From UHGV virus genome UHGV-0134778: 64,000 nucleotides of DNA; one strand, given 5' to 3'. A program made the position numbers and the translations under genes. The notes under the pieces are model-generated. The model was not told the origin of the DNA, did not search any database, and saw only the letters and a program-made list of their open reading frames with translations. This DNA comes from a virus. Shown here one piece after another: positions 1 through 64,000 of this stretch; position 1 is the stretch's first letter, and the number at the start of each line of letters is the position of its first letter.

Positions 1-114
1 TGCCTCTAGGATCACCCAAGACATGTGCTCTGATATGTTTAACAGATACCTTGCATTTAAGGCCAACATAAACCCAGACGAAATTTCCAAAATTAAAACA
101 AGGAGAGCTAAATA

Positions 115-1098
115 ATGCTAAAACTGTGCACTGCAAAGATTATTGCCGACAGTATTTCCGAGAAAGGTAAGCGTATCACCACTTTTGAGCTAGAGTATCC
201 TCGAATTATTCACTCAGAGCTTATGACACATCGAGTGTTCAGCCGAAACGCCATGTCTTCTCGCGCAGTTCCTGTCGGTAAGATGCTGCAGCAGATCGTG
301 GAGAATCCGGCAATGCCAGTTCGCTTCGGTGTAAATAAGCGAGGGATGGAAGATGGTGGGGAACACGATCAAAAGATCCGTGTAGAGTACACTGACATGG
401 AGCTAACCCCTGAAGAGTTTTGGAAAGAAGCTGCAAAAAACGCCGCTTGGCATGCAGAGAAGTTCGCCCTTGCTGGTTACCATAAACAAGTATGTAACCG
501 CTTAGTGGAGCCGTTTCAGCGCATGAAAACAGTTGTAACAAGCACAGAGTGGAATAATTTTTTCCATCTCCGTTGCTGGCACGATGCGGATCCTACGATT
601 CAGATGTTGGCTAATTGTATGTGGGAAGCTCTTGTGAATAGCACTCCTGAAATCCTTAAACCAGGTCAATGGCACACTCCATATGTAGAGCACGTTTATT
701 TGGACGGAGAGTTTAACTACGCTGTACGTGACACAGAAGGGAAGCTATGCATTCTCGATACTAAAGAAGCCCTATCTATTAGTGCTAGTTGCTGTGCACA
801 AGTATCTTATCGAAATATTGACAGCACGTTTGAAAAGGCAGACAGTGTGGCTAAAAAATTGATTGGCGGGGATCGTATTCATGCAAGCCCTTACGAGCAC
901 CAGGCAACACCTATGGATCACGATAACGCAATGGAACGTTTAAACTACTACCTGTCTTCATGTGAAATCACACAGGACAGCTGTGTTTGGCAGGAAGGTG
1001 TAACCCATCAAGACCGTGATGGTAAATTCTGGTCTGCCAACTTTTGTGGGTGGGTTCAGCACAGACAGCTGCTTAATAACCACTTCATGAAAGGTTAA
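115..1098 (+). CDS. thyX: FAD-dependent thymidylate synthase, ThyX family (327 aa)
   Basis: ThyX-like signature THRVFSRNAMSSR (cf. RHRxxSxxxxSxR) and a later NFFHLRxxxxA motif; AGGAGA about 8 nt upstream of ATG. Confidence 0.7.
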   Translation: MLKLCTAKIIADSISEKGKRITTFELEYPRIIHSELMTHRVFSRNAMSSRAVPVGKMLQQIVENPAMPVRFGVNKRGMEDGGEHDQKIRVEYTDMELTPEEFWKEAAKNAAWHAEKFALAGYHKQVCNRLVEPFQRMKTVVTSTEWNNFFHLRCWHDADPTIQMLANCMWEALVNSTPEILKPGQWHTPYVEHVYLDGEFNYAVRDTEGKLCILDTKEALSISASCCAQVSYRNIDSTFEKADSVAKKLIGGDRIHASPYEHQATPMDHDNAMERLNYYLSSCEITQDSCVWQEGVTHQDRDGKFWSANFCGWVQHRQLLNNHFMKG

Positions 1099-1127
1099 TC
1101 CTATCACAGCGATAGGTAACTTTTGTG

Positions 1128-1156
1128 TTGACTAATAGTATTAGATAATCTATAAT
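1128..1156 (+). promoter_or_regulatory. sigma70-like promoter, TTGACT-N17-TATAAT
   Basis: Read directly: -35 TTGACT at 1128-1133, 17-nt spacer, -10 TATAAT at 1151-1156; followed by a 5' stem-loop GGCTCAC/GTGAGCC at 1161-1181. Confidence 0.6.
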
Positions 1157-1196
1157 AATGGCTCACTTTGTTGGTGAGCCAGAAATGGAGACAGGT

Positions 1197-1658
1197 ATGA
1201 GTAATGTTATGATTCCTAAAAAGACATTTATTTCAGTTACTTTAGATTTCCTATCTACTGTTCCCGGATTTAACGTTCGCACACGAAACGGTCTCCGAGC
1301 TGCACTCTTTGCTGTAGGGTTTGATTTAAAAAATATTGATGTTCTTCGTGGAAAAAACGTTCGATGCAAAAATAAGCCAACACATTATAGAAAGGCAGAT
1401 GTATTTGCTGGTGTCATGCGTGCAGACTTTAGATACCCGCAAATGTATAACGGTGTAGATATTTTAGATGTAGATAAAGCACCCGATGAGGCAATGCTTG
1501 TTCAAGATCTTCCCTATGATATCCCTGTAGAAGATCGTGTTAATGTAAGAAAGTATACAAAACAATCTGAAAAGGCTGAAGATATTCATATTGTTGATGA
1601 ACCTTTCAATTTTGAAGATCTGCATCGCCTGGAAAAATTATTCGGTATTGAAAGCTAA
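1197..1658 (+). CDS. hypothetical protein (track ORF 1158..1658; start moved to internal ATG)
   Basis: Track ATG at 1158 lies upstream of the predicted transcription start; ATG at 1197 has GGAGACAGG RBS. Confidence 0.5.
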   Translation: MSNVMIPKKTFISVTLDFLSTVPGFNVRTRNGLRAALFAVGFDLKNIDVLRGKNVRCKNKPTHYRKADVFAGVMRADFRYPQMYNGVDILDVDKAPDEAMLVQDLPYDIPVEDRVNVRKYTKQSEKAEDIHIVDEPFNFEDLHRLEKLFGIES

Positions 1659-1668
1659 GGTGGTGAAG

Positions 1669-1899
1669 ATGAGTCATAACTCCAAGTGGAAGGATCTTGG
1701 TTTTGCAAGTCGGGCAGAATATGTTGGTTGGCTTTGGTTCAACGGTCTGACAAACGATATTAAAATGTATGATGATGTTTACTATGACGAGTATACAGGT
1801 AAAATTATAAATATCTCTGTAGAAGAGGATACCTTTGTCCAGCAAGATACTGATACCTGCCTTGATAAATACGTTGATGAAGTGGAGGAAGCAAATTGA
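1669..1899 (+). CDS. hypothetical protein (77 aa; trimmed from track ORF 1591..1899)
   Basis: ATG at 1669 preceded by AAGGTGG; stop overlaps nrdA start. Confidence 0.5.
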   Translation: MSHNSKWKDLGFASRAEYVGWLWFNGLTNDIKMYDDVYYDEYTGKIINISVEEDTFVQQDTDTCLDKYVDEVEEAN

Positions 1900-4211
1900 T
1901 CACCAAGGTAATTAAAAGCAACGGATGTGAAGTGGCATTCGATCCAGAACGTTTAAATAAGGCGGCTATTTTCGGTGACGACGGTAACGGCAATTGGTCA
2001 CATATTGCACTGGATGCATACAAGCGGCTGTATGATGGATGTACAACCAAAGAAGTTAACCAAGCTATTATAGACTCTTGTGTTAGCCGTAAAGACGAAG
2101 CACATTCCCGTATGGCTGGTCGTGTTCTTATTGGTCAGATTTATAAAGAGGCTTTTGGAGGGTTTACAAAGATCCCTTCCTTACCATCATTTTACAATAC
2201 CATGGTTGAGAAAGGGTATTGGGAGGATATGGGTTATAGCTTTACCGAGCTAAACACTTTAGACGCTGTTATTGACCACAGTAAAGATCTCGGTTATGGC
2301 TATGCAGTCCTTAAACAGTTTCGAGACAAATACGGGATCAAGGATACTCTTAAAGACACCCTGTTCGAATCTCCACAGATGATGTTTATGGGGATAGCGA
2401 TGGCTGTCATGAAAAATATGCCGAAAGAACGCCGTATTGACGATGTTGTAAAATTATACACTTATCTGTCAGACTTAAAGATCAATGCCCCGACACCGTA
2501 CTTAAACGGGCTGCGCACAGGCAAGACAGGGTATGCATCTTGTTGTGTAATAAAAGCTGACGATACAGCAAAATCTATTGGTGTGGCACGTGAAGTTGCA
2601 TACACAATGACGGTTAACCAAGCAGGTATTGGCTACTATTTATCATCAAGATCTGCAGGTGATGGTGTTCGTGGTAACACTATTAAACATATGGGCAAGA
2701 TTCCATATTATCGAGGTATTGATGCTGGGGTTAAGGAGAACAGACAACAATCACGTGGCGGTTCTGCAACAGTATCATTCCTTGCACTGGACCCGCAGAT
2801 TGATGAGCTAATCCGTTTGAGAAACCCTATGACTGTTGCTTCAAAAAGAATCAACACCATGGACTACTCTATAGGTATTAATAGGTCGTTTATCAACCGT
2901 GTGGCTAAAAATTTAGATTGGATGCTTGTTTCTTATAAGCACGCGCCTCAACTGCATGAAGGTATCTTCACCATGTCTATGGAGGAGTTTGATGCCGAGG
3001 TTGATCGTATCGCTAAAGATGACAGTATTCCTAAAACATGGATCCGAGCTAGAGATCTTGCTGTTGAGCTGATCACGCAGCGCACCGAGGTTGGAAGGTT
3101 GTACGTATACTGGACAGATGAGATGAATAGACATACACCTTTTAAAGATGTGATCTATTCAAGTAACCTGTGTGCAGAAATAGCCCTCCCGACAAAAGGC
3201 TATTCAGATATGCGTAATATCTTCAAGTACGATGTTGATGATGGCGAAGTTGCATTGTGCTTCCTGTCATCTCTTGTAGCTGGAAGGGTTACCCCAGAGG
3301 AGTATGAGGATGTTGCATACTACACGGTGCTTATGATTGACAATGTTATGGAAATCATGACATATCCGTATGAAAATATGGAGAGCACTGTTAAAAAACG
3401 CAGATCCATCGGGGTTGGCCTTACCAATGTTGCACATTTTATTGCCAGCCACAAGGTTGCTTACGGGTCTCCTGAAAGTAAACAGCTTGTTCACGATCTT
3501 GCAGAGCTCCACAGCTACAGCTTGCATAAGGCAAGTTTACGATTGGCAAAAGAGCGGGGTGTCTGTGAGTGGATGCATAAAACAAAATACCCGGAGGGTT
3601 GGTTACCAATCGACACTTATAACAAAGAGGTCGATAGTGTGGTGAAAGATCCTTCTCTTAAGCAGGATTGGGAAGGGTTACGTAAAGAAATCATTGAAAA
3701 TGGTGGGCTACGTAATAGCGTTCTTGAAGCATATATGCCTAATGAAAGCTCTTCGCTGGCAACAAACACCACTAACGGGGTTTATCCTGTCCGTGAGCAC
3801 ATTATCTTTAAAAAGTCGCCACAAGGGCAGGTGCTGTTTATCGTTCCTGAATATGATGAACTGAAAGAGTATTATACCTCGGCTTGGGACGTTGATACTA
3901 ACGACATGATTGATATGTATGCTGTGATTCAAAAATTCACAGGACAGGCAATTAGTGCTGACCTATATATTGATTACACCAAGTTGAAAGATGGTAAAAT
4001 TTCAATGAAGGAGCAGCTGGGGTATCTTATCCGTGCTACTAAATTCGGGATGAAGACATGGTATTACTTAAACTCTCGGGTTGGTGCTGGTGACTCTTTG
4101 ACAGAGGAGCTCCACGCGAAGAAACAGGCTGAAGATGAAACCAGAAAGAACTATCCTTTGATTGCAGATAGTTCAGTTGAAGATCCATATTGCGAAAGTT
4201 GTGCACTGTAA
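1896..4211 (+). CDS. nrdA: ribonucleoside-diphosphate reductase large subunit, class I (771 aa)
   Basis: N-terminal ATP-cone (VIKSNGCEVAFDPERLNKA), NLCAEIALPT active-site motif, C-terminal CESC pair; TTG start with GGAGGA RBS. Confidence 0.9.
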   Translation: MITKVIKSNGCEVAFDPERLNKAAIFGDDGNGNWSHIALDAYKRLYDGCTTKEVNQAIIDSCVSRKDEAHSRMAGRVLIGQIYKEAFGGFTKIPSLPSFYNTMVEKGYWEDMGYSFTELNTLDAVIDHSKDLGYGYAVLKQFRDKYGIKDTLKDTLFESPQMMFMGIAMAVMKNMPKERRIDDVVKLYTYLSDLKINAPTPYLNGLRTGKTGYASCCVIKADDTAKSIGVAREVAYTMTVNQAGIGYYLSSRSAGDGVRGNTIKHMGKIPYYRGIDAGVKENRQQSRGGSATVSFLALDPQIDELIRLRNPMTVASKRINTMDYSIGINRSFINRVAKNLDWMLVSYKHAPQLHEGIFTMSMEEFDAEVDRIAKDDSIPKTWIRARDLAVELITQRTEVGRLYVYWTDEMNRHTPFKDVIYSSNLCAEIALPTKGYSDMRNIFKYDVDDGEVALCFLSSLVAGRVTPEEYEDVAYYTVLMIDNVMEIMTYPYENMESTVKKRRSIGVGLTNVAHFIASHKVAYGSPESKQLVHDLAELHSYSLHKASLRLAKERGVCEWMHKTKYPEGWLPIDTYNKEVDSVVKDPSLKQDWEGLRKEIIENGGLRNSVLEAYMPNESSSLATNTTNGVYPVREHIIFKKSPQGQVLFIVPEYDELKEYYTSAWDVDTNDMIDMYAVIQKFTGQAISADLYIDYTKLKDGKISMKEQLGYLIRATKFGMKTWYYLNSRVGAGDSLTEELHAKKQAEDETRKNYPLIADSSVEDPYCESCAL

Positions 4212-4215
4212 TTTA

Positions 4216-4238
4216 AAAAGGGGCTTCGGCCCCATTTT
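4216..4238 (+). terminator. intrinsic terminator/attenuator between nrdA and nrdB
   Basis: GGGGC-TTCG-GCCCC hairpin followed by ATTTT. Confidence 0.5.
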
Positions 4239-4250
4239 AGAGGTAGAATA

Positions 4251-5339
4251 ATGGCTGTATTTAATACTGAGAACACTGCTCATAAAACTGGTGATTATCC
4301 GCTGTTTTTAGGACAGCAGATGGGGATGTACGACTCTATTAACAAAAAGTACCCACAGCTGTTTGAACTATACAAAAAACAAAAAGAACAAGATTGGGCA
4401 GAGGACGAAGTAGATTTGTCACAGTCTATTTCGGATTTCGTAACATGCTCAAAGTCAACTTACGATGTGATGGTGCAGACACTTATGTGGCAATGGGAGG
4501 CAGACAGTGTTGCAGCAAGATCTATCATTTGTCTGTTTTCACCATTTATCACCAATAGTGAACTTTTCACCTTGTTGATGAAGCAGTCTGAGATTGAGGT
4601 TCTTCATGCATTAACTTACTCAGAGATTGTTAGACAATGCCTTCCTAATGCTCGTGAGATTATAGAAGAGATTCAGGAAAACCAGAACGTGCTGAGCAGA
4701 TCTGGAGTTATTGTCAAATATATGCAAGAGCTTGAGGTTATTGGTGCAAAATACCGACTGGATCCTTCCAGTGTTGAAGAGGATGTTGTACGGAAATGTA
4801 TCCTTAGAGCACTTTTTGCACTTTTAGCTCTAGAAAGTATTGAGTTTATTGCAAGTTTTGCATGTACGTTCGCAGTAGCTGAGCAAGGTATTTTTGTTCA
4901 AGTTGCACAACTCGTTCAAAAAATTATGCTTGATGAAATGCTGCATTCGAAAGGCGATTTTGCTATCATCGATATCCTGGTTGATGATCCTGCATGGGAG
5001 CAAAGCTTTCTTGAGATTAAGGGTGAGTTAAAAGAAATTCTTGACGAAGTGCGAATCAAGGAGTACGGTTGGAGTGACTATATTTTCAGCGAAGGAAGAG
5101 CAATTATAGGTCTTAACTCACCATTACTTAAAGAATGGGTTGACTATAACTGCTCACCGATTTATGATTACTACAACATCGACAAAGACTTTGTGCCGCC
5201 AACAAAGGACCCGTTACCGTTTATGCAGGTGTGGATGAAACCTTCACTGCAACAGACGGCTAACCAGGAAATGTCTAACACCGACTACCGCGTCAACACA
5301 ACTGTTAATGACGCTGAAGAAGAAATTTGGGAGTTTTAA
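4251..5339 (+). CDS. nrdB: ribonucleotide reductase small subunit, class I (362 aa)
   Basis: Di-iron ligand motifs EIEVLHALTYSE and DEMLHS; immediately after nrdA. Confidence 0.8.
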   Translation: MAVFNTENTAHKTGDYPLFLGQQMGMYDSINKKYPQLFELYKKQKEQDWAEDEVDLSQSISDFVTCSKSTYDVMVQTLMWQWEADSVAARSIICLFSPFITNSELFTLLMKQSEIEVLHALTYSEIVRQCLPNAREIIEEIQENQNVLSRSGVIVKYMQELEVIGAKYRLDPSSVEEDVVRKCILRALFALLALESIEFIASFACTFAVAEQGIFVQVAQLVQKIMLDEMLHSKGDFAIIDILVDDPAWEQSFLEIKGELKEILDEVRIKEYGWSDYIFSEGRAIIGLNSPLLKEWVDYNCSPIYDYYNIDKDFVPPTKDPLPFMQVWMKPSLQQTANQEMSNTDYRVNTTVNDAEEEIWEF

Positions 5340-5342
5340 TAT

Positions 5343-5621
5343 ATGAGTTGTGAAAAATCTTTTTTCATTATCATCTACGGTAAGGATAACTGCCCACATT
5401 GTGTAAGAGCAAAAGAATTTGCAGTAAGCAAAGGTATACCTTTCGTATACAAGACGCTCGGTGAAGGATACACAAAAGAAGAGCTTATTGAGAAGTGTAG
5501 TCCATTTGTTCCCAGAACGTTGCCTCAGATCTTCTTGGAAAGCAACCTTGATAGTGTCCACATAGGTGGTGCTGACGATTTCATCTCTTTTGTTAAGAAT
5601 GGTCTTGGAGAGAAAAAGTGA
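5343..5621 (+). CDS. glutaredoxin/thioredoxin-like redoxin, T4 NrdC-like (92 aa)
   Basis: CPHC active-site motif in a thioredoxin-fold-sized protein; position between nrdB and nrdD. Confidence 0.7.
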   Translation: MSCEKSFFIIIYGKDNCPHCVRAKEFAVSKGIPFVYKTLGEGYTKEELIEKCSPFVPRTLPQIFLESNLDSVHIGGADDFISFVKNGLGEKK

Positions 5622-6478
5622 AAGTTGTAAAACGGGACGGCAGAGAAGAGGTCTATAACGGAGTTAAGGTAATCAAGGCGGCAGAGTCCGCCTTACTTGA
5701 GTCTGGGCATACTGAAGAAGAAGCTTACCGGATCGCTTGTGCGGTTAATGAAGTTGTTGCCAACAATCTACCAACCGACCAGTGCACGATCTCTGTAAAA
5801 AATATCCATATCCTTGTTGAAGATGCTCTTATGGATATGGGTTTAAAATGTGCAGCCAGAGAATATATCCAGTATAGACAGACAAGAGATAATAACAGAG
5901 AGGCAGGTGGAAAACTGCTTGCAGATATTAGTGGCTTCTTGGATCGAACTTGTGATGAATTTACAAAAGAAAACGCAAATAAGCCCACTAATCATGTACA
6001 TACTCATCGTGACCTGCTTGCAGGTATCCTTAGCAAACACCTTGCATCAACACAGATACTGCCAGATCGTGTCTCCGAAGAGCACAACAAGGGATTCATC
6101 CATGTGCATGATCTTGACTATCTGATCAGTCCGTTAACAAACTGCTGTTTGGTGAATTATCCGGATATGCTGGAAAACGGATTCAACATTGGCAACGCCC
6201 ATGTCAGTAAGCCGAAGTCAATAGGGGTTGCAACAACAATCCTCAGCCAAATCTCTAGTGCAGTAGCTAGTGCTCAATATGGTGGTCAGACCATGAGCCA
6301 TATTGATCATTATCTGGCGCAGTATGCTGAAGCAACCTATGAGAAGAATCTTAAATTTTGTCAGGAACATTGGTTGCCAGATGCTGAGACTGTTGCAATG
6401 CAAATGACAGATAAAGACGTGTTTGATAGTATGCAAACTTTGCTCTACCAAATCAATACGTTAACTTCTGTCAACGGT
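5618..6478 (+). CDS. nrdD: anaerobic ribonucleotide reductase NrdD, exon 1
   Basis: ATP-cone N-terminus (KVVKRDGREEVYNGVKV); frame ends ...SVNG then TAA, which is the first codon of the intron; exon end CAACGGT pairs with intron GCCGTTG (P1, U.G at splice site). Confidence 0.8.
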
Positions 6479-7276
6479 TAACAAACTGGCCGTTGTAAAA
6501 CTCTCCTAACCTCATAAGAGGGGTCGGTAAATCCGGCTAACGGGGAACGCTAAGGCGAAAGCTATGCCAATCCCGTGACTAGTTCTTACAGGAGTTGGAA
6601 CGGTTGTAACGACTAACGAAAGGCAGAGATGCTTGACAAACATTTCTGAACCGAGTAGTGTAGGGGTTAGTTGAAATACTAACTTCGAAATGGAGAGACT
6701 CTATGAAAAAGATCATTCTTAATGGTGAAGAATCGAACTACGTGATTGATGAGGTTGGAAACGTATACGGAAAACGTGGAATGCTGCACCCCATATTGTG
6801 GGGAGGTTATGGAAAAGGTAACAAGCATGTCAAACGCCGCTATATGTATTCTTTCAACCACAAAGGTAAGAAGATTCGAATCCAAACTTCAAGGGTTGTT
6901 GCCTTGTATTGTTTGCCAGATGTCCCAGAAGACCCTGAAAACTGGGAAGTGAATCATAAAGATGGCAATACATTGAATGATCATCCGTCTAACCTGGAGT
7001 GGGTTTTGCCGGAAGATAATAAGAGACATGCTTTCCGAACAGGGCTTTGTCCAGGCAAGTGCTACAGGAAAGTGCAGGCATACCGAGGGAAAACCTTGGT
7101 GGGTGAATATCCTTCACTCTATGCCTGTGCAAAAGCCTTAAATTTGAACGTAGGGAACGTCCATAGGGCTATCGAAGGAAATGCCGAAGGTAAGCATCTC
7201 ACAATAAAGGGTTATTATCTTATTGAAGTAGAGTAAGAGATAGTCTGGCCCTGTGGAAACACAGGGGTGGAGACAG
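6479..7276 (+). mobile_element. group I self-splicing intron in nrdD (798 nt) carrying a homing endonuclease gene
   Basis: P1 pairing with U.G at 6478; intron begins with in-frame TAA; R/S-like P7 strands (GACTAG about 6576 and ATAGTCT about 7240); P9 hairpin CCCTGTG-GAAA-CACAGGG; terminal G at 7276; exon 2 begins CAG complementary to CUG 5' of the guide sequence (P10); length multiple of 3 so exons are co-frame. Confidence 0.75.
6703..7236 (+). CDS. HNH homing endonuclease, intron-encoded (177 aa)
   Basis: HNH motif EVNHKDGNTLNDHPSNLEWVLPEDNKRHA; lies wholly within the nrdD intron. Confidence 0.8.
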   Translation: MKKIILNGEESNYVIDEVGNVYGKRGMLHPILWGGYGKGNKHVKRRYMYSFNHKGKKIRIQTSRVVALYCLPDVPEDPENWEVNHKDGNTLNDHPSNLEWVLPEDNKRHAFRTGLCPGKCYRKVQAYRGKTLVGEYPSLYACAKALNLNVGNVHRAIEGNAEGKHLTIKGYYLIEVE

Positions 7277-8539
7277 CAGACTCCATTCATCACATTAAGT
7301 TTAGGACTGGATACCTCAATCTTTGGTAGAATGATTACCAAAAACTACCTGAAAGTCCACAAAATGGGTCTTGGTGAAGAACGTATCACACCTGTGTTCC
7401 CTAAGGTGTTGTTCTTCCTGGAGGAGGGTATCAACATGAACCCCGAGGATCCTAACTATGATTTGAAACGATTAGCTCTGGAATGCTCTGCAGAGCGGAT
7501 TTATCCTGACTTCGTATCTGTACCACTAAATAGAAAAGTGACAGGTTCAACAGAAGGTAATGTCACAAGCATGGGTTGCCGGAGTTTTCTTAGCAAATAC
7601 AATGACTTGGAAACAGGAGAGGAGAAATACCTTGGCAGATTTAACTTAGGTGTTGTTAGCCTTAACCTACCAATGATTGCAGCCAAAGCTAAAACGGAAG
7701 GTGTTGATTTCTTTGCAGTTCTTGACGAGTACTTGGATCTGGCCTACGAGGCTCACCTTGTAAGGGTTAACCGTCTAAAAGGAACAAAGGCAGGGCAGAA
7801 CCCCATCATGTGGTGTGAAGGAGCCCTTGCTCGCCTGGATCCTGAAGAGAGTATTGATAAACTTTTCTATGACGGGTATGCTTCCATAAGTATTGGATAT
7901 ATTGGTGTGTATGAAACCTGCCAGATTTTAGGCAGAGAGGGAGACAAGTCCTTAGCTCTTGGGATCCTTCAGCACATGAAAGACGCTTGTGATCGGTACA
8001 AAAAAGAAAGTGGTCTGGCATTCAGCTTGTACGGCACTCCTTCAGAGAGCTTGTGCTATAAGGCTGCAACATGTCTAGATCGTGAATATCCTGAAGTGTT
8101 GAAGCACGAGCACGAATACCTTACCAACAGTTTCCACCAGCCCGTGTGGATCAATAGTTCACCTTTTGACAAGTGGAAGTATGAGGAAGGTTTTGCTATG
8201 ATCTCTTCTGGCGGCAACATTGGATACATAGAAACACCTAACCTGAAAAACAACCCGGATGCTTTGGAAGCCCTTGTCGATTTCGGGTATAAACACATTA
8301 TGTATTTTGGTATTAACCAACCTGTGGATAAATGCCTTAAGTGTGGATTCTCTGGTGAGTTCAGTGCAACAGCTAAAGGCTTTGTATGCCCAGAGTGTGG
8401 AAACCATGAAGAAGGAACGATCAGCGTGATTAGACGTGTATCTGGGTATTTGTCTAGTCCAAACTCCCGTCCTTACAACAAAGGTAAGCAAGCGGAAGTT
8501 ATAGAACGGGTTAAGCACTACGGAAGTTGTGGTTGCTGA
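7277..8539 (+). CDS. nrdD: anaerobic ribonucleotide reductase NrdD, exon 2
   Basis: Glycyl-radical motif RRVSGYL near C-terminus preceded by CLKCG...CPECG zinc ribbon; the track's METQGW N-terminus (GTG at 7253) is intronic. Confidence 0.8.
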   Translation, partial: QTPFITLSLGLDTSIFGRMITKNYLKVHKMGLGEERITPVFPKVLFFLEEGINMNPEDPNYDLKRLALECSAERIYPDFVSVPLNRKVTGSTEGNVTSMGCRSFLSKYNDLETGEEKYLGRFNLGVVSLNLPMIAAKAKTEGVDFFAVLDEYLDLAYEAHLVRVNRLKGTKAGQNPIMWCEGALARLDPEESIDKLFYDGYASISIGYIGVYETCQILGREGDKSLALGILQHMKDACDRYKKESGLAFSLYGTPSESLCYKAATCLDREYPEVLKHEHEYLTNSFHQPVWINSSPFDKWKYEEGFAMISSGGNIGYIETPNLKNNPDALEALVDFGYKHIMYFGINQPVDKCLKCGFSGEFSATAKGFVCPECGNHEEGTISVIRRVSGYLSSPNSRPYNKGKQAEVIERVKHYGSCGC

Positions 8540-8602
8540 TACTTGACAAAAGCCACAAGGATGTGGCATATTGTTATCACACAGTAAACTAGGAGGTGCA
8601 GT

Positions 8603-8719
8603 ATGTCTACAGGTATTTATAAAATTTGCAAGTGCGGTTGTCATTGCAATCTTCGTTGGTGTAAGGCACTGGACGATTTTATTTGGCATTGTCCTAAATG
8701 CGATGCGGAGTACTTATGA
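8603..8719 (+). CDS. small Cys-rich zinc-ribbon-like protein (38 aa), below track cutoff
   Basis: AGGAGG 6 nt upstream of ATG; MSTGIYKICKCGCHCNLRWCKALDDFIWHCPKCDAEYL; stop overlaps nrdG start (ATGA). Confidence 0.45.
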   Translation: MSTGIYKICKCGCHCNLRWCKALDDFIWHCPKCDAEYL

Positions 8720-9189
8720 ATATTGTCGGATACACAGAAATATCCTACACCGAAGGGCCGGGTCTCAGGACGGCCTTGTGGGTATCTGGGTGCCCACACG
8801 CTTGTCCTGGTTGCTTTAATCAAGCATTTTGGTCAAAAGATAAGGGAAGAGAATTCACCGAAGAAGATTTGCAGAGAATTTTGTCAGATTTAGACAATGA
8901 ATCTATATGCGGTATTTCTTTGCTTGGTGGAGAACCTTTGGCTACGTATAATGAGCCCGGTATTATTAAACTTATGAGGAGAATTAAGGAAAAGTTTGGT
9001 GACAAGAAAACTATTCTTGTGTATACTGGGTTCACATTTGAGCATATCTCTAGTGATGTTCTTGAGCTGGCTGATATCATCATTGATGGCAAGTATGTAA
9101 AAGATTTACCAACAAAGAAACCATTCCGAGGCAGCGATAACCAAAGAATGTTTAAAAAGGTAGCAGGCGGTTGGGTTCAGGTTGACTAG
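8716..9189 (+). CDS. nrdG: anaerobic ribonucleotide reductase activating protein, radical SAM
   Basis: CPHACPGC (CxxxCxxC) radical-SAM cluster motif; GGAG RBS before ATG at 8716 (track ORF starts at 8698). Confidence 0.8.
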   Translation: MNIVGYTEISYTEGPGLRTALWVSGCPHACPGCFNQAFWSKDKGREFTEEDLQRILSDLDNESICGISLLGGEPLATYNEPGIIKLMRRIKEKFGDKKTILVYTGFTFEHISSDVLELADIIIDGKYVKDLPTKKPFRGSDNQRMFKKVAGGWVQVD

Positions 9190-9192
9190 TCG

Positions 9193-9222
9193 TTGACAAA
9201 GCTTTGGTAAGTTGGTTATAAT
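9193..9222 (+). promoter_or_regulatory. sigma70-like promoter
   Basis: TTGACA 9193-9198, 18-nt spacer, TATAAT 9217-9222. Confidence 0.55.
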
Positions 9223-9251
9223 TATCGTAATGAAAGCAGAGGAGGTGCCAA

Positions 9252-9364
9252 ATGGCTAAAAAAGCCTTGAAGAAGGCGTACAAGAAAGAGATTGCGCTTG
9301 AGCTTAAGAAAAAACACAAGCGTGAAAAGAAATGTCATGAAGATGAAGAGGGGGTGCAACAGTG
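9252..9364 (+). CDS. small highly basic protein (about 37 aa), below track cutoff
   Basis: GAGGAGG RBS then ATG; MAKKALKKAYKKEIALELKKKHKREKK...; end coordinate approximate. Confidence 0.35.
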
Positions 9365-9712
9365 ACACAAGAGCGTATTGATTTAGCCAGTAAGTTTGTA
9401 GATCTCATTTTGCCACGGTTGGTTACTCAACATGCAGACGCTATTTCTACCAATCTTGATGGCTTACGCCTAATGCTGAACCGAACAGATGATCCACGTA
9501 TTCGGGCCGATTTAGAGGCCTCTGCCAACAAACTGGAAAAGTTCTTGCAAGTAGATACGCAAGAAGCCTTGCACAAGATTATGGTGGAAGGTTTCTCTAA
9601 AGAATTCACCGTTAAAGAGCTTAAGGAGCTGATCCGCCAAGAAGAGATGAATATCCGAGTTCAGGCTGTTGCAAGCAGCATGGAAGCGGCTATTGAAAAA
9701 CTGTTGCAGTAG
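9362..9712 (+). CDS. hypothetical protein (116 aa)
   Basis: Co-oriented ORF; GTG start per track. Confidence 0.5.
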   Translation: MTQERIDLASKFVDLILPRLVTQHADAISTNLDGLRLMLNRTDDPRIRADLEASANKLEKFLQVDTQEALHKIMVEGFSKEFTVKELKELIRQEEMNIRVQAVASSMEAAIEKLLQ

Positions 9713-9750
9713 AAGTTCTTGACACATCTCAATCTGAAAGGAGTCCCAAC

Positions 9751-10539
9751 ATGGGTCGAGCTAAAGAAACAAAACGCATGCGTGATGAAGCCAAAGAGGC
9801 TCGCAAATCTGATCGTCTGCGTAAGGCTGCTGAGAAATTTGCTGACGAACGAGAGCACACAGCTCCAGCTCTCAGACCAATGAACAAAAAGCAGCAAAAG
9901 TATCTTGATTATCTAGGATCGCGTAAGATTATTATTGTAAACGGTGTGTTTGGATCCGGTAAGACATTCATGGCATCCGCATATGCAGGTGATCTTTTGC
10001 GTAAGAACGAGATTGATAAGATCATTGTTGCACGCCCTTACGTTCAGACAGGAAAGACTTCAGGGTTTAAACCTGGAAACGCAATGCAGAAACTGTGGCC
10101 CTATCTCCGAAGCATGATGGACACGATTTGTCGTCGTGTTGGCAAAGGTGCTTTTGCCGCAATGCTGGGAGATGGTCAGAACAGTCGTATCGAGATCTGT
10201 GAAGTTGAAAGCATTCGTGGTCGTAGTTTCGATGAGCGGTGCTTTGTCCTAATTGACGAGGCACAGCAAACTAACCCTGAAGAAATGTTATCAATTATCA
10301 CAAGGATCTCTGATCAGGCCACACTTGTAATCATGGGTGATAATAGCCAACGTGACATCCCTGGTAAGTCTGGGCTTGCATGGGTAACGGATTTCTTTAC
10401 TCGTCATCCAGATCCTGAGGTTGGGATGATTAGCTTTGATAGTCCAGACGATGTCGTTCGTTCTGGGTTGGGTCGTCAGATCGCACTCAATCTTATTGAG
10501 GATCGTGCAAATCATATTTGGACCCCTGTTTCCGAGTAA
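9751..10539 (+). CDS. phoH: PhoH-like ATPase (262 aa)
   Basis: Walker A GVFGSGKT, Walker B/PhoH box VLIDEAQQTNPEEM ... VIMGDNSQRDIP. Confidence 0.8.
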   Translation: MGRAKETKRMRDEAKEARKSDRLRKAAEKFADEREHTAPALRPMNKKQQKYLDYLGSRKIIIVNGVFGSGKTFMASAYAGDLLRKNEIDKIIVARPYVQTGKTSGFKPGNAMQKLWPYLRSMMDTICRRVGKGAFAAMLGDGQNSRIEICEVESIRGRSFDERCFVLIDEAQQTNPEEMLSIITRISDQATLVIMGDNSQRDIPGKSGLAWVTDFFTRHPDPEVGMISFDSPDDVVRSGLGRQIALNLIEDRANHIWTPVSE

Positions 10540-10543
10540 TACA

Positions 10544-10566
10544 GAAGGGTGGTTATTCCACCCTTA
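10544..10566 (+). terminator. stem-loop after phoH (possible terminator)
   Basis: AAGGGTGG-TTATT-CCACCCTT hairpin; weak U tract. Confidence 0.35.
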
Positions 10567-10583
10567 AATATCTAAAACAGTTG

Positions 10584-10612
10584 TTGACAAATAGGTAAGC
10601 TTTAGATATTAT
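10584..10612 (+). promoter_or_regulatory. sigma70-like promoter
   Basis: TTGACA 10584-10589, 17-nt spacer, TATTAT 10607-10612. Confidence 0.55.
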
Positions 10613-10640
10613 TATCGGACAAAACAGAGAGAAGGACAGT

Positions 10641-10952
10641 ATGGCTACAATACAAGAGAAACTGAATAAAATATACTGCCTGTTTGTCTATAACGGCGAG
10701 ACAATTTTGGCAAATAAGGGATCCAAGAATGTGTGGACCAAGGACAGCGGTGGTAATATAATTAACTTAGCGTTGCTACGTGAGCGCCGACACAGATTCT
10801 TTATCGAGTCTCGAATTATTGAAAGCAGCACTTGCTACAGAACAGGCGATAAAGTAATTGTTGACAATGATACGTGGTATGTGGTAGACTGGCAATCATT
10901 GAGCTGTGATGCTTCTGACAATCGTAAGTATTCCATAGTGATTGCTAAATAA
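10641..10952 (+). CDS. hypothetical protein (103 aa)
   Basis: Co-oriented ORF downstream of promoter. Confidence 0.5.
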   Translation: MATIQEKLNKIYCLFVYNGETILANKGSKNVWTKDSGGNIINLALLRERRHRFFIESRIIESSTCYRTGDKVIVDNDTWYVVDWQSLSCDASDNRKYSIVIAK

Positions 10953-11012
10953 AGGTAAATGTGAATCAGGTTTAAATAAATAGCTTTCAACTTCCAATAT
11001 TAAGGATTTCTC

Positions 11013-12062
11013 ATGAATTTAACACCTCGCAGAACCATGGTACACGGCATGAAAGAAAAACAGAACGGTTTCGAACCTATGAGTAATAAAATGTTTGGTA
11101 TGCCGGGCGGTATCATGGAAACATACAGCTACCCAACACCTGTTGTTGACCACGTTCTTTATATCGACGATTTGGAAGACTTACAAGACCATATGTCTCG
11201 TCTGCAGACGATCCGTATGGCTCAGCCGGAAGAAAGCATTCGGGTGATCATCAATAGCCCTGGGGGTTGCGTGCACATTGCAATGGCTTATCTGCAGGCA
11301 TTCCGAGAGTCTCAGGCAAGCGTTGTCGTACACGCTGAAGGGATGTGCTGCTCAGCAGGAACAATCTTATGGCTGGGTTGCAAAGAACGCACTGTGGCTC
11401 CGGACACAGAATTTATGTTCCACTACTATCAAGGTGGCACTTATGGTAACGGTGTGAACATGAATACTCAGGTCAGCTACTGGAAAAAACGTTTTGAACG
11501 CCTGATTGAAAAATACTACGGTGGGGTGCTGACAGAAGATGAGATCGCATCCATCACAGCTGGCGGTGAAGTGTGGTTGGATGGAGAAGAGCTGGCATCT
11601 AGAACTGGTGCTATCATCTTGGACGATGAAAACATTCAGCGCATTCAGAATGGACAGAAACCGAAAAAGCTTTTGGCAAAAAGAGATGAAGAAGGTGTGT
11701 TAGGTGAGGCAGGCCTTCCAGAGATTCACCAATGCACATCTTTGGACGAGCTGGTTCATGCTGTTGAGTCTGCAAAAGAAAATGGTATGAAAGGTGATGT
11801 TCACACTGTGTTCCTGAATCTACAGATGGAGAGTGGTGAGACCGTTAAGATTGCACTAGGTGAGATTACCTCGGAAGATCTGCAGCGATTCTCTGTGGTA
11901 GAGCTTCAGGACATTTTGTCCCAATTGAAAACTACCCTGAACGGAGGTGAAGAAGTTCAGGTGAAAGATAAGACTCGCAAGCGTCTGGTGGACAATATTA
12001 TTAAAACAGCAAAAGAGCTTAATGAAAAAATCCTGGGCGCAGGAATTGTCGAAGAAGCTTAA
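11013..12062 (+). CDS. ClpP-family serine peptidase-like protein with C-terminal extension (349 aa)
   Basis: ClpP-like motifs INSPGGCV, catalytic-Ser context GMCCSAG, His in FMFHYY; about 150 aa extra C-terminal region. Confidence 0.6.
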   Translation: MNLTPRRTMVHGMKEKQNGFEPMSNKMFGMPGGIMETYSYPTPVVDHVLYIDDLEDLQDHMSRLQTIRMAQPEESIRVIINSPGGCVHIAMAYLQAFRESQASVVVHAEGMCCSAGTILWLGCKERTVAPDTEFMFHYYQGGTYGNGVNMNTQVSYWKKRFERLIEKYYGGVLTEDEIASITAGGEVWLDGEELASRTGAIILDDENIQRIQNGQKPKKLLAKRDEEGVLGEAGLPEIHQCTSLDELVHAVESAKENGMKGDVHTVFLNLQMESGETVKIALGEITSEDLQRFSVVELQDILSQLKTTLNGGEEVQVKDKTRKRLVDNIIKTAKELNEKILGAGIVEEA

Positions 12063-12074
12063 ACATTAATTCTA

Positions 12075-12098
12075 AAGCCCTCTTCGGAGGGCTTTTAT
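12075..12098 (+). terminator. intrinsic terminator
   Basis: AGCCCTC-TTCG-GAGGGCT hairpin followed by TTTTAT. Confidence 0.55.
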
Positions 12099-12113
12099 GA
12101 TCTGGAGATTTGC

Positions 12114-12647
12114 ATGACTTGTGCTAGAAAACCTGACGAACAACGTAACGCCTATGATGAATATGTGACACCAGAGTGGTGTGCAGAAGGGTTGTATGAC
12201 CTCATTCCGTTCCCAGAAGATTGGACCTATTTGGAGCCTTGCAGGAATAGCGCCTCAGGTGTGTTCTACTCCCGTATGCCGTTAGGATCTGCATGGGGAG
12301 AAATCCAAGAAGGTGTTGACTATCTGAATACAGAATACAACCATGTTGACTGTATTATCACCAACCCGCCGTACAGCCTGGCTCGTGAGTTTGTGGACAA
12401 GGCGTTGAAAGATGCCGACGTAGTTATTATGCTTTTGCGTCTTAATTTTCTGGAAAGCAAGGCCAGATTTGAATGGTGGCTTGATAATGCCCCTACCACT
12501 GTGATCACAATATCTAAGCGTCCATCATTCCAATCGAATGGCAGAACTGACGGGCAAGCATATGCATATTTTGTGTGGGACAAGAAGAACCGTTTAGACC
12601 TACCGCCATTTATGTGGTTGGCACCTCCGGAGGCAGACTTGAAATGA
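12114..12647 (+). CDS. dam: phage Dam-type DNA N6-adenine methyltransferase (177 aa)
   Basis: NPPY catalytic motif (CIITNPPYS); N-terminal YVTPEW region typical of small phage Dam proteins. Confidence 0.65.
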   Translation: MTCARKPDEQRNAYDEYVTPEWCAEGLYDLIPFPEDWTYLEPCRNSASGVFYSRMPLGSAWGEIQEGVDYLNTEYNHVDCIITNPPYSLAREFVDKALKDADVVIMLLRLNFLESKARFEWWLDNAPTTVITISKRPSFQSNGRTDGQAYAYFVWDKKNRLDLPPFMWLAPPEADLK

Positions 12648-12928
12648 AAATGAGTGCTAAGGACAAGTTGCACCAGTTAGCGCTAAAACGTCCTGTAACT
12701 CTCCCTGACGAGCTTAACTCCATTTATGATGCGATTGTAGGGGAGATACAAAATAAGGCGTTAGCAGGCTTTCTGGGATGCGGATTTTCGATAAATCTTC
12801 CATCACACCTCTCAGACTACTTACCACACATCGTTGGGGATTTGAGGGCAGGAGGTCTGCAGGTGGATGTTGTTGGCATCTCCCCGGAGAAAAATAACAC
12901 AGTTGCCTACTTGACAGTGACCTGGTAG
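12644..12928 (+). CDS. hypothetical protein (track ORF 12575..12928 trimmed)
   Basis: ATG at 12644 overlaps dam stop (ATGA); GGAGG upstream. Confidence 0.5.
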   Translation: MKMSAKDKLHQLALKRPVTLPDELNSIYDAIVGEIQNKALAGFLGCGFSINLPSHLSDYLPHIVGDLRAGGLQVDVVGISPEKNNTVAYLTVTW

Positions 12929-12930
12929 TA

Positions 12931-13203
12931 GTGTATTTTGTTTTCAACAAGAGGGGGTCATCTATGTATAAGTCATTTTCAATCTACTCAAGACAGACAA
13001 AACACTACACAGAGATTCTGATCACTCAGAAAAAATCTGTGGAAGGTGAGTGGGAATATCATCATAAAATGTTGCGTCCAGACTGGGTTTTTGACAGGCT
13101 TATTGCTATGATCCCTCTTGGAGAAGTATACCCTCTGACAGGTCATAGGGATGCTTGGGATTTAATTGACTATATAGATTCATTTAAGGAGCCTAGATTA
13201 TGA
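12931..13203 (+). CDS. hypothetical protein (90 aa)
   Basis: Co-oriented packed ORF. Confidence 0.5.
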   Translation: MYFVFNKRGSSMYKSFSIYSRQTKHYTEILITQKKSVEGEWEYHHKMLRPDWVFDRLIAMIPLGEVYPLTGHRDAWDLIDYIDSFKEPRL

Positions 13204-13598
13204 AGATTGAGATTACTGAAGAAGGTAAGAAAGTCTCTGGTAACTATGCAACAGTTATCCGTGATGTAATGTTCGAAGTCACTAAGATTGGCACATCCAA
13301 GGTTGGTCAAACGGTGAGTGTGCAAGGTAATATCACCTCAGGAGAGAAGATATTCATCGTAATAAAAGGCCAGGACCCTGTAGAAGGGACAGTTGGACGT
13401 GGCGGATACCTGTGTATCTCTGAAGAGCCTCGCATGCTAGTTGCTGATAACTCTACAGGTAAAAAGCGGGTATGTAACACGGACGAGGTGATGATTATCT
13501 ATCCAGTCAACCCGGATGATCCGGCAACATGGATTGTGGGAAATGAAATCTTCTCTTTAGAAGAGTTATCCTTCCCAGCTCCGCGATCTGTTCAGTAA
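13200..13598 (+). CDS. hypothetical protein (132 aa)
   Basis: Co-oriented packed ORF, start overlaps previous stop. Confidence 0.55.
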   Translation: MKIEITEEGKKVSGNYATVIRDVMFEVTKIGTSKVGQTVSVQGNITSGEKIFIVIKGQDPVEGTVGRGGYLCISEEPRMLVADNSTGKKRVCNTDEVMIIYPVNPDDPATWIVGNEIFSLEELSFPAPRSVQ

Positions 13599-13637
13599 TA
13601 ATTTATCTTACCAGGGACGGTAAAAGTAGGAGGTAGC

Positions 13638-13871
13638 ATGAAAGTTAAATTTCTTACAGATTTAGGGTACCCTTCCTTGGTTGACTGTGTTGGTAAAATT
13701 GTGGAAGCAAAACGGCTATCTGCAAACGATAATGTTGTCATGGTTAAGGGAAAAGATTTACTAGCTGCAGGTGCAGAGTCTGGCAGGATCTCTCCTGACT
13801 ATACGTATTACCTGTCTTTAAGTAATCTACCAGAACGAGGCGGCAAAGGCCTTGAAGTTGTGGAGGAGTGA
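13638..13871 (+). CDS. hypothetical small acidic protein, 'VEVVEE-tail' paralog family
   Basis: MKVKFL...GKDLLAAGA...GLEVVEE; paralogous to 17196, 17413, 18925, 19287, 19555, 20359. Confidence 0.6.
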   Translation: MKVKFLTDLGYPSLVDCVGKIVEAKRLSANDNVVMVKGKDLLAAGAESGRISPDYTYYLSLSNLPERGGKGLEVVEE

Positions 13872-13876
13872 CAGGT

Positions 13877-14413
13877 ATGCTTCTGATTAACTGGGAAGAC
13901 CTCTATGGGGACAAAGACCCTGTTGCGTTTGTTGATCGTAGGTGGAGGTACACTGAAGAACAACTGGCTGCAAAAAATTTAACTGCAAAACGCAGAAAGA
14001 TCATCCAGTGCAAGTACAAATACGCACAGTTTGCTGCAAAAGTGTCTCCACAAATCGAGAGTTTTGTACTTAAATTGTATGACGAGTACCTCAAATTCAA
14101 ATTGGATTTTGTACAGGTATACCGTGCACAGGTACGTCCAGATACCAACATCTGTAGATGGAAGGTTGTTTGTGATGGTAAAGATTTGCCGCTCAGTTTG
14201 ACAATTGAGTGGCGTTGGGGGTATCATGAGTGCGGTTTGTATGATATTTGGGATGTCATTGTAGATCCTGCTAAGTACCTGAACACAGAGGAGCTGGAAT
14301 ATATCAATAAGGTTATTCTAGATATGTTTTTCAGCTACACCCATGAAAACTCTGAGAAAGAACGGGATAATTTTCTTGACACCCTCGGCAACCACCTGCA
14401 GTGTACAATTTAA
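13877..14413 (+). CDS. hypothetical protein (track ORF 13868..14413)
   Basis: ATG at 13877 with GGAGG upstream. Confidence 0.5.
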   Translation: MLLINWEDLYGDKDPVAFVDRRWRYTEEQLAAKNLTAKRRKIIQCKYKYAQFAAKVSPQIESFVLKLYDEYLKFKLDFVQVYRAQVRPDTNICRWKVVCDGKDLPLSLTIEWRWGYHECGLYDIWDVIVDPAKYLNTEELEYINKVILDMFFSYTHENSEKERDNFLDTLGNHLQCTI

Positions 14414-14431
14414 CCTACAAAGGAGGAGCCA

Positions 14432-14635
14432 ATGAGTATAGATGCTGTGCTGATAGGTTACCTGGTAGTAGCTGTTATAACAGCAGTAATCTTGGCAGGT
14501 ATATGCATCGTGTCTACCCGAAGGGTGAAGTTTGATGATTTTATCACCATCATCACTGCTGCGCCCTTTTGGCCTGTTGTTATCTTCATCGTAATAATGT
14601 GCCTAGTTGATTACCACAAGAATATCCGTAAGTAG
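14432..14635 (+). CDS. hypothetical small membrane protein (67 aa)
   Basis: Strongly hydrophobic throughout. Confidence 0.5.
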   Translation: MSIDAVLIGYLVVAVITAVILAGICIVSTRRVKFDDFITIITAAPFWPVVIFIVIMCLVDYHKNIRK

Positions 14636-14887
14636 AAAAAGGAGAGTAGGGATGGATACCGCACCTAAAACTGTTTATACTGTTCTTAAAGAGATTGCAT
14701 TCTACGCAGATCTTAGCCGGGCACCTTTATGGGAAAAGAATATGTATTTAAAATGGTGCGTGAAATTAGGGGGGCCTTCTAATGTTTCAAGCCATGTTTA
14801 TTGAAATGCTCTCTGGGGTATTACTGCTGGTAGCCATTTTAGGTGGCGCGGCGCTGATGTATAATTATCTTGAAAAAGGGGACAGTA

Positions 14888-15073
14888 ATGACAAAAAATA
14901 AATCCTTAGAACAGGCTGAAAACCTTCTCCACGAGCTGGTAAAGGAGTGGAAAGTTGAATACTCAGATTTTAATGCAAGAGAGGGGGAAGATTATTGGCC
15001 TACGGAGCGCTCAGAGGGAGAGTGGTATCAAGATTTCATAGAATGGCTATATCAGACGTGCGATGAGGGGTGA
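14888..15073 (+). CDS. hypothetical protein (track ORF 14870..15073 trimmed to ATG)
   Basis: ATG at 14888 preceded by AAAGGGGA. Confidence 0.45.
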   Translation: MTKNKSLEQAENLLHELVKEWKVEYSDFNAREGEDYWPTERSEGEWYQDFIEWLYQTCDEG

Positions 15074-15531
15074 CGATGTTTGTTAAATATGTAAAAACGT
15101 GCCTCAACAACCTTGGTAGAGAGCATTGGTACACACTGCTTGAAAAAGGAGAAATTTTAACAAAATCTGGAAAGATAACTTTGATACCTTTGGACGATAA
15201 AGACCCGTCACTACTTGTCATAGATGATTACGTTACAGGTGTGTCGTACGAGGTATCTGTGGAGAGGTTAATACGCAGATCTGGAGGTCCTTATGACCGA
15301 AGAGAGTATGTTTTCGATTCCGTTACAGAGAAGGAAGATCCGTCTCTAATGTTTAGGATGGTAATCAGGGATATGAAATCATCTATAAATAGGATCGTAA
15401 AGGACATTAAGGAGCCTTTTAGGGTAAAAGTTAAGAAGTTTTTTGATTCTAAGATCAACATACTTGCAGTTGTGCTAGGCGTAATTCAACTTCTGTTAAT
15501 TTTGCACTATTTTGAACTGTTGTTTAAGTAA
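15070..15531 (+). CDS. hypothetical protein (153 aa), hydrophobic C-terminus
   Basis: Co-oriented ORF with ATGA overlap. Confidence 0.5.
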   Translation: MTMFVKYVKTCLNNLGREHWYTLLEKGEILTKSGKITLIPLDDKDPSLLVIDDYVTGVSYEVSVERLIRRSGGPYDRREYVFDSVTEKEDPSLMFRMVIRDMKSSINRIVKDIKEPFRVKVKKFFDSKINILAVVLGVIQLLLILHYFELLFK

Positions 15532-15591
15532 TGTGCATTATGGCACAAAGGATGTGCCATAACTAAATAAACTAAGAAAGAGGTAGAGAGA

Positions 15592-15939
15592 ATGTCAAAG
15601 ATTAAATCGATATTAATGTGGGTGGCTGTTGTAGCTTTTGTAGGATACTGGACTTGGGAAACTGAATTAAAAGATATTGGGTATACCAGTCTTGAGAGTA
15701 AGGCGTGCATTGGCATAACCGATGCATTCAGGCAGAATGCTATGGATCACGAATGTGTCGATGCAGATATAGATGAGAAACTGTCTAAGGACAAAGATTT
15801 TTACCATGGTCATGCCTTGCTTGATAGTGGTGATACTGTAGAATTCTGGTCGTGGTTCCGTGAAGATGGGACAATAAAGACAGCAGTAAAGATTTCCAAC
15901 AAAGAGTTGATGCTGTTGCAGCAGAAGGAGGTGCAATGA
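15592..15939 (+). CDS. hypothetical protein with N-terminal transmembrane segment (115 aa)
   Basis: N-terminal hydrophobic helix ILMWVAVVAFVGYW; AGAGGTAGAGAG RBS. Confidence 0.5.
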   Translation: MSKIKSILMWVAVVAFVGYWTWETELKDIGYTSLESKACIGITDAFRQNAMDHECVDADIDEKLSKDKDFYHGHALLDSGDTVEFWSWFREDGTIKTAVKISNKELMLLQQKEVQ

Positions 15940-16205
15940 TCTGGATATCCTACGCTGATGGCACCATGCTGTATACTGCAGGTACTAGATATGAAGTTAA
16001 GGAGGACGATAAAAAATTTATCGTAAAAACATTTGACAAGGACGACAACCTTTTGCTAGAATTGACTTACAAGGTTGGGGATGTATCTAGCATCCAATTG
16101 GATTGCGGTCATAAAGATAACCCGCTCAAGAAACCTGGGGTAGGTAAAGCTTCAGAAGAACGCCTGTCTCGTATTGCAGAAAGCGTTTCTGCACAAAAAA
16201 TCTAA
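15936..16205 (+). CDS. hypothetical protein (89 aa)
   Basis: Overlapping start/stop with previous gene. Confidence 0.5.
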   Translation: MIWISYADGTMLYTAGTRYEVKEDDKKFIVKTFDKDDNLLLELTYKVGDVSSIQLDCGHKDNPLKKPGVGKASEERLSRIAESVSAQKI

Positions 16206-16220
16206 AAAGGGGACTAGAAA

Positions 16221-16415
16221 ATGAAAAACTTACATTTTAACACTTATTACTACAACACTTTGAATGATTTGTATTATATTGTTCGAAGTAAAAATCCTGA
16301 AACAGTCCTATTCTGCCGCGAACCTTTCAAAGGAGAGGAAGTGGAGTCTGAGATGAATGTTAGCCAGATTACCTCTTTGTTGCTCTCAGGTGCAATGGAA
16401 GAAGCAATATTCTAA
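16221..16415 (+). CDS. hypothetical protein (64 aa)
   Basis: Co-oriented packed ORF. Confidence 0.45.
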   Translation: MKNLHFNTYYYNTLNDLYYIVRSKNPETVLFCREPFKGEEVESEMNVSQITSLLLSGAMEEAIF

Positions 16416-16433
16416 ACCAGGCGGGAGGGTTTT

Positions 16434-16622
16434 ATGAAGCACTATTGTCTGTCTGGTAGGATGGGGGTGGATTGTGATTGGGTTTTCTTAAAACTTGTCA
16501 GCGTTCGAGAGTCCATCCCAGAGGAAGAGCAAGAAAGCGAGCTGATGTCATGGATCAACCATTACGGTAACACTTTTCGGCATGTTAAGGTAGAAGAGTT
16601 GCCAAGCGAGGCTGAATTATGA
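16434..16622 (+). CDS. hypothetical protein (62 aa)
   Basis: Co-oriented packed ORF. Confidence 0.45.
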   Translation: MKHYCLSGRMGVDCDWVFLKLVSVRESIPEEEQESELMSWINHYGNTFRHVKVEELPSEAEL

Positions 16623-16915
16623 AACTTTTTGAGTGGTTTAAAAAGTTTAAATATAAAGCTGTAGCCATCGTGCCGTGGTCCATTCAGTGGGTTGATGAAG
16701 GTGGTCTACCGATACCTGGTGACAAAGATACTGGGTACTGGATTATGATGGAGAACGGGTTTGGAAAGCGAAAGTATACGTGCACAAACTCTACTCGATC
16801 TGCACTTAATAGAGTGCCTGGTTACAAACTTATGGTTGTGTGGAAAATGTCAGGCGTGCCTCCAGCCAATGCTCAATTTCTTACTGACAATCCGACCACG
16901 GTAGAGGGAGATTGA
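16619..16915 (+). CDS. hypothetical protein (98 aa)
   Basis: ATGA overlap with previous gene. Confidence 0.5.
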   Translation: MKLFEWFKKFKYKAVAIVPWSIQWVDEGGLPIPGDKDTGYWIMMENGFGKRKYTCTNSTRSALNRVPGYKLMVVWKMSGVPPANAQFLTDNPTTVEGD

Positions 16916-17199
16916 TAATGAAAAAGATTAACAGTAGTGAAGTAGAGTTTAAACTTGTCGGAAAAGGCACTTACTGGGAAGTTCGTCAAAAGGTATATTT
17001 GTTCGGTCTTATTCCCTACTGGTCTAAATTCTACTGGGGAGCTAACGAGTTGGGAAGATACGCCACCAAATCAATGGCACTTATTGGTATAGCAGAGTAC
17101 ATTGCAGCCCGAGACAGGGTTGGAACCACTTATTACTACACTGCTGACGATATTCGTAACAGTGTTTACGTCCCACAACCACCTGATGGAGACCGTTGA
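16912..17199 (+). CDS. hypothetical protein (95 aa)
   Basis: ATGA overlap with previous gene. Confidence 0.5.
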   Translation: MIMKKINSSEVEFKLVGKGTYWEVRQKVYLFGLIPYWSKFYWGANELGRYATKSMALIGIAEYIAARDRVGTTYYYTADDIRNSVYVPQPPDGDR

Positions 17200-17423
17200 T
17201 GAAAGTTAAAGTTTTAGATTCAAGCTTCTATATTGGTCAGGAGCCTTTAGTAGGAAAAGTGTTTACTGCTGTCCCTAACGAAGATTACCCTGACCTTTTA
17301 AAAATAAAAGGAGCAGATCTTATTGCCGCTGGTGCATCTCAGGAATGCTTTGACAGTCAGTGGACCTATAACTTTGCCCTAGGTGAGGATGTAGAGGTAG
17401 TGGAGGACGATCATGAAGGTTAA
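17196..17423 (+). CDS. hypothetical small acidic protein, 'VEVVEE-tail' paralog
   Basis: MMKVKVLDS...GADLIAAGA...EDVEVVEDDHEG. Confidence 0.6.
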   Translation: MMKVKVLDSSFYIGQEPLVGKVFTAVPNEDYPDLLKIKGADLIAAGASQECFDSQWTYNFALGEDVEVVEDDHEG

Positions 17424-17667
17424 AATTCTTGATTCTAACGTCTACTTGGGACAATCCTTCCTGAATGGAAAGGTCGTTCCTGCGGTATACTTTGAAGGGT
17501 TGCCGTGGGATGATCCTGTGCGGCAACATCACAGTTATGTAGGCCACAACGTGGTGTTTATCTTGGGATCAGACCTGATCACCGCTGGTGCACCTGAATA
17601 TTATTTCGGGGAAGAGTCCTACTATGCCTTTGGGGTAGGGTCAGATGCAGATATTGTAGAGCTGTGA
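17413..17667 (+). CDS. hypothetical small acidic protein, 'VEVVEE-tail' paralog
   Basis: MKVKILDSNVYLGQ...SDLITAGAP...SDADIVEL. Confidence 0.6.
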   Translation: MKVKILDSNVYLGQSFLNGKVVPAVYFEGLPWDDPVRQHHSYVGHNVVFILGSDLITAGAPEYYFGEESYYAFGVGSDADIVEL

Positions 17668-17679
17668 TGGGTAACCGTT

Positions 17680-18078
17680 GTGAAAAATAAACTGTTTAAA
17701 GTTACAATGAAAATTCGCGGAGCTTGGAGCGTAAAGCAAGGGCGCATCCCAGAGTTTGAGAAAGACTTCTACGTAGTCTCCACCTCTGAAGAGGCTGCAT
17801 GCTGGCAGGCTGGATATGCCTATGCAAGAACCTGGTACGAAGGATACCAGACTGGAGGCTATGACGGAGAAATTGTCAGCAAGGGTGTGGAAGAAATTAA
17901 TGTGTTGACAAGTGAAAAAGTTTTTGTTATAGTGCATCCTGATTCTAGAGTGAAGCATTACTGGAATGCCAGAACAAAAACCTGGACACCGTTTGCAGAT
18001 TCTGCTACACCGCTTTTAAACCAGAAAGCTCTTGACTCTGCCCCAAGCTATGGGGTTGTTGAAGAAAAGATAAGCTGA
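17680..18078 (+). CDS. hypothetical protein (132 aa), paralog of 19887..20282
   Basis: Shared pattern HPxS...YW...WTP...L with 19887..20282. Confidence 0.6.
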   Translation: MKNKLFKVTMKIRGAWSVKQGRIPEFEKDFYVVSTSEEAACWQAGYAYARTWYEGYQTGGYDGEIVSKGVEEINVLTSEKVFVIVHPDSRVKHYWNARTKTWTPFADSATPLLNQKALDSAPSYGVVEEKIS

Positions 18079-18095
18079 AATAGTGGGGTACTTAC

Positions 18096-18386
18096 ATGAT
18101 GGATTTAGTTTTGGACACTGATAACACCGAATCGTTTAAAAAAGATGGTGTAATAAGCATGGACCAACCCTGCCATGCCAAGATTGACTCAAAATGGACC
18201 TACAAGTTTGACGGTGAGATCTTCGCAAATGATGAGAAGGTCGTGGATGCTGTAGCCATTTTAAACGCTTTAGGGTATGACCCTGTGAACTCATTGATCA
18301 AGGATCCTGTTGAGTTTGCAGAGTATGTTCGTAAAATGGCAGATCTTGCAGTAGATATTTTAAAAACTATCGACGACAAGCTGTAA
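18096..18386 (+). CDS. hypothetical protein (96 aa)
   Basis: Co-oriented ORF. Confidence 0.5.
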   Translation: MMDLVLDTDNTESFKKDGVISMDQPCHAKIDSKWTYKFDGEIFANDEKVVDAVAILNALGYDPVNSLIKDPVEFAEYVRKMADLAVDILKTIDDKL

Positions 18387-18392
18387 AAACTG

Positions 18393-18421
18393 TTGACACA
18401 ACACTTGATCTTTAGTATCAT
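18393..18421 (+). promoter_or_regulatory. sigma70-like promoter upstream of hpf
   Basis: TTGACA 18393-18398, 17-nt spacer, TATCAT 18416-18421; followed by stem-loop AGAGGG-TTTGGTT-CCCTCT. Confidence 0.55.
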
Positions 18422-18468
18422 TATTTTCAAAGAGGGTTTGGTTCCCTCTTCTTTAAAAGGAGCACGTT

Positions 18469-18786
18469 ATGCAGATTGAAATCACTGGCAACGTAGAGAT
18501 CACTGAAGGTATGGTGTCTTTCATTTCCCACAAAATGTCCAAACTGGAGCGTTTGCACCCATCTGCCAACTATGCACGTGTGAGTGTAAAAGTTGAAAAT
18601 GATCACCAGGAAGTTATGGCTTTTATTTTTGACAATTCTGGGAAAGAAGTTATCGCCAAAGCTAAAGGTAGCGATGCTTACGAGGCAACTGACCGTATGG
18701 TGGATGTTGCAGCACGCCAGTTGGCTAAATGCGGTGGAAAGAAAGGTAAGGGAAAAGGTAAAGTAAAGATTGACTTTTTAGATTAA
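18469..18786 (+). CDS. hpf: ribosome hibernation promoting factor / ribosome-associated inhibitor homolog (105 aa)
   Basis: Close match by eye to bacterial HPF/YfiA: MQIEITGNVEITEGM...KLERL...VSVKVEN...AKAKGSDAYEATDRMVDVAARQLAK. Confidence 0.7.
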   Translation: MQIEITGNVEITEGMVSFISHKMSKLERLHPSANYARVSVKVENDHQEVMAFIFDNSGKEVIAKAKGSDAYEATDRMVDVAARQLAKCGGKKGKGKGKVKIDFLD

Positions 18787-18795
18787 GGTGCTACA

Positions 18796-18897
18796 ATGGG
18801 CATGATTAAGAAATTAGTCCCAAATGTAGAGATTGCATGCTTTGAAATTATGTTTGCAATCGCAGTTGTAGTTAATGTGTTAGGTTACGGCTATTAA
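18796..18897 (+). CDS. small hydrophobic peptide (33 aa), below track cutoff
   Basis: AAGGTG RBS; MGMIKKLVPNVEIACFEIMFAIAVVVNVLGYGY. Confidence 0.35.
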   Translation: MGMIKKLVPNVEIACFEIMFAIAVVVNVLGYGY

Positions 18898-18924
18898 TTA
18901 TCAAATAATTGAGGAGACCTCTAA

Positions 18925-19194
18925 ATGAAAATTAAATTATTCAAAACTGAGCTGGCAGACAAAAACTGCGGACTGGTTGAAGGCATGATCGTTGAAGCAC
19001 AACCAGTTGACTACATGAAGGTGGTTCGTGATGCCCTGGGTGAAGGTTTTGATCTGATGGAGCCAGCTCTGCGAGAAGATGTCATCGAGATGGCTAAAAA
19101 GCACACACCGGAAGGTTTGGTAGTGTTTGTTGCACCAGGTAACGGGGAAGAGTTGATTGTAACTCCGGATGTGTATGAGGTTGTAGAAGAGTAA
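18925..19194 (+). CDS. hypothetical small acidic protein, 'VEVVEE-tail' paralog
   Basis: MKIKLFK...VTPDVYEVVEE. Confidence 0.6.
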   Translation: MKIKLFKTELADKNCGLVEGMIVEAQPVDYMKVVRDALGEGFDLMEPALREDVIEMAKKHTPEGLVVFVAPGNGEELIVTPDVYEVVEE

Positions 19195-19286
19195 TCCTGC
19201 TTGGGTTGGAATACTTTCCTCGACAAGAAAGGTTTATAATTATTTGTGGGAAAGGAATCCCCATCTCTTACCAGAGGTGATACTAT

Positions 19287-19550
19287 ATGATTGTTTATTT
19301 TAAAACTTCAGGTGGATACCCTGATTCTCAAAGCTTGATTGGAAAAACGTGCACAGCATACTCACCTCTTGATGAGGAGGTAAGTGGTATCCTACGAGAT
19401 ATGTATCGGATTGATCCACAAGAAGCTTTTGATCAAAACCTTGTATTTGTCAAGGGATCAGACATAAAGTCTTTGGGGGCATTCCCTGAAGCAGATGATG
19501 ATGCTGTTTATTCGTTTATGACACCTTTTGAAGCTATGGTTGTGGGGTAA
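19287..19550 (+). CDS. hypothetical small protein, related to the 'VEVVEE' family
   Basis: MIVYFKTSGGYP...VKGSDIKSLGA...; first gene of duplicated 3-gene module. Confidence 0.55.
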   Translation: MIVYFKTSGGYPDSQSLIGKTCTAYSPLDEEVSGILRDMYRIDPQEAFDQNLVFVKGSDIKSLGAFPEADDDAVYSFMTPFEAMVVG

Positions 19551-19554
19551 GAAT

Positions 19555-19887
19555 ATGAAAGTACGCTTTATTGGTGAAACAATTCCTGTGCATCTCCGGT
19601 CTCCTGAAGACTCTGCAGATCTTGCATCTCAAAAGGCGAGAGGGTATGATAAGAAAGTGATCTCAAGCAATGTAGAGCTTGAGGCCACCAGTCTGCCTGA
19701 CCCAGCTGCATTCTTCAATCATTATGGCTACTATTTTAGCAATCTGATGAATATTGGTGAGCTTGTGTTTATTAGTGGTGGAGAGATAGTTAGCAAGCTT
19801 GGTGGAGATCCGGATATCTTTCATGAAACCTGTCCTTTTGCATTTGTGGTGGGTTCAGATGTGGAAGTTATTGAGGAGGTTCGGTAA
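19555..19887 (+). CDS. hypothetical small acidic protein, 'VEVVEE-tail' paralog (track ORF 19528..19887 trimmed)
   Basis: ATG at 19555 with GGGGTAAG upstream; ...GSDVEVIEEVR. Confidence 0.55.
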   Translation: MKVRFIGETIPVHLRSPEDSADLASQKARGYDKKVISSNVELEATSLPDPAAFFNHYGYYFSNLMNIGELVFISGGEIVSKLGGDPDIFHETCPFAFVVGSDVEVIEEVR

Positions 19888-20282
19888 TGGTAAGTCTATA
19901 CCGTGTTGAGTATAGCTCGGATACTGTATACAACGTAAGAAGCAAAGATCGCAGTGATAGAGTGCAAGAAATGTATGTTCTTGCAGATAGTCCGTTATCT
20001 GCAGCGTTCAAGGCAGGAGCTCTTGCATCTCGTTGGAAATTTGAGGGTGGATCTTTCTATGAAGAAACCCTCGAAGATTCTGTTGTTATTTCTTCTGTAG
20101 AGGTTTCAACCGACTACGAAGGGAAAAAGTTCGTAATGCGGCACCCACACAGCAACATTGCGTACTACTGGGATGTTCTGAACAATGAGTGGACACCTGA
20201 TCTTCAGAAGGCCACTGTTCTAACCCCATTCCTGGCAGATAAGTTCCCACCAGAAGGTAATTTATCTGCACTGTTTCAGTAA
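19887..20282 (+). CDS. hypothetical protein (131 aa), paralog of 17680..18078
   Basis: Shared HPHS..YYW...WTP motif. Confidence 0.6.
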   Translation: MVSLYRVEYSSDTVYNVRSKDRSDRVQEMYVLADSPLSAAFKAGALASRWKFEGGSFYEETLEDSVVISSVEVSTDYEGKKFVMRHPHSNIAYYWDVLNNEWTPDLQKATVLTPFLADKFPPEGNLSALFQ

Positions 20283-20300
20283 TTTTATGCCACACAGGTG

Positions 20301-20329
20301 TTGACAACACCAACCCTGTGTGCAATAAT
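20301..20329 (+). promoter_or_regulatory. sigma70-like promoter with flanking palindrome
   Basis: TTGACA 20301-20306, 17-nt spacer, AATAAT; inverted repeat CACAGG...CCTGTG brackets the -35. Confidence 0.45.
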
Positions 20330-20358
20330 ACCTTCATCTTAACAAGATAGGAGACCGA

Positions 20359-20619
20359 TTGATGAAGATTAAATTGAAAAACCTTGAAACGGCAGAGATT
20401 CAGGAAGGTGTTGATTTCCGTTCTAAAGATGGAGACATCCTAGAGGCGAATGTCCCGACATATAAGTTGATTAAAGGTTTTGGCAACGTTCCGGAGGAGG
20501 ATATTACAGACATTCTTATGATGTTGATCCTTGACGGGACTGTGTTTGTAGGTGAAGGTGAGAACGCTATTGCAATCCCGAGCCATTTTTATGAAGTAGT
20601 TGACGAAGAGGTGCTGTAA
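20359..20619 (+). CDS. hypothetical small acidic protein, 'VEVVEE-tail' paralog
   Basis: MMKIKLKN...SHFYEVVDEEVL. Confidence 0.6.
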   Translation: MMKIKLKNLETAEIQEGVDFRSKDGDILEANVPTYKLIKGFGNVPEEDITDILMMLILDGTVFVGEGENAIAIPSHFYEVVDEEVL

Positions 20620-20970
20620 ATGAAAGTAGAGATCACAGGTTTTGATATGAATGCGGTTCCGGAAGATATTTTAGCTAAACTCCCGGAAGGTTTTGGTAAC
20701 GGTGTTGTGGTTGATGCTGTTCCTCCTACCAAAGACATCCTGCTGCAGTATGGTGTGGCAGAGGAAGATGTTGATAAAGTTCTTACAATGATGGCAATCG
20801 ACCGTGTTGTCGTTGTTAAAGGTCTTGAAGGTTTTGATAACGATCCTCTGATTATTCGTGGTGATGACTATCGTATCATCGACAACGAAGGTCAGGGGTT
20901 CTACGAACCTTCTGCTGAAGATGTTCTTAACTTACTACTGGAAGCAGGTACCGTAGAGGAGGCAGAATAA
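20620..20970 (+). CDS. hypothetical acidic protein (116 aa)
   Basis: Co-oriented; acidic C-terminus GTVEEAE. Confidence 0.5.
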   Translation: MKVEITGFDMNAVPEDILAKLPEGFGNGVVVDAVPPTKDILLQYGVAEEDVDKVLTMMAIDRVVVVKGLEGFDNDPLIIRGDDYRIIDNEGQGFYEPSAEDVLNLLLEAGTVEEAE

Positions 20971-21299
20971 TGAAAATTGATCCGTTACTGAAGGCTCGTG
21001 CAGAAAAAGCATACACTATTAAGCTGACCTCTCTGGTTCCTACTTGTCATCCAGATGTAGGTTGGCCTGAAGGTCTGGTAGAGGGGACTGTAACAGCCGC
21101 ATATCTCCCTAACATCAAATACCTCATGGAGATCTTGGAGATGGATGAGGAAACGGCAGAACAGTTCCAGTTAGACATGAAGCAAAGTGGGACTCTGGTT
21201 ATTCACGGGTGGTATAATACTAAAGATGCAGAAGATCCCCTGGTAACTTCTAATCTGGCATATGAGATCTTAGGGCCTTTGAACTTGGGGGAAGACTAA
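20970..21299 (+). CDS. hypothetical protein (109 aa)
   Basis: Co-oriented packed ORF. Confidence 0.5.
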   Translation: MKIDPLLKARAEKAYTIKLTSLVPTCHPDVGWPEGLVEGTVTAAYLPNIKYLMEILEMDEETAEQFQLDMKQSGTLVIHGWYNTKDAEDPLVTSNLAYEILGPLNLGED

Positions 21300-21586
21300 T
21301 GAAAGATTTGGTTAAGATCAAGATTAAAGACACCAATGGAGAACTCAGCCATTTTGGAATTAACGATGGTGACGAGCTGATCGCCCACCTGCCTACCAAG
21401 GAAGTTGTAAGCAAAGCGGTTGCCGGAGAAGAAGATGCAATGCAGGCTGCAGGTGTGGATGAAAACTATGTAGCAATGTGTATGTGCCGAGATCAGGTTG
21501 TTCTGTATAAAGCGTATCGACCAAATGGAGCACCTGAGTGGCTTGTTTTCCGACCCGAAGGATATGAAATTTTAGAGACGCTATGA
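21299..21586 (+). CDS. hypothetical protein (95 aa)
   Basis: Co-oriented packed ORF. Confidence 0.5.
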   Translation: MKDLVKIKIKDTNGELSHFGINDGDELIAHLPTKEVVSKAVAGEEDAMQAAGVDENYVAMCMCRDQVVLYKAYRPNGAPEWLVFRPEGYEILETL

Positions 21587-21675
21587 TAAATCTTGCCAAG
21601 GTTGCAACGGCACTGTTAATTATTTGCTGGATAGTGACCTTGGCACTATGTCTTGTATTTCATTAAGGGGGCTGT

Positions 21676-21939
21676 ATGAACATCTTGGTGTGGGTTGTAG
21701 CAGTAGCGTTTGTTGCGTGCCTCTCTTGTTGGGTTGCTGTGAGGATTTCTATAGCCACTCTTCGGAAATTAGGGTTCTCAGAGTGGGATATTAATATCCT
21801 TTCTTTTCGCAATGAGACAATCTCAGCCGCCCTGCTGTGTAAGAAGTTTAAGTGGGAACCTTGTGAGGTCATGAACTATCTAAGAACAGGAGATATTCCT
21901 GAGAGATTTAAAAAAGTTCTTGACGGCAAAGACAAATGA
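21676..21939 (+). CDS. hypothetical membrane protein (87 aa)
   Basis: N-terminal hydrophobic helix ILVWVVAVAFVACLSCWVAV. Confidence 0.5.
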   Translation: MNILVWVVAVAFVACLSCWVAVRISIATLRKLGFSEWDINILSFRNETISAALLCKKFKWEPCEVMNYLRTGDIPERFKKVLDGKDK

Positions 21940-22094
21940 TAGTATAGTGACTAACAAGAGGTGAGGAATGACTGATTTTACTGAAGCTTTAATGATGGCC
22001 TTATCTGTTTTAGCGCTATCGGTGTGTTTTGGGGCGTTATTCACATCTCTGGTTAAAGTTTTACATACCATATTCTCACCCAAGGAGCACAGTA

Positions 22095-22346
22095 ATGACG
22101 AAGATTGACTTAAATGCTGGCGACCATGTTGTTGTCAAATGCATCGGGGATTATCTTGGATTCACAATCGGCAATACTTACGAGGCAGTGGTGGCGAAGG
22201 TTTATCATGATAAAGTCCTTAGCCTTGTATTTGACTGTGATGATGACGGAGATGACCGCTACGTCTGTGAGGTGCTGGCACGTGACGATAGTGAAGACCA
22301 GAAATTCCTGGTTATCGAACTGAACGGTATTTTTGTAGAACGTTAA
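22095..22346 (+). CDS. hypothetical protein (track ORF 22029..22346 trimmed)
   Basis: ATG at 22095 preceded by AAGGAG. Confidence 0.5.
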   Translation: MTKIDLNAGDHVVVKCIGDYLGFTIGNTYEAVVAKVYHDKVLSLVFDCDDDGDDRYVCEVLARDDSEDQKFLVIELNGIFVER

Positions 22347-22374
22347 TTTAAAACAATATAAGGAGACTCTTACT

Positions 22375-22680
22375 ATGGCTAAATCTAAAGTTGAACTGTT
22401 CACCTCTCTGCCTTCTGACACTGCAGAGCGTGATCGCCTCCGTAAAACAATTGAAGAGCTGGTGGAACTTCAGCTTCAGATTAAAGATCTGAAAGACGCT
22501 ATCAAGGATATTATTCTTGTAGAGAAACAGGATCACCTGTATTCTCCTAAGTTTATCAAGTCATTGGTGGCTACCGAATTCGATATCCGCTATGAAGCTG
22601 AAAAACGTCGAGCTAAAATCGAAGAAGAGGTTGAGCACATGTCTGAAGCAGACATTCTGTTCAAACGCTCTGCAGAATAA
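22375..22680 (+). CDS. hypothetical coiled-coil protein (101 aa)
   Basis: AAGGAGA RBS; heptad-like charged sequence. Confidence 0.55.
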   Translation: MAKSKVELFTSLPSDTAERDRLRKTIEELVELQLQIKDLKDAIKDIILVEKQDHLYSPKFIKSLVATEFDIRYEAEKRRAKIEEEVEHMSEADILFKRSAE

Positions 22681-22686
22681 CAACGA

Positions 22687-22711
22687 AGAGGGGTCTTGGC
22701 CCCTCTTTTTT
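22687..22711 (+). terminator. intrinsic terminator
   Basis: GAGGGGTC-TTGG-CCCCTC hairpin followed by TTTTTT. Confidence 0.6.
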
Positions 22712-22734
22712 ACTATCTATGAAGGAGATTAGAG

Positions 22735-23061
22735 ATGCTAATGCCGATTACTGTAAAAGAACTAAATGAACGTGATGCAGGAGGCCTGTGGCCTGCACGG
22801 AAAATACGCTGCGTTTATATGAAAGAGAATCTTGAACACCTTGATCAACAGATTGCGGTTGGCGATATTTTCGAAGTTCTCTATTCTAATCGTCGCAACT
22901 GGGAAACCATTCAACCTTCCGGTTTTGTTCTTGCCAGACTTGATACCGGAGAAGTGATTATCCCTGGGCTGGATATTGTCTTCGAAATTATCCAGGAGTG
23001 GGATCCTGATAAGATTAAATATGAAGAGTTATTCGGTGAAGGTATTATCAGGCCTGTATGA
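22735..23061 (+). CDS. hypothetical protein (108 aa)
   Basis: GAAGGAGA RBS. Confidence 0.5.
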   Translation: MLMPITVKELNERDAGGLWPARKIRCVYMKENLEHLDQQIAVGDIFEVLYSNRRNWETIQPSGFVLARLDTGEVIIPGLDIVFEIIQEWDPDKIKYEELFGEGIIRPV

Positions 23062-23369
23062 GGTGGATTATGTCTACAACGACAGCTAAATACTCCTATA
23101 TGCCAGCAACCTCGGCAGAAATAGACTTCAGTTTTGATGTGTTTCCATTGTTTGAGGTGGTTCTGGCATACCCAACAATACTATCTACTCCTGAATCCCT
23201 TGTACCTGTTAAGTTGCAGAACGCTATGCATTCCATGCATTACAACAATAAATGTAGGCACAGATGGTGTCAAGACGAGGAAAAAGATCTGGAGAGTTTG
23301 AAAGATTTTGACAGTCACCTTTTGACACCTTTTAGTTACTCAAACCTAGACAAGCCTTCATGGGTATAG
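23058..23369 (+). CDS. hypothetical protein (103 aa)
   Basis: ATGA overlap with previous gene. Confidence 0.5.
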   Translation: MRWIMSTTTAKYSYMPATSAEIDFSFDVFPLFEVVLAYPTILSTPESLVPVKLQNAMHSMHYNNKCRHRWCQDEEKDLESLKDFDSHLLTPFSYSNLDKPSWV

Positions 23370-23393
23370 CAAAATATCAAATTTAAGGCACAT

Positions 23394-23420
23394 AGGACGC
23401 TATGTGGCGTCCTTTTCTTT
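23394..23420 (+). terminator. intrinsic terminator
   Basis: AGGACGC-TATGTG-GCGTCCT hairpin followed by TTTCTTT. Confidence 0.55.
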
Positions 23421-23582
23421 ATCTGGTGCACGATTCCATACCTTAAGCAGTTAATCTCATTACAGAGCGTTTAAAGGCGGCTTACAAGCAACTCTCTATT
23501 TCGAGCGTAGCGAGAACGCACGTCCGTTTTGACCCAAATCACCATACGCTCGGATTTTAACCAAACCCTCGCGGCGTTTCTG

Positions 23583-23611
23583 TTGACACATTACCGCTCC
23601 AGTGATAATAT
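23583..23611 (+). promoter_or_regulatory. sigma70-like promoter
   Basis: TTGACA 23583-23588, 17-nt spacer, TAATAT 23606-23611. Confidence 0.5.
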
Positions 23612-23631
23612 CCACACATCATTTGGAGAAT

Positions 23632-23733
23632 ATGGGATACACAATGAAAACATTGTCAGAGGTTTTGGTGGTGATCCTGATGATCATTACGTCCATAGTG
23701 GCTGTTGCCGGAATACTCACGGGTGGAACATGA
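23632..23733 (+). CDS. small hydrophobic peptide (33 aa), below track cutoff
   Basis: GGAG RBS 4 nt upstream; MGYTMKTLSEVLVVILMIITSIVAVAGILTGGT; lies inside doubtful track ORF 23529..23942. Confidence 0.4.
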   Translation: MGYTMKTLSEVLVVILMIITSIVAVAGILTGGT

Positions 23734-24063
23734 TAAACACACATGCATCTGAAGAGACATCCAAAGGAGTGACTATATGTCCCTTGGCTGAGCCAGTGAA
23801 AGAGGAAAACTTAGATTCTGAAGATTCTCCATCTTCGCTCCAGGTAGATCCTGAGGCTGATGACCTAACGTGGGAAGACATCGTAGACATCTGGTTCTCC
23901 ATTATGCCTGAGCACGAAGAGTTCAGAGGTGGCAGACTATGAAGCACCGAGCCCACACAGGTTCCTCATGCTAAAGCATGGCCTGAAGAGGCAAACGTGC
24001 ATAATTCCTGTGCATTGGAACGTATAAAACCCTGTTCACACTCTCATTTCTAGAGGAGATTTC

Positions 24064-24279
24064 ATGAAGATAGAAATATTTGGTGGAGCTGACAACACTT
24101 GTGGCCTGATTTACCTCGAATTCGATGAATCGTACCTGCCAGAAGTGTTAAACATGGATTCTGTTGCTGAGGCTTTGGGAGTAAGTCCTAAAGATCTCTA
24201 CTCTGGTGCTGAGATTGATGGTTGGGAGGAGACCATGAACATCGATTTCAGTGAAGTAGGTGATGAACCGCTGGACTGA
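24064..24279 (+). CDS. hypothetical acidic protein (71 aa), last plus-strand gene of block
   Basis: AGAGGAGA RBS upstream. Confidence 0.5.
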   Translation: MKIEIFGGADNTCGLIYLEFDESYLPEVLNMDSVAEALGVSPKDLYSGAEIDGWEETMNIDFSEVGDEPLD

Positions 24280-25802
24280 CACACAATTAGTTGCCCGGCT
24301 AAAGTGCTGGAAGCACCCATAACATCTTCCAACTAAATTTCCTACCAACACAGTTACTTACCCACCACACATGACTGTTTGCTTGTTTAGTGAGCAGTCA
24401 TCCCTTGACATTCTTGCCTATCTTGATAAAATTAAGTTCTTCTCTTTTCTTTTACCGAGTAATTCGGGTTTTCTGTTCTCTTCGGTTTGAAGGGGTATGG
24501 AGATACACCTGAGTGAACAGGGTGAACAACCGAACCTTTAGCTATGGCATTAGCATGGCGAAGCGGACGGGTGACGAAAGAGGGGCCGGAGGACACCAGT
24601 CACTGCCATATAGTATATGGGTGATAACCTGAAGAGTCTGAATAAGTGTTTAAGTACCAGTCAGAGGAAAAGGTGAATGGTAGCCGAAGGGGGAGGGGGG
24701 TTTCTTATATCTTTAATTTGTATACTTTATATACACTTGTAAACCAATTCAATTAGGATCTGTTTACCACACAAAGTGGATGGAGACAAATATCACCTAT
24801 TAAACTTGAATTATTTATAGAAAATACCACAACACTACTTAAGTCTTTGATTTTACACACAAATCCTACAGATACTCACCCTCCATATTTAACATACTTG
24901 TAACATATCCCATACTCTACCTGTCTGATCAATTTACCCAACTACATCCCCATATTTTTCCTGTCTGTACTACCCCTGCCCCGCCGGGAGTCCCGTCATA
25001 TCTGGCTTCCCAGCAAATATCACACCCACAAATATCATTGCCTGAAGAGGGTTTCATCCCATAATACACACCTTGCCTGAAGAGCGATTCATACACCAAC
25101 TAAATTTTTTAATTGACCCCTCCCCGCCGCCGGAGAGGTTGGCTTTTCCCACACAGGCCTGAAGAGTCAGCCAGAAATATCTGAACAGGCCCAGTTATAC
25201 CACGATTTTGACATGACCGACAGGAGTGCTACCCTGTCAGGAGCCGGTAGCGACTGGAGTGCTGCCAGGCGGACGAAATGGGAATACTTCTCATTCTTAT
25301 AACAATTCTCAAATATCGAGGCAGTGAGGCAAATTAATAGGTGAGGCCGTTCACACAGTGGCACAACATTTGCAACCTATCTTGTGGGGTGAATGAGAAT
25401 ACCTATCATTGTGAGAATAGTTATCATTACGGGCAATTTAACATAATACCCATTATGCGCACCACTGGCGATACATACAGGGATTGATAACATGGGTTAC
25501 TGTTTACGCACATAACAATTATATTTCTTACTATTTGTGCGGGATATAGTTAGCAACCAATAGATTAGATATTGACCTGCGGACTTCTGACCGTCCAGAC
25601 GTCTAAACGCCCACACAACAAGGGTTATACATACATTCCTGAATGTAAACAGGGCCGCAAAAATGCTACCATACCAGTTTGTAAATTTTTCATGCAGCAC
25701 TTGACAAAGAGGAGAAAAACTTGTCTGACACTTTTGCCACTTTTGACACTTTTACCTTTGACACAATATGACACAATAACGGCTGTTACTATTCCATATC
25801 TC

Positions 25803-25858
25803 ACTGTTTACGCATAGACTGTTTACGCCTGAATAGTTTACGCCCAAACTGTTTACAC
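25803..25858 (+). repeat. four tandem iteron-like repeats ACTGTTTACGC
   Basis: ACTGTTTACGC at 25803 and 25818, AGTTTACGC at 25835, ACTGTTTACAC at 25848; further copies near 25508 and 26322. Confidence 0.7.
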
Positions 25859-25869
25859 AGAGATGATGA

Positions 25870-26163
25870 GCCATGCCATTCGTTTGCATGAAAACAATTA
25901 ACAAGATAACAATTAACAAGTTAATAATCTTTCGCTGGCTATGCCAGGTGACTAGGTCACCCCTTCGGGCGTTTATATGACATAATATAAAAGCAGGGCA
26001 ACTATTAGAAGATCTATAGTTGCCTTGCTTGTTATGTCATGATTAACTAAATACAAGGCAACTATGATCTGAGTAATAGATTGCAGAAAAACTATCACGG
26101 GGGTGATGGTTACTGCTTTTATATTATGTCGCGACTCCGTCGCGCCATGCCATTCGTTTGCAT
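25870..26163. repeat. composite element: 20-bp direct repeats flanking 18-bp inverted repeats and GGCAACTAT hairpins
   Basis: DR GCCATGCCATTCGTTTGCAT at 25870 and 26144; IR GACATAATATAAAAGCAG (25979-25996) vs CTGCTTTTATATTATGTC (26113-26130); GGCAACTAT/ATAGTTGCC four times; palindromes GGTGACTAGGTCACC and GCGACTCCGTCGC. Confidence 0.7.
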
Positions 26164-26780
26164 AGTTGCCTTATTGTTACAGGTAAAATAATTACATTAT
26201 TAATTATTTCTTATCTTTCTCTTAGTCATCTAATGATTCCAGTCAGTATAGTAATGTACAGTAAACATTAGACGACTAAAGATTTCTCTGTTTATGATAA
26301 CTCATCGTGATAATTTCGGGCTGTTTACGAAAAATGTTGACACCTGAGCTGATTTATGTTATGCAGTCTACACGAATAATTATTTTATGCAGGTATTGAC
26401 TATTCCGTTATTCTGTGGTTGGAATAAATACTTTGCAGGCTATAGAATGGCGTGCGTACGTGAATTCTGAGATCTGGCGGCTATAGTTATACTCGATTTT
26501 TCGCGTAGAACACGCTTTAGATGCTGTGTAAGTGTATGACTTATAAAGATTTTTAGTTGTTGACAAGATATTGGAGATGTGCATCAGGTTAAAATTTGTG
26601 CAATAGCGGCATTACGTGCACTTTTGGGAGAGAAAACGGGTAAAAATGGACTTGCTACCACACAATGAAAAATTATGCAATAGTTATTTTCCATGTATAT
26701 TTGTACAGTATGTGGGATTGATGGCTAGTCAATTATTCCACTTGCCAGGTAGGGCCGTTTATGGTAGGAGAAGAGCAGAC

Positions 26781-26805
26781 AAAAAGAAAGGGGCCTAAGC
26801 CCCTT
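26781..26805 (-). terminator. intrinsic terminator ending the minus-strand block
   Basis: On minus strand AAGGGGC-TTAG-GCCCCTT hairpin followed by TCTTTTT. Confidence 0.6.
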
Positions 26806-26823
26806 GATAATTCAGTTAAAAAA

Positions 26824-27243
26824 TTATAATGATTCGTATATTTCAAAAATCCGATTTGCCAGGTCGTTACGGTAGCTGAATTTTTCCTCACGTTTGATCA
26901 TAAGATCTTTATAGCCGTACTCTTTAAGCACTTCATTAACTTTATGGCGGCATACTTTCATATTATCCTGCGCGTCACCAATAAATCTGTTGCTATGGTG
27001 CATGGCTTTAATTTCTTCTTCCAGGACCAGGGCAACTATGCGGACCGGATCAAGCTGATAGGCGGTAACATCCATGCGGCATTGTAAACGGCTTTTTACG
27101 TCTGCCACCGGATATACTGCAACCTCTTCCCCGTCAACATTGACAATAATTAGTTTACCATCGATTTCGAATCCTTTCGCCGCCGGACCGTGACAAAAAG
27201 CGTTATCAAAGCTATATGCCGGATTATTAGATTTAATGTTCAT
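26824..27243 (-). CDS. hypothetical protein (139 aa)
   Basis: Co-oriented minus-strand ORF. Confidence 0.55.
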   Translation of the reverse strand: MNIKSNNPAYSFDNAFCHGPAAKGFEIDGKLIIVNVDGEEVAVYPVADVKSRLQCRMDVTAYQLDPVRIVALVLEEEIKAMHHSNRFIGDAQDNMKVCRHKVNEVLKEYGYKDLMIKREEKFSYRNDLANRIFEIYESL

Positions 27244-27387
27244 GGTGTTTTTACCTCTTAGTTAATTTTCTTACAACTTCCCTTCAAAAAAGAATATAGC
27301 AAAACTGCCGATCCCTGTCAACCAGGGATAGCGTAATTTTTATGTGATCAAGGGGCTTTATTGCCCCTGACCATGTAACTTGTTGTA

Positions 27388-27651
27388 TTATTTGTTGCTC
27401 ATCCAGTTTTCCCAAGCTGCCTGATAATCTGCCTCACTACGGCGGATCTCTTCTTGCTCTTCAAGGCGGATCTCTTCTTCCAGGTACCCCAAGATGTCAG
27501 CCTTTTTAGTCTGGCGTAGCATCCAGTCATCTTTTTTGCGAGTGAAGATCTTATAAGCTTTCTCGCAAACCTCTTTTTTGCTACCTTTCTGGACTTCAAG
27601 AACACGATAAGCCATATATTGAACTAATTTGAGCTGATCAAGACGTTTCAT
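27388..27651 (-). CDS. hypothetical protein (87 aa)
   Basis: AAAGAGG RBS; upstream GC hairpin. Confidence 0.55.
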   Translation of the reverse strand: MKRLDQLKLVQYMAYRVLEVQKGSKKEVCEKAYKIFTRKKDDWMLRQTKKADILGYLEEEIRLEEQEEIRRSEADYQAAWENWMSNK

Positions 27652-27711
27652 GATGTTTACCTCTTTGTGCGGTTCTGATTAGTGGGCCTTTTGGCCCGTG
27701 TCATTATCTTA

Positions 27712-27984
27712 TTACTTATGGCGGCAGAATTCAAGCGTTTTTAATTGATAATCTTCCTCAGCTTGGAGTACGACCGCCTCGATCATTTCGTTGGCATTGT
27801 TAAAGCCATAACCTTTAGCGAACTCATCCGCGCCACCTTCGTGATCATGTTCTGCGTTCATCGCTTCCACAAAATGGAATTCCAAATTGTTGAGGTAGGG
27901 GCTTGATGTTCCGTCCTCTTTTTCGATGAGATCCCAAATAGCATTAAAACGTGATTCGACTTCTTGATTAATCCAGCTTGACAT
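27712..27984 (-). CDS. hypothetical acidic protein (90 aa)
   Basis: GGAGAGAGG RBS; upstream GC hairpin. Confidence 0.55.
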   Translation of the reverse strand: MSSWINQEVESRFNAIWDLIEKEDGTSSPYLNNLEFHFVEAMNAEHDHEGGADEFAKGYGFNNANEMIEAVVLQAEEDYQLKTLEFCRHK

Positions 27985-28201
27985 AGTGTTTTCCTCTCTC
28001 CTGGTTGTTGTGTGGGCACTTTTGCCCCTTCAAGATAAATGTTACCTCACCCCATGGCAGATGTCAACGGTTTTTATAGTTCTTATATGACAGGCAGGCC
28101 CGGTGATTGTCTCCCCCTGTTCCCAAGTGCCGCCCGTTTAATAAGAATAGCAAAAGGGGCCGAACAAGTCAACCCCAAAATCAGTACCAAAACACTTTTA
28201 T

Positions 28202-28513
28202 TTATACGGTCCGATCATTGGCCTTTGTCCAGGACCTGGCGATCCGTTTCCCGGTCACCTGGAACGGAGGCTGCATTGTGTGTAATGAGTCCAGAGTAAG
28301 GGAGGACCGTTTACGGCGTATCTTCAGGATCGCTAACGTATTGTCCATCTCACGGCCAGGTCCTGGGCGGTATGGTGTGCCTCCAGCGTTAAGGTTGATG
28401 ATCTCATGTATTGAGATCCGGCGTTGTTTTGCTTCCGCATCTTTGAAGATAGCCAGCGGAGGCGCTATGCGTTGCCGATACCAATCTAAAACGGTTGGCG
28501 TAATAGCGATCAT
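28202..28513 (-). CDS. hypothetical protein (103 aa)
   Basis: GGGGGTAAAAT RBS; preferred over antisense track ORF 28107..28562. Confidence 0.45.
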   Translation of the reverse strand: MIAITPTVLDWYRQRIAPPLAIFKDAEAKQRRISIHEIINLNAGGTPYRPGPGREMDNTLAILKIRRKRSSLTLDSLHTMQPPFQVTGKRIARSWTKANDRTV

Positions 28514-28701
28514 ATTTTACCCCCTATGTAGTCCGGTCGGTTTTTCTCTGTCATACGCTTAAGCAATTCTTGCATGTTGCTTATGGCTTGTAGTGTATCC
28601 TCTTCAAGGGATGAATCAAGATAATCAGGATCATTCTTCACCTTGCAATGATTATGATAACGCAGCACCGCCAGTACTTTTTTAACTTCTTCTGCTGTCA
28701 T
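28510..28701 (-). CDS. hypothetical protein (63 aa)
   Basis: ATGA overlap with downstream gene. Confidence 0.5.
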   Translation of the reverse strand: MTAEEVKKVLAVLRYHNHCKVKNDPDYLDSSLEEDTLQAISNMQELLKRMTEKNRPDYIGGKI

Positions 28702-28846
28702 TATTCCACCTAAAACAATGAGTTAATATATAACATTAGATCGCTGACCACCAGGACAACACTGATCAGCACATGCCTAACCATAAAGGGAAAGATCGCC
28801 AACATTGCCACCACGATCCCCATGGTAATAATTATCTTTCTCATGG

Positions 28847-29131
28847 TTAACGGTTCACGTAAGTTTTCCCGTTTACGGTTATCGGCAGATCCTCCAGGTC
28901 TGGATCTTCTTTAAGGTCGCGAGCAAGTTCACCGCACCGGACGCCCTCGAATCCGTAGTACTCTGTCGTTCCGTCCTTAAAAGTTTTTGCGGCAAGGCAT
29001 AAGCGATAAGTAACACCGATTTGATTGACGGCATGGATATCAGTTAGATCTACCTCTTTTGCCAGCTCTTTGGCCATTACAGGCGCATTAAGTCCAATAA
29101 CCAAGGCAACCACTGCGATCATCTTTTTCAT
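28847..29131 (-). CDS. hypothetical secreted protein (94 aa)
   Basis: Signal-peptide-like N-terminus MKKMIAVVALVIGLNAPVMA. Confidence 0.55.
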   Translation of the reverse strand: MKKMIAVVALVIGLNAPVMAKELAKEVDLTDIHAVNQIGVTYRLCLAAKTFKDGTTEYYGFEGVRCGELARDLKEDPDLEDLPITVNGKTYVNR

Positions 29132-29220
29132 GTTTTCTATTCTCTTTCTGTTGCGTTTAAGGCGGCGACAACCGCCTGTTTATGCTTTGTCGGTTAATAG
29201 GGCGTACGGTATAGATTAAA

Positions 29221-29445
29221 CTATGCTGTACGCTCAACTATGACAACGGCTTGAGGGATCTCACCTTCCACCACTATCAAGGCTTTTTTCTGCGTAATAG
29301 ATATCTTTACCCGCTTCAGCGTGGCGGTAAAGTCTTTCATTTCGTCACGTGGTGTTTTAGTGCAATGCCAGATCTCAGGCTTACCTATTTGCAAGCCGCG
29401 TAAAAATTCCGTTTTTCCTGTTTTGTTCGTGATCATTTGTTTCAC
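29221..29445 (-). CDS. hypothetical protein (74 aa)
   Basis: Co-oriented ORF. Confidence 0.5.
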   Translation of the reverse strand: MKQMITNKTGKTEFLRGLQIGKPEIWHCTKTPRDEMKDFTATLKRVKISITQKKALIVVEGEIPQAVVIVERTA

Positions 29446-29446
29446 C

Positions 29447-29551
29447 TTACCCGATACCGTTGGAAGACAAGATCATATTAGCCATGGTTGCAATCAGGCC
29501 AATACCCAGGGCAATAACCAGGATCACCGCATCAATTAATTTCTGTTTCAT
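29447..29551 (-). CDS. small hydrophobic peptide (34 aa), below track cutoff
   Basis: AAGAGGAAAACAAG RBS; MKQKLIDAVILVIALGIGLIATMANMILSSNGIG. Confidence 0.4.
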   Translation of the reverse strand: MKQKLIDAVILVIALGIGLIATMANMILSSNGIG

Positions 29552-29897
29552 CTTGTTTTCCTCTTCTTGTTCCAGGTGGCGGACCATTCCGCCGCCTTAT
29601 GTATTATGCTTTGTTAGATGGTTGTTTGTTGTCAAACTGTTTTAACGATAATCATCGTACGCTTTATTAACCTGGCGAATATAACATTCAAAAGCCAGAT
29701 CAATAGATTTATATTCACGGATATATTCACCATAGGAAACTACATACATTTCTATAGCCTCCTCATATGCGAGGAGAATAGAATCCAAGCCTACGATCTC
29801 AGTCTTTGCAATAATAGCCATGATTTTTTATCCTCTTTGTGGTTGGTGGGGCTTGTTGCCCCCTTTGATTTATATACTACAGTCTTATAGGGTCATG

Positions 29898-30131
29898 TCA
29901 ACTATTTTCAAAAAATTTTTCTGCTGTGATATTTTTCCCGGTAGGGTTCGCTACTTTTAAAATTCTATCATGCACCGGACGCCCGAAAGAATAAGATCCG
30001 TATACAGTAAACCAATAATCACCGTCAGGCTGTACTATTACCGCCGCATATGGTACGCCTTTTTCATTATTGCTCACAAAATAGATCACATTGCCATTAA
30101 TAGCCTCAGCGCGTTTAATTTGTTCCATCAT
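29898..30131 (-). CDS. hypothetical protein (77 aa)
   Basis: AAAGAGAGG RBS; upstream GC hairpin. Confidence 0.55.
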   Translation of the reverse strand: MMEQIKRAEAINGNVIYFVSNNEKGVPYAAVIVQPDGDYWFTVYGSYSFGRPVHDRILKVANPTGKNITAEKFFENS

Positions 30132-30187
30132 GATGATTTGCCTCTCTTTATTTTCATAATTGGGGGGCCTTTTCGGCCCCGCCAGGT

Positions 30188-30472
30188 TTATTTATTGATA
30201 GCGTGCAGCGGGAAAGGTACGCCAGGTTGATAGATAACTTTTACAACCTCATCAGGACAAAAGAAGTTGCAGAACTCACCGCAATAGGCCTCATCCTCTT
30301 TCAACTCTTCATCAACATACTCAAAAAAGTAGTCGATGCTTGGATAATCCTGGCCGGGATTATAGTCGACCATCGTTAATAGTAACTCTTGATCATTCCG
30401 TAGGATATGCATACCCGCTTTTAAGTATTTTGCTTCCATTTCTACTACATCGCCAACGGTAACAATAGCCAT
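30188..30472 (-). CDS. hypothetical acidic protein (94 aa)
   Basis: Co-oriented ORF; upstream GC hairpin. Confidence 0.55.
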   Translation of the reverse strand: MAIVTVGDVVEMEAKYLKAGMHILRNDQELLLTMVDYNPGQDYPSIDYFFEYVDEELKEDEAYCGEFCNFFCPDEVVKVIYQPGVPFPLHAINK

Positions 30473-30696
30473 GGTTTTAACTCCTATCTATCCGGTTAAT
30501 GATTGGGGGCCGCCCCCCTGATACGTCCTATTATCCATATTGTAGGGCTTGATGCAAGTACTTCTTTAAATTTTTTTAAGCGCCTTGGGGGCCGCTGTAA
30601 CGCTAAAATAATAAAGGCCATGCAACCGCATAGCCTTTATGTGATTATATCGCTTCAGGCCCTGCTAGGGGCCTTATTTTGCATCATTTGCCGGAA

Positions 30697-31017
30697 TTAT
30701 TCAGAGAAAACATCGTTCACAATAGCGATCACAATGCCGCCCACCTTGTCACGGTCAACAATGCACAAATCACCATAGATCATGTGGTAGTCTGGATGAT
30801 CTTTCACGGAATAGTCAATGAGCGTTTTCTTGTCGTCCAGCTTTGTAACTTCCATTCTCATAACGATACGAGAATCATCAAAGGCATTATTCCGAAAAGT
30901 CATAGCCTGACCACCAGGGCACCCAGTGATCTCCACTTCCACGCCGTCTACGATCTGACCATCAAAGAAATAAAGATTATTGGCGGGTATAAACATGATC
31001 ATTGCTCCTTTTTGCAC
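30697..31017 (-). CDS. hypothetical protein (106 aa)
   Basis: AAAGGAG RBS; 45-bp repeat upstream. Confidence 0.55.
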   Translation of the reverse strand: MQKGAMIMFIPANNLYFFDGQIVDGVEVEITGCPGGQAMTFRNNAFDDSRIVMRMEVTKLDDKKTLIDYSVKDHPDYHMIYGDLCIVDRDKVGGIVIAIVNDVFSE

Positions 31018-31040
31018 TGATTATTTTAACAGGGTTTAAA

Positions 31041-31085
31041 TTTACTTTATTGATGGCCCTGGAGTCAAGGCCATCTAAAAATAAA
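31041..31085 (-). repeat. 45-bp conserved intergenic repeat, copy 1 (promoter-like)
   Basis: TTTACTTTATTGATGGCCCTGGAGTCAAGGCCATCTAAAAATAAA; on minus strand contains TTGACT-N18-TAAATT and an ATGGCC/GGCCAT stem. Confidence 0.7.
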
Positions 31086-31087
31086 TT

Positions 31088-31288
31088 TTACAGATCTACA
31101 ATCTCTTTAATTCGTTTTACTGCTGCCTCAGCGCCTTGAGGGTAGAAATTATGATAACCAATCACGCGGGTAATACTGATCGCCGCTTGGTGGTCCTCGT
31201 AGTCGCCTTTGAATATTTCTTGACCATCAACCAGCACAGCAATTTTTTCTTCTTTTTTGAAGTTAATAACGCGGATATTGTTGCTCAT
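31088..31288 (-). CDS. hypothetical protein (66 aa)
   Basis: Co-oriented ORF. Confidence 0.5.
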   Translation of the reverse strand: MSNNIRVINFKKEEKIAVLVDGQEIFKGDYEDHQAAISITRVIGYHNFYPQGAEAAVKRIKEIVDL

Positions 31289-31772
31289 TTTGTTTCCCCT
31301 TTTGGAACTTTGTCTGTGTGGTGGGGAGTGTCTCCCCGTTGATTGTTATTATCCATATTCTGGACCGGATTGCAACACTCAGGAAGAAAAATTTTTTGAA
31401 AAAAGTTAGGCCCCCAGGGATCGGGGGCCGTTATCAGTTGCTTACAGCGATAAAATACATCCCTACGCCTAACAATATTTCAAGGGCGATGATCTCCAGC
31501 CATACCATAACACGGCGCGCCTTATCGGTGCGGGGCTTATCCTTGGGTGTCATCGTCTCCCTCTTTCCTCCTGTTAGTAGTGACGTGGTTTACAATGGTC
31601 CCCAGGAGTACTATCGCCACGCACATTACGAGAAAAATTATTTCTTCCGTTGTTCGGTCCATTGTTATAAAACCTCTCAAGATCAGGCCTAAAAGTAAAT
31701 CTTTCGTTATTGAATCCGTCACGCCAGGCGGCTGGCTTCAAATCTTCACTAAATGGATTAATTAACGTGGCA

Positions 31773-32144
31773 TTATTTAAACGGTTGGCCCACATATTTT
31801 CTATTCCTCTCAAATAGGCGATCCGCCTCAGTTAAACATATCTCATGGGCGTGATCTCTGGTTTTAGCTTCATCAAAAACCTGTTGTGCAAGGCTGCAAC
31901 GTAGGGAGACTGGAAGATCACTATAATAGGCGTTGACAAACGTTTGAGCGTCGTACAGGTCTGAAAATACTTTACCCTTTCTATTATTCCCCTTGTCAAC
32001 AATTGCAAGGATAACCAATACAATAGTTGCAACCACCCCCAGGAAAATAGATATAATAAACCATAAAAAGGCGGATCTTCCCATCTTGCCAGCGATCCAG
32101 GCGTTAAACAAGGCAACCAATATAGCCAAAATAATAAATTCCAT
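31773..32144 (-). CDS. hypothetical membrane protein (123 aa)
   Basis: Two hydrophobic helices at N-terminus. Confidence 0.55.
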   Translation of the reverse strand: MEFIILAILVALFNAWIAGKMGRSAFLWFIISIFLGVVATIVLVILAIVDKGNNRKGKVFSDLYDAQTFVNAYYSDLPVSLRCSLAQQVFDEAKTRDHAHEICLTEADRLFERNRKYVGQPFK

Positions 32145-32210
32145 TCTATGTACCCTCTTACAATTCTGCGTAGCAATAAGGCGGCAAATATGCCGCCGCC
32201 TGTTACCTGA

Positions 32211-32627
32211 TTAAAAATTATCGCCGTAAATCTTTCCGCTTTCTACCCATACCACCACGCGAGGCATACTATCCCACACGTCTTGTTTTAGATTGAGCGC
32301 GTGCAATTCTTCGGTGGTGCTCATACCAGGCACGGGCTGATTGTATACTGCAAAACGACCACCTGCATAATCATAGGCCAGAGTTAAATCACACTGGATC
32401 ATCTTTTTGATCATGGCGTTAAGCATAGCGTTAGCCGCATATTGGTCACGTTTTAAAGGCAACTCTTTGATTAGTTTGCGATAGTTTTCGATATGGTCGC
32501 ACACTGTTTCACGTGGAAGATCTTTCATATCTTCACGGAATGTAACCAGGTTAAACATAACGGTGTCAATAGCCTTGGTGGTGTTTTTCATGATGTTTTC
32601 CTCTTTGTTTTGTGTGGGGCAAGTCAT
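32211..32627 (-). CDS. hypothetical protein (138 aa)
   Basis: AAAGAGGAAAACATC RBS; upstream GC hairpin. Confidence 0.55.
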   Translation of the reverse strand: MTCPTQNKEENIMKNTTKAIDTVMFNLVTFREDMKDLPRETVCDHIENYRKLIKELPLKRDQYAANAMLNAMIKKMIQCDLTLAYDYAGGRFAVYNQPVPGMSTTEELHALNLKQDVWDSMPRVVVWVESGKIYGDNF

Positions 32628-32681
32628 CTCGCCCCCTTGATTTTTAATATAGCAGGTTTTTAGATTATTGCAACACTTTTC

Positions 32682-33305
32682 TTATGAAAAACTCATCTCA
32701 CCATATTCATCTACATCAAACCGCCAGTCGTTGGCCTGGATGAGGTCGATCAAGGTCTCGACTGCAAATTGTTCGTCGTAGGCATTCTCCAGATCTACGT
32801 AAACCTTGCGAGAAATTTCTCTGACCGTCTCAGTGATCAACTCTTCCAGCTCTTCAACCTTGCTTTCTTGCTTGGCGGTCAGATTCAGCCAAGTAGTATC
32901 AATGTATCCGCTTACAGTGTTTTCGTGACTATGGCGGCTATATGGATCACGCTCAACACTTGCAGATAGCTCGCCATCGTGCATTGTGCCGAACAAGTGA
33001 CGAATTGAGCGGAATTTAGTCAGAGATTTGACTTTACGCAAGAATTTTTCTAAATCAACGTTTTCAGCACTGATTGACGCGCCGTCACCCTGGCACCAAA
33101 AGCCGGACCAATGTACTTCGGTATCTTCAAGGCCATACTCTGGAAAAACATATTCTTTATAGTATTCAATCACGCTTTCTGCAAAAAAGTTATCCCCGCT
33201 GTGTTCTTCTCTTTCGCGGACCATTTCAACGGCTTTTTCTTTTTGTTCGTCGGTCAGCACGTCGAAAGATAAGTTGTAACCTGTGGTAATGTTAACGGTG
33301 GTCAT
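32682..33305 (-). CDS. hypothetical acidic protein (207 aa)
   Basis: AGGAGAAAATATC RBS; promoter and hairpin upstream. Confidence 0.6.
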   Translation of the reverse strand: MTTVNITTGYNLSFDVLTDEQKEKAVEMVREREEHSGDNFFAESVIEYYKEYVFPEYGLEDTEVHWSGFWCQGDGASISAENVDLEKFLRKVKSLTKFRSIRHLFGTMHDGELSASVERDPYSRHSHENTVSGYIDTTWLNLTAKQESKVEELEELITETVREISRKVYVDLENAYDEQFAVETLIDLIQANDWRFDVDEYGEMSFS

Positions 33306-33362
33306 GATATTTTCTCCTGTTTTCTTTATTAGTGGCGGGAAGTTTTCCCGCCTGTGTGTTTA

Positions 33363-33390
33363 ATTATACTTATTGAGATTTACTTGTCAA
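33363..33390 (-). promoter_or_regulatory. sigma70-like promoter (minus strand)
   Basis: Minus strand TTGACA (plus 33385-33390), 16-nt spacer, TATAAT (plus 33363-33368). Confidence 0.5.
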
Positions 33391-33640
33391 CACTATTTTT
33401 TAAATTATTGTGGCGTAAAATGTTCAAGATCTCTTCAACGTCATCAACACGGCGGCAATTTTTAAACGCTACCAATTGCCCCATGATTTTAATCACTGGG
33501 CGGCCTTGCCAGTGCCCCTGGAGAAAGCGCGCCTTGACTTTATCGGTGGAGCTATCACGCCACCAAATGGCCTTGTTGTTGCAGTAGTAAAAATTATTCA
33601 GGACAACATCAACCTTATCAAAATTTTTTAATTTACGCAT
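33380..33640 (-). CDS. hypothetical protein (86 aa)
   Basis: Co-oriented ORF. Confidence 0.5.
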   Translation of the reverse strand: MRKLKNFDKVDVVLNNFYYCNNKAIWWRDSSTDKVKARFLQGHWQGRPVIKIMGQLVAFKNCRRVDDVEEILNILRHNNLKNSVDK

Positions 33641-33881
33641 GGCGTTTACTCCTTTCTCTCTTTGATGTGGTTAGTATAGCTAACCTGTTTAAGATGTCAA
33701 GCTTTAAATAAAATCACTGTCAATAATATTTTTAACGCCATAAAACGGCCCTGGGCGATGTTTTCAGGTTAAGAAAGGGGATTGCATAGGTGGGGGCCTT
33801 TTTGGCGCTTATAGGGCCAACCAGGGGCGCTATTCGTAGGATAGAAATAAAAAGCCCCGCACAATGGCGGGGCGTTGGTTG

Positions 33882-34103
33882 TTATTTGTCTTTATGGCGG
33901 TATCGTTCTGCCTGTCGTTCACGTTCCAAAAGTAGGCCAGGCAATTTACGATCATAATGATTTCGCCAGATCTTTCCAAATCTTTTTGGCTTATTCAGTT
34001 TATTGTTACGCTGGCGGCGTTCCGGCAACTCTTCGGAATCATGAGGACGCTTTACAATTTTTTCGAAATTAATTTTCATAGCTTCCCCCTTTACTGATTT
34101 CAA
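33882..34103 (-). CDS. hypothetical basic protein (73 aa)
   Basis: Co-oriented ORF. Confidence 0.45.
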   Translation of the reverse strand: MKSVKGEAMKINFEKIVKRPHDSEELPERRQRNNKLNKPKRFGKIWRNHYDRKLPGLLLERERQAERYRHKDK

Positions 34104-34440
34104 TATTTGCCTGAATCGCCCGGATACGGCGTTTTATAACCTCCTGATCCGTGCAATCATATCCCCAAAAGTCTACAATTTTTGCGCCCCCAGCTTTTAA
34201 GCGGTATAGTGTTTCTTGCATCTTGTAAGCTGGGATCGGTCGTGGTGTTACCTGGTCGCCTTTCTCATCCTTGTACTTGATAATATAATCTTCATTGTCG
34301 TTGAATACCCAAAATGGGTATTCTGTAAGGGCGTTGCTCTCTTTTTCGTTTTTGGATTGGATCTTGTTTACAATTAAAGCCGTAGCAATAGCGCCAATGA
34401 TAAAACTTGCACCGCTGATCATGTTACTTTCTCCTTTCAT
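34069..34440 (-). CDS. hypothetical membrane-anchored protein (123 aa)
   Basis: N-terminal helix ISGASFIIGAIATALIV. Confidence 0.5.
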   Translation of the reverse strand: MKGESNMISGASFIIGAIATALIVNKIQSKNEKESNALTEYPFWVFNDNEDYIIKYKDEKGDQVTPRPIPAYKMQETLYRLKAGGAKIVDFWGYDCTDQEVIKRRIRAIQANIEISKGGSYEN

Positions 34441-34497
34441 GGTGTTAATAAATTATCTTTATAGATGGCCCTGCAGCCAGGACCACCGAAAAAATAA

Positions 34498-34743
34498 CTA
34501 TTTCACAATGCCTACAAAACAGATCCCGCCTTCCCCGACGTAGGCAATATCGGTCACTTTATAGTCGGTTAAGATCTGTTTATTCAGATCATTAATAAAA
34601 TCGGTCATTGCGTTGGTGTAGTTGTCTTCCATATCTAAGGCATAATCCCAGGTGTAAACCTTTTTACGTCCGAAGCCTTTTACCATGATACGGGCGCTTT
34701 TGGTGTTGGTAGGCGCATAATATTTGGTGATTAGTGCTGCCAT
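34498..34743 (-). CDS. hypothetical protein (81 aa)
   Basis: Co-oriented ORF; 45-bp repeat upstream. Confidence 0.55.
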   Translation of the reverse strand: MAALITKYYAPTNTKSARIMVKGFGRKKVYTWDYALDMEDNYTNAMTDFINDLNKQILTDYKVTDIAYVGEGGICFVGIVK

Positions 34744-34786
34744 GGTTTTAACTCCTCTGTATTAGTTCAGTGTTAACAGTGTAAAG

Positions 34787-34831
34787 TTTACTTTATTGAT
34801 GGCCCTGGAGTCAAGGCCATCTAAAAATAAA
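34787..34831 (-). repeat. 45-bp conserved intergenic repeat, copy 2
   Basis: Identical 45-mer to 31041..31085; diverged copy at about 34457..34497. Confidence 0.7.
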
Positions 34832-34832
34832 T

Positions 34833-35174
34833 TTACTCGTTTTCTTCCAGTTCTGCAAGCTCTTCTTTTGCTTCTTCCAACTCTGTCTGTAATTCCTGGT
34901 ATTCTTCATCGTCCTCAATATCCAGGCTGTCGATGTAGTCGCTAAATCCGCAGCGGTAAGCGATAGGATCTAGCTCCTTGAGGATACGCGACGGAAGAAA
35001 AGAAATGTTTCCGATCATGATTTCGCCGTAGACCTCGTCTAACCATTCATCATAGTTTTCGTCGTACTTGTCCTCGTCGATTTCAAAGTTATCGATCTTG
35101 TTCTCAAGGTCTGCGATCTGTTTTTTCAGTGCGGCAACCTGAATAGCTTTTTCTGCGGTGGTCATAGTAGTCAT
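34833..35174 (-). CDS. hypothetical acidic coiled-coil protein (113 aa)
   Basis: AAAGGAGAAAAC RBS. Confidence 0.55.
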   Translation of the reverse strand: MTTMTTAEKAIQVAALKKQIADLENKIDNFEIDEDKYDENYDEWLDEVYGEIMIGNISFLPSRILKELDPIAYRCGFSDYIDSLDIEDDEEYQELQTELEEAKEELAELEENE

Positions 35175-35225
35175 GGCGTTTTCTCCTTTTGTGTGTTCTG
35201 GGAAGTTTTCCCGTTTACGTGTTTA

Positions 35226-35253
35226 AGTATACCGATTCAGATTAGCTTGTCAA
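35226..35253 (-). promoter_or_regulatory. sigma70-like promoter (minus strand)
   Basis: Minus strand TTGACA (plus 35248-35253), 16-nt spacer, TATACT. Confidence 0.45.
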
Positions 35254-35373
35254 TTAAAAATTTAAGAAAAATTTTGCAAAACTGTTAGCGCTACTCATTA
35301 ACATTTGCGCCAGGATGTACCCGACAACGCAAACGATAATAGTTACCTTTGTGTATTGGCGTGTAGTGCTCAT
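35254..35373 (-). CDS. small hydrophobic peptide (39 aa), below track cutoff
   Basis: GGGGGG RBS; MSTTRQYTKVTIIVCVVGYILAQMLMSSANSFAKFFLNF. Confidence 0.4.
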   Translation of the reverse strand: MSTTRQYTKVTIIVCVVGYILAQMLMSSANSFAKFFLNF

Positions 35374-35408
35374 CTTAAAGCCCCCTTTTTTCGCTTAACT
35401 GAGATTAA

Positions 35409-35453
35409 TTTACTTTATTGATGGCCCTGGAGTCAAGGCCATCTAAAAATAAA
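35409..35453 (-). repeat. 45-bp conserved intergenic repeat, copy 3
   Basis: Identical 45-mer. Confidence 0.7.
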
Positions 35454-35454
35454 C

Positions 35455-35859
35455 TTAGTAAGTTTTCAGTACTTTCCCGTCCAACCTGTCAAGCTGAATC
35501 TCGATAGCTGCAGAAAACCTATTGTACACCACGTCGCCCATGGAATCCAACCAGTCTATGACGTTATATACTTGCTCTTTGTTCTTGCAGGTCCGGATCC
35601 GTTTCATGATGTAAGCCGGATCAATATTGGTACTTTCGTTAGTGTTCCCCTGTACCTGATTTGCCGTATTAGTTACATCTTTAATGGCCTTTACCACCAC
35701 CTGGAAGGGCTTTAAGGTGCCTTTTGCGTTCATCTCACGCGCTTTTGCGGCGCGGTTGTTATATGTTACACAACGGCGGCAAATGTTCACCAAATGCATG
35801 TCAATAATTTTTTCATCGTTTGCCAGTTCGTTCATGATGCGGCGTACGTTCTTATTCAT
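35455..35859 (-). CDS. hypothetical protein (134 aa)
   Basis: AAAGGAAAAAGATC RBS; upstream GC hairpin. Confidence 0.55.
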   Translation of the reverse strand: MNKNVRRIMNELANDEKIIDMHLVNICRRCVTYNNRAAKAREMNAKGTLKPFQVVVKAIKDVTNTANQVQGNTNESTNIDPAYIMKRIRTCKNKEQVYNVIDWLDSMGDVVYNRFSAAIEIQLDRLDGKVLKTY

Positions 35860-35941
35860 GATCTTTTTCCTTTGTGTTGGCGGGAAACATTCCCGCCTTT
35901 TGTGACTAGTTTACTTGAATTTTGCAGCGTGTCAACAATTT

Positions 35942-36340
35942 TTATTCGTGGGCGCATGTTACAATGTGCTTTTTATAGCCCAGGTGGTTAGCAAGTGCCG
36001 ACAAAAACTCTTCTTCATAGATCCAGCCGTTGGCAGTGATCCCCATAGCATTTAATGCGCTCTCAAGTGCTGCATTAGCTTTATCGTAGCCGTGACCGCT
36101 CGCCTTCCCGCCAGTATAACCGTACTTATTGTTCTTGTTGTCGTGAATCCAAAAAACGCAGTATTGAGTGTTCCCGCTGGCGGCGGCATAATACCGGATC
36201 TCAGCTACTTCGTGCAAATTATTGTCATCGTCCAGGCCCACCAGATTATAAGCCTTGTAAAATCCACGATCACGGCGGCAGTTCTTGACATCAGAAAAAG
36301 AAAAGTCCGCATTATCAAAATTAAAGGTAGTGGTTTTCAT
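35942..36340 (-). CDS. hypothetical protein (132 aa)
   Basis: Co-oriented ORF. Confidence 0.55.
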   Translation of the reverse strand: MKTTTFNFDNADFSFSDVKNCRRDRGFYKAYNLVGLDDDNNLHEVAEIRYYAAASGNTQYCVFWIHDNKNNKYGYTGGKASGHGYDKANAALESALNAMGITANGWIYEEEFLSALANHLGYKKHIVTCAHE

Positions 36341-36404
36341 GATTTTATCCTCTTAGTGTCTTTTGTGCTTTTAGTGTATTTGGTGTCGGACTATATGTCA
36401 ATAC

Positions 36405-36602
36405 TTATTTTTTATTAAACCAGTGGTTGATCTGTCCTTTTGTCAGGGCGCAACGATTAAGCTGTTGCCGGGTATAGCTCTGACCGCGACGGAATTTATA
36501 AAGGCCTTGCCCGTTGTTGATGGTTACGTCCACCTGGCAAATCATTTGATCGGTGACGGCCTGGCGAGTGTTGCGACGTACTTTAATTCCGTAGGCGTTC
36601 AT
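36405..36602 (-). CDS. hypothetical basic protein (65 aa)
   Basis: Co-oriented ORF. Confidence 0.45.
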   Translation of the reverse strand: MNAYGIKVRRNTRQAVTDQMICQVDVTINNGQGLYKFRRGQSYTRQQLNRCALTKGQINHWFNKK

Positions 36603-37059
36603 GATTTTTATCCTCTCTGTTAATTAGTGTGGTGTTGTTCACCTTGCGAGGATAAGAATAACAGAACTATCCGAGCTGTCAACCGTTAGTTAGAATTATT
36701 TTTTGGGCAGAATTCTCCAGCCGCCGCCACTGCCAGGTTAACCATCATTTTTTCGTACTCTTCTTTATGTTCCAACGCTCCCGCCATAGCCTTTTCAACC
36801 AGGGTGATAGCCTCAGCGTCATTAATCGCTACATTTCCAGGGGATCAAATTACCTTTCATTTTTGTACCTCCTCTTCAATTGTTACCTGCCCTGTAGCAT
36901 AGGCCTACCAGGTTTGCAAGTTTTCACTCTCTCCTACCTGGTCAGTCAGGTCCTGCCAGGCTGGCCCCGCCAGGTTGCAGCGGTTGGTGCATTATGTTAG
37001 AAAAAATTTTTGAAGAAGTGTTGACAGCGGCCCCGCCAGGTGGCACAATATACCTATCG

Positions 37060-37340
37060 AAAGGACGGCAGGCACCGGTGACGGGGGAGACAACCACCGG
37101 GGATAGGCGCTGCATAAAATGAGAACGGTTATCATTATCATTTAAAAATTTATGCAAAAAATCCTTGCTTTCTTTGTCCTGTGTGATACTATAATAACAA
37201 GCCGGGGCAACAGGGGCCGGGAGACAATCACCGGGGGTGCCCGTTATTCTGCAAACGAGAATGATTATCATTCAAAATTCTAAATGAGAACTCCTCGCAT
37301 TTAATAAATTTAATTAGCATGCTAATTACCCTCCGTAACA
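37060..37340. repeat. two tandem copies of an approximately 135-bp repeat unit
   Basis: GGGAGACAACCACCGGGG...GAGAACGGTTATCATT (37084-) vs GGGAGACAATCACCGGGG...GAGAATGATTATCATT (37219-). Confidence 0.65.
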
Positions 37341-37399
37341 ATTTCCTATAAAACAATATCTCATAAAATATTCCCATATATAAATTTTAAAAATCCATT

Positions 37400-37569
37400 T
37401 CTGAAAACGAAAAATCGATTTCGTCCCCAAAAATTTTAGGTCGAGCGCCGGAACGATTTCCAGAAAATCTGATTCAGAAAACGAAAAACAGATCGAGTAC
37501 TAAGAAATTTATCGAGAAAAATTTTCAGAAAATCAGGTATTTGAAATGAAAAACAGATCGAGTACCGAG
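37400..37569. repeat. three iteron-like direct repeats GAAAACGAAAAAC(A)GATCGAGTAC
   Basis: Copies at about 37400, 37475 and 37543 in an A-rich tract. Confidence 0.6.
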
Positions 37570-37879
37570 AGAGATGTGCCGAAACTTTCTGATAGGTAAT
37601 GGACTTATTGTTATAAAAGGTCAGAGGTAAGCTGGGAAAGTTCTGGTAGAAGGGTGAGAGTATGTGCGGAAAATCTGGAATAGTGACTTAAAGTACGGTG
37701 CGAACGATAGAATGAGCAGCACAGCTTATCGTGCCTGTCTTGAAAAAATCCATTTTAGTTTTCGATCCATTTTCTGATTTTCTAAGAATTTTAAAATATC
37801 CGGCCAGGTGAAATATCAAAAGGAGGAAATCCATTTTAGAAATCCTCCTTATGTTTGATGTGCCAGGGATTTTCAAGTA

Positions 37880-38209
37880 TCAACTATCTTTGTTTTTAGG
37901 CTTGTACATGCGTAGAGGTATAGTCTTTGTAACATTCCATCTCCCCAACCCTTCCCAGTTCCAATTGTGAGCGTGATACCCGGTTATGCATGCACTGCTG
38001 GCGTGATCATAAGCATAAGAGAACGCTATGCGAACCAGGTGGGGCCAGTCTTTCCACGGCTGTGGCCCGTAAGCCTTTCTCCAACACCGACACAAACTAA
38101 ATGTCTCAAGAATAGGCAGGATAACAAATCCATACACCACCACCAAGATGATCAGCGCAATGATTGTCAGGAATACATACCCTGCAGTTGAAATAATGAT
38201 CTCTGTCAT
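37880..38209 (-). CDS. hypothetical membrane protein (109 aa)
   Basis: N-terminal helix YVFLTIIALIILVVVYGFVILPI. Confidence 0.5.
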   Translation of the reverse strand: MTEIIISTAGYVFLTIIALIILVVVYGFVILPILETFSLCRCWRKAYGPQPWKDWPHLVRIAFSYAYDHASSACITGYHAHNWNWEGLGRWNVTKTIPLRMYKPKNKDS

Positions 38210-38409
38210 TTGTCATCCCCTTTCTTACGGATATAGATGTGAGAGCCTGCTTGTACATAAATTTCCCGACCATCTTCTGCAAAGATGTGGAATACACGGT
38301 CGCCTTCGTATTCAATACGGGATATCTTCATAACGGTCTTCCCACCCGGGATGCGGATCTCATCACCAACAGCAATGTTCCATGCAGATTTAAGCTTAAA
38401 CATCTGCAC
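38206..38409 (-). CDS. hypothetical protein (67 aa)
   Basis: ATGA overlap. Confidence 0.5.
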   Translation of the reverse strand: MQMFKLKSAWNIAVGDEIRIPGGKTVMKISRIEYEGDRVFHIFAEDGREIYVQAGSHIYIRKKGDDK

Positions 38410-38641
38410 CCTCCTTTGGGAGCTCTAACTCTGGCATAGCCATATACGCCACAACAGGGTTGTAATCAAAGTAGAAATGACCGTTAATTATCCCAGTTTT
38501 GTGGGCATAGTCACCAGATCCCGCAAGAACAATTTCGCAAACTCCGAAATCCACCTTGCCACTCTCATCTGCCATGGCTACAATATACTTTCCTAGAGGC
38601 ATGTTTTTAACGCCGTCTACAAATGTCCACCCTTTGTTCAT
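38396..38641 (-). CDS. hypothetical protein (81 aa)
   Basis: Co-oriented ORF. Confidence 0.5.
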   Translation of the reverse strand: MNKGWTFVDGVKNMPLGKYIVAMADESGKVDFGVCEIVLAGSGDYAHKTGIINGHFYFDYNPVVAYMAMPELELPKEGADV

Positions 38642-38661
38642 ACTTTATCTCCTGCACTTTC

Positions 38662-38994
38662 TTAAGGTAACCAGTAAACAATCTCGCCCTTCAGCTTCAT
38701 GTCGTTTCCAACATAGATTTCCCAGCCATCCATCTTAGCAACTGTAGGCCCAAAGTCATCCGCACCCCTTACCTCTTTCCAGGCTCCGTAGTCAGGTTGC
38801 CAGATATAGAATCCACCTTCTTTGTCCCATGCTCCGTACACTACGTTTAACAGGTTTCCCATTGCAACAATGGTGGGCCGTGGGAATAATACATCTACAG
38901 ATGCGCCACAATTTCGGGTATCTTTTAAGTTGCAATCCCAAAAGATGTCTGCCAGTGTGGCGGCGATAGCTTTACGTCTTTCTAATGTTACCAT
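38662..38994 (-). CDS. hypothetical protein (110 aa)
   Basis: Co-oriented ORF. Confidence 0.5.
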   Translation of the reverse strand: MVTLERRKAIAATLADIFWDCNLKDTRNCGASVDVLFPRPTIVAMGNLLNVVYGAWDKEGGFYIWQPDYGAWKEVRGADDFGPTVAKMDGWEIYVGNDMKLKGEIVYWLP

Positions 38995-39004
38995 AGCACA
39001 ATAC

Positions 39005-39196
39005 TCACTTGTTGTTAAGAAGTTCTAATGCTTTCTGTTTTACTTTATCAAGATCTGTTGATTCAAAAACTGTGCGATATCCCCAACTTTGCCCATAGGA
39101 GTAACTGCAATCTCCGTAACACCATTGCTCAATTTGATAGTATTCAAGGAATGGGTGCTGTCTAACTATGATACCGTCTCGATTAAAAATTACCAT
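39005..39196 (-). CDS. hypothetical protein (63 aa)
   Basis: Co-oriented ORF. Confidence 0.45.
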   Translation of the reverse strand: MVIFNRDGIIVRQHPFLEYYQIEQWCYGDCSYSYGQSWGYRTVFESTDLDKVKQKALELLNNK

Positions 39197-39259
39197 AATG
39201 TATCCCTCTCTGCTGGTTTATGTTTGTATTATACACCGCAGTTTTCAGATGTCAATCTT

Positions 39260-39511
39260 TTACAGGTTACTCCAGTATAATCGGCATTTACATTTTGGGC
39301 AATGAGGTTCTTTTATGTAATAGCCGTCAGTCTTTGGAACACTTTTTGGTGCAGTTTTAAGATTGTACCGAGTAAAACACCGGAAGCATGTTACCTCTCC
39401 GACCTGTTGATCGTTGATCCACTCACCAGAGTAAAGCTCTTTCTTGTTTCTCATAATTATCTCTCCAATCCTCTGCAATCTTCTACCAGAATCTCCAGCC
39501 AGAAAGCACAC
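39260..39511 (-). CDS. hypothetical Cys-rich protein, possible zinc finger (83 aa)
   Basis: CFRC...CPKCKC cysteine pairs. Confidence 0.45.
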   Translation of the reverse strand: MCFLAGDSGRRLQRIGEIIMRNKKELYSGEWINDQQVGEVTCFRCFTRYNLKTAPKSVPKTDGYYIKEPHCPKCKCRLYWSNL

Positions 39512-39705
39512 GGGAACACTTTGAGGATTGAATCTTTACTCGGTTCGGAAGTTCTTTTTCCATAGGGCAGGTAGAAATACCCTCCTGCAGATTCAAACAT
39601 GGCTCCTTCTGTTGTATCTATCACAGCTAGAATTAAGATTTTAGTCTCCATAGTGTTCCCCTGTCTTAGTCATTGTGGTGACTATACCACCTCAAACTCC
39701 GGCTG

Positions 39706-40164
39706 TCAACACTCTTTGTACTCCACCACGATAATATCTATATCAAAAGTGGCAAGGTTAATAACGTCCTCCACGTGTCCCCACTTCAAGCCGCCTATGC
39801 CGCACCCAATCTTAGGTATGTAGAATGGTAAAGTCGATCTCTTGAATATCTCATTTACTCGCTCAAAGCCTTTCAGAATTGAGAAATACTCAGCATTAGG
39901 TCCTGGGTAGAACTGAGTGTATAGATTGATTCCGTATACAATACCTTTCGGAGATAAGTGCTCCCACCGAGAGAACGCTCCTAGCTTACTTAGGCAACCG
40001 TAGGTAGTCGTTTTGTCAGCCGCCAATGCTTGAGGGAACTCACGGGAAATTTGTTTTGCTACACCCTTACCCATTGTGTGGAAGCAGTTACAACCGTGGA
40101 TCAGGTGACCAGCACCGCTCTTAAAAAGGGAGATTAGATCTCCCTCTACAGTATCAATAATCAC
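39706..40164 (-). CDS. macro-domain (ADP-ribose-binding/processing)-like protein (about 152 aa)
   Basis: Macro-like motifs GDLISLF, HGCNCFHTMGKGVAKQI, IPKIGCGIGGLKW; likely GTG start at 40164 with GAGGAG RBS (track ORF extends to 40263). Confidence 0.45.
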   Translation of the reverse strand: MIIDTVEGDLISLFKSGAGHLIHGCNCFHTMGKGVAKQISREFPQALAADKTTTYGCLSKLGAFSRWEHLSPKGIVYGINLYTQFYPGPNAEYFSILKGFERVNEIFKRSTLPFYIPKIGCGIGGLKWGHVEDVINLATFDIDIIVVEYKEC

Positions 40165-40579
40165 GATATGCCAGCTCCTCTTCCACAATTTCAAAAAACT
40201 CAGTCCAGCACTGTGGCATATTAGAGTTACCGAAGTGGCTTTCATAGTAAAGGTTCTCACCACTCGGAAGATAGAAATCTGTTACCTCGTAGAATCCACA
40301 ATCGTCGCACTCACCTTCTTCAAACTTGGCCTCAACCTTAATACCGAGGAAGGTGAAAAGTTTATGAATATCTTCAGTTTCGAACTCCCAGTGAATGTTG
40401 TTTTCCGCATCGGTGTAGAACTGGATCAGCAGACCATTGTCCAGTTTACCAAAATACTCTGTGAAGTAACTCCCTTCCCAGAAATCTTTATGACAAATAA
40501 TATCCATGCGTTTGCCCATAATAATGGTGTGAGCGTTTTGGGCATCGTCACGAATCAGTTTTGGCATTTCATAGATCAT
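40154..40579 (-). CDS. hypothetical acidic protein (141 aa)
   Basis: GGAGAACTAAG RBS before ATG at 40579. Confidence 0.55.
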   Translation of the reverse strand: MIYEMPKLIRDDAQNAHTIIMGKRMDIICHKDFWEGSYFTEYFGKLDNGLLIQFYTDAENNIHWEFETEDIHKLFTFLGIKVEAKFEEGECDDCGFYEVTDFYLPSGENLYYESHFGNSNMPQCWTEFFEIVEEELAYRDY

Positions 40580-40647
40580 CTTAGTTCTCCGGGTTCAACA
40601 GGTGGTGGCGCTATAGGAAGATCATAAAACATGGCGATCACATTCTC

Positions 40648-40845
40648 TTACGCAGGAATTGCTTCAAACAGGCCGTTATCGATACCATCCTTCAAGTAAA
40701 GATTATACTCTATGTCAGTATCTGTGTAAAGGGCAGCATCTAGCATTCTATCTGTGAGTCCATCCATTGGGTGGAGAAACCACCACCCACGCCAGTCAAA
40801 GTAACAACCTGGTGCATCTTCTCTCACACGGATTCGATAAATCAT
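40648..40845 (-). CDS. hypothetical protein (65 aa)
   Basis: Co-oriented ORF. Confidence 0.45.
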   Translation of the reverse strand: MIYRIRVREDAPGCYFDWRGWWFLHPMDGLTDRMLDAALYTDTDIEYNLYLKDGIDNGLFEAIPA

Positions 40846-40941
40846 GGGCAGTGGCCTCCTGTTAGTTACACATCCCAGTTTTCTTCGTTCATCACATCCT
40901 CCAGCTCTACAAGGTTATAATTGCACACCTTCCAACCAGTG

Positions 40942-41358
40942 TCAACAGAAAACTTCAACAAATTCTTCCACAGTTTTAATGTCGTGGGAAAAAGGTTTGC
41001 GGCTATAACGGGCAATAGCACTGTCAACCACCTCCCGGTACTCCAAATCTCCAGAATATTTCATGAAGCATTGCAGAGTCTCCGGACAGATAGCCAGATA
41101 GCTCCACCACCCCTCTTCGGATTGGTAGTCAAATCCCATGCTCTCCAGCCACGAAGCGTATACACCTGCACCTTCCAGCCAGTGAGTATTTTCATCAAGG
41201 AACTTGTTAACAGTCATGTGAGCTTCTAAGCATTTATCCAGCTCTTTTCCGTTAACCAGCCACGCACTGACAGTGGCACATCCAAGGTCCACAGATTGAG
41301 TTGATAAATTGTATTGATCATAGTTCTCAGGTTTAACAATGATATCTTCTAATGTCAT
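40942..41358 (-). CDS. hypothetical protein (138 aa)
   Basis: AAAGAGG RBS directly after terminator. Confidence 0.55.
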   Translation of the reverse strand: MTLEDIIVKPENYDQYNLSTQSVDLGCATVSAWLVNGKELDKCLEAHMTVNKFLDENTHWLEGAGVYASWLESMGFDYQSEEGWWSYLAICPETLQCFMKYSGDLEYREVVDSAIARYSRKPFSHDIKTVEEFVEVFC

Positions 41359-41371
41359 TTTTCAGGCCTCT

Positions 41372-41405
41372 TTATACAAAAATGCCCCACCCTTTCGGGC
41401 AGGGC
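41372..41405 (-). terminator. intrinsic terminator after SSB-like gene
   Basis: Minus strand GCCCTGCC-CGAAAG-GGTGGGGC hairpin followed by ATTTTTGTAT; identical hairpin at 51530-51551. Confidence 0.6.
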
Positions 41406-41420
41406 TATGTTAACTAGATG

Positions 41421-42647
41421 TTAAAAAGGGATGTCATCATCAAAGGTGTACTGTGCCGGATTCTGATCCATCGGGTCGTCTTCCCCATCATCTACAGGAG
41501 GAGCGTCTACAGTGTTTTGCTGTGGAGAGGCTTCCTGTTTGGCAGCTTGAGGTTCTTGATGGTCAGTGGTCCCAGCACCGTTCTTGATCCAATCATACAA
41601 CGGTTCAGCAAGATTAGTCAAGACATCTTTTGCCTCTGCAGTAATTGCTACTGCAAAATCATCAACTTTCGTTTTCTTGTCAATACGGCGACAAGCGTTC
41701 AATACCGCATTACCAACACTGGCACCTACTTCATCTTCAGTTCGGTTGGTGGCTTGAGCGTACTCTTTCTTAAGCTCGATGGTGACCACGTGCAGTGTTT
41801 TAGCCACATCTAAAGGGCTGTCAATCTTAAACCCGCGATCCAGGATGATCTGCAATGCATTGATACTGTGCCCTGTCTCTACACCGATGGGGTCGTAAGA
41901 GGATTTACGCTTACCACCAGAACCTTGTGTACCGTTCTCTGCTTTAGGCGGGTAGGCCTTGAAGCCGCTGATAATATTCCCGGTATCTTTGTCAACAATA
42001 GCCGCAACACGACCGCCAACCACCAGGTCTTTAAGCTGCTCATCGGAGACAACCATAGCACCTTCGCCAATCTTGTGGTCATTGACAGTAACCACGTTAC
42101 CAACAATCTGAGTCACATCACCATAGATGCGTAAAACGTCCTGATTGGCATTCTGCTGAGGTTTCTGCTTCTGGCCTTGTGATTGTGTGCCTTGTTGCTG
42201 TTTTTGTTGCTGTGGAGCTGCTGGAGCCTCTCCTGCCCCCAGCTTAACCATTTTAGCCAATGAGCCTTTGTAGTAGGTCTTACCGTTATGCTCATTTGCC
42301 TTTAAAGGGATATTTACGATCCATCCTGGCGTTACTGTTTCCCACTTGTCATCAATTTTAACAGAGACGGAATCTTGATGACCTGGTTTGAGCAATTTAT
42401 CACCCATGCTGATCCAAACTTCTTCACCACCTTGGAGTAGGTTATCAGAAGAATCCAGCTCAGAAATCAGTAAAGAGATGGTGTGGCTGGACTCAATTTT
42501 CTTACCTTGCCACACAGTGGTTTTAATACCTGTTGTGGGATCAGCACCTTTGATTGGCTTGATGCTGACACGTTTAATCATACCGTGAGCCAGTAAAACA
42601 GTTTCACGAGGATTCATCGGGTTGGCAAATTGTTGAATAACGCTCAT
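41421..42647 (-). CDS. putative single-stranded DNA-binding protein with SSB-type acidic C-terminal tail (about 408 aa)
   Basis: C-terminus ends DDDIPF (bacterial SSB tip); Q-rich linker; start set at ATG 42647 (GGAGACAAAT RBS); track's 457-aa N-terminus overlaps the upstream gene. Confidence 0.45.
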   Translation of the reverse strand: MSVIQQFANPMNPRETVLLAHGMIKRVSIKPIKGADPTTGIKTTVWQGKKIESSHTISLLISELDSSDNLLQGGEEVWISMGDKLLKPGHQDSVSVKIDDKWETVTPGWIVNIPLKANEHNGKTYYKGSLAKMVKLGAGEAPAAPQQQKQQQGTQSQGQKQKPQQNANQDVLRIYGDVTQIVGNVVTVNDHKIGEGAMVVSDEQLKDLVVGGRVAAIVDKDTGNIISGFKAYPPKAENGTQGSGGKRKSSYDPIGVETGHSINALQIILDRGFKIDSPLDVAKTLHVVTIELKKEYAQATNRTEDEVGASVGNAVLNACRRIDKKTKVDDFAVAITAEAKDVLTNLAEPLYDWIKNGAGTTDHQEPQAAKQEASPQQNTVDAPPVDDGEDDPMDQNPAQYTFDDDIPF

Positions 42648-43057
42648 TATTTGTCTCCTTGTTCTTCGTTGGTGTTTGCTGTGTGTGCAAACCCTGCTTG
42701 AATTAATTTGTCCTGCACTTGAGCCAACAGGCCCATTGCAAAACTTGTCGTCCCAGAAAGGGCCATTAGCATATCTCGTTGCTGAGCTACCCAACCTAAG
42801 GCATAATCCAAACGACGATATTTTTCTTCTTCGCGCAGAGCCTGGAATAACTGTTCAGCCTCTGGTTGTTGTGTGAGCTCCTGAAGTCTCCCCATGAAAG
42901 AAGAAAGTACCAGCAGAAGAGACACTTGATCTTTGCTTAACCCTAAGAAAAATTCTTGAGGTTGTTCTTGCTCGTTCATCGCAACCGACGTTTGATCGTT
43001 CATTTGTTCCATTGTGGAATCTCCGATTTTATTTGAACAACATAAAGGAGACACCAT
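42647..43057 (-). CDS. hypothetical protein (136 aa)
   Basis: Stop overlaps SSB-like start. Confidence 0.55.
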   Translation of the reverse strand: MVSPLCCSNKIGDSTMEQMNDQTSVAMNEQEQPQEFFLGLSKDQVSLLLVLSSFMGRLQELTQQPEAEQLFQALREEEKYRRLDYALGWVAQQRDMLMALSGTTSFAMGLLAQVQDKLIQAGFAHTANTNEEQGDK

Positions 43058-43094
43058 TTTAGCATCTCCTTCTGTAAATTACAACAGGTATTTG

Positions 43095-43340
43095 TTAGCC
43101 AATTACTTCGAAAGTACCCCAACTCCCGTTCAGCAGGCAGGTGATCGGATCACCATCATCGTCAATTATTTCAAAGTTTTCAACATCCAGAATATGGTCA
43201 TCGAACACAATACTTTCGTCACCACCACCAGAAACAACAGTGTATTCCTTACCTTGAGTCAAGTTTTGACACCCTTTGCCACCAAAACCTACTTCAACAC
43301 AACGTACTTTCTGTCCTGCGCGAGCAACTACTTCAGCCAT
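43095..43340 (-). CDS. hypothetical acidic protein (81 aa)
   Basis: Co-oriented ORF. Confidence 0.5.
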   Translation of the reverse strand: MAEVVARAGQKVRCVEVGFGGKGCQNLTQGKEYTVVSGGGDESIVFDDHILDVENFEIIDDDGDPITCLLNGSWGTFEVIG

Positions 43341-43357
43341 CTTAAGGTCTCCTGATA

Positions 43358-43678
43358 TTAATCGTCAAGTTCAAAATAGATTTTAACAGCTTCATCAAAG
43401 ATTGGAATCCCGATGTTGTTGATAAGCTGCCAAACTACCATATCTTTTCCTGGATCTGGGAGAATGTCAACCTTTCTCCATGCGCTGTATATCCAGTTCG
43501 GACCGCCTTCTGCACTAACTGGTAGATTTTCACCAGCTTCCTGTAGATACTTATACAGCAAAAGATATTCTGGGTACTCTAGAACACTATCTTCTGTAGT
43601 ATACAGCAGTTCACGGTATACTTTCAAGAATCCTGTTGGGTTGATGTTTTCAGTCTTCATTTGCTGCTTCTCCTGCAT
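43358..43678 (-). CDS. hypothetical protein (106 aa)
   Basis: Co-oriented ORF. Confidence 0.5.
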   Translation of the reverse strand: MQEKQQMKTENINPTGFLKVYRELLYTTEDSVLEYPEYLLLYKYLQEAGENLPVSAEGGPNWIYSAWRKVDILPDPGKDMVVWQLINNIGIPIFDEAVKIYFELDD

Positions 43679-44069
43679 TCATCAGATCTGCCATAGCGTC
43701 ACCAACGAAGAGGACAACCACGTCGTTGACAGCGTCAGCATCATCTTTATTGATGTTGCTGAATTTGGGGCACACTGCAATGACCATATAGACCCCGTTG
43801 CCCAACTGAACAGTGCGTGTAGTGCACATCAGTGTGGTGCTTGTGCCTTCTTTAAAGGCAAATCCTTGCAGACGTTCTTCCAGAGAGTCACCTGTTGATT
43901 TCAACAAGGCAAGATCTCCCAATGCGTAGGTAGTGTCCTCATAGGTAAGTCCAGAGGTCAATGTTACCTTTCCATCAGAGACTATAATAACTCCATCGGC
44001 ACCGTCAAGCTCAGAGGCTTCAAAGATATTAATATCCCAAATGTTTTTCATCACGCGCTTCCTCGTCAT
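43650..44069 (-). CDS. hypothetical protein (139 aa)
   Basis: Co-oriented ORF; start may be internal. Confidence 0.5.
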   Translation of the reverse strand: MTRKRVMKNIWDINIFEASELDGADGVIIVSDGKVTLTSGLTYEDTTYALGDLALLKSTGDSLEERLQGFAFKEGTSTTLMCTTRTVQLGNGVYMVIAVCPKFSNINKDDADAVNDVVVLFVGDAMADLMNAGEAANED

Positions 44070-44313
44070 CTAATGAGTTGAAGATTTCACCGAAGTATTC
44101 TAAGACTTCCAGCTCACGGGTGGTGCAGAAAACACAGTCCCCGTTGTCATCTTCGATAACGGCCTCTTTGCCAAGAACATCCACTTCAAATTCATCGTTT
44201 AACAGAACGGAACCTGTGTAAACTTTATCTGCCGTGCAGTCCCGAAAAGCAGAGTCCTTCTCCAAGTAGTCTGGCTTAACCTTGGCTTTAATTCGTTGAT
44301 ATTGTTTGGTCAT
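44029..44313 (-). CDS. hypothetical protein, paralog of 44377..44631 (track ORF 44029..44373 trimmed)
   Basis: Shared VKPDYLEKDSAFRDCTADKVY / LKPECVANDRAFKDCTIGTVY motif; ATG 44313 with AAAGGGGA RBS. Confidence 0.55.
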   Translation of the reverse strand: MTKQYQRIKAKVKPDYLEKDSAFRDCTADKVYTGSVLLNDEFEVDVLGKEAVIEDDNGDCVFCTTRELEVLEYFGEIFNSLDDEEARDEKHLGY

Positions 44314-44344
44314 TGCTGTGGTCCCCTTTCGTTTTGATAGGGCC

Positions 44345-44373
44345 ATCATATTAGGCCCTATCGCTGTTGTCAA
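44345..44373 (-). promoter_or_regulatory. sigma70-like promoter (minus strand)
   Basis: Minus strand TTGACA (plus 44368-44373), 17-nt spacer, TATGAT. Confidence 0.5.
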
Positions 44374-44376
44374 GTA

Positions 44377-44631
44377 TTAATGCTCAGGTTTTACAAAAAC
44401 TACTTCGTTAACAGTGCACCAGACAGAATCTCCTTCATCATCTTTAAAGGTAAGACACTGGGCTGAGTTTTCCAGCTCATCAAGTTCTTCTTGTGATAAA
44501 TAGGTCCCTTCTTCCAGAAGGGCTTTTACCAGAGGGTTCTCACAAAACTCTGCTTCATAAACTGTACCGATTGTGCAATCTTTAAAAGCTCGGTCATTTG
44601 CAACGCATTCTGGCTTCAAAGTAATTTTCAT
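44377..44631 (-). CDS. hypothetical protein (84 aa), paralog of 44029..44313
   Basis: See paralog motif. Confidence 0.55.
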   Translation of the reverse strand: MKITLKPECVANDRAFKDCTIGTVYEAEFCENPLVKALLEEGTYLSQEELDELENSAQCLTFKDDEGDSVWCTVNEVVFVKPEH

Positions 44632-44681
44632 CTTGGCGGTCTCCTTAATTATTTAAAATCAACGCTCTGTCTGTGTGGGGT

Positions 44682-44710
44682 ATCTTACATCTACCCCAAC
44701 TTGTTGTCAA
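44682..44710 (-). promoter_or_regulatory. sigma70-like promoter (minus strand)
   Basis: Minus strand TTGACA (plus 44705-44710), 17-nt spacer, TAAGAT. Confidence 0.5.
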
Positions 44711-45105
44711 CGACTATTTTCAATCATCCACCAAGGATCGAGATAAGTTTGTTGACTTTTTGCCCACTGGCAAACTTCATTGTACATCTGGATCTCTTTG
44801 TCCGTCAGTTCACGAATAGGCTCATCTATACCCTCATTTTTGTGGTAATCCCAGTCGGCATCGATTTCCCACAACCATGACTTACGATCTTCACGCTTAC
44901 GCACACAGAAGTCCCCAGGACGGCCTGCCAGTGCATTTAAGAACTCGTTCTCCGCTCTCTCCTGGAGAATACTGAGGAGCAAAACGTTGGAGCACGACCG
45001 TAAGATATGCTTCAGCTCACAATCATCGATCTCAACTTCAATACGTTGCTTGACTGTGTGGGTACCTTTTACTAACATTCTACCTCCTCTAGACGAACTC
45101 TGCAA
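44707..45105 (-). CDS. hypothetical protein (132 aa)
   Basis: Co-oriented ORF. Confidence 0.55.
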   Translation of the reverse strand: MQSSSRGGRMLVKGTHTVKQRIEVEIDDCELKHILRSCSNVLLLSILQERAENEFLNALAGRPGDFCVRKREDRKSWLWEIDADWDYHKNEGIDEPIRELTDKEIQMYNEVCQWAKSQQTYLDPWWMIENSR

Positions 45106-45283
45106 GGGTTGTGTTGTTCACTGCACCGCAGTAGATGGAGTATCCCAACCCGTTAGGGTGTAGAAACCACGGCACACCTTGATCATCCTTCACGTATACA
45201 TCTCCATTTTCCGTAAAGGGCCAATACTCTTCTCCAAGGGTAAAATACCTACTCATACCTTCAGCCAGATACTTTACTTTCAT
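45089..45283 (-). CDS. hypothetical small protein, paralog family with 45280 and 45504
   Basis: Shared pattern G..Y.V...DD.G..W(F/Y). Confidence 0.5.
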   Translation of the reverse strand: MKVKYLAEGMSRYFTLGEEYWPFTENGDVYVKDDQGVPWFLHPNGLGYSIYCGAVNNTTLAEFV

Positions 45284-45507
45284 AGATCCTCTTCAACAGC
45301 TACAAACTTGGCAAGTAGGGTGGTTCCATAGATATGATACTCACCGTTTGCCAGATGGGAGATATACCAGGAGATACCGTCCTCGTCTTCGATCATATTG
45401 TTTCTGCGATCCTTATCGTAATACACCTTGTAGGTCTTTCCTTCTTTAAAGAATGACAAGCCTGTCATCTTTTCTTCTACAAACGTAGCTTTAACCAAAG
45501 TTGTCAT
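45280..45507 (-). CDS. hypothetical small protein, paralog
   Basis: KVYYDKDRRNNMIEDEDGISWYISH. Confidence 0.5.
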   Translation of the reverse strand: MTTLVKATFVEEKMTGLSFFKEGKTYKVYYDKDRRNNMIEDEDGISWYISHLANGEYHIYGTTLLAKFVAVEEDL

Positions 45508-45788
45508 TGATCTGCCTCCTTCTTGTTGAGCCGGAACACTGCAATAATGACATTTCCAAGATGCAGTGTCAAATCATTTCCCAGATACCACAGCATCCCA
45601 CGGTCATCTTTAATGAAAGGGTAACAATCTGGTGCCTTCCAGACATTGTACACTTTCCCAACCTGAAAGAAATCAGGCCCTGTTGGGATTTTGGTGCCAG
45701 GCCACACTTGAGATACCTGAACACACTCCACCTGCATAATAACAGGAATAGTCATGGATGTAAATGTTTTTGTCGGTTCTACTACCAT
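45504..45788 (-). CDS. hypothetical small protein, paralog (track ORF 45504..45878 trimmed)
   Basis: ATG at 45788 with GAGAGGAG RBS; avoids overlap with polymerase 3' end. Confidence 0.5.
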   Translation of the reverse strand: MVVEPTKTFTSMTIPVIMQVECVQVSQVWPGTKIPTGPDFFQVGKVYNVWKAPDCYPFIKDDRGMLWYLGNDLTLHLGNVIIAVFRLNKKEADQ

Positions 45789-45837
45789 AAAAGTCTCCTC
45801 TCTGTCTAACAACACTTCCGTGTGTTGATAGTTTACA

Positions 45838-48615
45838 TTAGTGACAATCACCCCAGTTACGACCACACAAGTATTCACCTGTGATCTGGAACGGAACGCC
45901 CATCATTTTAGAAGCTTGCCAGAAGCAATGTACCACCATTTCGCCCACAGGGCTCCAGATAAGTTCAAGCTTTCCGTCATCGTTCAAGATAGGATCGTAT
46001 ACCGTATTTCCATCCCTGTCAACTACTTCGTTTCCTTCTTCATCCTTGCGTGCCTTTTTGTACTTATGACCGTCGAACACATGAAGTTTAGCCTCCTGCT
46101 GGGACTTAAATGTTTCCAGCTCTTCAATTGTGTCGAAGGTGTATACAGTTTTATACTTAGGTGTGTCAGGGACTTGAAGTTGATATTCGTCATGGTAATA
46201 AATAATACGACGAACACCCTCATCATACCATCCACGCTTCACCATCTGGTGGTGCATGAGTATCCCAACTAAGTCACACAATGATGCACCGCCATTTTGC
46301 TGATATGCATTAAGCAAAGAGTGTTTAGATCGGGTCCAAATGGCATGACCGTCAAAAGAGTAGATAAATTTCTTACCTGTTGCTTCCCAGAATTTCTCCA
46401 GATCCTCTTTACGACCCTTAAGACCTGGGTTGGCATCCCAGAGAGCGTCAATTACTCTCTGTCCCAGTTCTGGAGAGATATCTAGCATATCTGCAACTTT
46501 ATCTTTTTGTGCCCCGTACATAACCCCATACGTGACAGGCTTACCATCGTTACGAGACACCTCCCTGCCTGCTACTTTTGTATATGCCTCAGCATTGTTT
46601 TGGTGCGCATCTCCGTTACTTACAACATCATAATACAGACCGTTGTCAAACTCAAAGGCACCCCAGGCCCCGATGAGCTGCTCTAAGTTGGACCCGTCAA
46701 TACCGATCTCAAAGTATCCTGGAGGAACACCCCACAGACTACGCATCTCTTTACCCATAACCACTTTAGGAGATGGTTTAGGCATGTTTGCACAAATGCT
46801 GTGTTTCTGTCTGGAAGTGTTTGTTAATCCAGAACTTTTAGCAGGAAGCTTATGGTCAATCTTCAAACGTGGATGATTAAGAAGACCAGTATCAACCTTA
46901 TCCTCCTTGATTGGATCAAGGACCGATCTACGGTTTCGCAAGGATAACCACAAGACGATATCTTTAGCCATCTCTCCGTTCAACTTTTCAAGATTCGGAC
47001 ATAGGTGTCCAAACGTATCTTTCAGTTGCGGAGAAGTAATAAGCGCTCTGGCTTTTCTACGTATCTTCCCAAACACTTCCTTTTTAATCCTTTCTGAGTT
47101 AGGGAAGCTTCGGAACTTGTGCACGGTTGTCTGAAACTTAGCATCAGTTTTGTTCCAGAAGTTGATAATTAGGTCACAATACTCTGACTCTAAAAGCTCG
47201 TCCATATATGCATATACTCGTGCATCAACATCAGCATCAGGCAGAGCTTTCTTCTTGCTGTCCTTGGTTACATCTTTAGTTCTCCACATTGTTGGGAGCC
47301 AACCAGCGCTGATCAAATATCGCTTAATATCGTCCTGGTTGCTGATCTTCATAGGTATCTTGCAGTCAGGCATCCGCTTCTGCTGCAGATCACTTATTGC
47401 CTGATCCATTAGTTCTTTAGGTAAAGGATGTGGTGTAGAGGTTCCTTTGATATACCCCCTCAAGAAATCAGCCATCTTATCTGGGTCTTTACAGCCCATC
47501 TCTTCACACCATTTTATCCCCATTTTGCTGACATCCCCTGTGGAGGTAAATGCTCGCTTAGGAGGAGCTTTGAACTCTAAAGCGCTCATGTCCACAGGAT
47601 AGCCAAGCTTGTCTTTTAACCATTTCCAACCATTATTGGAGATTGTCCCATCCTGGTTAAACGGCTTTTCAGGGAACTTAGGCCGCTGAGACATTGATAA
47701 CTCTTTTAAAGGAAGTTGTGGTTCAACACGATCAGCGATCTCCTTCATCCACGCATCGCAGCGGTCACGTAAAGCAATAGCTCCATCTATGTCGAAATAC
47801 ACACCCTGTCGAGCCTGCAGCTCCATCAGGAAATGCTGCAGCATGCCTCGGCGTAATGCATTCTTCCAGGTAATCTTCTTGAATCCTTTAGGCTTCTCTT
47901 TGGCAGGGTCATACATAAAGTTCTGCATGTCAGATTTGCCGTAGAATACACCTTTTGATTCCGCTACCAACTCTTTCCAGAGCAACTCCTGGATGATAAC
48001 GTCCTCGAACACACGATCCACATATTTCCACAGCGGAAGCTCACGCCAGTCATCGATTTGAACTTTCTGGTTACCAAGGGCATAGCCCCATGCCATAAGG
48101 CCATGAGGTCCAACAGGCTGCATTTTCTTGGTAACTGGATTGAATACTGCGTCCGGACAACCTTTTGGCAAAGGGCGGTCAGGCCACAAGATTCGACTCA
48201 TCGCTAACGTATCAAACAGATTAACCTGGTGGTCGTTGATAGTTCCCATGCATTTAGGATCACGGAACATATCAAAATGAATACCGGATAATCTTTCCAT
48301 CAGCATAAAGTCGTAACTGTAGCAGTTATGGCAGTTCAAAGCCGTAGGTGACCAGTCTGAATTGCCTGTAAGCCAGCCTTCCAACTCTGAAAAATCTGCT
48401 ATGCGAGCCTCAAAATCTGTATAAAGGGTCTTCTTTGCCAGAATGAAGTTCTTAGCTTTCTCCACATCCTCTTCAGAGTAGTGTGTGCGGTCATTTAGAG
48501 GAAGGAACAGCATAAAACGGTTCTTATTCAGCTCTTTAAACAAACCGCAGTGATAATAAAGATCTGGGTCTTCCAGCAAGCCAGAGGCCTCAAAATCGAA
48601 CGACCACATGCTCAT
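45838..48615 (-). CDS. DNA polymerase, family A (Pol I/T7-like) with 3'-5' exonuclease domain (925 aa)
   Basis: Exo I FDFEASG; Pol A motif A IGIDGSNLEQL; motif B RNDGKPVTYGVMYGA; motif C YYHDEY. Confidence 0.85.
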   Translation of the reverse strand: MSMWSFDFEASGLLEDPDLYYHCGLFKELNKNRFMLFLPLNDRTHYSEEDVEKAKNFILAKKTLYTDFEARIADFSELEGWLTGNSDWSPTALNCHNCYSYDFMLMERLSGIHFDMFRDPKCMGTINDHQVNLFDTLAMSRILWPDRPLPKGCPDAVFNPVTKKMQPVGPHGLMAWGYALGNQKVQIDDWRELPLWKYVDRVFEDVIIQELLWKELVAESKGVFYGKSDMQNFMYDPAKEKPKGFKKITWKNALRRGMLQHFLMELQARQGVYFDIDGAIALRDRCDAWMKEIADRVEPQLPLKELSMSQRPKFPEKPFNQDGTISNNGWKWLKDKLGYPVDMSALEFKAPPKRAFTSTGDVSKMGIKWCEEMGCKDPDKMADFLRGYIKGTSTPHPLPKELMDQAISDLQQKRMPDCKIPMKISNQDDIKRYLISAGWLPTMWRTKDVTKDSKKKALPDADVDARVYAYMDELLESEYCDLIINFWNKTDAKFQTTVHKFRSFPNSERIKKEVFGKIRRKARALITSPQLKDTFGHLCPNLEKLNGEMAKDIVLWLSLRNRRSVLDPIKEDKVDTGLLNHPRLKIDHKLPAKSSGLTNTSRQKHSICANMPKPSPKVVMGKEMRSLWGVPPGYFEIGIDGSNLEQLIGAWGAFEFDNGLYYDVVSNGDAHQNNAEAYTKVAGREVSRNDGKPVTYGVMYGAQKDKVADMLDISPELGQRVIDALWDANPGLKGRKEDLEKFWEATGKKFIYSFDGHAIWTRSKHSLLNAYQQNGGASLCDLVGILMHHQMVKRGWYDEGVRRIIYYHDEYQLQVPDTPKYKTVYTFDTIEELETFKSQQEAKLHVFDGHKYKKARKDEEGNEVVDRDGNTVYDPILNDDGKLELIWSPVGEMVVHCFWQASKMMGVPFQITGEYLCGRNWGDCH

Positions 48616-48673
48616 ATACAGTTCTCCTTAAAGGGGAGGCGGTTGTACTACCCCTCCCACTCTTGGTTAAACA

Positions 48674-50752
48674 TTAAAAAGGTGTTTCGTCGTCTTCAAA
48701 ACCGGGGACGTGGTTAGAGGACGGATCATCATACTGAGGATCTTCCTGTGTGTCAACTGGGGTAACAGTAGGAGTTACAACCTTATCAGCCACAACCTTG
48801 CCCACAGGTGTTTCCACAACTGCATGATCTTGATCCTCAAACATAGCCTGAGGTCTCCAAACAACCTCCCCACCTTCTCCGTCTGTAAACATTTGCATTT
48901 CTTTATCCCAGTACCAATTGCTGGCATCGTGGAACTTGCCTGTGTGAGGATCCATAACTAAAGTGTCCGCAATACCTAGGGTTTTTGCTGGGCGGTTTTT
49001 AAGACTTACCAGTCGGACACGTCCACGGGAACGATCCACCATCTCTTCTGCTTCTACCCCAACAACTACCCAGCTGAGTTGCTCCAATCCGGCACTACCT
49101 CGAAGGTTCTCTTTTCGTACAGGGTACCAGAAAGGCAACGGATTCCCATCCTTATCCTTAGGAGGTACAATCTCTGTACGTTTCAGGTGAGCAATCACCA
49201 GGATAAACACATTAAACTGCTTACAGAACGCGGCTAGTTGAGTCATAGCCATGTCAAGTTCTTTGCGCTCATCCTTAACATTAAGCCCTGAAATCACCAT
49301 AGACAAGTGATCCAGCACAATGTAACGGCAGTGATACAGGCACACCATTTGTTTAAGCTTAGTGATCAGCTCATCCACAGGGATGGAGCCGAAATGCTTG
49401 AACACTTTGATTTTTCCGGTCTTGGCCCAAGATTGATGAATCTCAGCGTGCTCCTGGTCGGTCAGGAACTGACTGGGGTCTTCAACAAACTCTTTAACAT
49501 CAAACCCCAGCTGGTTAGCGTACAGAGAGTTGATTGCTTCCTCAGGATCCTCTTCAAGGTGAATCAGACACAGGCGATCATCCTCTTCATAATCATCAGC
49601 TTTAGGGCATGTTGGATCCATCAAGTATCTTGCAATGCAGTGTTCCAGCTTCTTGGCTATAGTTGTTTTACCACCGCCAGATGGGCCTGTTAGCATCATC
49701 AAGGTGCCTTTGTGGAGCCCTTTCAGCATCTTCTGCAATTTAGGGAACTCCGCACTGATATCCACGCCATTGGAAGTCTTCTTACGAAGAGATTCAATGG
49801 AGAAGTCTTCTAAATCAGATACAGCATCAGGCACATATTTGACTGGGTGACGGAACATGTTGACAATATCTTCCAGCTTTTTAGCCTTCAGCATGTCACG
49901 AATATCTTTTACACCATCGGGATCGTTTACCTCTCCTGGGTATTCCACGTGGTAAACGTTGTCAGCCATTAAAAATGCTGCGATATTATGTGTGGCTTCA
50001 ACACCTTTGATAACGTGTTTTTGCTTCTCTACCTCGTTAGCTGCATCGTTGTCCATTGCAAGGACCACTGTTCCATAGCTACGGATAAATTTCTCATTGT
50101 TCGCAAAAGTGTCTACGGCGTTTGCACACCCGCAGTTAATTCCAACAAAAGGCAGGCAGGGTTTTCCTGCCAGGTCTCCGCCGTTGATAACTGCATCAAT
50201 CCCATCTTGAACTTCTTTAGCCCACTGCTTCACCTTCGCTGGGGCTTTAGCATTGGTGAGAATGCCCTTCACTTGTATCTGATATGCAGCTTGCCATGCT
50301 GCAATAACATCACCCTCCCCCTCGCAGACGTTAATCTGTTTACGGTTGTTGGAGGATGCACACAGCTTTTGACCAAACATCTGAGAGTTGGCCTTTACTA
50401 TGCCAACAACTGAGAAATGGCCTCTTTGCTCTTTAGGGATTGTCCAGTCACGCTTTTTAAAGCCGGATAGATTACCGTAGCGGTCGTAATATGGGAAATA
50501 TGTTGCGGTGACCGTTACCCCGTCTTCCTGAGACAATGCTGATCGCACACCAAAATATTGTGCAGCCATCAGTCCGATATTTTGTTGTGGAACAGGGACA
50601 ATTTTAGTATTTTCTAAAACAGTCTCTACAGTTTCAACCTCTTTTTCATCACGATAGTCTCGTTTCACACTTCCCCCACTTTTATACTTAGTTGCTTTCG
50701 GGTTTGGCTCACCGAAACGGTTGTATGCAGATGCCATGAATTTACTGCCCAT
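48674..50752 (-). CDS. primase-helicase (TOPRIM + DnaB-like helicase; T7 gp4-like) (692 aa)
   Basis: TOPRIM acidic motif VCEGEGDVIAAW; Walker A GPSGGGKT; acidic C-terminal tail ending DDETPF; no N-terminal Cys4 zinc finger. Confidence 0.75.
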   Translation of the reverse strand: MGSKFMASAYNRFGEPNPKATKYKSGGSVKRDYRDEKEVETVETVLENTKIVPVPQQNIGLMAAQYFGVRSALSQEDGVTVTATYFPYYDRYGNLSGFKKRDWTIPKEQRGHFSVVGIVKANSQMFGQKLCASSNNRKQINVCEGEGDVIAAWQAAYQIQVKGILTNAKAPAKVKQWAKEVQDGIDAVINGGDLAGKPCLPFVGINCGCANAVDTFANNEKFIRSYGTVVLAMDNDAANEVEKQKHVIKGVEATHNIAAFLMADNVYHVEYPGEVNDPDGVKDIRDMLKAKKLEDIVNMFRHPVKYVPDAVSDLEDFSIESLRKKTSNGVDISAEFPKLQKMLKGLHKGTLMMLTGPSGGGKTTIAKKLEHCIARYLMDPTCPKADDYEEDDRLCLIHLEEDPEEAINSLYANQLGFDVKEFVEDPSQFLTDQEHAEIHQSWAKTGKIKVFKHFGSIPVDELITKLKQMVCLYHCRYIVLDHLSMVISGLNVKDERKELDMAMTQLAAFCKQFNVFILVIAHLKRTEIVPPKDKDGNPLPFWYPVRKENLRGSAGLEQLSWVVVGVEAEEMVDRSRGRVRLVSLKNRPAKTLGIADTLVMDPHTGKFHDASNWYWDKEMQMFTDGEGGEVVWRPQAMFEDQDHAVVETPVGKVVADKVVTPTVTPVDTQEDPQYDDPSSNHVPGFEDDETPF

Positions 50753-51506
50753 TAATTCTGCTCCTTACTGCAGGCTCGTTTGCTAAGAATACAGCTTTAG
50801 CCCAGCCACGTGGTGTGAGGCTTCGAATCATCTTCGTCCTTGCACTCTTTCCACCTAGCTTAGCGTGTTGCATAGAATAACCGCTAACCGCATCCACTAT
50901 TTGCGGGACAGGTTTTGTGGCTGGGATTATAAATCCATTGCCTATCCAACCGCAAGTTATTTTTGGGTAGGCATCACGTGGAGCTATAAATTCAGGAAAC
51001 CATGGGTTTACATCATCTTCTGGTAAATAACCGCCATAATCTGAAGGATGAAAACGATAATCAGGTTTTCGCCACAGTGTGGACATAACCCCCACAGGGT
51101 TCTCTACATGCCACGGGCAATCGTAAATCTCTCCCAACTCTTCTGCAACCCGAGCATCTTTTACAGCATTAATTTGAATCAGAGGGTCCTTAGCCAGCTT
51201 TTTCTTAAAATGTGCAGCGCCTGATACTGCTAGATGCGTGCACGGAGGAAATGCAAGAATAAAGTCTGGAGCTGGGTACATGCAAAAAGTTTCTTGAGGG
51301 AACCACGGGTCAATCCAATAATCCACGTAGTGAATGTTTGGATGATCTGTTATCACCTCTGCATAACTGCCATGGTCAGCGCCTTCTGCGTTAAAGCACA
51401 GGCACAGATATCCAGCTTTTGCCCAGTCAATGACTGCACCGCCAGATCCGTCAAATAGACTCCACACAACACCTTTGTGGTGGTGTTCTTTATAGATAAA
51501 TTTCAA
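50742..51506 (-). CDS. C5-cytosine DNA methyltransferase-like protein (about 254 aa)
   Basis: Motif I LFDGSGGA, motif IV AFPPCTHLAVSG, motif VI HVENPVG; start moved to TTG at 51506 with AGGAGA RBS because the track GTG start lies inside the terminator hairpin. Confidence 0.55.
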   Translation of the reverse strand: MKFIYKEHHHKGVVWSLFDGSGGAVIDWAKAGYLCLCFNAEGADHGSYAEVITDHPNIHYVDYWIDPWFPQETFCMYPAPDFILAFPPCTHLAVSGAAHFKKKLAKDPLIQINAVKDARVAEELGEIYDCPWHVENPVGVMSTLWRKPDYRFHPSDYGGYLPEDDVNPWFPEFIAPRDAYPKITCGWIGNGFIIPATKPVPQIVDAVSGYSMQHAKLGGKSARTKMIRSLTPRGWAKAVFLANEPAVRSRINGQ

Positions 51507-51519
51507 TTTGCTGTCTCCT

Positions 51520-51551
51520 AATGCAAAAAGCCCCACCCTTTCGGGCAGGGC
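51520..51551 (-). terminator. intrinsic terminator (same sequence as 41384-41405)
   Basis: Minus strand GCCCTGCC-CGAAAG-GGTGGGGC then TTTTTGCATT. Confidence 0.55.
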
Positions 51552-51557
51552 CTAGTG

Positions 51558-52040
51558 TTAAACCCGGATACCTATTGTATACTCGGTGGATACCAATGTC
51601 AAATCTAAATTTAAAATTTCTTGCATCTCATAGTATGCATCCAGGGTGAGATACATTTCCCCATCCTTTTCTACATACTTGTCCAAGTGCTTGAGGCATT
51701 TCGGATAACTATCAAGGGCAGCCTTTAGGCACTCAAACTCTGTGCTGTTGATGAGTCCTTCCATCTTGGCTACCCGTTCTGGGGTAACGATAGCACTGTA
51801 GTGAGATTTAGCTTCCTGGATGCAATGGGTCCAAGCATCAACTTTCTCTTCGAAAAGTCCGAAGAACTTCTTTTTGGTGAGCTTCAGATTCTTTAAGTGC
51901 TTAAGCACTCGGTTACCGATCACGGCCACATCACGAAACTTAAGGATCACTTTGTCGATATCCTCGCGGCCTATTTTCACAAAGCAAGCCTCACACATTT
52001 CAGGAGCTGCGTAACCTACTTTCCACATAAAATCTGACAT
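51558..52040 (-). CDS. hypothetical protein (160 aa)
   Basis: Co-oriented ORF. Confidence 0.55.
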   Translation of the reverse strand: MSDFMWKVGYAAPEMCEACFVKIGREDIDKVILKFRDVAVIGNRVLKHLKNLKLTKKKFFGLFEEKVDAWTHCIQEAKSHYSAIVTPERVAKMEGLINSTEFECLKAALDSYPKCLKHLDKYVEKDGEMYLTLDAYYEMQEILNLDLTLVSTEYTIGIRV

Positions 52041-52052
52041 AACACTATCCCC

Positions 52053-52451
52053 TTATTCTTCCTGAAAAGCAACGATATCATATGAACTTGCAGACGATCC
52101 TGGTGAAGAATGACTCCAGTCTAGGTCATCAGAGTAGTCAGCGTACTGTGCACCACTACGTAGTTTATATTTTACCCACTTACCTGGTGCAGGGTTTTCA
52201 CCACCTTCCCATACTTCCCAGCCTTCTGGCAGGCCGTCCTGGGGACAGTCATCCACCTCACTAATAATCTTAGGGTTTGGCACCAAGATCCCTGCAGGCT
52301 CTTCCTTCCGGATAAGTGTCCACACAACGTAGGTGTCTGAGCAGGCGCATGATAGCAAAGTATATCCACTATTCAGAACTTCTGCAAGCTCTTTTTCAGC
52401 ATCTTCCAATTTGGTTAAGTGGTATTGGATAACCTTCACACCTGTAATCAT
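52053..52451 (-). CDS. hypothetical protein (132 aa)
   Basis: Co-oriented ORF. Confidence 0.55.
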   Translation of the reverse strand: MITGVKVIQYHLTKLEDAEKELAEVLNSGYTLLSCACSDTYVVWTLIRKEEPAGILVPNPKIISEVDDCPQDGLPEGWEVWEGGENPAPGKWVKYKLRSGAQYADYSDDLDWSHSSPGSSASSYDIVAFQEE

Positions 52452-52795
52452 CAGAAACCTCCCACTTCTTCAGCAAATGCAGCTGCTGTCGTCGCTGCAT
52501 CCAGATAGGACTCTAGTTCACGGGCTGCACGTTTGTAAATTGAGTGGCGCATATCGTTTGGCAGTTTGTGGAAGTCCACCTCTTCACCGTTGTGGTAAAC
52601 ATGCACATCGGTAATTTGTCTAAATCCGTAATAGTCAACATCAGAATCACGGCACTCTGGGTCTGGCAACTGGACAACTGCCTGAGCTTCCACAGTGAAC
52701 ATCTCGTCAAGTTCGAAATCGATTTCAAAAGTGTATGGTTTATAACGTTTCATCATTTGATTGTACTCTTTATTGGTCAGACTTATCTTTCGCAA
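52451..52795 (-). CDS. hypothetical protein (114 aa)
   Basis: Overlapping stop/start. Confidence 0.5.
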   Translation of the reverse strand: MRKISLTNKEYNQMMKRYKPYTFEIDFELDEMFTVEAQAVVQLPDPECRDSDVDYYGFRQITDVHVYHNGEEVDFHKLPNDMRHSIYKRAARELESYLDAATTAAAFAEEVGGF

Positions 52796-54095
52796 TTAAG
52801 GTCGGGGTAAGTTTGTAATAACGGAAGCCACCACCACCTTCCCAGTTTACAGACTTAGAAATACCACCTTGATCTTCACCATCGATCACTTTTTCCAAGC
52901 GCGGAATAATATGGGTATGACAATGATCACCTAGCTCGATTGAGATCCAACGTCTTTTCATCTTGTGAGCTACAGCAGCAGTAGTTCCCGAACCACCGAA
53001 TGAATCCAATACCAAATCGCCTTCTCGCGTACACATTTCGAAAATCCGCTTCAAAAGCGCTTCTGGTTTTTTCCCATTTTTGAAACTAACGCCGCCTTCA
53101 TTTGCTATTCCATTCCAACTAATGTCTGTCCAAACATCAGTTATTAGTTCCGCAGGTTGCATCTCACCGTCAATTTCCAAAAGCCTGTTGGAGTAAAAGA
53201 CCATTTGCCTACCATTTGCGATATAAAATCCTTCAACATCTTCATTTGGATGTACATAAACCTTATCCCTGTCTTTCTTTGACTTCTCGATAGTTTCTTT
53301 TCTCTTTATTTTAGCTCCACCGCCAATTGCAACAGATTGAAATACACGTTCTGCATTATCAATTGCGAATTGTGCTAATTCATCATCGAATGTATCAGGC
53401 AGTTTTTTCTTGGCTTCTTTTGCATCTTTATAGCCATTGGCCTTTGCAAACGCATCGGCAATACCGCACCACGTCCAATTTTTATAATGGTCATCCGGGT
53501 TTAATAGGTATTTGTTATATCCTGTATCATACCCTTTAGGTATATAGATTTTGTTAAGCGGTTTCTTGGTGCGATCTTTTGCATATACAAGCAAAAAGTT
53601 TGCTGTGGAGAAAACTGTGGCTCCTGTTGCCTTAAATCCCGAAGGAGAATTTGTGGTCATCGATATGGTATTTAACTGATTTGCACGACCAAAAATCTCG
53701 TCCATCAAAACTTTTAAATATGCCATTTCGCAATCATCTAAGTGAACGAATATTACCCCATCATCACTTAGAAGATTACGAATTATTTCTAACCTATCCC
53801 TCATTAAGCCCAGCCAAATGGAATGCTCCAGGCTATCATCGTAGTGCTCAAAAGCCCTCCCGGTATTGAATGGTGGGTCTATGTAAACACACTTCACTTT
53901 GCCTGCATACTCTTGCTCTATCGCCTTCAATGCTAATAAGTTATCTCCAAAAATCAGTTTATTATCAAAAATATCGTTTTCGGTCACTTTCTGGCTGTGG
54001 TAAGATTTGCTAGAATCTTCTAACAAAATGTACGGCTCTAACTTTTTGCGCTCGTTTTTACCTATCCAGGTAAGTTCTAATTTGGTTTTACTCAT
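52770..54095 (-). CDS. DNA methyltransferase, beta-class amino-MTase (N6-adenine or N4-cytosine) (441 aa)
   Basis: Motif IV DPPF (VYIDPPFN) precedes motif I (LDSFGGSGTT), the beta-class order. Confidence 0.75.
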   Translation of the reverse strand: MSKTKLELTWIGKNERKKLEPYILLEDSSKSYHSQKVTENDIFDNKLIFGDNLLALKAIEQEYAGKVKCVYIDPPFNTGRAFEHYDDSLEHSIWLGLMRDRLEIIRNLLSDDGVIFVHLDDCEMAYLKVLMDEIFGRANQLNTISMTTNSPSGFKATGATVFSTANFLLVYAKDRTKKPLNKIYIPKGYDTGYNKYLLNPDDHYKNWTWCGIADAFAKANGYKDAKEAKKKLPDTFDDELAQFAIDNAERVFQSVAIGGGAKIKRKETIEKSKKDRDKVYVHPNEDVEGFYIANGRQMVFYSNRLLEIDGEMQPAELITDVWTDISWNGIANEGGVSFKNGKKPEALLKRIFEMCTREGDLVLDSFGGSGTTAAVAHKMKRRWISIELGDHCHTHIIPRLEKVIDGEDQGGISKSVNWEGGGGFRYYKLTPTLIAKDKSDQ

Positions 54096-54156
54096 CGTTT
54101 GGTGCTCTCCTTAGTTTTTGTGGGGAGGGGTGCCTCCCCTTTATACTCACATCTTA

Positions 54157-54498
54157 CTACTCAAGGTCTTCAGAGTCAAGCTCAAAAAGAATCAAACTGT
54201 GCATGCCTGCAGAGAGATTAACACACCCTGCAACAATAAGGGTTTGATAGTAAGGTTCAGCACCCTCAATATCTTCGTTAAAATCCACAACAAGGTAGTC
54301 ACCTTTGTTAAAGGTGTATTTGTCCGATGTAAACGCAAAACCTGCCCAGTCCCCTACTGCAGGATCTTTATCAGTCACCTTTGTTAGCAGTAGATCTTTT
54401 TCACGAGATCTTTTAGTAAAATCGTGAATCACAACATCCTTCTCTTCAGAAGTCGGATTGCCACACACGTAGTTAACGATATTTCTCCACAAACTCAT
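54157..54498 (-). CDS. hypothetical protein (113 aa)
   Basis: Co-oriented ORF. Confidence 0.5.
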   Translation of the reverse strand: MSLWRNIVNYVCGNPTSEEKDVVIHDFTKRSREKDLLLTKVTDKDPAVGDWAGFAFTSDKYTFNKGDYLVVDFNEDIEGAEPYYQTLIVAGCVNLSAGMHSLILFELDSEDLE

Positions 54499-55865
54499 AC
54501 GTCCCCCTTTTCTGCTCTAGTTTCAAAATCTTTCCTGACTTTCTCGTCTAAGCCAGGGAAAGTTGTATTATAAAACTCTACGACTCTCGGGTCAACAATA
54601 ATATCCACCTCTCTTAATGGACGCAACAAGTTTATTCCTTGTATCGTCTTAACCCGACTCAAGGCAACATACGTCATTCCGGGAGAGAAAGCTCCGTTCT
54701 TTCCGAGGTCTAGGTTGTAACAATCTAACGTAAGTCCTTGACTTTTATGCGATGTTACTGCGTACCCAGATTTCAAAGGAAGTTGCTCATAAGACCCGAT
54801 CACAACCCTCTCTATGAACTTCTCCATCTTCCTTTCGGCAATATTGTACCTCTGGGAAGGTTTGTACTCGTTATTCTCCCACAATCTTGGCTCAATTTCA
54901 ACCTGTGTTCCGTCTTCTAGCTCAACTACTACGGATTTGGTCTTGAATTTTACCACTGTGGCACGTGTCCCGTTAACATAATACGGAACTTTGTGAGTAG
55001 GGTCAACATCGTTTGAGGTTATCATAACCTTCATCCCTATCTTCAGCCTCATTTCCTGCTCCACAGGTAGTGTGGAAGGGAACTTACCTTTCATTTTACC
55101 AATGTAGGTCTTCTCTGGGGCCTTGATGGCATCATAGAAACGTCTGTTCACCTCCTCTGCTTGCTTATTGGTGGCACAGATGGTCAAGGCATCTGTTGGG
55201 ACACCACCATGATAGCAACGAGTGTTAAGCTCTGCTACAACCTCTTTTATGCGACGACCTTCACGAACACAGTTCAACATTGTGGCGAAGCGAACAGATT
55301 CCTGACGGAACTGGTCTACTAAGGCTATGTTGTGAAGATTAAGATCCTCCCAAGATTCTGTATAGCAACACAGGTCTGTGTGGTAGAAGTTGAAGTAGGC
55401 TTCTTTCTCCATAGAAGAGACAACTGGAGGTGCTTGGTAGAAATCTCCAAACAATAACACCTGAATGCCTCCGAAAGGTTTGTCATTTTTCCGAAGAAAG
55501 CGGAGTTTTCTATCCATCTCTATGAACTTGTCAGCACGGATCATAGAGATTTCATCGATAATCAGGATGGTAAATGCCTTGCTTTTCAGAGGCTTTGCTG
55601 TTTTTGCCCTTATTGCTGTCCAGTCTGACTCCATGCTCACACCTGCGGCAAGATCGAAAGTTCGGTGCGCTGTTGCTCCATTAACGTTTAAAGCGGCTAC
55701 CCCTGTCGGGGCAACCGTTATGCAAGAGTCTCCATACATGGACTGGATCATGTTGATAAGATATGTCTTCCCGGTTCCACCAGGTCCACTTACGAAGACA
55801 TTCTCACCGCTCATGATTGCAACAAGGGCAGCATCTGTGCCTACATCGTACTGCCCTTTTTCCAT
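54495..55865 (-). CDS. SF1B DNA helicase, Dda/RecD/Pif1-like (456 aa)
   Basis: Walker A VSGPGGTGKT, motif Ia TVAPTGVAA, C-terminal YVALSRVKT. Confidence 0.75.
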   Translation of the reverse strand: MEKGQYDVGTDAALVAIMSGENVFVSGPGGTGKTYLINMIQSMYGDSCITVAPTGVAALNVNGATAHRTFDLAAGVSMESDWTAIRAKTAKPLKSKAFTILIIDEISMIRADKFIEMDRKLRFLRKNDKPFGGIQVLLFGDFYQAPPVVSSMEKEAYFNFYHTDLCCYTESWEDLNLHNIALVDQFRQESVRFATMLNCVREGRRIKEVVAELNTRCYHGGVPTDALTICATNKQAEEVNRRFYDAIKAPEKTYIGKMKGKFPSTLPVEQEMRLKIGMKVMITSNDVDPTHKVPYYVNGTRATVVKFKTKSVVVELEDGTQVEIEPRLWENNEYKPSQRYNIAERKMEKFIERVVIGSYEQLPLKSGYAVTSHKSQGLTLDCYNLDLGKNGAFSPGMTYVALSRVKTIQGINLLRPLREVDIIVDPRVVEFYNTTFPGLDEKVRKDFETRAEKGDV

Positions 55866-57106
55866 TACGCCTCCTCGTAGATAATGTCGATAGTATTACC
55901 GTCGCGGTCAACCACGTACTCAATTGGGTCGCCATCTTTGCGCGATTCTGGAGCTACTACGATTTCGTAGCGGCATGCACGGCACTTGGCGCTGTTGTGT
56001 TGGTAAGGTACACTAACTACATCGGCAGGGTCAACCATAACCGTCATCACAGTTCCGTAGCTCTTTGCATACTCTTTGCTGGCACAGTGCAGGCCATAAG
56101 AGCATGCAGCTTCCGGATCATCCTCTACAAAGTTACGAGGCATGGATACAAAAGCCCCCTGGTATTGTGGGACTTTACCACTGTGCCAATCCACCCACTT
56201 GTCGCCGTTAAACTGAACCCCTTTGTAGCAAATGATTCGACCATCTTCTGCAATCTGAATGTCGTTTGCCTGCATAAAATCGTAGAGCATGTTTACAGAT
56301 TTTGCAGAAGGATTGCGTAGCAGGCGAACGAGGAATTTCACATAGCGGTCATCCAGTGTTCCGTCTGCATAATCTTTCTCAATTTTCTTTGCAATGGTGG
56401 ATCGCATCTCTACACCGTAGTAGTAGAGCTTACCATCTTTCATGATCAGGTTGTCTGCAAGTGTGGTGAACTCATTCTTGCGTTCCAGCCAGACAAGGAT
56501 TTCACCAATTGCCTCGTCATATTCCTGAACAGAGATATGGTCGAAGACTTTCTGGTAAACTTCCTCACTTTCACTGCGGCGAATTTCAAAAATACCTTCG
56601 TTGCAGGTGATCTGGAGGAGTTCCCCGCAAATAACCACCAAAGGCTCGATGCTTCGGGTCTGTTGCTGAGACACACTGCTCACCACCTCCAGCACCGGGT
56701 CTTTTACTTCTACTAAAGGTTCTTCTGACTTGATTGCTACCCCAGTGAACCCTACACCGTGAACAACACACAGTGGATATACCACACCCCAACGTTTAAC
56801 GGAACCTTCTCCTAAATCTAAGATCATGGCGTACTTACCGTTATCTTCCAGCCCATATCGAAATAAACGGGCCTCTTCACGGGTTTCAAAATCCTCACGG
56901 GTGTAGCAGACGCTGTCACGGTCAGGATCGAACAACTCTGGGGCACCTACTGCCAGTGTCCAGGTTGTGTTACCTTTCTCAATAGCGCATGTGAAACCCT
57001 TCTTCTCAAGCTCTGCACGGCGGTCACGTGCTTCTTTACGAGTTTTGAAATGTTCGTAGATGAAAATCATCTTGGTCTCCTTATTTGATGTTATTCTTTG
57101 TATCAA
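55865..57106 (-). CDS. rIIB: rIIB-like protein (413 aa)
   Basis: C-terminal half recalled as matching T4 rIIB: LYDFMQANDIQIAEDG, CSYGLHCASKEY, VDPADVVSVP...AKCRACRYEIVV; adjacent to rIIA. Confidence 0.7.
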   Translation of the reverse strand: MIQRITSNKETKMIFIYEHFKTRKEARDRRAELEKKGFTCAIEKGNTTWTLAVGAPELFDPDRDSVCYTREDFETREEARLFRYGLEDNGKYAMILDLGEGSVKRWGVVYPLCVVHGVGFTGVAIKSEEPLVEVKDPVLEVVSSVSQQQTRSIEPLVVICGELLQITCNEGIFEIRRSESEEVYQKVFDHISVQEYDEAIGEILVWLERKNEFTTLADNLIMKDGKLYYYGVEMRSTIAKKIEKDYADGTLDDRYVKFLVRLLRNPSAKSVNMLYDFMQANDIQIAEDGRIICYKGVQFNGDKWVDWHSGKVPQYQGAFVSMPRNFVEDDPEAACSYGLHCASKEYAKSYGTVMTVMVDPADVVSVPYQHNSAKCRACRYEIVVAPESRKDGDPIEYVVDRDGNTIDIIYEEA

Positions 57107-59063
57107 TCAGTTCACGGTATTCAATCATAGCAGGAGTGTCCCAATATTTCAAGCCTACATGCTTCAAAAGTGGATATTTCTTTTCCAATCTTGCAATATA
57201 GGCCTTCCCGCACTTAACCCGGTTGGCGATTAAGATTTTGGCACGATGATTTAGCTCACCGTACTTCCACGTGGTGCTACCTTCCCACTTGTGGAAATGT
57301 GGCCGATAACTTCCAAAATCCTGCATGGGGATAATTTTACCTAACTGTCTGTACAGGCTGTCATATGAAGTTTCATTTGCTGCGCGAGTTAGTAAGAATT
57401 TCCAAGCATCCTCTTTCAACAAATGTTCCACATTCTTCTCTGTAACATATTGGCAATCAGGATCAGTCCAAAGCAGACGAGATTCCGACACCAGGTACAG
57501 ATCTTCCCCTTCAGGAATCTGGAGTGCCGCACGCACACGGTCATAATCTTGCTGGTAGATGTTGCTCATCTGCCCTAGCCAACAACTTCCGCGTTGGATA
57601 TCCCCCTCATACGGTATGCAGTGCTTAATCTTCCTGAACTCTGCCTTAGTAATACGCTCACGCCGGAAGTAACCATCCTTCTCAAGTTTTTTAACCCAAT
57701 AGCCTGGTTCGTAACGGGTTTTGGTTTCACCTTTCTTCGTAGGTCGGCGTGGAAGCTCCGATAACAATTTGACCGTATCTGCAAAAAACGGATGGTGTGC
57801 CGCCTCTTTAAACTCTTTCACCAGATCCGTGTTACGGCAATAGAAAACGTTGCGTCCGGTAATCTCGCTTAAGTAGTTACACTTATTCCGGTTATATTTG
57901 CCGTCTCCGTCGTTAAATACTAAATAAACTCCCCGTAAGAATTCTACCTTTCCGTAGCAGGCGTAACCTATGCGGCCTTTATTTAAGCCGCCAGCGAAGA
58001 TCTCGCAGTCCCCCAAATTTCCTAGCCCTGTTTCTTCCCAGCGGTCATACATAAAATTCTTACCGAAGATGTGCCCGAACACTCCACTGTTCTTCATCAT
58101 CTCGCGTGCTTCTGAGGATGTTTTTGCTGTCTCCAGTTCTGCAACAACTTCTGCTCCACGAAGGCGAATGCCTTCTTTGACAAAAGCTTCCAAACGCTCT
58201 TGGAATCCACCATCGTCGTGACCTTCTATGGTCCATTCACGCCCTGGGTTAATATTGCAATCTCCGATAGGGATCTCTACACAAATTGCAGGATAATCTA
58301 TTAGTGTCTCCAGGAACTTAGAACGGTAAGGTTGGTGACCCATTACCACACGACTCTCGTCAGAGCTGGTATAACCCTTCAGGATGGTCATCTTCCAACC
58401 ATCTTTTTCATAATAATACTGCGCCTCTACTTTGTCTCCCTCCAGCATCTTGCTCGTCATCGGGTCGGTGACAGTGAACGGAAATTTTGCATAGCGCAGG
58501 CATGATGCAATAGCGGTGCGATATTTCAGAACATGCTCTTTCTTAACATGAAACTGAACTTTTACCCCGTTGTGCTCTTCAGTCTTCCGCTCACGGATCT
58601 TGGTGACATTTGGGATACCCTGGTCCAAGAACAATAGGTATGTGCTTTCCACACCGTTGTGCACACTGATTACATCGAAAGTGTCCACCATGCTGAACGG
58701 GGCCTTTGAACCAACACCTTTATTGCCTACCAGAGCGTTGCTGTTGCGCTTGGTCGACTCACCGAGGTTCATGAAAGTGTTACGGACCATCTCTTCTGAC
58801 ATGCCTAATCCAACGTCCTGCACAAAGAAGTATGGTTCAAGGTCTGTAGGAGAGTGAATGATGATCGGTACATCACCTCGTCCAGACTCAACATGTGAGT
58901 CCACAGCATTGAAGATCGGTTCACGGCAGCTTGCCAGTACCTTATCTTCATAAATCCCTTTGATGATTAGCCCAAAAGTCTCTTTGTTCAGAGAAATTGA
59001 TCCCCTGGTTACCTCCATATTCCCAGTTAGCACCGCTTTAGTTTCATTGCTGTTTACAATCAT
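57081..59063 (-). CDS. rIIA: rIIA-like protein with N-terminal GHKL ATPase fold (660 aa)
   Basis: Bergerat-fold motifs EPIFNAVDSH and FVQDVGLGMS; sits directly upstream of rIIB. Confidence 0.7.
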   Translation of the reverse strand: MIVNSNETKAVLTGNMEVTRGSISLNKETFGLIIKGIYEDKVLASCREPIFNAVDSHVESGRGDVPIIIHSPTDLEPYFFVQDVGLGMSEEMVRNTFMNLGESTKRNSNALVGNKGVGSKAPFSMVDTFDVISVHNGVESTYLLFLDQGIPNVTKIRERKTEEHNGVKVQFHVKKEHVLKYRTAIASCLRYAKFPFTVTDPMTSKMLEGDKVEAQYYYEKDGWKMTILKGYTSSDESRVVMGHQPYRSKFLETLIDYPAICVEIPIGDCNINPGREWTIEGHDDGGFQERLEAFVKEGIRLRGAEVVAELETAKTSSEAREMMKNSGVFGHIFGKNFMYDRWEETGLGNLGDCEIFAGGLNKGRIGYACYGKVEFLRGVYLVFNDGDGKYNRNKCNYLSEITGRNVFYCRNTDLVKEFKEAAHHPFFADTVKLLSELPRRPTKKGETKTRYEPGYWVKKLEKDGYFRRERITKAEFRKIKHCIPYEGDIQRGSCWLGQMSNIYQQDYDRVRAALQIPEGEDLYLVSESRLLWTDPDCQYVTEKNVEHLLKEDAWKFLLTRAANETSYDSLYRQLGKIIPMQDFGSYRPHFHKWEGSTTWKYGELNHRAKILIANRVKCGKAYIARLEKKYPLLKHVGLKYWDTPAMIEYRELIDTKNNIK

Positions 59064-59560
59064 TTATTGCGCTCCTTGTAGTAGATATGGCTCCCGAATT
59101 GAGCTGTCCTCTGCATCTTTTTTGCCCATTTCGGTCGTACTTTTGTTGTATGGTAGTGTGTTGCTCCGCCTGTTATATCCATAGCCATGTATGCAACATG
59201 GTTGTTATTATAGACCTTTAGAAGCATCTTTGCAAGACTTTTAGCGTGATCCCATGAATCTTTTTCTGTCACCTTAAAAGTTTTGCCGTGGTTTGTCCAC
59301 GAAAACTGGTTAGGTTGGTAGACAATCTTTCTTATAGTGTCTGGGTATTTGGGGTGAGATTTCCTGTTTAGTGTGGCAAATCCGGATGCCAGCATACCCA
59401 TCGTGCCATCCCCTCTAGCCTCCCTGTAGATATTGCATGCTAGAATGTTTTCCTTAGTATCCGACGGCTTGCAAGTGTGATATACTTTTTGTTTTGGTGC
59501 TGCAACAACAGGCAGCGATAAAAATGCGCTCAAAATAATAGCAAAGATTTTAATTTTCAC
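59060..59560 (-). CDS. secreted cell-wall hydrolase, SleB/CwlJ-like (166 aa)
   Basis: Signal peptide MKIKIFAIILSAFLSLPVVAA; motifs NIYREARGDG, ATLNR, NQFSW. Confidence 0.5.
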   Translation of the reverse strand: MKIKIFAIILSAFLSLPVVAAPKQKVYHTCKPSDTKENILACNIYREARGDGTMGMLASGFATLNRKSHPKYPDTIRKIVYQPNQFSWTNHGKTFKVTEKDSWDHAKSLAKMLLKVYNNNHVAYMAMDITGGATHYHTTKVRPKWAKKMQRTAQFGSHIYYKERNK

Positions 59561-59609
59561 AATAGCTCCAAATAGAAAATCCCCGCCGAAGCGGGGTGTG
59601 TCTTAGAAA

Positions 59610-59990
59610 TTAATCGTAGTGTGCCAAAATCTCTCCATCGTTGCAAGTCCCCTCTACGAAGTTGTGAAGATTCATGCATTCATCTTGATAGAAGAATTTA
59701 CCGCTTTTCAGCCGTAGACCAAACAACTCCGCATCTCCACGATGGCAAGCCTCTACAAGTTCATAGATTTCATACGGTAATTCCCCATCGTCATGGAAGA
59801 ACCCCGCTTTATCGTTGACATAGATGAAGAAATAGTCACTGCTGTCGCAAGCGTCCAGTATTTTAAACCAGATTTCATCCACATCTTTTTCTCGGATATC
59901 GATCACACAAGCGGAGCTGCATTCGTACTCCTTCTCCGGCTCCTCGGTCAATACCACCAAGTAGTTTCCCCGCTTACCTACTTTAGCCAT
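59610..59990 (-). CDS. hypothetical acidic protein (126 aa)
   Basis: Co-oriented ORF. Confidence 0.55.
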   Translation of the reverse strand: MAKVGKRGNYLVVLTEEPEKEYECSSACVIDIREKDVDEIWFKILDACDSSDYFFIYVNDKAGFFHDDGELPYEIYELVEACHRGDAELFGLRLKSGKFFYQDECMNLHNFVEGTCNDGEILAHYD

Positions 59991-59999
59991 ACAACCTCC

Positions 60000-61184
60000 T
60001 CAAGCTTTAGCTAAAATGGCGCTAAACTCTTCACCAAACTCTTTTACAATCTTCATCAGGTTTGGGTATGCTTTGATCAGCTGAGCAACGATCTTGTCCC
60101 TGCCTTTACCAATAAGTAAGGCATTTCCTAAGGCGTTAGGTTTCATCATCGCCATAAAGACTGAGAATACAAAGTCTCGGTTCTCATCCTTGAAATTTTC
60201 CCAAAGGAAATCAAGGAAGTTTGCCACACAGCTGACGAGATCTTCGTCGGAGATACTTGCATTTTCCATCATATTACGAATAGCGATACAACCTTCAGAC
60301 CCCAGAATCCACAAGATGTCTGGCTGCTTAGGACCTACATATTCTTTGCAGCCTCCTGCCATAATCCGACCGATTTCTGGCAAGTTTCGTTTCTTGGTGT
60401 GGTAGGTCCAAATTTCTACCGCTGCAGTGTGACCAATTGCACCTTGTAGAAGGACACGGGCCATAGCGTCAGAAATAATACCGCTGTCAAAATCGTGCAG
60501 GATGTCAGATGCAGCAACCCAAGATCGCGGTGTAGCAAAAGATGGACAATTAATCTCAGCCATGGCCTCATAATTATCGATGGCTGATGGGACTCTTTTC
60601 AGATATCCAATTACCGAGGAGTGCACCCCATTAAGGAATGCATAGTCCTCAATAAACACCTCTGCACTGCTTGTAACTTCTACAATGATAAAGCGGTTAG
60701 CTAGAGGAGCTTCGAGCGCCGAAAGAACAGCACCGTCTGTAGCACGGTTACCTGCAGCTACAAAAACAGAGCCCTTAGGAAATGCATAGGTGCCGCACTT
60801 GTGGTCGAGCATAATTTGCATTGCAACCTTCTGCAGGTAGTTATCTGCATGAGTAAGCTCATCTAGAAAGATAATTCCGCTCCAGTCCGGATCTGCAGGC
60901 CAAAATTCTGGAATTGCAAACACTGTGCGTGTAGTCCCATCCGACTCTACAGGGATAGGTAGCCCAGATAAGTCAGCAGGATCTTTATCTGACAACCGCA
61001 CGTCAACCAGGTTGTCATCTCGCTCGCCGAACATATTATCAGCAATCTGCTTCATCACCTGGCTCTTCCCCACGCCCATCGGTCCTAAAATCAGGACAGA
61101 TCGGTTATGACGCTGGGCAAATTGAATAATAGCTGGCAACTCGCGGACAGTGATTTGACCACTTTCGAATACGTTTCTTGACAT
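60000..61184 (-). CDS. AAA+ ATPase, MoxR/AAA_5-like (394 aa)
   Basis: Walker A ILGPMGVGKS, Walker B IIFLDEL. Confidence 0.6.
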   Translation of the reverse strand: MSRNVFESGQITVRELPAIIQFAQRHNRSVLILGPMGVGKSQVMKQIADNMFGERDDNLVDVRLSDKDPADLSGLPIPVESDGTTRTVFAIPEFWPADPDWSGIIFLDELTHADNYLQKVAMQIMLDHKCGTYAFPKGSVFVAAGNRATDGAVLSALEAPLANRFIIVEVTSSAEVFIEDYAFLNGVHSSVIGYLKRVPSAIDNYEAMAEINCPSFATPRSWVAASDILHDFDSGIISDAMARVLLQGAIGHTAAVEIWTYHTKKRNLPEIGRIMAGGCKEYVGPKQPDILWILGSEGCIAIRNMMENASISDEDLVSCVANFLDFLWENFKDENRDFVFSVFMAMMKPNALGNALLIGKGRDKIVAQLIKAYPNLMKIVKEFGEEFSAILAKA

Positions 61185-61453
61185 TAGTAAAAGTCCTCTA
61201 CTTGTGTGTAAGTGTTTTCAAAGTTTTCCAAAACAGACATCACATCGGATCTGTCAATATCATACGCAACTCTCCAGCCATATGCAACCCTTTCTGCTGT
61301 TGCCTCTTCTGGCGCTAGTCGTCTGCTGGCATAAAAGAGTGTTGGAGTACACTTTCTTGCTTGCCCTCTAACTTTCCCATAATAATATCTGTGAATATCT
61401 TTGTCAAAATTTAATTCTTTTTCTGCACGAAGTTCGTACTGCTGGTATAACAT
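61184..61453 (-). CDS. hypothetical protein (89 aa)
   Basis: Overlapping stop/start. Confidence 0.5.
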   Translation of the reverse strand: MLYQQYELRAEKELNFDKDIHRYYYGKVRGQARKCTPTLFYASRRLAPEEATAERVAYGWRVAYDIDRSDVMSVLENFENTYTQVEDFY

Positions 61454-61497
61454 CTCTACTGCTCCTTAAGCAGCATCCTTGCCGCCATCCCTACCCA

Positions 61498-61878
61498 CTA
61501 AAATGCAGTCCGAATCCAGACAAGGTTCTTATCTGCCCAATCATAGAGGCAAGTCATTGCACTATTGAATTGCTCACACGGAGGATAATCTTCTTCCATC
61601 TTGCGCATAGCAGAGCCTTGTGGGTAAAGCTCCCGTGCTGCAAACCACGCGTCGTAGTCATCAACGGTATCGAAGTAGTATACAACATCCTCCAACTCAG
61701 GATCGAACTTTGAACTATCAGGATCCAGCTGTTCAGGGAACTTGGAGCGTAACTTGCCAGCCACAATACTTGCCAACTCGCTAACATGTTTGTTGTCCCA
61801 CTCTACCAGTTTCCCGTCTTCAGTTATGCGTCCTAACCACTGATCATGAAGGTCAACTGTTGTCTTCCACTGGGCCAT
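61498..61878 (-). CDS. hypothetical protein (126 aa)
   Basis: Co-oriented ORF. Confidence 0.55.
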   Translation of the reverse strand: MAQWKTTVDLHDQWLGRITEDGKLVEWDNKHVSELASIVAGKLRSKFPEQLDPDSSKFDPELEDVVYYFDTVDDYDAWFAARELYPQGSAMRKMEEDYPPCEQFNSAMTCLYDWADKNLVWIRTAF

Positions 61879-61880
61879 TA

Positions 61881-62138
61881 TCAGTCTACCTCTTCTTCTC
61901 GTTGCAGTTCAAGATACCCATAGGTCTGGATATCTTCAAAGGTGTGGAACTCTCCATCTGCCGCTAAGGCACGGACAACCTGGCATAGAGTTTTATAAGG
62001 TACTTTCTCCAAACCCATATTCAGCGCAGGAAAAACCTTATCTAAGTCAACAAAATATACAAACTGTAGCTCACCAGTTTCAAAAGGCGTATCTTCGATA
62101 AACATCTTCTCGGCATTAGTTAAGATTTGCACTTTCAT
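61881..62138 (-). CDS. hypothetical acidic protein (85 aa)
   Basis: Co-oriented ORF. Confidence 0.5.
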   Translation of the reverse strand: MKVQILTNAEKMFIEDTPFETGELQFVYFVDLDKVFPALNMGLEKVPYKTLCQVVRALAADGEFHTFEDIQTYGYLELQREEEVD

Positions 62139-62494
62139 TATTCTGCCTCCTCTTCTTTTTCTTCAGCATTAGTTTCAGTACCACCCCACTCTGGAGTTTC
62201 CACCTCGACAGTAAACTCACGCACTACACGGTAATTGCCCATGAAGCGCTCCACTTCTTCAAGGCTTATGGAGAGGCCATTGGCAACCAAGTCTGCAGCA
62301 CCCTTCTCTACCAGGTAGTCCAGATTGGCTTCCAAGGCTTCAGGCTCAAACCCTGTCAATGCAATCATATAACCTTCCCCTTCATCAGGGAGGGCAATAC
62401 AGCCCAACTGATTTTCTTTAAAAAAGCAGTGACCATCACTATTGATTGGTTGCTCATTGCAGTAAATAGCTGCACGATAAGTAACTTTAGACAT
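62138..62494 (-). CDS. hypothetical acidic protein (118 aa)
   Basis: Overlapping stop/start. Confidence 0.5.
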   Translation of the reverse strand: MSKVTYRAAIYCNEQPINSDGHCFFKENQLGCIALPDEGEGYMIALTGFEPEALEANLDYLVEKGAADLVANGLSISLEEVERFMGNYRVVREFTVEVETPEWGGTETNAEEKEEEAE

Positions 62495-62506
62495 TGATAG
62501 GCCTCC

Positions 62507-62785
62507 TTAGGCAACTGTCATTTTACATTCTTGAAATTTTAGCACAAGACGGTGATTGTGTCTAGTGTCTAAAAAGATTTTTTCAACCATCAGGCACACG
62601 GTATAACCGTCTGTCTTGTTGACAACAAAATCCCCAGGGTGAGGGAGAATGTCCCCAGGATTGGGGAAACATAACCCGCTCAAGAAGGCATCATCGGTGG
62701 TGGACTTAATGGATTTCCACACACTATCTGCCTGAACATTCTCACCAACATAATATACACTACCACATGACTTCATCATAGTCAA
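62507..62785 (-). CDS. hypothetical protein (92 aa)
   Basis: Co-oriented ORF. Confidence 0.5.
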   Translation of the reverse strand: MTMMKSCGSVYYVGENVQADSVWKSIKSTTDDAFLSGLCFPNPGDILPHPGDFVVNKTDGYTVCLMVEKIFLDTRHNHRLVLKFQECKMTVA

Positions 62786-63681
62786 ATCTCCGCGTAAATT
62801 AAACTGGAATCAGTATACTTCTTTAGTGGGTAAATATCCTGTCCATAGATGCCGTCATTAAACACCTCATCTACCCAAAGGCTACACTTATATCCCATCA
62901 TCTCTAAAACACCCATCTCTTCTTCGGTAAACTTATCACCGCTCTTGCAAGATGTCAACACCTCATTCTGTACTCTTGCTACCTCGAAGCGATTATTGGC
63001 AATATCGCTATTGGCGATCAAATACTCACCTAAAGGGTGTGCGGCATTAAAGATGCACAGTGGGCGGTTGACGTAATAGTCTCCCGGTGTATAAAAATTG
63101 TTGAGATCCTTCACCAGAACATTCTTATCAGTCACTTCATTTATAACATCATGCATATCACACATCTTTATATGTTTGAGGATTCCATCCCCCATCACAA
63201 AATAAAAACTTGCTGAGACACTCTCGGCATAGATCTTACTAGATCCGTTGTAGTTGTATTTTACGCGAATGCTTACAGGGGTTTTGCCTGTCGCGTTAGC
63301 CATCATCCAAAGGAACGGAAGTTCAAACTTCTCCTCTGAGGAAACAAAAGGTGAAGTTGCCAGAGATCGGAAACCACCAGAGAAGTTGAAAGTTACAGAG
63401 CCGCTCCGGCGATATGATACCGCATATTCTACTTTTATATCGACATAGCCGTTGGAGTAAGTGTGGCCTCCATTATCCAGATATGTCCATTTATCAGATC
63501 CGGATACCAGCCTACGCTCAATAACCTTCATTACTATAGGAATTAGCGGGTTGGTACAAACCGATTTTGAAGTAGCTTTATCATCCAAAGCCTCGTAAAT
63601 TGCAGAAAGGATATCACCTGCTGAGAGATTGGTTGTGATATCTTGTTTCCACCTGGTGCTAAAACTGTTAAGATTTGCCAT
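62782..63681 (-). CDS. hypothetical protein (299 aa), first gene of minus-strand block
   Basis: Long ORF; divergent from plus-strand promoter at 63764. Confidence 0.6.
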   Translation of the reverse strand: MANLNSFSTRWKQDITTNLSAGDILSAIYEALDDKATSKSVCTNPLIPIVMKVIERRLVSGSDKWTYLDNGGHTYSNGYVDIKVEYAVSYRRSGSVTFNFSGGFRSLATSPFVSSEEKFELPFLWMMANATGKTPVSIRVKYNYNGSSKIYAESVSASFYFVMGDGILKHIKMCDMHDVINEVTDKNVLVKDLNNFYTPGDYYVNRPLCIFNAAHPLGEYLIANSDIANNRFEVARVQNEVLTSCKSGDKFTEEEMGVLEMMGYKCSLWVDEVFNDGIYGQDIYPLKKYTDSSLIYAEI

Positions 63682-63763
63682 GCGTAAGTGCTCCTATGTT
63701 AGTTTTCTTTTGAATGGGTGCACTATATCGTGGATTTAGAGTAAAGTCAACACGTTTTTCAGG

Positions 63764-63792
63764 TTGACATCTTCTCAGGCACTTGGTAAGAT
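63764..63792 (+). promoter_or_regulatory. sigma70-like promoter
   Basis: TTGACA 63764-63769, 17-nt spacer, TAAGAT 63787-63792. Confidence 0.5.
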
Positions 63793-63823
63793 TTCTCCAC
63801 CCACAGAGAACAAGAGACAACTC

Positions 63824-64000
63824 ATGAATCTTGAAAAATATTATACACCAGAAGAGTTAGAGCGCTTGCTCAAAAAATACAGACGCAAACAGAATAACGC
63901 ACGGAAACGGGATATAGAGTTCAACCTGTCATGGGAAGAATATCTCCTATTTGGTAAAAAACTTTTAGGAGAGGGAGTATGCGACTATACCCTTATACCT
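63824..64000 (+). CDS. freestanding HNH-family endonuclease, 5' fragment (runs off window)
   Basis: N-terminal pattern RKRDIEFNLSWEEYLLFGKKLLGEGVCDY resembles phage HNH endonuclease N-termini; catalytic motif not in window. Confidence 0.4.
   Translation, partial: MNLEKYYTPEELERLLKKYRRKQNNARKRDIEFNLSWEEYLLFGKKLLGEGVCDYTLIP

Follow-up and report, generated by a model that had tools for sequence, protein, structure and literature searches.

In phages T7 and T3 the concatemer junction holds a short direct terminal repeat (DTR) of 160-230 bp, and in T7 this repeat is flanked by the short-repeat arrays SRL and SRR. Near the T7 ends lie the gene-less promoters phiOR and phiOL, which read toward or across the junction and are linked to replication and concatemer processing, and the packaging signal pacB is found beside the repeat. 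These T7 details are reportedly those of Dunn and Studier in 1983, Chung and Hinkle in 1990 and Zhang and Studier in 2004. The rV5-like phages have been isolated widely; the BASEL collection includes them, and they are components of cocktails for therapy and biocontrol. Fig. 2 of the rV5 paper has a "non-coding" box without ORFs between genes 163 and 164 (PMC3606486), a terminal redundancy of 458 bp was reported for EdH4 and HdK5 (Korf et al., PMC6563267) and the Klebsiella phage KPP-1, of the same subfamily, has a 514-bp DTR called by PhageTerm and 2× coverage (PMC9862379). In KPP-1, too, the repeat occupies the corresponding gap, with convergent gene blocks on either side (PMC9862379). The rV5 box and the repeats of EdH4, HdK5 and KPP-1 all mark the same locus; the papers concerned neither linked the non-coding box to the termini nor dissected it.

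The window analysed here is the whole 64,000-nucleotide stretch of the virus genome UHGV-0134778. The interval at 24280-26823 matched 122 phage records with 88-96% identity over its whole length, and by this match the source phage is an rV5-like (Vequintavirus) phage of E. coli. The sequence-only reading had listed a replication origin, a packaging site, a terminus region and a cluster of non-coding RNAs as options for this interval and had stated that none could be assigned from the sequence alone, which was fair; the comparison with relatives resolves it. The best explanation is quite probably a concatemer junction with a short terminal repeat and a cis-acting end region. Within it, the packaging and termini reading is well supported by the comparison of phage records, and replication-origin and ncRNA roles are ones that we infer for sub-elements. 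The feature is thus real but largely expected, because the packaged chromosome would have its physical ends in this region, with conserved signals around them. The literature searched has no description of Blocks A and B, of the dispersed iterons and CCTGAAGAG boxes or of the terminal motifs common to several genera that are set out below.

Coding status of the interval

The interval lies between convergent gene blocks and was characterised as the gene-free concatemer-junction region by ORF, PHROG and codon-position tests. The longest ORF in 24280-26823 was 81 aa. A third-codon-position bias was found in none of the 13 ORFs tested on 15 aligned relatives and most of these ORFs were disrupted there, so that no ORF was both intact in relatives and variable at the third position; the flanking genes had 10/5/33 and 11/6/54 variable sites by codon position. 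A PHROG search with nine local ORFs produced no match, and the ORFs within Block A (24380-24712) were broken by a 5-nt indel between clades. These results bear out the earlier claim that no real gene is present, and a conserved coding gene in relatives, sought as a refutation, was absent. The further claim that the remaining window is tightly packed with genes needs amending, since another, smaller stretch at about 36.6-37.7 kb is also without genes. The interval presumably lacks genes because it serves the chromosome ends as their cis-acting control region.

The flanking proteins belong to PHROGs of unknown function and are without Pfam domains. The region is unannotated in most GenBank relatives, and distant-sensitivity blastn matched the non-coding DNA within Vequintavirus only. 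ARAGORN found no tRNA or tmRNA. No Vequintavirus transcriptome and no relevant functional work on the region were found in the literature searched.

Terminal repeat and candidate packaging signals

The DTR of the virion DNA was placed at 25268-25725, with the left genome end at 25268 and the right genome end at 25725, as mapped from relatives. The EdH4 record has an exact 459-bp prefix that is repeated as its suffix and is homologous to 25268-25725 of the window. The records of bov10K2, bov22_2, ECP2309 and YN3 start at 25268, and ECP2309 and YN3 have the segment at both record ends. The ECP2303 record ends at 25725 and that of Pr121LW starts at 25725 in the reverse orientation. In all, at least seven GenBank records, from several labs, start or end at 25268 or 25725, and these are not all independent because some were perhaps opened at 25268 by copying EdH4. 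The record ends of the relatives and the exact terminal copy of EdH4 therefore indicate that 25268-25725 is the virion-DNA DTR. Together with the published DTRs of relatives, they support a terminus or packaging site among the options of the sequence-only reading. The window showed a single copy of the repeat, as expected of a collapsed assembly, and the similarity to a divergent sister clade begins at 25267.

The terminal sequences recur in KPP-1. The right-terminal 18-mer is common to KPP-1 in register, with a score that was reached by 1 of 1000 shuffles, and the left-terminal 12-mer showed a 10/12 match to KPP-1 in the same register. Terminal matches with Schickermooser were 6-mers only and weak. 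The rV5 genome was described as circularly permuted (PMC3606486), and a PhageTerm headful call for a Vequintavirus, BpE1AUH, in a 2026 paper conflicts with fixed ends. The start points of deposited Vequintavirus records are arbitrary, and the ends placed here at 25268 and 25725 provide a rational zero point. In addition, the interval defines about 2.5 kb for engineers to keep intact when rebooting or packaging synthetic genomes; EdH4 can reportedly be edited by Cas13a counterselection (PMC9712115).

Four CCTGAAGAG boxes, all on the plus strand, were identified at 24628, 25041, 25076 and 25158 (24628-25166), with a fifth at 23982, upstream of the last plus-strand gene. The window has seven copies compared to 0.64 expected, and five of the seven are clustered at the locus. 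The boxes are invariant, with a pi of 0-0.03 against a background of 0.076, and both the sister clade and KPP-1 also have same-strand clusters of them to the left of the DTR, in agreement with the window in side and strand. A role of CCTGAAGAG as a general phage promoter mark was rejected, as the copies outside the locus were only intragenic and encode Pro-Glu-Glu codons.

Under the concatemer-junction reading, the packaged virion DNA would be linear with the 458-bp direct repeat at both ends. The order in the concatemer would be right-end unique sequence (24280-25267), one repeat copy (25268-25725) and left-end unique sequence (25726-26823), and the window would read as a replicating head-to-tail concatemer because the assembly was written through the genome ends. 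The terminase would recognise conserved sequence at or near the boundaries, and its candidate signals are CTTGACAAAGAGGAGAA...TTGTC at the right terminus, TGCCA|GGCGGAC at the left one and, toward the right end, the same-strand CCTGAAGAG boxes, which are invariant. It would cut at fixed sites, and the repeat would be duplicated by DNA synthesis as in T7-type packaging. To our knowledge, none of these phages has a defined binding site for its terminase. The terminal motifs, CCTGAAGAG, the iterons and Blocks A and B are candidate cis elements of T7-style packaging in a 137-kb myovirus.

The locus resembles the T7/T3 junction in its short DTR (458 bp here), the repeat arrays flanking it, a gene-less promoter reading toward the junction and candidate packaging signals beside the repeat. 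Unlike T7, the phage is a 137-kb myovirus with host-type sigma-70 promoters instead of those of a phage RNA polymerase, its non-coding region is about ten times larger, and its large nested-hairpin element and ultra-conserved candidate RNA have no T7 counterpart. There is no sequence similarity with T7.

Conserved blocks and repeat arrays

Block A (24380-24712, plus strand) is an ultra-conserved non-coding segment and a candidate for a structured RNA of ~270 nt, as suggested by its pi and consensus structure. Its pi was 0.012 compared to 0.05-0.09 in the flanking genes, and it was alignable to the sister clade. The invariant core CTGAGTGAACAGGGTGAACAACCGAA consists of two inverted iteron copies, and at the end of the block a G5AG6 run precedes a T-rich tail. 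A sigma-70-type promoter with an extended -10 (TTGACA-16-TGaTAAAAT, 11/12 match) was identified at 24405-24432 on the plus strand, reading toward the DTR, and the sister clade has TTGCAA-17-TGcTATAAT at this position. The consensus structure has 48 pairs, 8 of them compensatory between two lineages from whose sequences the structure was itself derived, and the pairing was kept in 98.6% of cells compared to 50-56% in slid controls. The closing helix is rich in G.U pairs and, in the window clade, is followed by a U-rich tail, which would mark the 3' end and is weaker in the sister clade. The single-sequence fold, with z = -1.2, was no better than that of shuffles.

The covariance-model search proposed by the sequence-only reading was run against Rfam 15 and no family matched, with no match at E≤1 in 23500-27500 and none at the gathering score in the whole window. 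Block A also had no match in 5,426 E. coli genomes, and a search with its nhmmer profile gave no further copy in KPP-1, in Schickermooser or elsewhere in the window. Viral contigs and metagenomes were scanned for further lineages of Block A and yielded two clades only, which keeps the covariation statistics weak. CUGAAGAG was also considered as hammerhead-like, a reading that was rejected because it had neither an Rfam match nor consistent helices.

Block B (25977-26143) is an ultra-conserved nested inverted-repeat element situated between two identical 20-nt repeats. Its outer stem is an 18-nt perfect inverted repeat, pairing 25979-25996 with 26113-26130, inside which 12-mers are nested; overall the element has four CAAGGCAACTAT 12-mers whose orientation alternates, together with a GC hairpin and the hairpin CAC-GGGG-GTG. 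The pi of Block B was 0.017 compared to 0.05-0.09 in genes, and the fold z-scores were -8.2 and -8.5 as RNA for each strand and -9.2 as DNA. Its stems are kept in the sister clade by compensatory changes, a covariation drawn from two lineages only. Analogues of Block B were found in KPP-1 and Schickermooser; in all three genera a nested-hairpin element is spaced 200-310 bp from the same DTR boundary, and the fold z-scores range from -6.9 to -11.1. Directly after Block B, at 26185-26224, is the most AT-rich 40-mer of the region (88% AT), a candidate unwinding element, and Block B of the sister clade is likewise followed by AT-rich sequence.

Blocks A and B could also be a cluster of ncRNA genes, one for a stable structured RNA (Block A) and one for an RNA rich in hairpins (Block B), whose products act in trans on processes of the host or the phage that are unrelated to the chromosome ends. 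Both are more conserved than the flanking genes; Block A has the conserved promoter, the compensatory pairs and G.U-rich helices that fit the plus strand only, and Block B has a strong fold (z = -8.2) with stems kept by compensatory changes. Block B, however, folds equally on both strands, as a DNA palindrome would, and is without a conserved promoter, the sequence upstream of it (25890-25975) being variable or deleted in relatives. The Block A core, moreover, is made of two inverted DNA-iteron copies, neither block matched Rfam in the searches above, and expression evidence was not found in the literature searched. We consider such a cluster clearly unlikely. What stands of this option is Block A as a single plausible candidate ncRNA, on the strength of its promoter and compensatory pairs and against the lack of an Rfam match.

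In phi29 the packaging RNA (pRNA) is encoded next to a genome end, and the phi29 ends are protein-primed and without a DTR. Block A resembles the pRNA gene as a candidate structured RNA gene in terminal non-coding DNA; it differs in having no sequence or Rfam similarity to pRNA. Within the concatemer-junction reading, host RNA polymerase would transcribe Block A from the extended -10 promoter toward the junction, starting near 24439, to give the ~270-nt structured RNA. It is decidedly doubtful that Block A represents an undescribed class of phage RNA of ~270 nt that aids end handling, by priming or opening DNA or by guiding the terminase. If it did, the iteron sites of Block A would tie the RNA to the iteron array and the nested-hairpin element across the repeat, and such a system would amount to RNA-assisted end processing in a large myovirus.

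The claim that the locus holds several repeat classes proved correct far beyond chance for the tandem arrays, the 20-nt direct repeat and the 18-nt inverted repeat. All tandem repeats scoring ≥50 in the 64-kb window fell within 25394-25928. The iteron array at 25803-25859 (plus strand) has 3.6 copies of ACTGTTTACGC-type units (CTGTTTACGC) with a 15-nt period, and dispersed iteron copies were found at 24032, 24513 (minus strand), 24760, 25500, 25645 (minus strand) and 26321. The iteron motif CTGTT[TC]AC (CTGTTYAC) had 9 of its 14 window copies within 24000-26400. The 20-nt direct repeat GCCATGCCATTCGTTTGCAT occurs as two exact plus-strand copies at 25870-25889 and 26144-26163 and is invariant among relatives, and the sister clade has its own matched repeat pair, GCCATGTTATCGTTGCAT.

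Indel-rich arrays of varying copy number lie directly against both DTR boundaries. On the right, a short tandem TGACAC(TTT) array, TGACACTTT, with a 9-nt period occupies 25726-25778 (plus strand) from the first base after the DTR, and its copy number and sequence differ between relatives. On the left, the hypervariable indel-rich segment 25181-25267 includes a 33-nt tandem duplication, CGACWGGAGTGCTRCC ×2. A variable spacer at 25893-25975 (plus strand) is composed of AACAATTAACAAGAT ×2.4 (25893-25928) and, at 25935-25972, a small GC-hairpin module that some relatives have and others lack. For the GC islands or hairpins at 24965-25000, 25112-25150 and 25930-25975, folding was no better than that of shuffles. 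Finally, 24713-25180 (plus strand) is a G-poor, C-rich tract with 12.6% G and 27.6% C. The sequence-only reading had called this a pyrimidine-skewed tract; it is mildly rich in pyrimidines (0.57 compared to a window mean of 0.51, sd 0.05), and the real feature is the depletion of G.

Some of these features would also suit a region of no specific function, namely a termination zone between convergent operons of a circularly permuted genome in which repeats and mobile hairpins have accumulated. The gene blocks are convergent and an intrinsic-terminator-like hairpin at 26788-26805 (minus strand), for which EdH4 has a terminator annotation, closes the minus-strand block; the G-poor tract suits Rho loading; insertions are tolerated, as seen from an HNH endonuclease gene in the region of one relative and from the mobile GC hairpins; and circular permutation was the published description of rV5. 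In Blocks A and B, however, pi is below that of the flanking genes, and the motif boxes are invariant. In addition, the exact terminal repeats and record ends map here, and the architecture and terminal sequences are common to other genera. An absence of specific function is highly improbable and is already contradicted by the conservation pattern.

Resemblance to replication origins and DNA-entry signals

Iteron-type origins are known from lambda ori, P1 oriR and plasmids, and transcription-primed origins are exemplified by ColE1 RNA II and T4 oriF/oriG. The locus is like these in its direct-repeat arrays, dyad sites, AT-rich tract, gene-less promoter and a candidate RNA ending in a G-run. 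Its main function might then be that of a replication origin to which the terminal repeat is merely adjacent. The iterons, the nested inverted repeats with four 12-mers and the 88% AT tract would serve as one module that binds an initiator and unwinds the DNA, and the Block A RNA with its G5AG6 end would prime replication or open the DNA, as do ColE1 RNA II, T4 oriF/oriG and the promoter-dependent origins of T7. By architecture only, the iteron array with its dispersed copies and the 88% AT 40-mer at 26185 directly after Block B are in line with this. So are the conserved promoter without a downstream gene and the two to three perfect DnaA boxes (TTATCCACA) that the sister clade has where the window has its arrays.

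The cumulative GC skew also peaks in this region. The rV5 authors noted, however, that the GC skew switches where the direction of transcription does (PMC3606486). The DnaA box TTATCCACA was absent from 24000-27000 of the window at ≤1 mismatch, and no recognisable initiator gene was identified nearby. Unlike in known iteron origins, the number of iteron copies is not stable among close relatives, and the great variation of the DTR-adjacent arrays would be unusual for essential origin iterons. A search of the iteron and Block B part against plasmids gave one match, itself an rV5-like genome. Origin function as the main role is possible, though on the unlikely side, and an origin may coexist with the termini assignment. 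Within the concatemer-junction reading, a sequence-specific protein would bind just inside the left end to the iteron array, the AT-rich tract and Block B, and these would act as a replication origin or another end-handling site.

The injection stop signal (iss) of T5 lies inside a terminal repeat of ~10 kb and has an ordered set of 8 DnaA boxes (10.1101/866236). By analogy, the locus could be a DNA-entry or end-anchoring region where a host protein, bound close to one genome end to the repeats and palindromes or, in relatives, to DnaA boxes, pauses or anchors the incoming DNA. The DnaA-box cluster of the sister clade (two to three perfect boxes) resembles iss in this respect, and a host-type Fur-box-like motif occurs in the DTRs of three genera; in the window it is TGAGAATAnTTATCATT, with three plus-strand copies within the DTR at 25279, 25394 and 25412 (25279-25428), and the terminal regions of KPP-1 and Schickermooser are enriched in it too. 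The Fur-box reading of TGAGAATAnTTATCATT was set aside, since its copies were no better conserved than the remaining DTR. The window itself has no DnaA boxes, and in contrast to T5 its elements flank a short repeat of 458 bp instead of lying inside a 10-kb repeat with pre-early genes. For rV5-like phages there is no report of injection in two steps, and a DNA-entry role is very unlikely.

For the concatemer-junction reading, the same layout was found in KPP-1 (Mydovirus) and Schickermooser (Phapecoctavirus) without general DNA similarity, and this recurrence suggests a shared end-processing logic.

Identity and coding status of the gene-free interval

The 2.5-kb stretch between the convergent gene blocks (24280-26823), described as gene-free in the sequence-only reading, was borne out as such. 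The longest ORF was 81 aa and a PHROG search of nine local ORFs gave no match; both flanking genes were assigned to PHROG families. Most local ORFs were disrupted across a 16-genome alignment. In the same alignment, no local ORF showed excess variation at the third codon position, and variable sites by codon position in the flanking genes were 10/5/33 and 11/6/54. A total of 122 phage records matched the full-length interval with 88-96% identity, virtually all of them Vequintavirus (rV5-like) E. coli myoviruses, and the interval was unannotated in most. The rV5 paper draws it as a grey box without ORFs, marked 'non-coding', between genes 163 and 164, and ascribes a GC/AT-skew change at 104425-105475 to the switch in transcription direction (PMC3606486).

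Nineteen GenBank 'Campylobacter phage' records (MG0656xx; stated host Campylobacter jejuni) were >90% identical across the region, and their names or hosts are probably wrong. A PLSDB entry from an E. coli assembly, the 137.5-kb 'non-mobilizable plasmid' CP057073.1, matched the iteron/Block B part at 80% (5978-6476) and is apparently the genome of an rV5-like phage filed as a plasmid. The 139-aa neighbour gene at 26824-27243 (minus strand; L025 4001-4420) belongs to phrog_12277, of unknown function. It was approximately 88% identical in Phapecoctavirus phages of a different subfamily, where it is likewise the final gene ahead of the terminal repeat, and was absent from three of 15 aligned relatives and from the EdH4 record-end loci. 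Within the minus-strand block, four of the 15 relatives (L013, L014, L016 and L024) carried a 297-nt insertion at 27655.

Probable chromosome ends and terminal repeat

Several GenBank relatives begin or end inside the interval at the identical two nucleotides. The EdH4 record starts at 25268 and ends at 25725, and its first 459 bp equal its last 459 bp exactly. Records of bov10K2, bov22_2, ECP2309 and YN3 also start at 25268, with the reservation that some relatives' records may have taken their start point from EdH4; ECP2303 ends at 25725 and Pr121LW starts there in reverse orientation. Vequintavirus GenBank records were mostly opened at arbitrary points. For the Klebsiella phage KPP-1 (Mydovirus, same subfamily), a 514-bp direct terminal repeat (DTR) of T7 type was reported from PhageTerm and doubled coverage (PMC9862379), and it occupies the corresponding gap where two gene blocks converge. 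The window has no general DNA similarity with KPP-1 at the region, yet the reported-end sequences match in register: CTTGACAAAGAG-GAGAA against CTTGACAAGGAGAGAGAA in KPP-1 at the right end (score reached in 1 of 1000 shuffles) and TGCCA|GGCGGAC against TGCTA|GACGGAC at the left end. Similarity to the sister clade of divergent rV5-like contigs starts at 25267. Taken together, the shared record ends, the KPP-1 end match and the sister-clade boundary place the putative DTR of this phage at 25268-25725, as positioned from the records of relatives. The window would then be in concatemer-junction form (right-unique, DTR, left-unique).

Published packaging statements conflict: a 458-bp terminal redundancy for EdH4/HdK5 (2019) and the T7-type DTR of KPP-1 (2023) stand beside 'circularly permuted' for rV5 (2013) and one PhageTerm 'headful' call for BpE1AUH (2026), the latter two speaking against fixed-end termini. 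Overall, the junction with fixed termini is considered a probable explanation. Earlier papers contain both the 'non-coding' box, left unexplained, and the redundancy of 458 bp; joining the two and dissecting the locus are new here. The terminase would cut at two fixed sites and synthesis would regenerate the repeat, by analogy with T7-type packaging as known from the T7 literature, and the locus would work like the T7/T3 concatemer junction while additionally carrying a candidate RNA. The resemblance to the T5 iss region is superficial, as the locus lacks its defining features (10.1101/866236).

Constrained blocks and unstable repeats around the putative DTR

The analysis shows a non-coding junction that includes the DTR, with blocks under strong constraint and with repeat arrays that are unstable at each of the two boundaries. 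Nucleotide diversity (pi) across 16 genomes was 0.012 in Block A (24380-24712) and 0.017 in Block B (25977-26143) compared to 0.05-0.09 in flanking genes. The DTR interior was ordinary (0.062), and the stretches touching its boundaries (25181-25267 and 25732-25975) were hypervariable and indel-rich. The CCTGAAGAG boxes were invariant (pi 0-0.03 against a background of 0.076), lie left of the DTR on the plus strand (five in the window, five in the sister clade, three in KPP-1) and often overlap a -35-like TTGCCT or TTGACC. Recognition elements would probably be the conserved terminal sequences, these boxes or both. Fur-box-like TGAGAATAnTTATCATT occurred in three copies in the DTR and was enriched in the terminal regions of KPP-1 and Schickermooser (Phapecoctavirus), with no special conservation within Vequintavirus.

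Block A contains a near-consensus (11/12) predicted sigma-70 promoter with extended -10 at 24405-24432, on the plus strand toward the DTR with no gene downstream. The sister clade (IMG/VR and metagenome contigs) aligned along the entire block at 74% and retains a promoter (TTGCAA-17-TGcTATAAT) in the matching position. An RNAalifold consensus gave 48 pairs, eight with compensatory changes, and 98.6% of cells paired compared to 50-56% with slid partners, the structure being derived from the same sequences and from two lineages only. The 5' pyrimidine leader pairs with the 3' G5AG6 run via many G.U pairs, which fits the plus strand alone. The window sequence by itself folded no better than shuffles (z = -1.2) and no Rfam family matched Block A. 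Expression of Block A as RNA is marginally favoured; it would be a host-polymerase transcript aimed at the junction, with T7 phiOR as a positional counterpart. Block A may also act at the DNA level, because the invariant core GAGTGAACAGGGTGAACAA holds two inverted iteron copies. One contig of the sister clade has an HNH homing-endonuclease gene (PF13392, 256 aa; L009 8716-9486) inserted in its non-coding region, with Block A on one side and the CCTGAAGAG boxes on the other; the stretch just downstream of Block A can therefore accommodate insertions.

In Block B, a perfect outer stem of 18 bp surrounds hairpins and four copies of the 12-mer CAAGGCAACTAT whose orientation alternates, and the element folded much more stably than shuffles (z = -8.2 and -8.5 as RNA of either strand, -9.2 as DNA). 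In the sister clade, GACATAATA of the outer stem was retained and the inner 8-9 bp were swapped for other, still perfectly complementary sequence; the stem of the CAC-GGGG-GTG hairpin was altered by compensatory substitutions and both copies of the flanking direct repeat were replaced together. Unrelated elements of nested hairpins, 150-220 nt long, were present in KPP-1 (z = -11.1) and Schickermooser (z = -6.9), where they lie 200-310 bp away from the corresponding boundary of the DTR.

The repeats were as first described or better defined. Every tandem repeat scoring at least 50 in the 64-kb window falls within 25394-25928, and the iteron CTGTT[TC]AC occurred 14 times compared to approximately four in shuffles, with nine copies inside 24000-26400. 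The pyrimidine-skewed tract is more aptly called G-depleted (G 12.6%, C 27.6%; pyrimidines only 0.57). The TGACAC and CTGTTTACGC arrays differed in copy number and sequence among close relatives; the 20-nt direct repeat GCCATGCCATTCGTTTGCAT at 25870 and 26144 was invariant among relatives. Directly after Block B comes the 40-mer with the highest AT content in the region (88%). Iterons, Block B and this tract may form a module for protein binding within the left end; its first candidate role is that of a replication origin, albeit a doubtful one. DnaA boxes were not found in the window's region; the sister clade has two to three perfect ones (TTATCCACA) within 40 nt (L009 7845-7884; also L029, L030 and L034) at the position of the window's iteron and TGACAC arrays.

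A smaller second gene-free gap at approximately 36.6-37.7 kb (36620-37690) had no Rfam match and folded no better than shuffles. It contains two tandem units, each with a sigma-70-like promoter, an approximately 70-nt GC-rich GGGGAGACAAnCACCGGGG and a Fur-box-like TGAGAAyGrTTATCATT (37120, 37256). Finally, small hairpin modules rich in GC, for example CGCTGGCTATGCCAGGTGAC..GTCACCCCTTCGGGCG, were present or absent at differing spots in different phages (25935-25972; inside Block B of L030; insertions after 25230 and 26031 in relatives) and in this resemble very small elements that are mobile or prone to recombination.

Follow-up and report, generated by a model that had tools for sequence, protein, structure and literature searches.

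The direct-repeat array at 25803-25858 of this phage genome may be a redundant binding platform in the region where the direct terminal repeat (DTR) is matured and packaged, rather than a replication origin, a reading to which we assign a probability of roughly 45%. The array lies in a stretch of 64,000 nucleotides (the window) that, judged by its sequence, is an rV5-like Vequintavirus; the segment 24800-27300 is matched by 172 phage records at 80-97% identity. A first-pass annotation had described the repeats as a classic arrangement of initiator or regulator binding sites. Our comparisons indicate that the array is real and functional-looking, and that the binding-site part of this description holds while the classic iteron or origin part does not.

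The four direct repeats are present as proposed, starting at 25803, 25818, 25833 and 25848. Units 1 and 2 (25803-25813 and 25818-25828) are both ACTGTTTACGC, unit 3 (25833-25843) is ATAGTTTACGC, with two mismatches, and unit 4 (25848-25858) is ACTGTTTACAC, with one. All units run head-to-tail with a start-to-start distance of exactly 15 bp; the 15-16 bp given in the first-pass annotation describes the relatives rather than the window itself. Tandem Repeats Finder reports the array with period 15, 3.6 copies and a score of 64. A motif search across the window, set against shuffled sequence in line with the check that had been suggested, revealed enrichment: the 11-mer with at most one mismatch has 4 matches in 64 kb compared to 0.88 expected, and 0 of 100 shuffles reach 4. 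Likewise, RTTYAC cores at 15-16 bp steps form chains of up to four in the window and of no more than two in 300 simulated sequences, and the analytic expectation for a four-core phased chain is about 1.7e-6 per window. These simulations and shuffles exclude chance as the source of the array. Matches to the degenerate consensus AYTRTTYACRY occur in the 64-kb window only at 25499, 25803, 25818 and 25848; 8 of the 21 TGTTTAC cores fall within 24761-26328, and 7 of the 10 tandem-repeat rows of the whole window fall within 25394-25928. The single copies noted near 25508 and 26322 were also found, the former as an exact copy and the latter as a 9/11 match.

The array sits in a gene-free gap of about 2.5 kb (~24280-26824) that is empty in careful annotations too. 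The genes to its left are on the plus strand and those to its right on the minus strand, so that both arms converge on the gap; the cumulative GC skew has its maximum there, and tRNA and Rfam searches of the gap found nothing. Two mechanical ORFs cross the array (25572-25817 on the plus strand and 25752-25919 on the minus strand), but we rejected the idea that it is coding, since any reading frame through it is broken by the gain and loss of 15- or 16-bp units in relatives.

Related records place the genome terminus within this gap. The ECP2309 record carries a 459-bp repeat, 100% identical, at both of its ends, and this repeat maps to 25268-25725 of the window. The ECP2303 record starts at the equivalent of 25726 and ends at 25725, the Aya record starts at 25725 in the opposite orientation, and bov phage records begin at about 25267. 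The same segment opens the records of HdK5, EdH4, YN3, Gotham and ECP2309, each of which holds two copies; the Gotham annotation lists it as repeat_region 1-459. Altogether, a DTR of 458 or 459 bp is found in at least five independently assembled relatives, and three further records were opened exactly at its boundaries. From these record ends and repeats, in relatives that are 95-98% identical, we infer that the DTR of the phage in the window is 25268-25725.

Korf et al. 2019 described "short terminal redundancies of 458 bp" in EdH4 and HdK5 (PMC6563267), and KPP-1, which belongs to another genus of the subfamily, has a PhageTerm-confirmed 514-bp DTR and T7-type packaging (PMC9862379). One Vequintavirus was called headful by a PhageTerm run (PMC13211470); in our view, five exact DTR assemblies outweigh this call. 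In the original rV5 paper, the genome was taken to be circularly permuted and was drawn with a "non-coding" box (PMC3606486). The DTR is thus already known from publications, and the arrays are carried in some records as a bare "repeat_region", as in the record of phage isim. Some 18-20 GenBank records (MG0656xx) bear the name "Campylobacter phage" and share more than 93% identity with E. coli vequintaviruses in this region; they are probably the result of contamination or mislabelling.

Relative to this terminus, the array begins 78 bp to the right of the DTR boundary and spans 78-133 bp from it, in unique DNA. In the virion it would lie about 536-591 bp from one physical end, once per genome. 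We propose the right boundary of the DTR, 25725|25726, as the candidate terminase cut site. Among 14 genomes, 78% of DTR columns are invariant. A search for Chi sites near the genome ends found none. The features of the terminus are collected in Table 1.

Table 1. Features of the predicted genome terminus and its surroundings, in window coordinates.
Feature	Position	Strand	Remarks
Direct terminal repeat (predicted)	25268-25725		Single copy in a collapsed or permuted assembly; at both ends in the virion
Exact outlying copy, ACTGTTTACGC	25499-25509	+	Near the DTR centre
Motif-like copy, CCTGTTTACAT	25643-25653	-	Inside the DTR; kept in 13/14 genomes
First array: TGACAY-type units, 8-11 bp period	25726-25778	+	Begins exactly at the right boundary of the DTR
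Reported array: four 11-bp units, consensus AYTRTTYACRY, 15-bp period	25803-25858	+
Conserved box, copy 1, GCCATGCCATTCGTTTGCAT	25870-25889	+	Directly right of the reported array
Third array: AACAATTAACAAG units, 15-bp period, AT-rich	25893-25928	+
Inverted repeat able to form a hairpin or cruciform	25979-26130		18-nt perfect arms (25979/26113); internal GGCAACTAT palindromes
Conserved box, copy 2, with GTCGCGCCA just before	26144-26163	+	After the inverted repeat in three genera
Least stable, most AT-rich DNA of the window	26184-26264		Rank 1 in 40-bp and 80-bp nearest-neighbour windows
Outlying copy, GCTGTTTACGA	26320-26330	+	ACTGTTTACGA in most relatives; about -47 of the promoter
Likely sigma-70 promoter, rightward: TTGACA, 17-nt spacer, TGtTATGCA	26337-26365	+

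To compare the surroundings of the array, we anchored 16 Vequintavirus loci at the last bases of the DTR (…GAGGAGAAAAACTTGTC). The elements follow in the same order in all 16: the DTR, TGACAY units, the reported array, the conserved box, AACAATTAACAAG units and the large inverted repeat. The TGACAY array of the window (period 9 with 4.7 copies plus period 10 with 2 copies in Tandem Repeats Finder) has counterparts of 4-11 copies in all Vequintavirus loci examined, and in all of these a box (ATGATAAGCCATGCCATTCGTTTGCATGA) stands between the reported array and the AACAATTAACAAG units. The two copies of the box in the window (25870-25889 and 26144-26163) form an exact 20-nt direct repeat. The AACAATTAACAAG array has period 15 and 2.4 copies (Tandem Repeats Finder), with 0-4 units in relatives. 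On the other side of the DTR, 25038-25266 holds different repeats, GCCTGAAGAG three times (25040, 25075 and 25157) and CGACnGGAGTGCTnCC twice (25218 and 25251).

All three arrays (25726-25928) contain look-alikes of a -35 hexamer on one strand, namely TTGACA/TGACAY, TTTAC(A/G) and TTAACA. The units may be alike because they descend from a common ancestor, because related domains bind them or because they interact with sigma-70; in a speculative variant, the three arrays might capture host sigma-70 RNA polymerase at the genome end. We also scanned IMG/VR for GTTTAC three times at a 15-bp phase and set the result aside as non-specific: it gave more than 120 matches, mostly in giant-virus bins, and many of them had a second match 45 bp away. 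The conserved box was found in 2 IMG/VR contigs only, too few for statistics.

The units of the array differ in a manner that points to selection on their core. We aligned 56 distinct units from 15 genomes, using a search pattern that left positions -3, -2, -1 and +7 free. These free positions nevertheless proved to be constrained, with A at -3 in 54/56 units, Y at -2, T at -1 and Y at +7 in 56/56, compared to 0.03-0.18 bits at the 4-5 spacer positions. Spacers vary among the units of a single genome, which shows that simple homogenisation of the units is not at work, and orthologous units in different phages share theirs. A core that is held between random spacers indicates old paralogous putative binding sites under purifying selection.

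The number of units, on the other hand, is loosely held. Among the 16 Vequintavirus genomes it runs from 1-2 to about 11 at a 15-16 bp period: FFH2 has 1-2 units, though these are possibly collapsed in assembly; the present window, S127 BCL3, NHEP1 and Gotham have 3-5; and rV5 (105482-105631), rV5_ev156 and one IMG/VR contig have about 10-11. Gaps of 30-32 or 46-48 bp between units correspond to degenerate units, through which the phase is kept. The array segment is 80-90% identical among relatives, compared to 95-98% for the DTR.

This range of copy number, the lower identity of the segment, a DTR-to-hairpin distance that varies between 218 and 338 bp and the lack of the array in sister genera are what would be expected if tandem duplications simply accumulated in neutral, slippage-prone DNA between the DTR cut site and the hairpin. 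We consider this the least probable of the explanations and give it little credence. Neutral slippage predicts even decay or homogenisation of whole units, and the split between core and spacer in the alignment does not look like the product of either: 11 core positions are held while spacers are randomised. Orthologous units also retain their individual spacers between phages, phase is kept through degenerate units, and the isolated copies in the DTR and at 26320 are kept in 14/14 and 16/16 genomes, respectively.

The elements on either side of the arrays reach deeper into the subfamily. The inverted repeat has a DNA fold of -41.3 kcal/mol compared to -12.4 for shuffles (z = -10.2), and a perfect inverted repeat occurs at the same position in KPP-1 (Mydovirus, 21 nt) and A73 (Septuagintavirus, 16 nt), 220-340 bp inside the DTR boundary. 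The sequences of the arms differ among the three genera, yet they pair perfectly, and so complementarity has been kept by compensatory change. A box that follows the inverted repeat (…TCGCGCCA) is likewise common to the three Vequintavirinae genera. KPP-1 has both DTR boundary sequences and a ATGAGAAT repeat inside the DTR, and we found no tandem array between its DTR and hairpin. A73 has other repeats near its terminus: TTTGTGG units, CCAACTGT four times at a 15-bp period, and GYCCACAGAG seven times at a position that matches the left-of-DTR repeats of the window. As KPP-1 lacks the array and A73 has different repeats, not all members of the subfamily need the array for DTR processing. We read the DTR ends and the hairpin as a deep conserved core and the arrays as genus-level filling between them; leaving the DTR ends aside, the hairpin probably has the deepest conservation of any element of the terminus.

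Both outlying copies of the motif are conserved in all the relatives that we compared. The copy at 25499 is kept as GTTACnGTTTACRC in 14/14 genomes, and the copy at 26320 is kept as RCTGTTTACGA in 16/16, directly upstream of an invariant TTGACA (26337-26342). Across the 16 genomes, the hexamer regions at this site are invariant and the spacer between them is variable, which indicates a real sigma-70 promoter with an extended -10 (26357-26365); our consensus scan missed it because the last base of its -10 is A. There is no credible ORF downstream of this promoter and no strong plus-strand terminator between it and the gene for a 139-aa protein (26824-27243), so its transcript may be non-coding or antisense; transcription from the promoter would enter the 139-aa gene in the antisense direction. 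The promoter is followed 26 bp downstream by a similar TTATTTTATGCAG.

The copy at about -47 is the one piece of evidence that ties the motif to transcription, and it raises an alternative in which the repeats are operator or activator sites for a regulator that also controls this rightward promoter. The array would then be a high-capacity site cluster, serving for example in titration of the regulator or in a repressive complex at the genome end, such as the one that phi29 p6 builds at the end of its genome. Head-to-tail direct-repeat sites are typical of winged-helix regulators, and conservation of RCTGTTTACGA in 16/16 genomes, directly upstream of an invariant -35 with a variable spacer and conserved extended -10, is in keeping with this idea. 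However, the whole block 26320-26342 is invariant, and conservation of the motif there could instead reflect a part of the promoter resembling an UP element. A motif-like copy over the start site is poorly conserved, the consensus scan found no promoter within about 150 bp of the four-unit array, no ORF follows the 26337 promoter and no regulator gene was found among the flanking genes. We therefore consider regulator sites an unlikely explanation of the array, albeit the strongest of the alternatives.

A second operator-like motif bears on the same idea. The near-palindromic GAGAATNNNTATCATT has 4 copies in 64 kb compared to 0.2 expected, two inside the DTR (25395-25428) and the others only in intergenic DNA at about 37.1-37.3 kb (37121-37272); from its sequence it looks like an operator for a dimeric regulator. 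The stretch at ~37000-37880 is a second gene-poor, AT-rich and repeat-rich region, with a local flip in the sign of the GC skew and a promoter-like TTGCTT…TGTGATACTATAAT, and it could be a control region or an origin candidate. Separately, a palindrome within the DTR (CGTCCAGACGTCTAAACG, 25592-25609) contains AGACGTCT, which we take to be the MetJ met-box consensus; like most of the DTR, it is invariant in 14 genomes. At the left of the gap, after the last plus-strand gene, there is a near-consensus promoter at 24405 (TTGACA, 16 nt, TAAAAT with TG), and a weak terminator-like hairpin comes about 25 nt after it, beyond which a G-rich stretch runs to ~24710. We rejected a non-coding RNA downstream of this promoter (fold z = -1.3, no Rfam match).

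The first-pass annotation had also raised an initiator. On this view the repeats would be replication-origin iterons, and an initiator would bind the array and melt nearby AT-rich DNA. Direct repeats under selection would fit such a role, as would the AT-rich AACAATT units 35 bp away, the least stable DNA of the window 330 bp away and the nearby promoter. End-proximal origins exist in other short-DTR phages: T7 phiOL is annotated at 405, and N4 is another short-DTR phage with an origin near its end. Like plasmid and lambdoid iterons, the repeats of the array share one orientation and a conserved core, lie close to an AT-rich stretch and have additional single copies near a promoter. But classic origin iterons have units of 17-22 bp phased at about 22 bp, or about two helical turns, whereas the array has an 11-bp core at 15-16 bp and is situated at a physical end of the genome. 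The interval 23616-30531, which includes the gap, is free of DnaA boxes, and within 20 kb on each side a curated relative is annotated only with hypothetical proteins and no initiator-like or DNA-binding gene. The maximum of cumulative GC skew and the convergent gene arms have the polarity of a terminus, although skew is confounded with the direction of transcription; in rV5, skew changes at several coordinates, including 104425-105475, are all tied to transcription orientation (PMC3606486). Furthermore, sister genera with the same replication genes lack the array, and its copy number drops to 1-2 in FFH2. Taken together, these observations make an origin improbable, more so than regulator sites.

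If proteins bind the array, as the constrained core, the conserved outlying copies and the copy upstream of a promoter suggest, their genes are not obvious nearby. The ten flanking proteins have no Pfam domain and match only PHROGs of unknown function. We considered an 87-aa protein (27388-27651, minus strand) as an FtsK-gamma DNA binder and rejected it, as it has no Pfam FtsK domain and an unknown-function PHROG; the "DNA translocase FtsK" label that it bears in several relatives seems to have spread from a single early record. The 139-aa gene, labelled "Rel homology domain" in Murica, was likewise dismissed as a partner: it is absent from Gotham and 241Ecol014PP despite their arrays, and so does not correlate with the array. 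Host regulators fare no better. To our knowledge, none of the motifs of PhoP (TGTTTA-N5-TGTTTA), OmpR, PhoB, TyrR, LexA and ArcA fits a 15-16 bp period. A scan of bacterial and archaeal genomes for the phased triple with RY flanks returned 84 scattered, unrelated matches with none in E. coli, which lends no support to the site array of a host regulator or to plasmid iterons.

The closest architectural parallel that we found is the end of the T7 genome. Short-repeat arrays flanking the terminal repeat (SRL and SRR) were reportedly described in the T7 group by Dunn and Studier in 1983, and we checked the layout on the T7 sequence (NC_001604). At the left end, about 12 CCTAAAG units with a 13-bp period (175-341) come after the terminal repeat (1-160), which itself contains three further copies. 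At the right end, an imperfect palindrome (39568-39608) and a second array (39620-39725) precede the repeat (39778-39937), a mirror image of the DTR, arrays and hairpin in the window. Both systems have a short exact DTR and an array in unique, non-coding DNA tens of bp from the repeat boundary. They also share a period that does not correspond to full helical turns (13 bp in T7, 15-16 bp here), additional copies within the repeat, a palindrome on the far side of the array and differences in copy number between close relatives.

The parallel is one of architecture only. CCTAAAG and AYTRTTYACRY share no sequence similarity; T7 has one unit on both sides of its repeat, whereas different repeat families flank the two sides of the DTR here; three different arrays stand in series here; and this phage is a 137-kb myovirus without an RNA polymerase of its own. 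As far as we know, it has never been settled what the T7 arrays do, so the analogy extends to architecture but not to mechanism. In T7-like Yersinia phages, the number of such repeats that separate the left repeat from the first phage promoter ranges from 11 to 34 (PMC5923468), and the packaging specificity of T3 and T7 maps within 5% of the termini (PMC3276506). T7 must duplicate its terminal repeat at maturation, and a hairpin intermediate has been reported, according to the passage of PMC4281155 that cites Molineux 2006 and Chung & Hinkle 1990.

Like the array, several terminase recognition sites near a cut site (the R-sites of lambda cosB, the hexamers of P1 pac, and SPP1 pacL and pacR) consist of several short repeats within about 50-200 bp of the site of terminase cleavage, on one side of it. 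Unlike the array, they are not simple head-to-tail series at 15 bp; the array, for its part, is dispensable at the genus level, and binding by the terminase small subunit is putative. The terminase genes are located outside the window. Among phages that share the packaging system, the array is present in 16/16 Vequintavirus genomes, absent from KPP-1 and replaced in A73, both of which have homologous DTR ends and the hairpin. The "A repeats" of the adenovirus packaging domain are also redundant short repeats just inside the terminal repeat at one genome end, and redundancy of this kind would explain why copy number is tolerated over so wide a range. Adenovirus infects eukaryotes and has unrelated proteins, and its repeats have a bipartite TTTG-N8-CG motif with a spacing rule of 21 bp; this likeness is an analogy only.

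We prefer the end-processing and packaging reading because it is the best fit to the position of the array, the conserved order of elements, the redundancy of the units and the parallel with T7. In this model, the redundant phased sites would be recognised by one sequence-specific DNA-binding protein, probably encoded by the phage, which might be the terminase small subunit or an accessory factor. In replicating concatemers the elements follow one another as DTR, TGACAY units, array, box, AACAATTAACAAG units and hairpin, and the bound protein would form a nucleoprotein complex in the interval that separates the hairpin from the terminase cut site (25725|25726). Such a complex would help to determine where or when the DTR is cut and duplicated, as every packaged genome requires. 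Several observations count against this reading: the array is genus-specific, the flanking proteins are all unknowns, FFH2 has so few units, a different unit (GCCTGAAGAG) lies on the other side of the DTR, and the conserved copy at about -47 of the promoter points to transcription. One protein could serve several of these roles, by analogy to phi29 p6, which serves more than one role at the ends of the phi29 genome.

A bolder form of the packaging reading is possible, though we hold it more tentatively. The array, the DTR cut site and the covarying hairpin may together be a module for duplication and maturation of the terminal repeat, similar to that of T7 but in a large family of myoviruses without a phage RNA polymerase. 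The 11-bp units would be the places where a protein docks and thereby determines the sites of nicking and priming; this protein would be either the terminase small subunit or an accessory factor dedicated to the task.

These results place the true genome ends in the window at 25268 and 25725, which matters as it is still common to deposit vequintavirus genomes as "circularly permuted", with start points chosen arbitrarily. A further lesson is that "iteron-like" repeats clustered in a phage contig can be the sign of a collapsed genome terminus instead of an origin. The recognition of ends and the duplication of repeats in short-DTR phages have been partly worked out, essentially in T7 and T3 only. 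If the array is part of such a duplication and maturation module, it would be the first defined cis-acting recognition array for short-DTR myoviruses, and vequintaviruses would provide a second, independent system for solving the duplication of a terminal repeat. Vequintaviruses also offer a tractable E. coli system for testing the role of such arrays. As vequintaviruses are common therapeutic and biocontrol coliphages, a defined terminus module comprising the cut site, the arrays and the covarying hairpin would be of use in engineering these phages and in orienting their genomes correctly.

What the first reader, a model, noticed from the sequence alone, without database searches (positions are those of the whole stretch)
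25870..26163. Composite element: 20-bp direct repeats flanking 18-bp inverted repeats and four GGCAACTAT half-sites
GCCATGCCATTCGTTTGCAT occurs at 25870 and 26144. Between them sit perfect inverted repeats GACATAATATAAAAGCAG / CTGCTTTTATATTATGTC (25979-25996, 26113-26130), a GGCAACTAT-N10-ATAGTTGCC hairpin (25997-26023), two more GGCAACTAT/ATAGTTGCC copies, and the palindromes GGTGACTAGGTCACC and GCGACTCCGTCGC. This looks like either a protein-binding origin/partition-type site or a small inserted non-autonomous element bounded by duplicated target sequence.
Basis: seen in the sequence. Interest (0 to 1): 0.65.

Follow-up and report, generated by a model that had tools for sequence, protein, structure and literature searches.

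The report
Conserved folded element beside terminal repeat
The repeats are real and are this rV5-like phage's copy of a multi-hairpin non-coding element that a whole phage subfamily keeps, with compensating base changes, just inside the left end of its DNA; it is not a transposon-like insertion, and what it does is still unknown.

Summary
All reported repeats exist and far exceed chance. The window is an rV5-like phage (Vequintavirus). The finding lies in a 2.5-kb gene-free gap where two gene arms converge. By alignment to two phages with mapped ends, that gap holds the 459-bp direct terminal repeat (window 25268-25726). The core (25977-26180) begins about 250 bp to its right.

Phages of other Vequintavirinae genera (Mydovirus, Seunavirus, Henunavirus, the A73 group) share no alignable DNA here. 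Yet all carry the same architecture at the same place:
- a perfect 16-21-bp long-range inverted repeat closing a multi-hairpin domain;
- then a GC box;
- then a roughly 20-nt sequence that has a second copy upstream.

Stems co-vary: 18 of 68 pairs show double changes, against 7.6 in shuffles. Wobble pairs favour the + strand. A covariance model built only from the other genera finds the window's core.

So the 20-mer repeat is an inherited feature, not a target-site duplication. Phage FV3, which lacks the unit exactly between the 20-mers, is a secondary deletion.

Function is unknown. I favour a structured + strand RNA (about 0.45) over a single-stranded-DNA cis element for end-linked replication (about 0.25). 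No Rfam family or paper describing it was found.

The parts
25268..25726 (.). Equivalent of the 459-bp direct terminal repeat (physical genome ends) of Vequintavirus. The finding lies in the left-end unique DNA just to its right.
   Evidence: Records of phages Gotham (annotated repeat_region 1-459) and HdK5 both start at window 25268, and Gotham 1-464 aligns to 25268-25730. Terminal repeats of 458-459 bp are reported in PMC7471380 and PMC6563267.
25726..25859 (+). Variable iteron zone: TGACAC(TTT) repeats at 9-10-bp spacing (25726-25780) and CTGTTTACGC x4 at 15-bp spacing (25804-25859).
   Evidence: Copy number and sequence change by block indels among relatives, and only about 61% of relatives are alignable here.
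25870..25889 (+). 20-mer direct repeat, copy 1 (GCCATGCCATTCGTTTGCAT).
   Evidence: Kept in most relatives, lost in V18; FV3 has a single copy.
25892..25976 (+). Variable accessory zone: AACAATTAACAAG repeats (-35-like TTAACA), the palindrome GGTGACTAGGTCACC (25947-25961) and a CCC-TTCG-GGG hairpin (25960-25969).
   Evidence: Present or absent as blocks among 17 relatives, so dispensable for the core.
25979..25996 (+). Left arm of the clamp helix P1 (GACATAATATAAAAGCAG). It contains an extended -10-like TGACATAAT (25978-25986).
   Evidence: Perfect complement of 26113-26130. Arms are perfect in all 11 arm variants seen across genera, with compensatory differences. TGACATAAT is kept in all 18 Vequintavirus sequences.
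25997..26024 (+). First hairpin (GGCAACTAT-N10-ATAGTTGCC, extendable to 25991-26030 with one + strand G.T). It is the equivalent of helix P2 of the family.
   Evidence: The covariance model aligns it to P2. It is annotated as a - strand terminator in the Murica and Alma records.
26054..26066 (+). Third GGCAACTAT site (CAAGGCAACTATG). It can pair with 26016-26027 or with 26161-26172.
   Evidence: (I4, I11), 40 and 102: alternative pairings appear in the predicted folds.
26090..26111 (+). Last hairpin (AACTATCAC-GGGG-GTGATGGTT), followed by A plus the T-rich right arm. Terminator-like on the + strand; equivalent of the last hairpin of the family.
   Evidence: terminator-like site. Across genera this hairpin shows compensatory changes and is followed by a conserved GTTA.
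26113..26130 (+). Right arm of clamp helix P1 (CTGCTTTTATATTATGTC).
   Evidence: It lies in the most conserved 50-nt block of the gap: 0.004 differences per site over 26100-26149.
26131..26143 (+). GC box GCGACTCCGTCGC.
   Evidence: Homologous to GCTCCCTACGGTCGC (A73) and (GC)TCGCTACGCTCGC (Mydovirus, Seunavirus, Henunavirus), always directly after the right arm.
26144..26163 (+). 20-mer direct repeat, copy 2. Its start GCCATGCC is homologous to GCCAC(C/T)(T/C)CC in the other genera.
   Evidence: In each group the sequence at this position has another copy upstream, though its sequence and the position of the other copy differ.
26161..26179 (-). Fourth GGCAACTAT-type site (CATAGTTGCCTTATTGTTA), overlapping the end of 20-mer copy 2. 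This is the right edge of the highly conserved core.
   Evidence: (I4, I7).

Best explanation
Shown. The finding is the Vequintavirus copy of an old non-coding element shared by the phage subfamily Vequintavirinae. It lies in the gene-free gap where the two gene arms converge, about 220-310 bp to the right of the direct terminal repeat, that is, just inside the left end of the packaged genome. It is built from base-paired stems:
- the 18-bp inverted repeat is a clamp helix closing a roughly 150-nt multi-hairpin domain;
- the GGCAACTAT hairpin is the first hairpin of that domain and AACTATCAC/GTGATGGTT is the last;
- a conserved GC box follows, and then the second 20-mer.
The 20-mer pair is part of this inherited architecture, not a target-site duplication.

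Inferred. The strand that folds is the + strand. Most likely it does so as a small, highly structured RNA transcribed rightwards, away from the terminal repeat. The promoter would lie at or just upstream of the left arm, and termination at the last hairpin plus the T-rich right arm (in other genera, at the GC-box hairpin plus a T run). This RNA would be an accessory, non-essential product or cis-signal of the DNA end. Its molecular target is unknown.
For: Position:
- The terminal repeat maps to 25268-25726.
- Klebsiella phage KPP-1 (terminal repeat mapped, PMC9862379) has a perfect 21-bp inverted repeat 309 bp right of its repeat.

Architecture:
- The same order recurs in 10 further lineages without alignable sequence to the window: arm, hairpin, inner hairpins, last hairpin, GTTA, arm, GC box, GCCAC-repeat.

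Pairing is selected:
- 98.2% of 1085 cells are paired.
- 18 of 68 pairs show changes on both sides, against 7.6 +/- 1.6 in shuffles (0 of 500 reach the observed value) and 0-5 in slid controls.
- 11 different arm sequences are all perfectly complementary.

Same family:
- A covariance model built only from Mydovirus, Seunavirus and Henunavirus hits the A73 group at 29-33 bits (E about 1e-7).
- It hits Gotham at 15.4 bits and NHEP1 at 18.8 bits.
- It hits window 25972-26178 (+) at 16.7 bits, E 1.6e-4, full length. The - strand scores only 8.8 bits.

Strand and RNA hints:
- 26 G.T cells against 2 A.C cells, plus a + strand G.T in the window's first hairpin.
- Loops typical of stable RNA hairpins (my own knowledge), cUUCGg and cGAAAg, on the + strand.
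- A terminator-like hairpin plus T tract on the + strand.
- TGACATAAT is conserved in all 18 Vequintavirus sequences, and four of them add TTAACA/TTAATA at a 16-nt spacing.
- The A73 group has TTGACA-16-TAYAWG abutting the left arm.
- Extra hairpins are inserted into loops (Mydo, phita32), as in RNA expansion segments.
Against: - No transcript data are available.
- No sigma-70 promoter is conserved across all groups. In Vequintavirus the DNA immediately upstream of the left arm is the most variable part of the gap.
- The -10-like motif lies inside the left arm. A start there would leave that arm out of the RNA, which conflicts with the clamp helix that covariation supports.
- The clamp helix never shows a G.U pair. 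That fits DNA-level or two-strand constraints at least as well as RNA.
- Both strands fold about equally well.
- Wobble asymmetry rests on only 5 column pairs.
- Both gene arms already end in their own terminators, so the gap may be transcriptionally quiet.
- The role of the 20-mer repeat is unexplained; it has no significant complementary partner.
Confidence: 0.45

Rival explanations
1. A DNA-level cis element. When the + strand next to the terminal repeat becomes single-stranded, it folds, and the fold recruits priming or replisome loading. This could happen when the strand is displaced by repeat-primed, recombination-dependent replication, or during concatemer processing. The fold would then act like a single-strand initiation signal or single-stranded-DNA promoter, so that synthesis runs back through the terminal repeat.
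For: - The position right of the terminal repeat is constant in all genera (220-310 bp), and no mirrored structure exists left of or inside the repeat.
- Conservation has a sharp edge exactly at the left arm, with no conserved promoter upstream.
- The clamp helix is strictly Watson-Crick in all 11 arm variants.
- Folding is strand-specific to the + strand, which is the strand displaced by a rightward fork started in the repeat (inference).
- The helix carries a -10-like hexamer in every group.
Against: - Nothing is known about single-stranded intermediates in these phages.
- A simple staggered-nick and fill-in duplication of the repeat needs no such signal.
- G.T pairs and the UUCG and GAAA loops are more typical of RNA.
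- FV3 lacks the core and is a viable phage.
Confidence: 0.25
2. An array of double-stranded protein-binding sites, such as a terminase small-subunit site like lambda cosB, initiator iterons or a partition site. The GGCAACTAT-type sites, the arms and the 20-mers would each be bound by a phage protein.
For: - Several sequence motifs recur in alternating orientation. The window has 4 GGCAACTAT-type sites; other genera have 5 ACRATAACRCG-type sites.
- Some unpaired segments and one helix (GTTATCGTGGC / GCCACGATAAC) are invariant across genera, which suggests sequence-specific recognition.
- The 20-mer repeat has no pairing partner.
- The element is next to the packaging cut sites.
Against: - Three unrelated hairpins and the clamp helix change sequence between lineages while keeping complementarity, which binding sites for one protein would not do.
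- Wobble asymmetry.
- Neighbours are only small proteins of unknown function.
- FV3 lacks the core, so it cannot be an essential pac or ori site.
Confidence: 0.1
3. Two back-to-back intrinsic terminators that insulate the terminal repeat and packaging site from transcription. Leftward transcription would stop at hairpin 26030-25991 plus its T tract; rightward transcription would stop at hairpin 26090-26111 plus its T tract.
For: - A terminator-like site is found on the + strand.
- The GGCAACTAT hairpin is annotated as a - strand terminator in the Murica and Alma records.
- Each arm is the T-rich tail of the adjacent hairpin.
Against: - It does not explain why the two 'tails' must be perfectly complementary over 16-21 bp and co-vary.
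- It does not explain the inner hairpins, the GC box or the repeat.
- In other genera the arms are not T-rich.
- The leftward arm already has a strong terminator at 26788-26805.
Confidence: 0.1
4. A small non-autonomous mobile element (254-274 bp) that inserted with a 20-bp target duplication, FV3 being the empty site.
For: FV3 has exactly one 20-mer and none of the intervening DNA.
Against: - The element is present in the records examined other than FV3, and homologous elements sit at the same site in all outgroup genera.
- The second 20-mer's position and first bases are homologous across genera.
- The inverted repeats are not terminal to the unit.
- There is a single locus per genome.
- It is absent from E. 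coli chromosomes, and the only 'plasmid' hit is a phage genome.
- Palindrome-pattern hits in viral contigs are unrelated.
- Deletion between direct repeats flanking a long inverted repeat is a common event, and also a possible cloning artefact.
Confidence: 0.03

Closest known systems
Non-coding signals around the T7 terminal repeat and concatemer junction. These are the short-repeat arrays flanking the repeat (my memory of Dunn & Studier 1983) and the junction pause/terminator, which also carries an extended -10 sigma-70 promoter motif (bioRxiv 10.64898/2026.02.12.705533).
   Same: - A phage with short direct terminal repeats and fixed ends.
- Gene-free DNA next to the repeat holding arrays of short repeats (here TGACAC and CTGTTTACGC).
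- Dual promoter-like and terminator-like signals (here TGACATAAT, and hairpins with T tracts).
   Different: - There is no sequence similarity.
- T7 has no long-range clamp helix or multi-hairpin domain.
- T7 signals act on T7 RNA polymerase and are tied to packaging.
- Here no link to packaging is shown, and FV3 lacks the core.
phi29 packaging RNA (pRNA)
   Same: A structured non-coding RNA of about 120-170 nt encoded close to the left end of a linear phage genome (my own knowledge).
   Different: - pRNA belongs to protein-primed podoviruses without a terminase small subunit and is essential.
- No Rfam family, pRNA included, matches here.
- The present element is probably dispensable.
Single-strand initiation signals and single-stranded-DNA promoters (phiX174/G4-type ssi, F-plasmid Frpo)
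   Same: - Strand-specific folding of one DNA strand into hairpins.
- In Frpo a stem rebuilds promoter elements for primer RNA synthesis (my own knowledge). Here the clamp helix carries a -10-like hexamer in every lineage.
   Different: - Those act on DNA that is known to be single-stranded (ssDNA phages, conjugative transfer). No such intermediate is known here.
- Here the stem is only 16-21 bp, with no -35 element.
Injection-stop-signal region of phage T5
   Same: A non-coding region near the left end that is packed with direct and inverted repeats (my own memory of the T5 literature; not checked here).
   Different: - The T5 region lies about 10 kb from the end and delimits first-step-transfer genes.
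- Here the element is about 0.7 kb from the end, with no genes before it.
- Covariation of stems has not been described for T5.
MITE-like elements / insertions with target-site duplication
   Same: Direct repeats flanking inverted repeats, and one relative (FV3) that looks like an empty site.
   Different: - The inverted repeats are not at the ends of the unit.
- A 20-bp duplication would be unusually long.
- It is single-copy, syntenic across genera, and absent from host genomes.

Membership tests
Vequintavirinae left-end structured element (family defined here; covariance model R1) | Lies in the convergent gene-free gap, a few hundred bp to the right of the direct terminal repeat. | tested here: met
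   The window's left arm starts 253 bp after the repeat's end. In KPP-1 the distance is 309 bp. The conserved repeat-boundary motif was found in all groups.
Vequintavirinae left-end structured element (family defined here; covariance model R1) | A perfect 16-21-bp long-range inverted repeat (60-220 nt apart) that encloses hairpins and is followed by a GC box and a GCCAC-type repeat. | tested here: met
   The window has an 18-bp perfect repeat 116 nt apart, then GCGACTCCGTCGC, then GCCATGCC....
Vequintavirinae left-end structured element (family defined here; covariance model R1) | A significant full-length match to a covariance model built without any Vequintavirus sequence. | tested here: met
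   Window 25972-26178 (+) scores 16.7 bits, E 1.6e-4 in 4 kb with filters off. It was not reported in the 64-kb search with default filters. Gotham scores 15.4 bits, NHEP1 18.8 bits and the A73 group 29-33 bits. The match is modest for Vequintavirus and strong for the bridging A73 group.
Non-autonomous transposable element with target-site duplication | Terminal inverted repeats directly abutted by the duplicated target. | tested here: not met
   The inverted repeat arms lie 89 nt inside the left 20-mer and 13 nt inside the right one.
Non-autonomous transposable element with target-site duplication | Several copies, or copies at non-homologous sites, in this or other genomes. | tested here: not met
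   - One place per record in the phage records listed.
- None in E. coli genomes.
- One 'plasmid' hit that is itself a phage genome.
- Pattern hits elsewhere are unrelated.
Non-autonomous transposable element with target-site duplication | An empty site that is ancestral. | tested here: not met
   Only FV3 lacks the unit. All outgroup genera have the element at the same site, so FV3 is a secondary loss.
Iteron origin or partition (parS-type) site | Direct repeats in one orientation with helical phasing, bound by an adjacent initiator or ParB gene product. | tested here: not met
   GGCAACTAT sites alternate in orientation and form stems. The nine nearest genes have no Pfam domain and fall in PHROGs of unknown function. 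Binding itself is not testable here.
Essential packaging recognition site (cosB/pac type) | Indispensable cis site next to the terminase cut. | tested here: inconclusive
   FV3 lacks the whole core but is a deposited, propagated phage. However, the FV3 deletion could be a cloning or assembly artefact. The conserved repeat-boundary motif at 25660-25731 is a better candidate for the cut-site signal.
Intrinsic (Rho-independent) terminator | A G+C-containing stem-loop followed by a T run, downstream of a gene on the same strand. | tested here: inconclusive
   The pattern is met at 26090-26111 (+). The 25991-26030 hairpin is annotated as a - strand terminator in relatives. But the nearest genes have their own terminators, and the pattern is not kept in other genera.
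Any Rfam family | A match at the gathering score. | tested here: not met
   No match in the whole window. In the gap only chance-level hits with E of 0.8 or more.
Invertible promoter switch (inverton) | Both orientations of the segment between the inverted repeats occur, and a recombinase gene is nearby. | tested here: not met
   All 37 sequences fetched (18 Vequintavirus including the window, 3 of the A73 group, 16 of other genera) have the interior in the same orientation relative to the flanks. No recombinase is nearby.
Small RNA gene (promoter, structured body, terminator) | A conserved promoter and terminator on the same strand, and a detectable transcript. | tested here: inconclusive
   An extended -10-like TGACATAAT is conserved in Vequintavirus, and a near-consensus promoter abuts the arm in the A73 group. 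Promoter signals are weak in other genera. A terminator-like 3' end is present. Transcripts are not testable with these tools.

The most novel reading that the evidence does not exclude
The element is a previously unrecognised class of strand-specific folded cis-signal that couples the terminal repeat of these large myoviruses to DNA replication or packaging. Two examples of what that could mean:
- a single-stranded-DNA promoter or priming site (Frpo/ssi-like) on the displaced + strand, which starts synthesis back through the repeat;
- a pRNA-like structured RNA acting at the genome end.
Probability: 0.15. Interest if true: 0.85.

Novelty: new variant of a known kind. Interest (0 to 1): 0.6.

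Why it matters
Vequintavirinae (rV5, PVP-SE1, Klebsiella and Cronobacter phages) are widely used in phage therapy and biocontrol cocktails. Yet nothing is known about how their ends are recognised, replicated or packaged, and the 2-2.5-kb gap at their ends is left blank in annotations.

This work maps the terminal repeat onto the gap. It also shows that a roughly 200-300-nt structured element with clear covariation is conserved next to it across at least five groups. That gives a concrete, testable object: a new candidate RNA or DNA motif family for Rfam-type curation, a target for deletion and compensatory mutagenesis, and a landmark for orienting and opening assemblies of these phages correctly.

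It also shows that a 'direct repeats flanking inverted repeats' pattern with an apparent empty site can be an inherited structure plus a secondary deletion, rather than a mobile element.

Tried and rejected
- Known RNA families: the Rfam scan of the whole window and a permissive scan of the gap found nothing. There are no tRNAs.
- Mobility: the core is absent from E. coli genomes, and the one plasmid hit is a phage genome. The 26 viral contigs matching GGCAACTAT-N-ATAGTTGCC, other than two rV5-like contigs, are unrelated chance palindromes.
- Wider scans: metagenome and genome scans with a 17-mer of the Mydovirus-type element gave mostly chance hits. Five metagenome loci carried the motif pair; three held the complete element and were used, and no bacterial-genome locus did.
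- Pairing partner for the 20-mer: none better than shuffles.
- Mirror-image structure left of or inside the terminal repeat: none.
- Coding potential: only ORFs of 35-41 aa, not conserved, and the region is unannotated in most records.
- Invertible switch: rejected, because the orientation is constant.
- Neighbouring genes: no informative domains.
- The promoter at 24405-24432 as the start of a structured RNA: the downstream 288 nt are not better folded than shuffles (z -1.1).
- Literature: no description of this gap or element was found. T7 papers in the library gave only general context.
- Higher conservation of the core than of the rest of the gap: only partly true. Block 26100-26149 is the most conserved, but several flanking blocks are similar.
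Full report
**1. The observation**

- The 20-mer GCCATGCCATTCGTTTGCAT occurs only at 25870 and 26144 in the 64 kb, even allowing three mismatches, with none expected.
- The 18-bp inverted repeat (25979-25996 / 26113-26130) is perfect and unique.
- GGCAACTAT occurs four times within 175 bp, in the order + - + -, against 0.54 expected in the whole window.
- The hairpin spans 25997-26024, and the two palindromes are at 25947-25961 and 26131-26143.
- Either strand folds about eight standard deviations better than shuffled sequence.

**2. Context**

The window is an rV5-like phage. 120 phage records match at 80-99% identity, all Vequintavirus, including mislabelled 'Campylobacter phage' entries.

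The finding sits in a roughly 2.5-kb stretch (24280-26823) without credible genes. Plus-strand genes end at 24279, minus-strand genes end at 26824, and cumulative GC skew peaks here. Most depositors leave the stretch unannotated.

Two records that were opened at experimentally determined ends, Gotham (annotated repeat_region 1-459) and HdK5, both begin at window position 25268. Gotham 1-464 aligns to 25268-25730. The papers report 458-459-bp terminal repeats and one fixed packaging start (PMC7471380, PMC6563267).

So the gap contains the physical genome ends. The terminal repeat corresponds to 25268-25726, and the finding lies in the first few hundred bases of left-end unique DNA.

**3. Close relatives**

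An alignment of 17 relatives shows three zones.
- Variable zone 25730-25860, the TGACAC and CTGTTTACGC iterons. It changes by block insertions and deletions, and only about 60% of relatives align here, at 25% difference.
- Variable zone 25890-25976: the AACAATTAACAAG repeats, the GGTGAC..GTCACC palindrome and a CCC-TTCG-GGG hairpin. These also change by blocks.
- The core from 25977 to about 26180, which is almost invariant. Block 26100-26149 (right arm, GC box and the start of the second 20-mer) is the best conserved block of the whole gap, at 0.004 differences per site.

Other variants:
- phita32 and A135 carry a 33-bp insertion right after the first hairpin.
- V18 lacks the left 20-mer.
- FV3 has the left flank, a single 20-mer and the right flank, and lacks everything between.

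**4. Distant relatives decide the polarity**

Klebsiella phage KPP-1 (genus Mydovirus) has its 514-bp terminal repeat mapped (PMC9862379). It has the same convergent gap. Its DNA is not alignable to the window, but it carries a perfect 21-bp inverted repeat 164 nt apart, starting 309 bp to the right of its repeat.

The KPP-1 region is conserved at 72-80% in Seunavirus, Henunavirus and other Mydovirus phages, with many alignments starting exactly at the left arm. I fetched eight of these, plus seven more from viral and metagenome contigs, and three phages of the A73 group, which is closer to rV5.

Every one has a perfect 16-21-bp long-range inverted repeat. Eleven different arm sequences occur, each exactly matched by its partner. 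Examples are CACGGGAG/CTCCCGTG, CACTAGGG/CCCTAGTG, ACTATAAC/GTTATAGT and, in the Erwinia phage, GCCACCTATAAAAGCAAGTAG.

The order of parts is the same throughout:
1. left arm;
2. a hairpin immediately after it;
3. inner hairpins;
4. a last hairpin;
5. GTTA;
6. right arm;
7. a GC box (GCGACTCCGTCGC here, GCTCCCTACGGTCGC in A73, TCGCTACGCTCGC elsewhere);
8. a GCCAC/GCCAT-initiated stretch of 15-20 nt that has another copy somewhere upstream.

The upstream copy is inside the element in Mydovirus and Seunavirus, 90 nt upstream here, and about 300-400 nt upstream in the A73 group.

The arms themselves grade into each other: PVP-SE1 GACACTATAACACGAG, A73 GACACTATAAAACGAG, window GACATAATATAAAAGCAG.

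Hence the element, including the position of the second 20-mer, is ancestral to the subfamily. FV3 is a secondary deletion between the two 20-mers, or possibly a cloning artefact, since long inverted repeats are unstable in clones.

**5. Is pairing selected?**

On the 16 non-Vequintavirus sequences (alignment A1) the consensus fold has 68 pairs.
- 98.2% of 1085 cells are standard pairs.
- 18 pairs have changes on both sides, against 7.6 +/- 1.6 when partners are shuffled (0 of 500 shuffles reach it).
- Only 0-5 do so when partners are slid by 1-3 columns.

Four helices carry the covariation: the clamp, the first hairpin, a middle hairpin and the last hairpin. One helix (GTTATCGTGGC / GCCACGATAAC) and the 3' GC-box hairpin never vary.

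A covariance model built only from these sequences gives these hits:
- the A73-group elements at 29-33 bits, E 7e-8 to 6e-7 in the search (up to 1.4e-6 in the larger search);
- Gotham at 15.4 bits and NHEP1 at 18.8 bits;
- with filters off, window 25972-26178 on the + strand as the top hit, at 16.7 bits, E 1.6e-4, full length.

In that window alignment the GGCAACTAT hairpin is placed on the first hairpin of the model and the 18-bp arms on the clamp. The - strand scores 8.8 bits. Membership of the window's element in this family is therefore supported both by synteny and architecture and by a formal, if modest, score.

**6. Which strand, and RNA or DNA?**

In the family alignment, non-Watson-Crick cells are 26 G.T (five column pairs) against 2 A.C. 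The window's first hairpin also has a G.T on the + strand. This points to the + strand as the folded one.

Points that fit an RNA:
- RNA-typical loops (cUUCGg in the window's accessory hairpin and in AV124, cGAAAg in the Erwinia phage) lie on the + strand.
- The + strand has a terminator-like end: the last hairpin plus CTGCTTTTATATT here, and the GC-box hairpin plus TTTTTATTT in most other genera.
- All 18 Vequintavirus sequences keep TGACATAAT (extended -10-like) at 25978-25986, and four of them add TTAACA/TTAATA 16 nt upstream.
- The A73 group has TTGACA-16-TA(C/T)A(T/A)(A/G) ending two bases before the arm.
- Extra hairpins are inserted into loops (Mydo, phita32, EspYZU08), which resembles RNA expansion segments.

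Points against an RNA:
- No promoter is conserved across groups.
- The DNA just upstream of the arm is the most variable in the gap.
- A start from the motif inside the arm would exclude the arm from the transcript, which contradicts the clamp helix.
- The clamp never shows a wobble.
- Both strands fold equally well.

I therefore put RNA at about 0.45 and a single-stranded-DNA role at about 0.25.

The DNA reading would be folding of the displaced + strand next to the repeat, acting as a priming or loading signal. It is attractive for three reasons: the structure exists only on the right side of the repeat, its distance from the repeat is constant, and the strand fits a rightward fork primed in the repeat. 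But no such intermediate is known for these phages.

**7. Other readings**
- Protein-binding array (cosB-, iteron- or parS-like). It would explain the repeated motifs, the invariant segments and the partner-less 20-mer. It would not explain covariation in unrelated hairpins, and no relevant gene is nearby.
- Back-to-back terminators. They fit the local pattern in this genus. They do not fit the need for complementary arms, nor the other genera.
- Mobile element. Contradicted as described in sections 3 and 4 and.
- Inverton. Contradicted by the constant orientation in all 37 sequences.

**8. Known or new?**

No Rfam family matches. Full-text searches for Vequintavirus/rV5 with termini, intergenic, origin or non-coding RNA terms found only the terminal-repeat lengths.

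The closest analogies are:
- the non-coding signals around the T7 terminal repeat, whose junction pause site also carries an extended -10 promoter;
- phi29 pRNA;
- single-strand initiation signals;
- the T5 injection-stop region.

The last three are cited from my own knowledge. None shares the defining clamp-plus-hairpins-plus-GC-box layout.

I class this as a new variant of a known kind: a new family of structured non-coding element at a phage genome end. It has good evidence for structure and ancestry, and an open function.

Noticed in passing
window 25660-25731; L042 2966-3050; alignment A3: The right boundary of the terminal repeat carries a motif conserved across genera that otherwise do not align: TTTGTAAAT-N-CTTGACA(A/G)(A/G)GAG(G)AGA..TTGT(C/G)T(T)TAGCA. 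The repeat ends inside it. It is a candidate terminase recognition or cut signal, and it also resembles a TTGACA-17/18-TAGCAT promoter in 4MG.
   Followed up: partly
window 25726-25859: Two iteron arrays lie immediately after the terminal repeat: TGACAC(TTT) at 9-10-bp spacing and CTGTTTACGC x4 at 15-bp spacing, with further copies at 25500 and 26321. Copy number and sequence vary by blocks between close relatives, but GTTTAC repeats are always present. They are reminiscent of the short-repeat arrays flanking the T7 terminal repeat (memory).
   Followed up: partly
window 24405-24432 (+): A near-consensus sigma-70 promoter (TTGACA-16-TAAAAT with TG, 11 of 12) sits just after the last + strand gene and points into the gene-free gap towards the terminal repeat. 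The 288 nt downstream are not better folded than shuffles (z -1.1). If read through on concatemers, it would transcribe across the repeat into the element.
   Followed up: partly
window 25687-25696 / 25885-25894; L047 859-868 / 966-975; L049 859-868 / 965-974: There is a second long-range inverted repeat between the repeat end and the element. It reads TTTTGAGCAT/ATGCTCAAAA in Seunavirus, with a compensatory variant TCTTGAGCAT/ATGCTCAAGA in 4MG. A possible counterpart here is TTTTCATGCA/TGCATGAAAA, whose right arm overlaps the end of 20-mer copy 1. The structured region may therefore extend from the repeat boundary onwards.
   Followed up: no
L046 about 1130-1231 and L048 about 1140-1241 (upstream of the left arm): AV124 and PVP-SE1 carry a roughly 75-nt cassette of small hairpins (including GCCCTTCGGG) inserted in front of the left arm and bounded by a 13-nt duplicate of the arm's start (GACAC(A/T)ATAACAC). 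The window's accessory CCCTTCGGG hairpin block (25926-25976), present or absent among relatives, may be a similar cassette. Small hairpin modules seem to move in and out of this region.
   Followed up: no
L013 (phita32) and L014 (A135), insertion at window position 26031: A 33-bp insertion (TTAACATCCTCGAGACGAAGGCTATGCCTGAGT) lies directly after the first hairpin in two relatives. It is tolerated inside the otherwise invariant core.
   Followed up: no
GenBank records MG0656xx ('Campylobacter phage ...', UNVERIFIED) and CP057073.1: Eighteen 'Campylobacter phage' records are Vequintavirus genomes 90-95% identical to this E. coli phage. A 137,565-bp E. coli 'plasmid' in PLSDB is also a Vequintavirus genome. 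These are probable mislabelling or contamination.
   Followed up: no
window 27388-27651 (-): The 87-aa protein next to the gap is annotated 'DNA translocase (FtsK)' in several relatives. It has no Pfam hit and belongs to a PHROG of unknown function. The annotation looks unfounded.
   Followed up: partly
window 26222-26279: A further 22-nt inverted repeat (82%, 14 nt apart) and several weak promoter-like sites lie in the well-conserved 600 bp of non-coding DNA between the core and the first leftward gene. A strong terminator for the leftward arm is at 26788-26805, and a near-consensus promoter at 27321-27293 (-).
   Followed up: no
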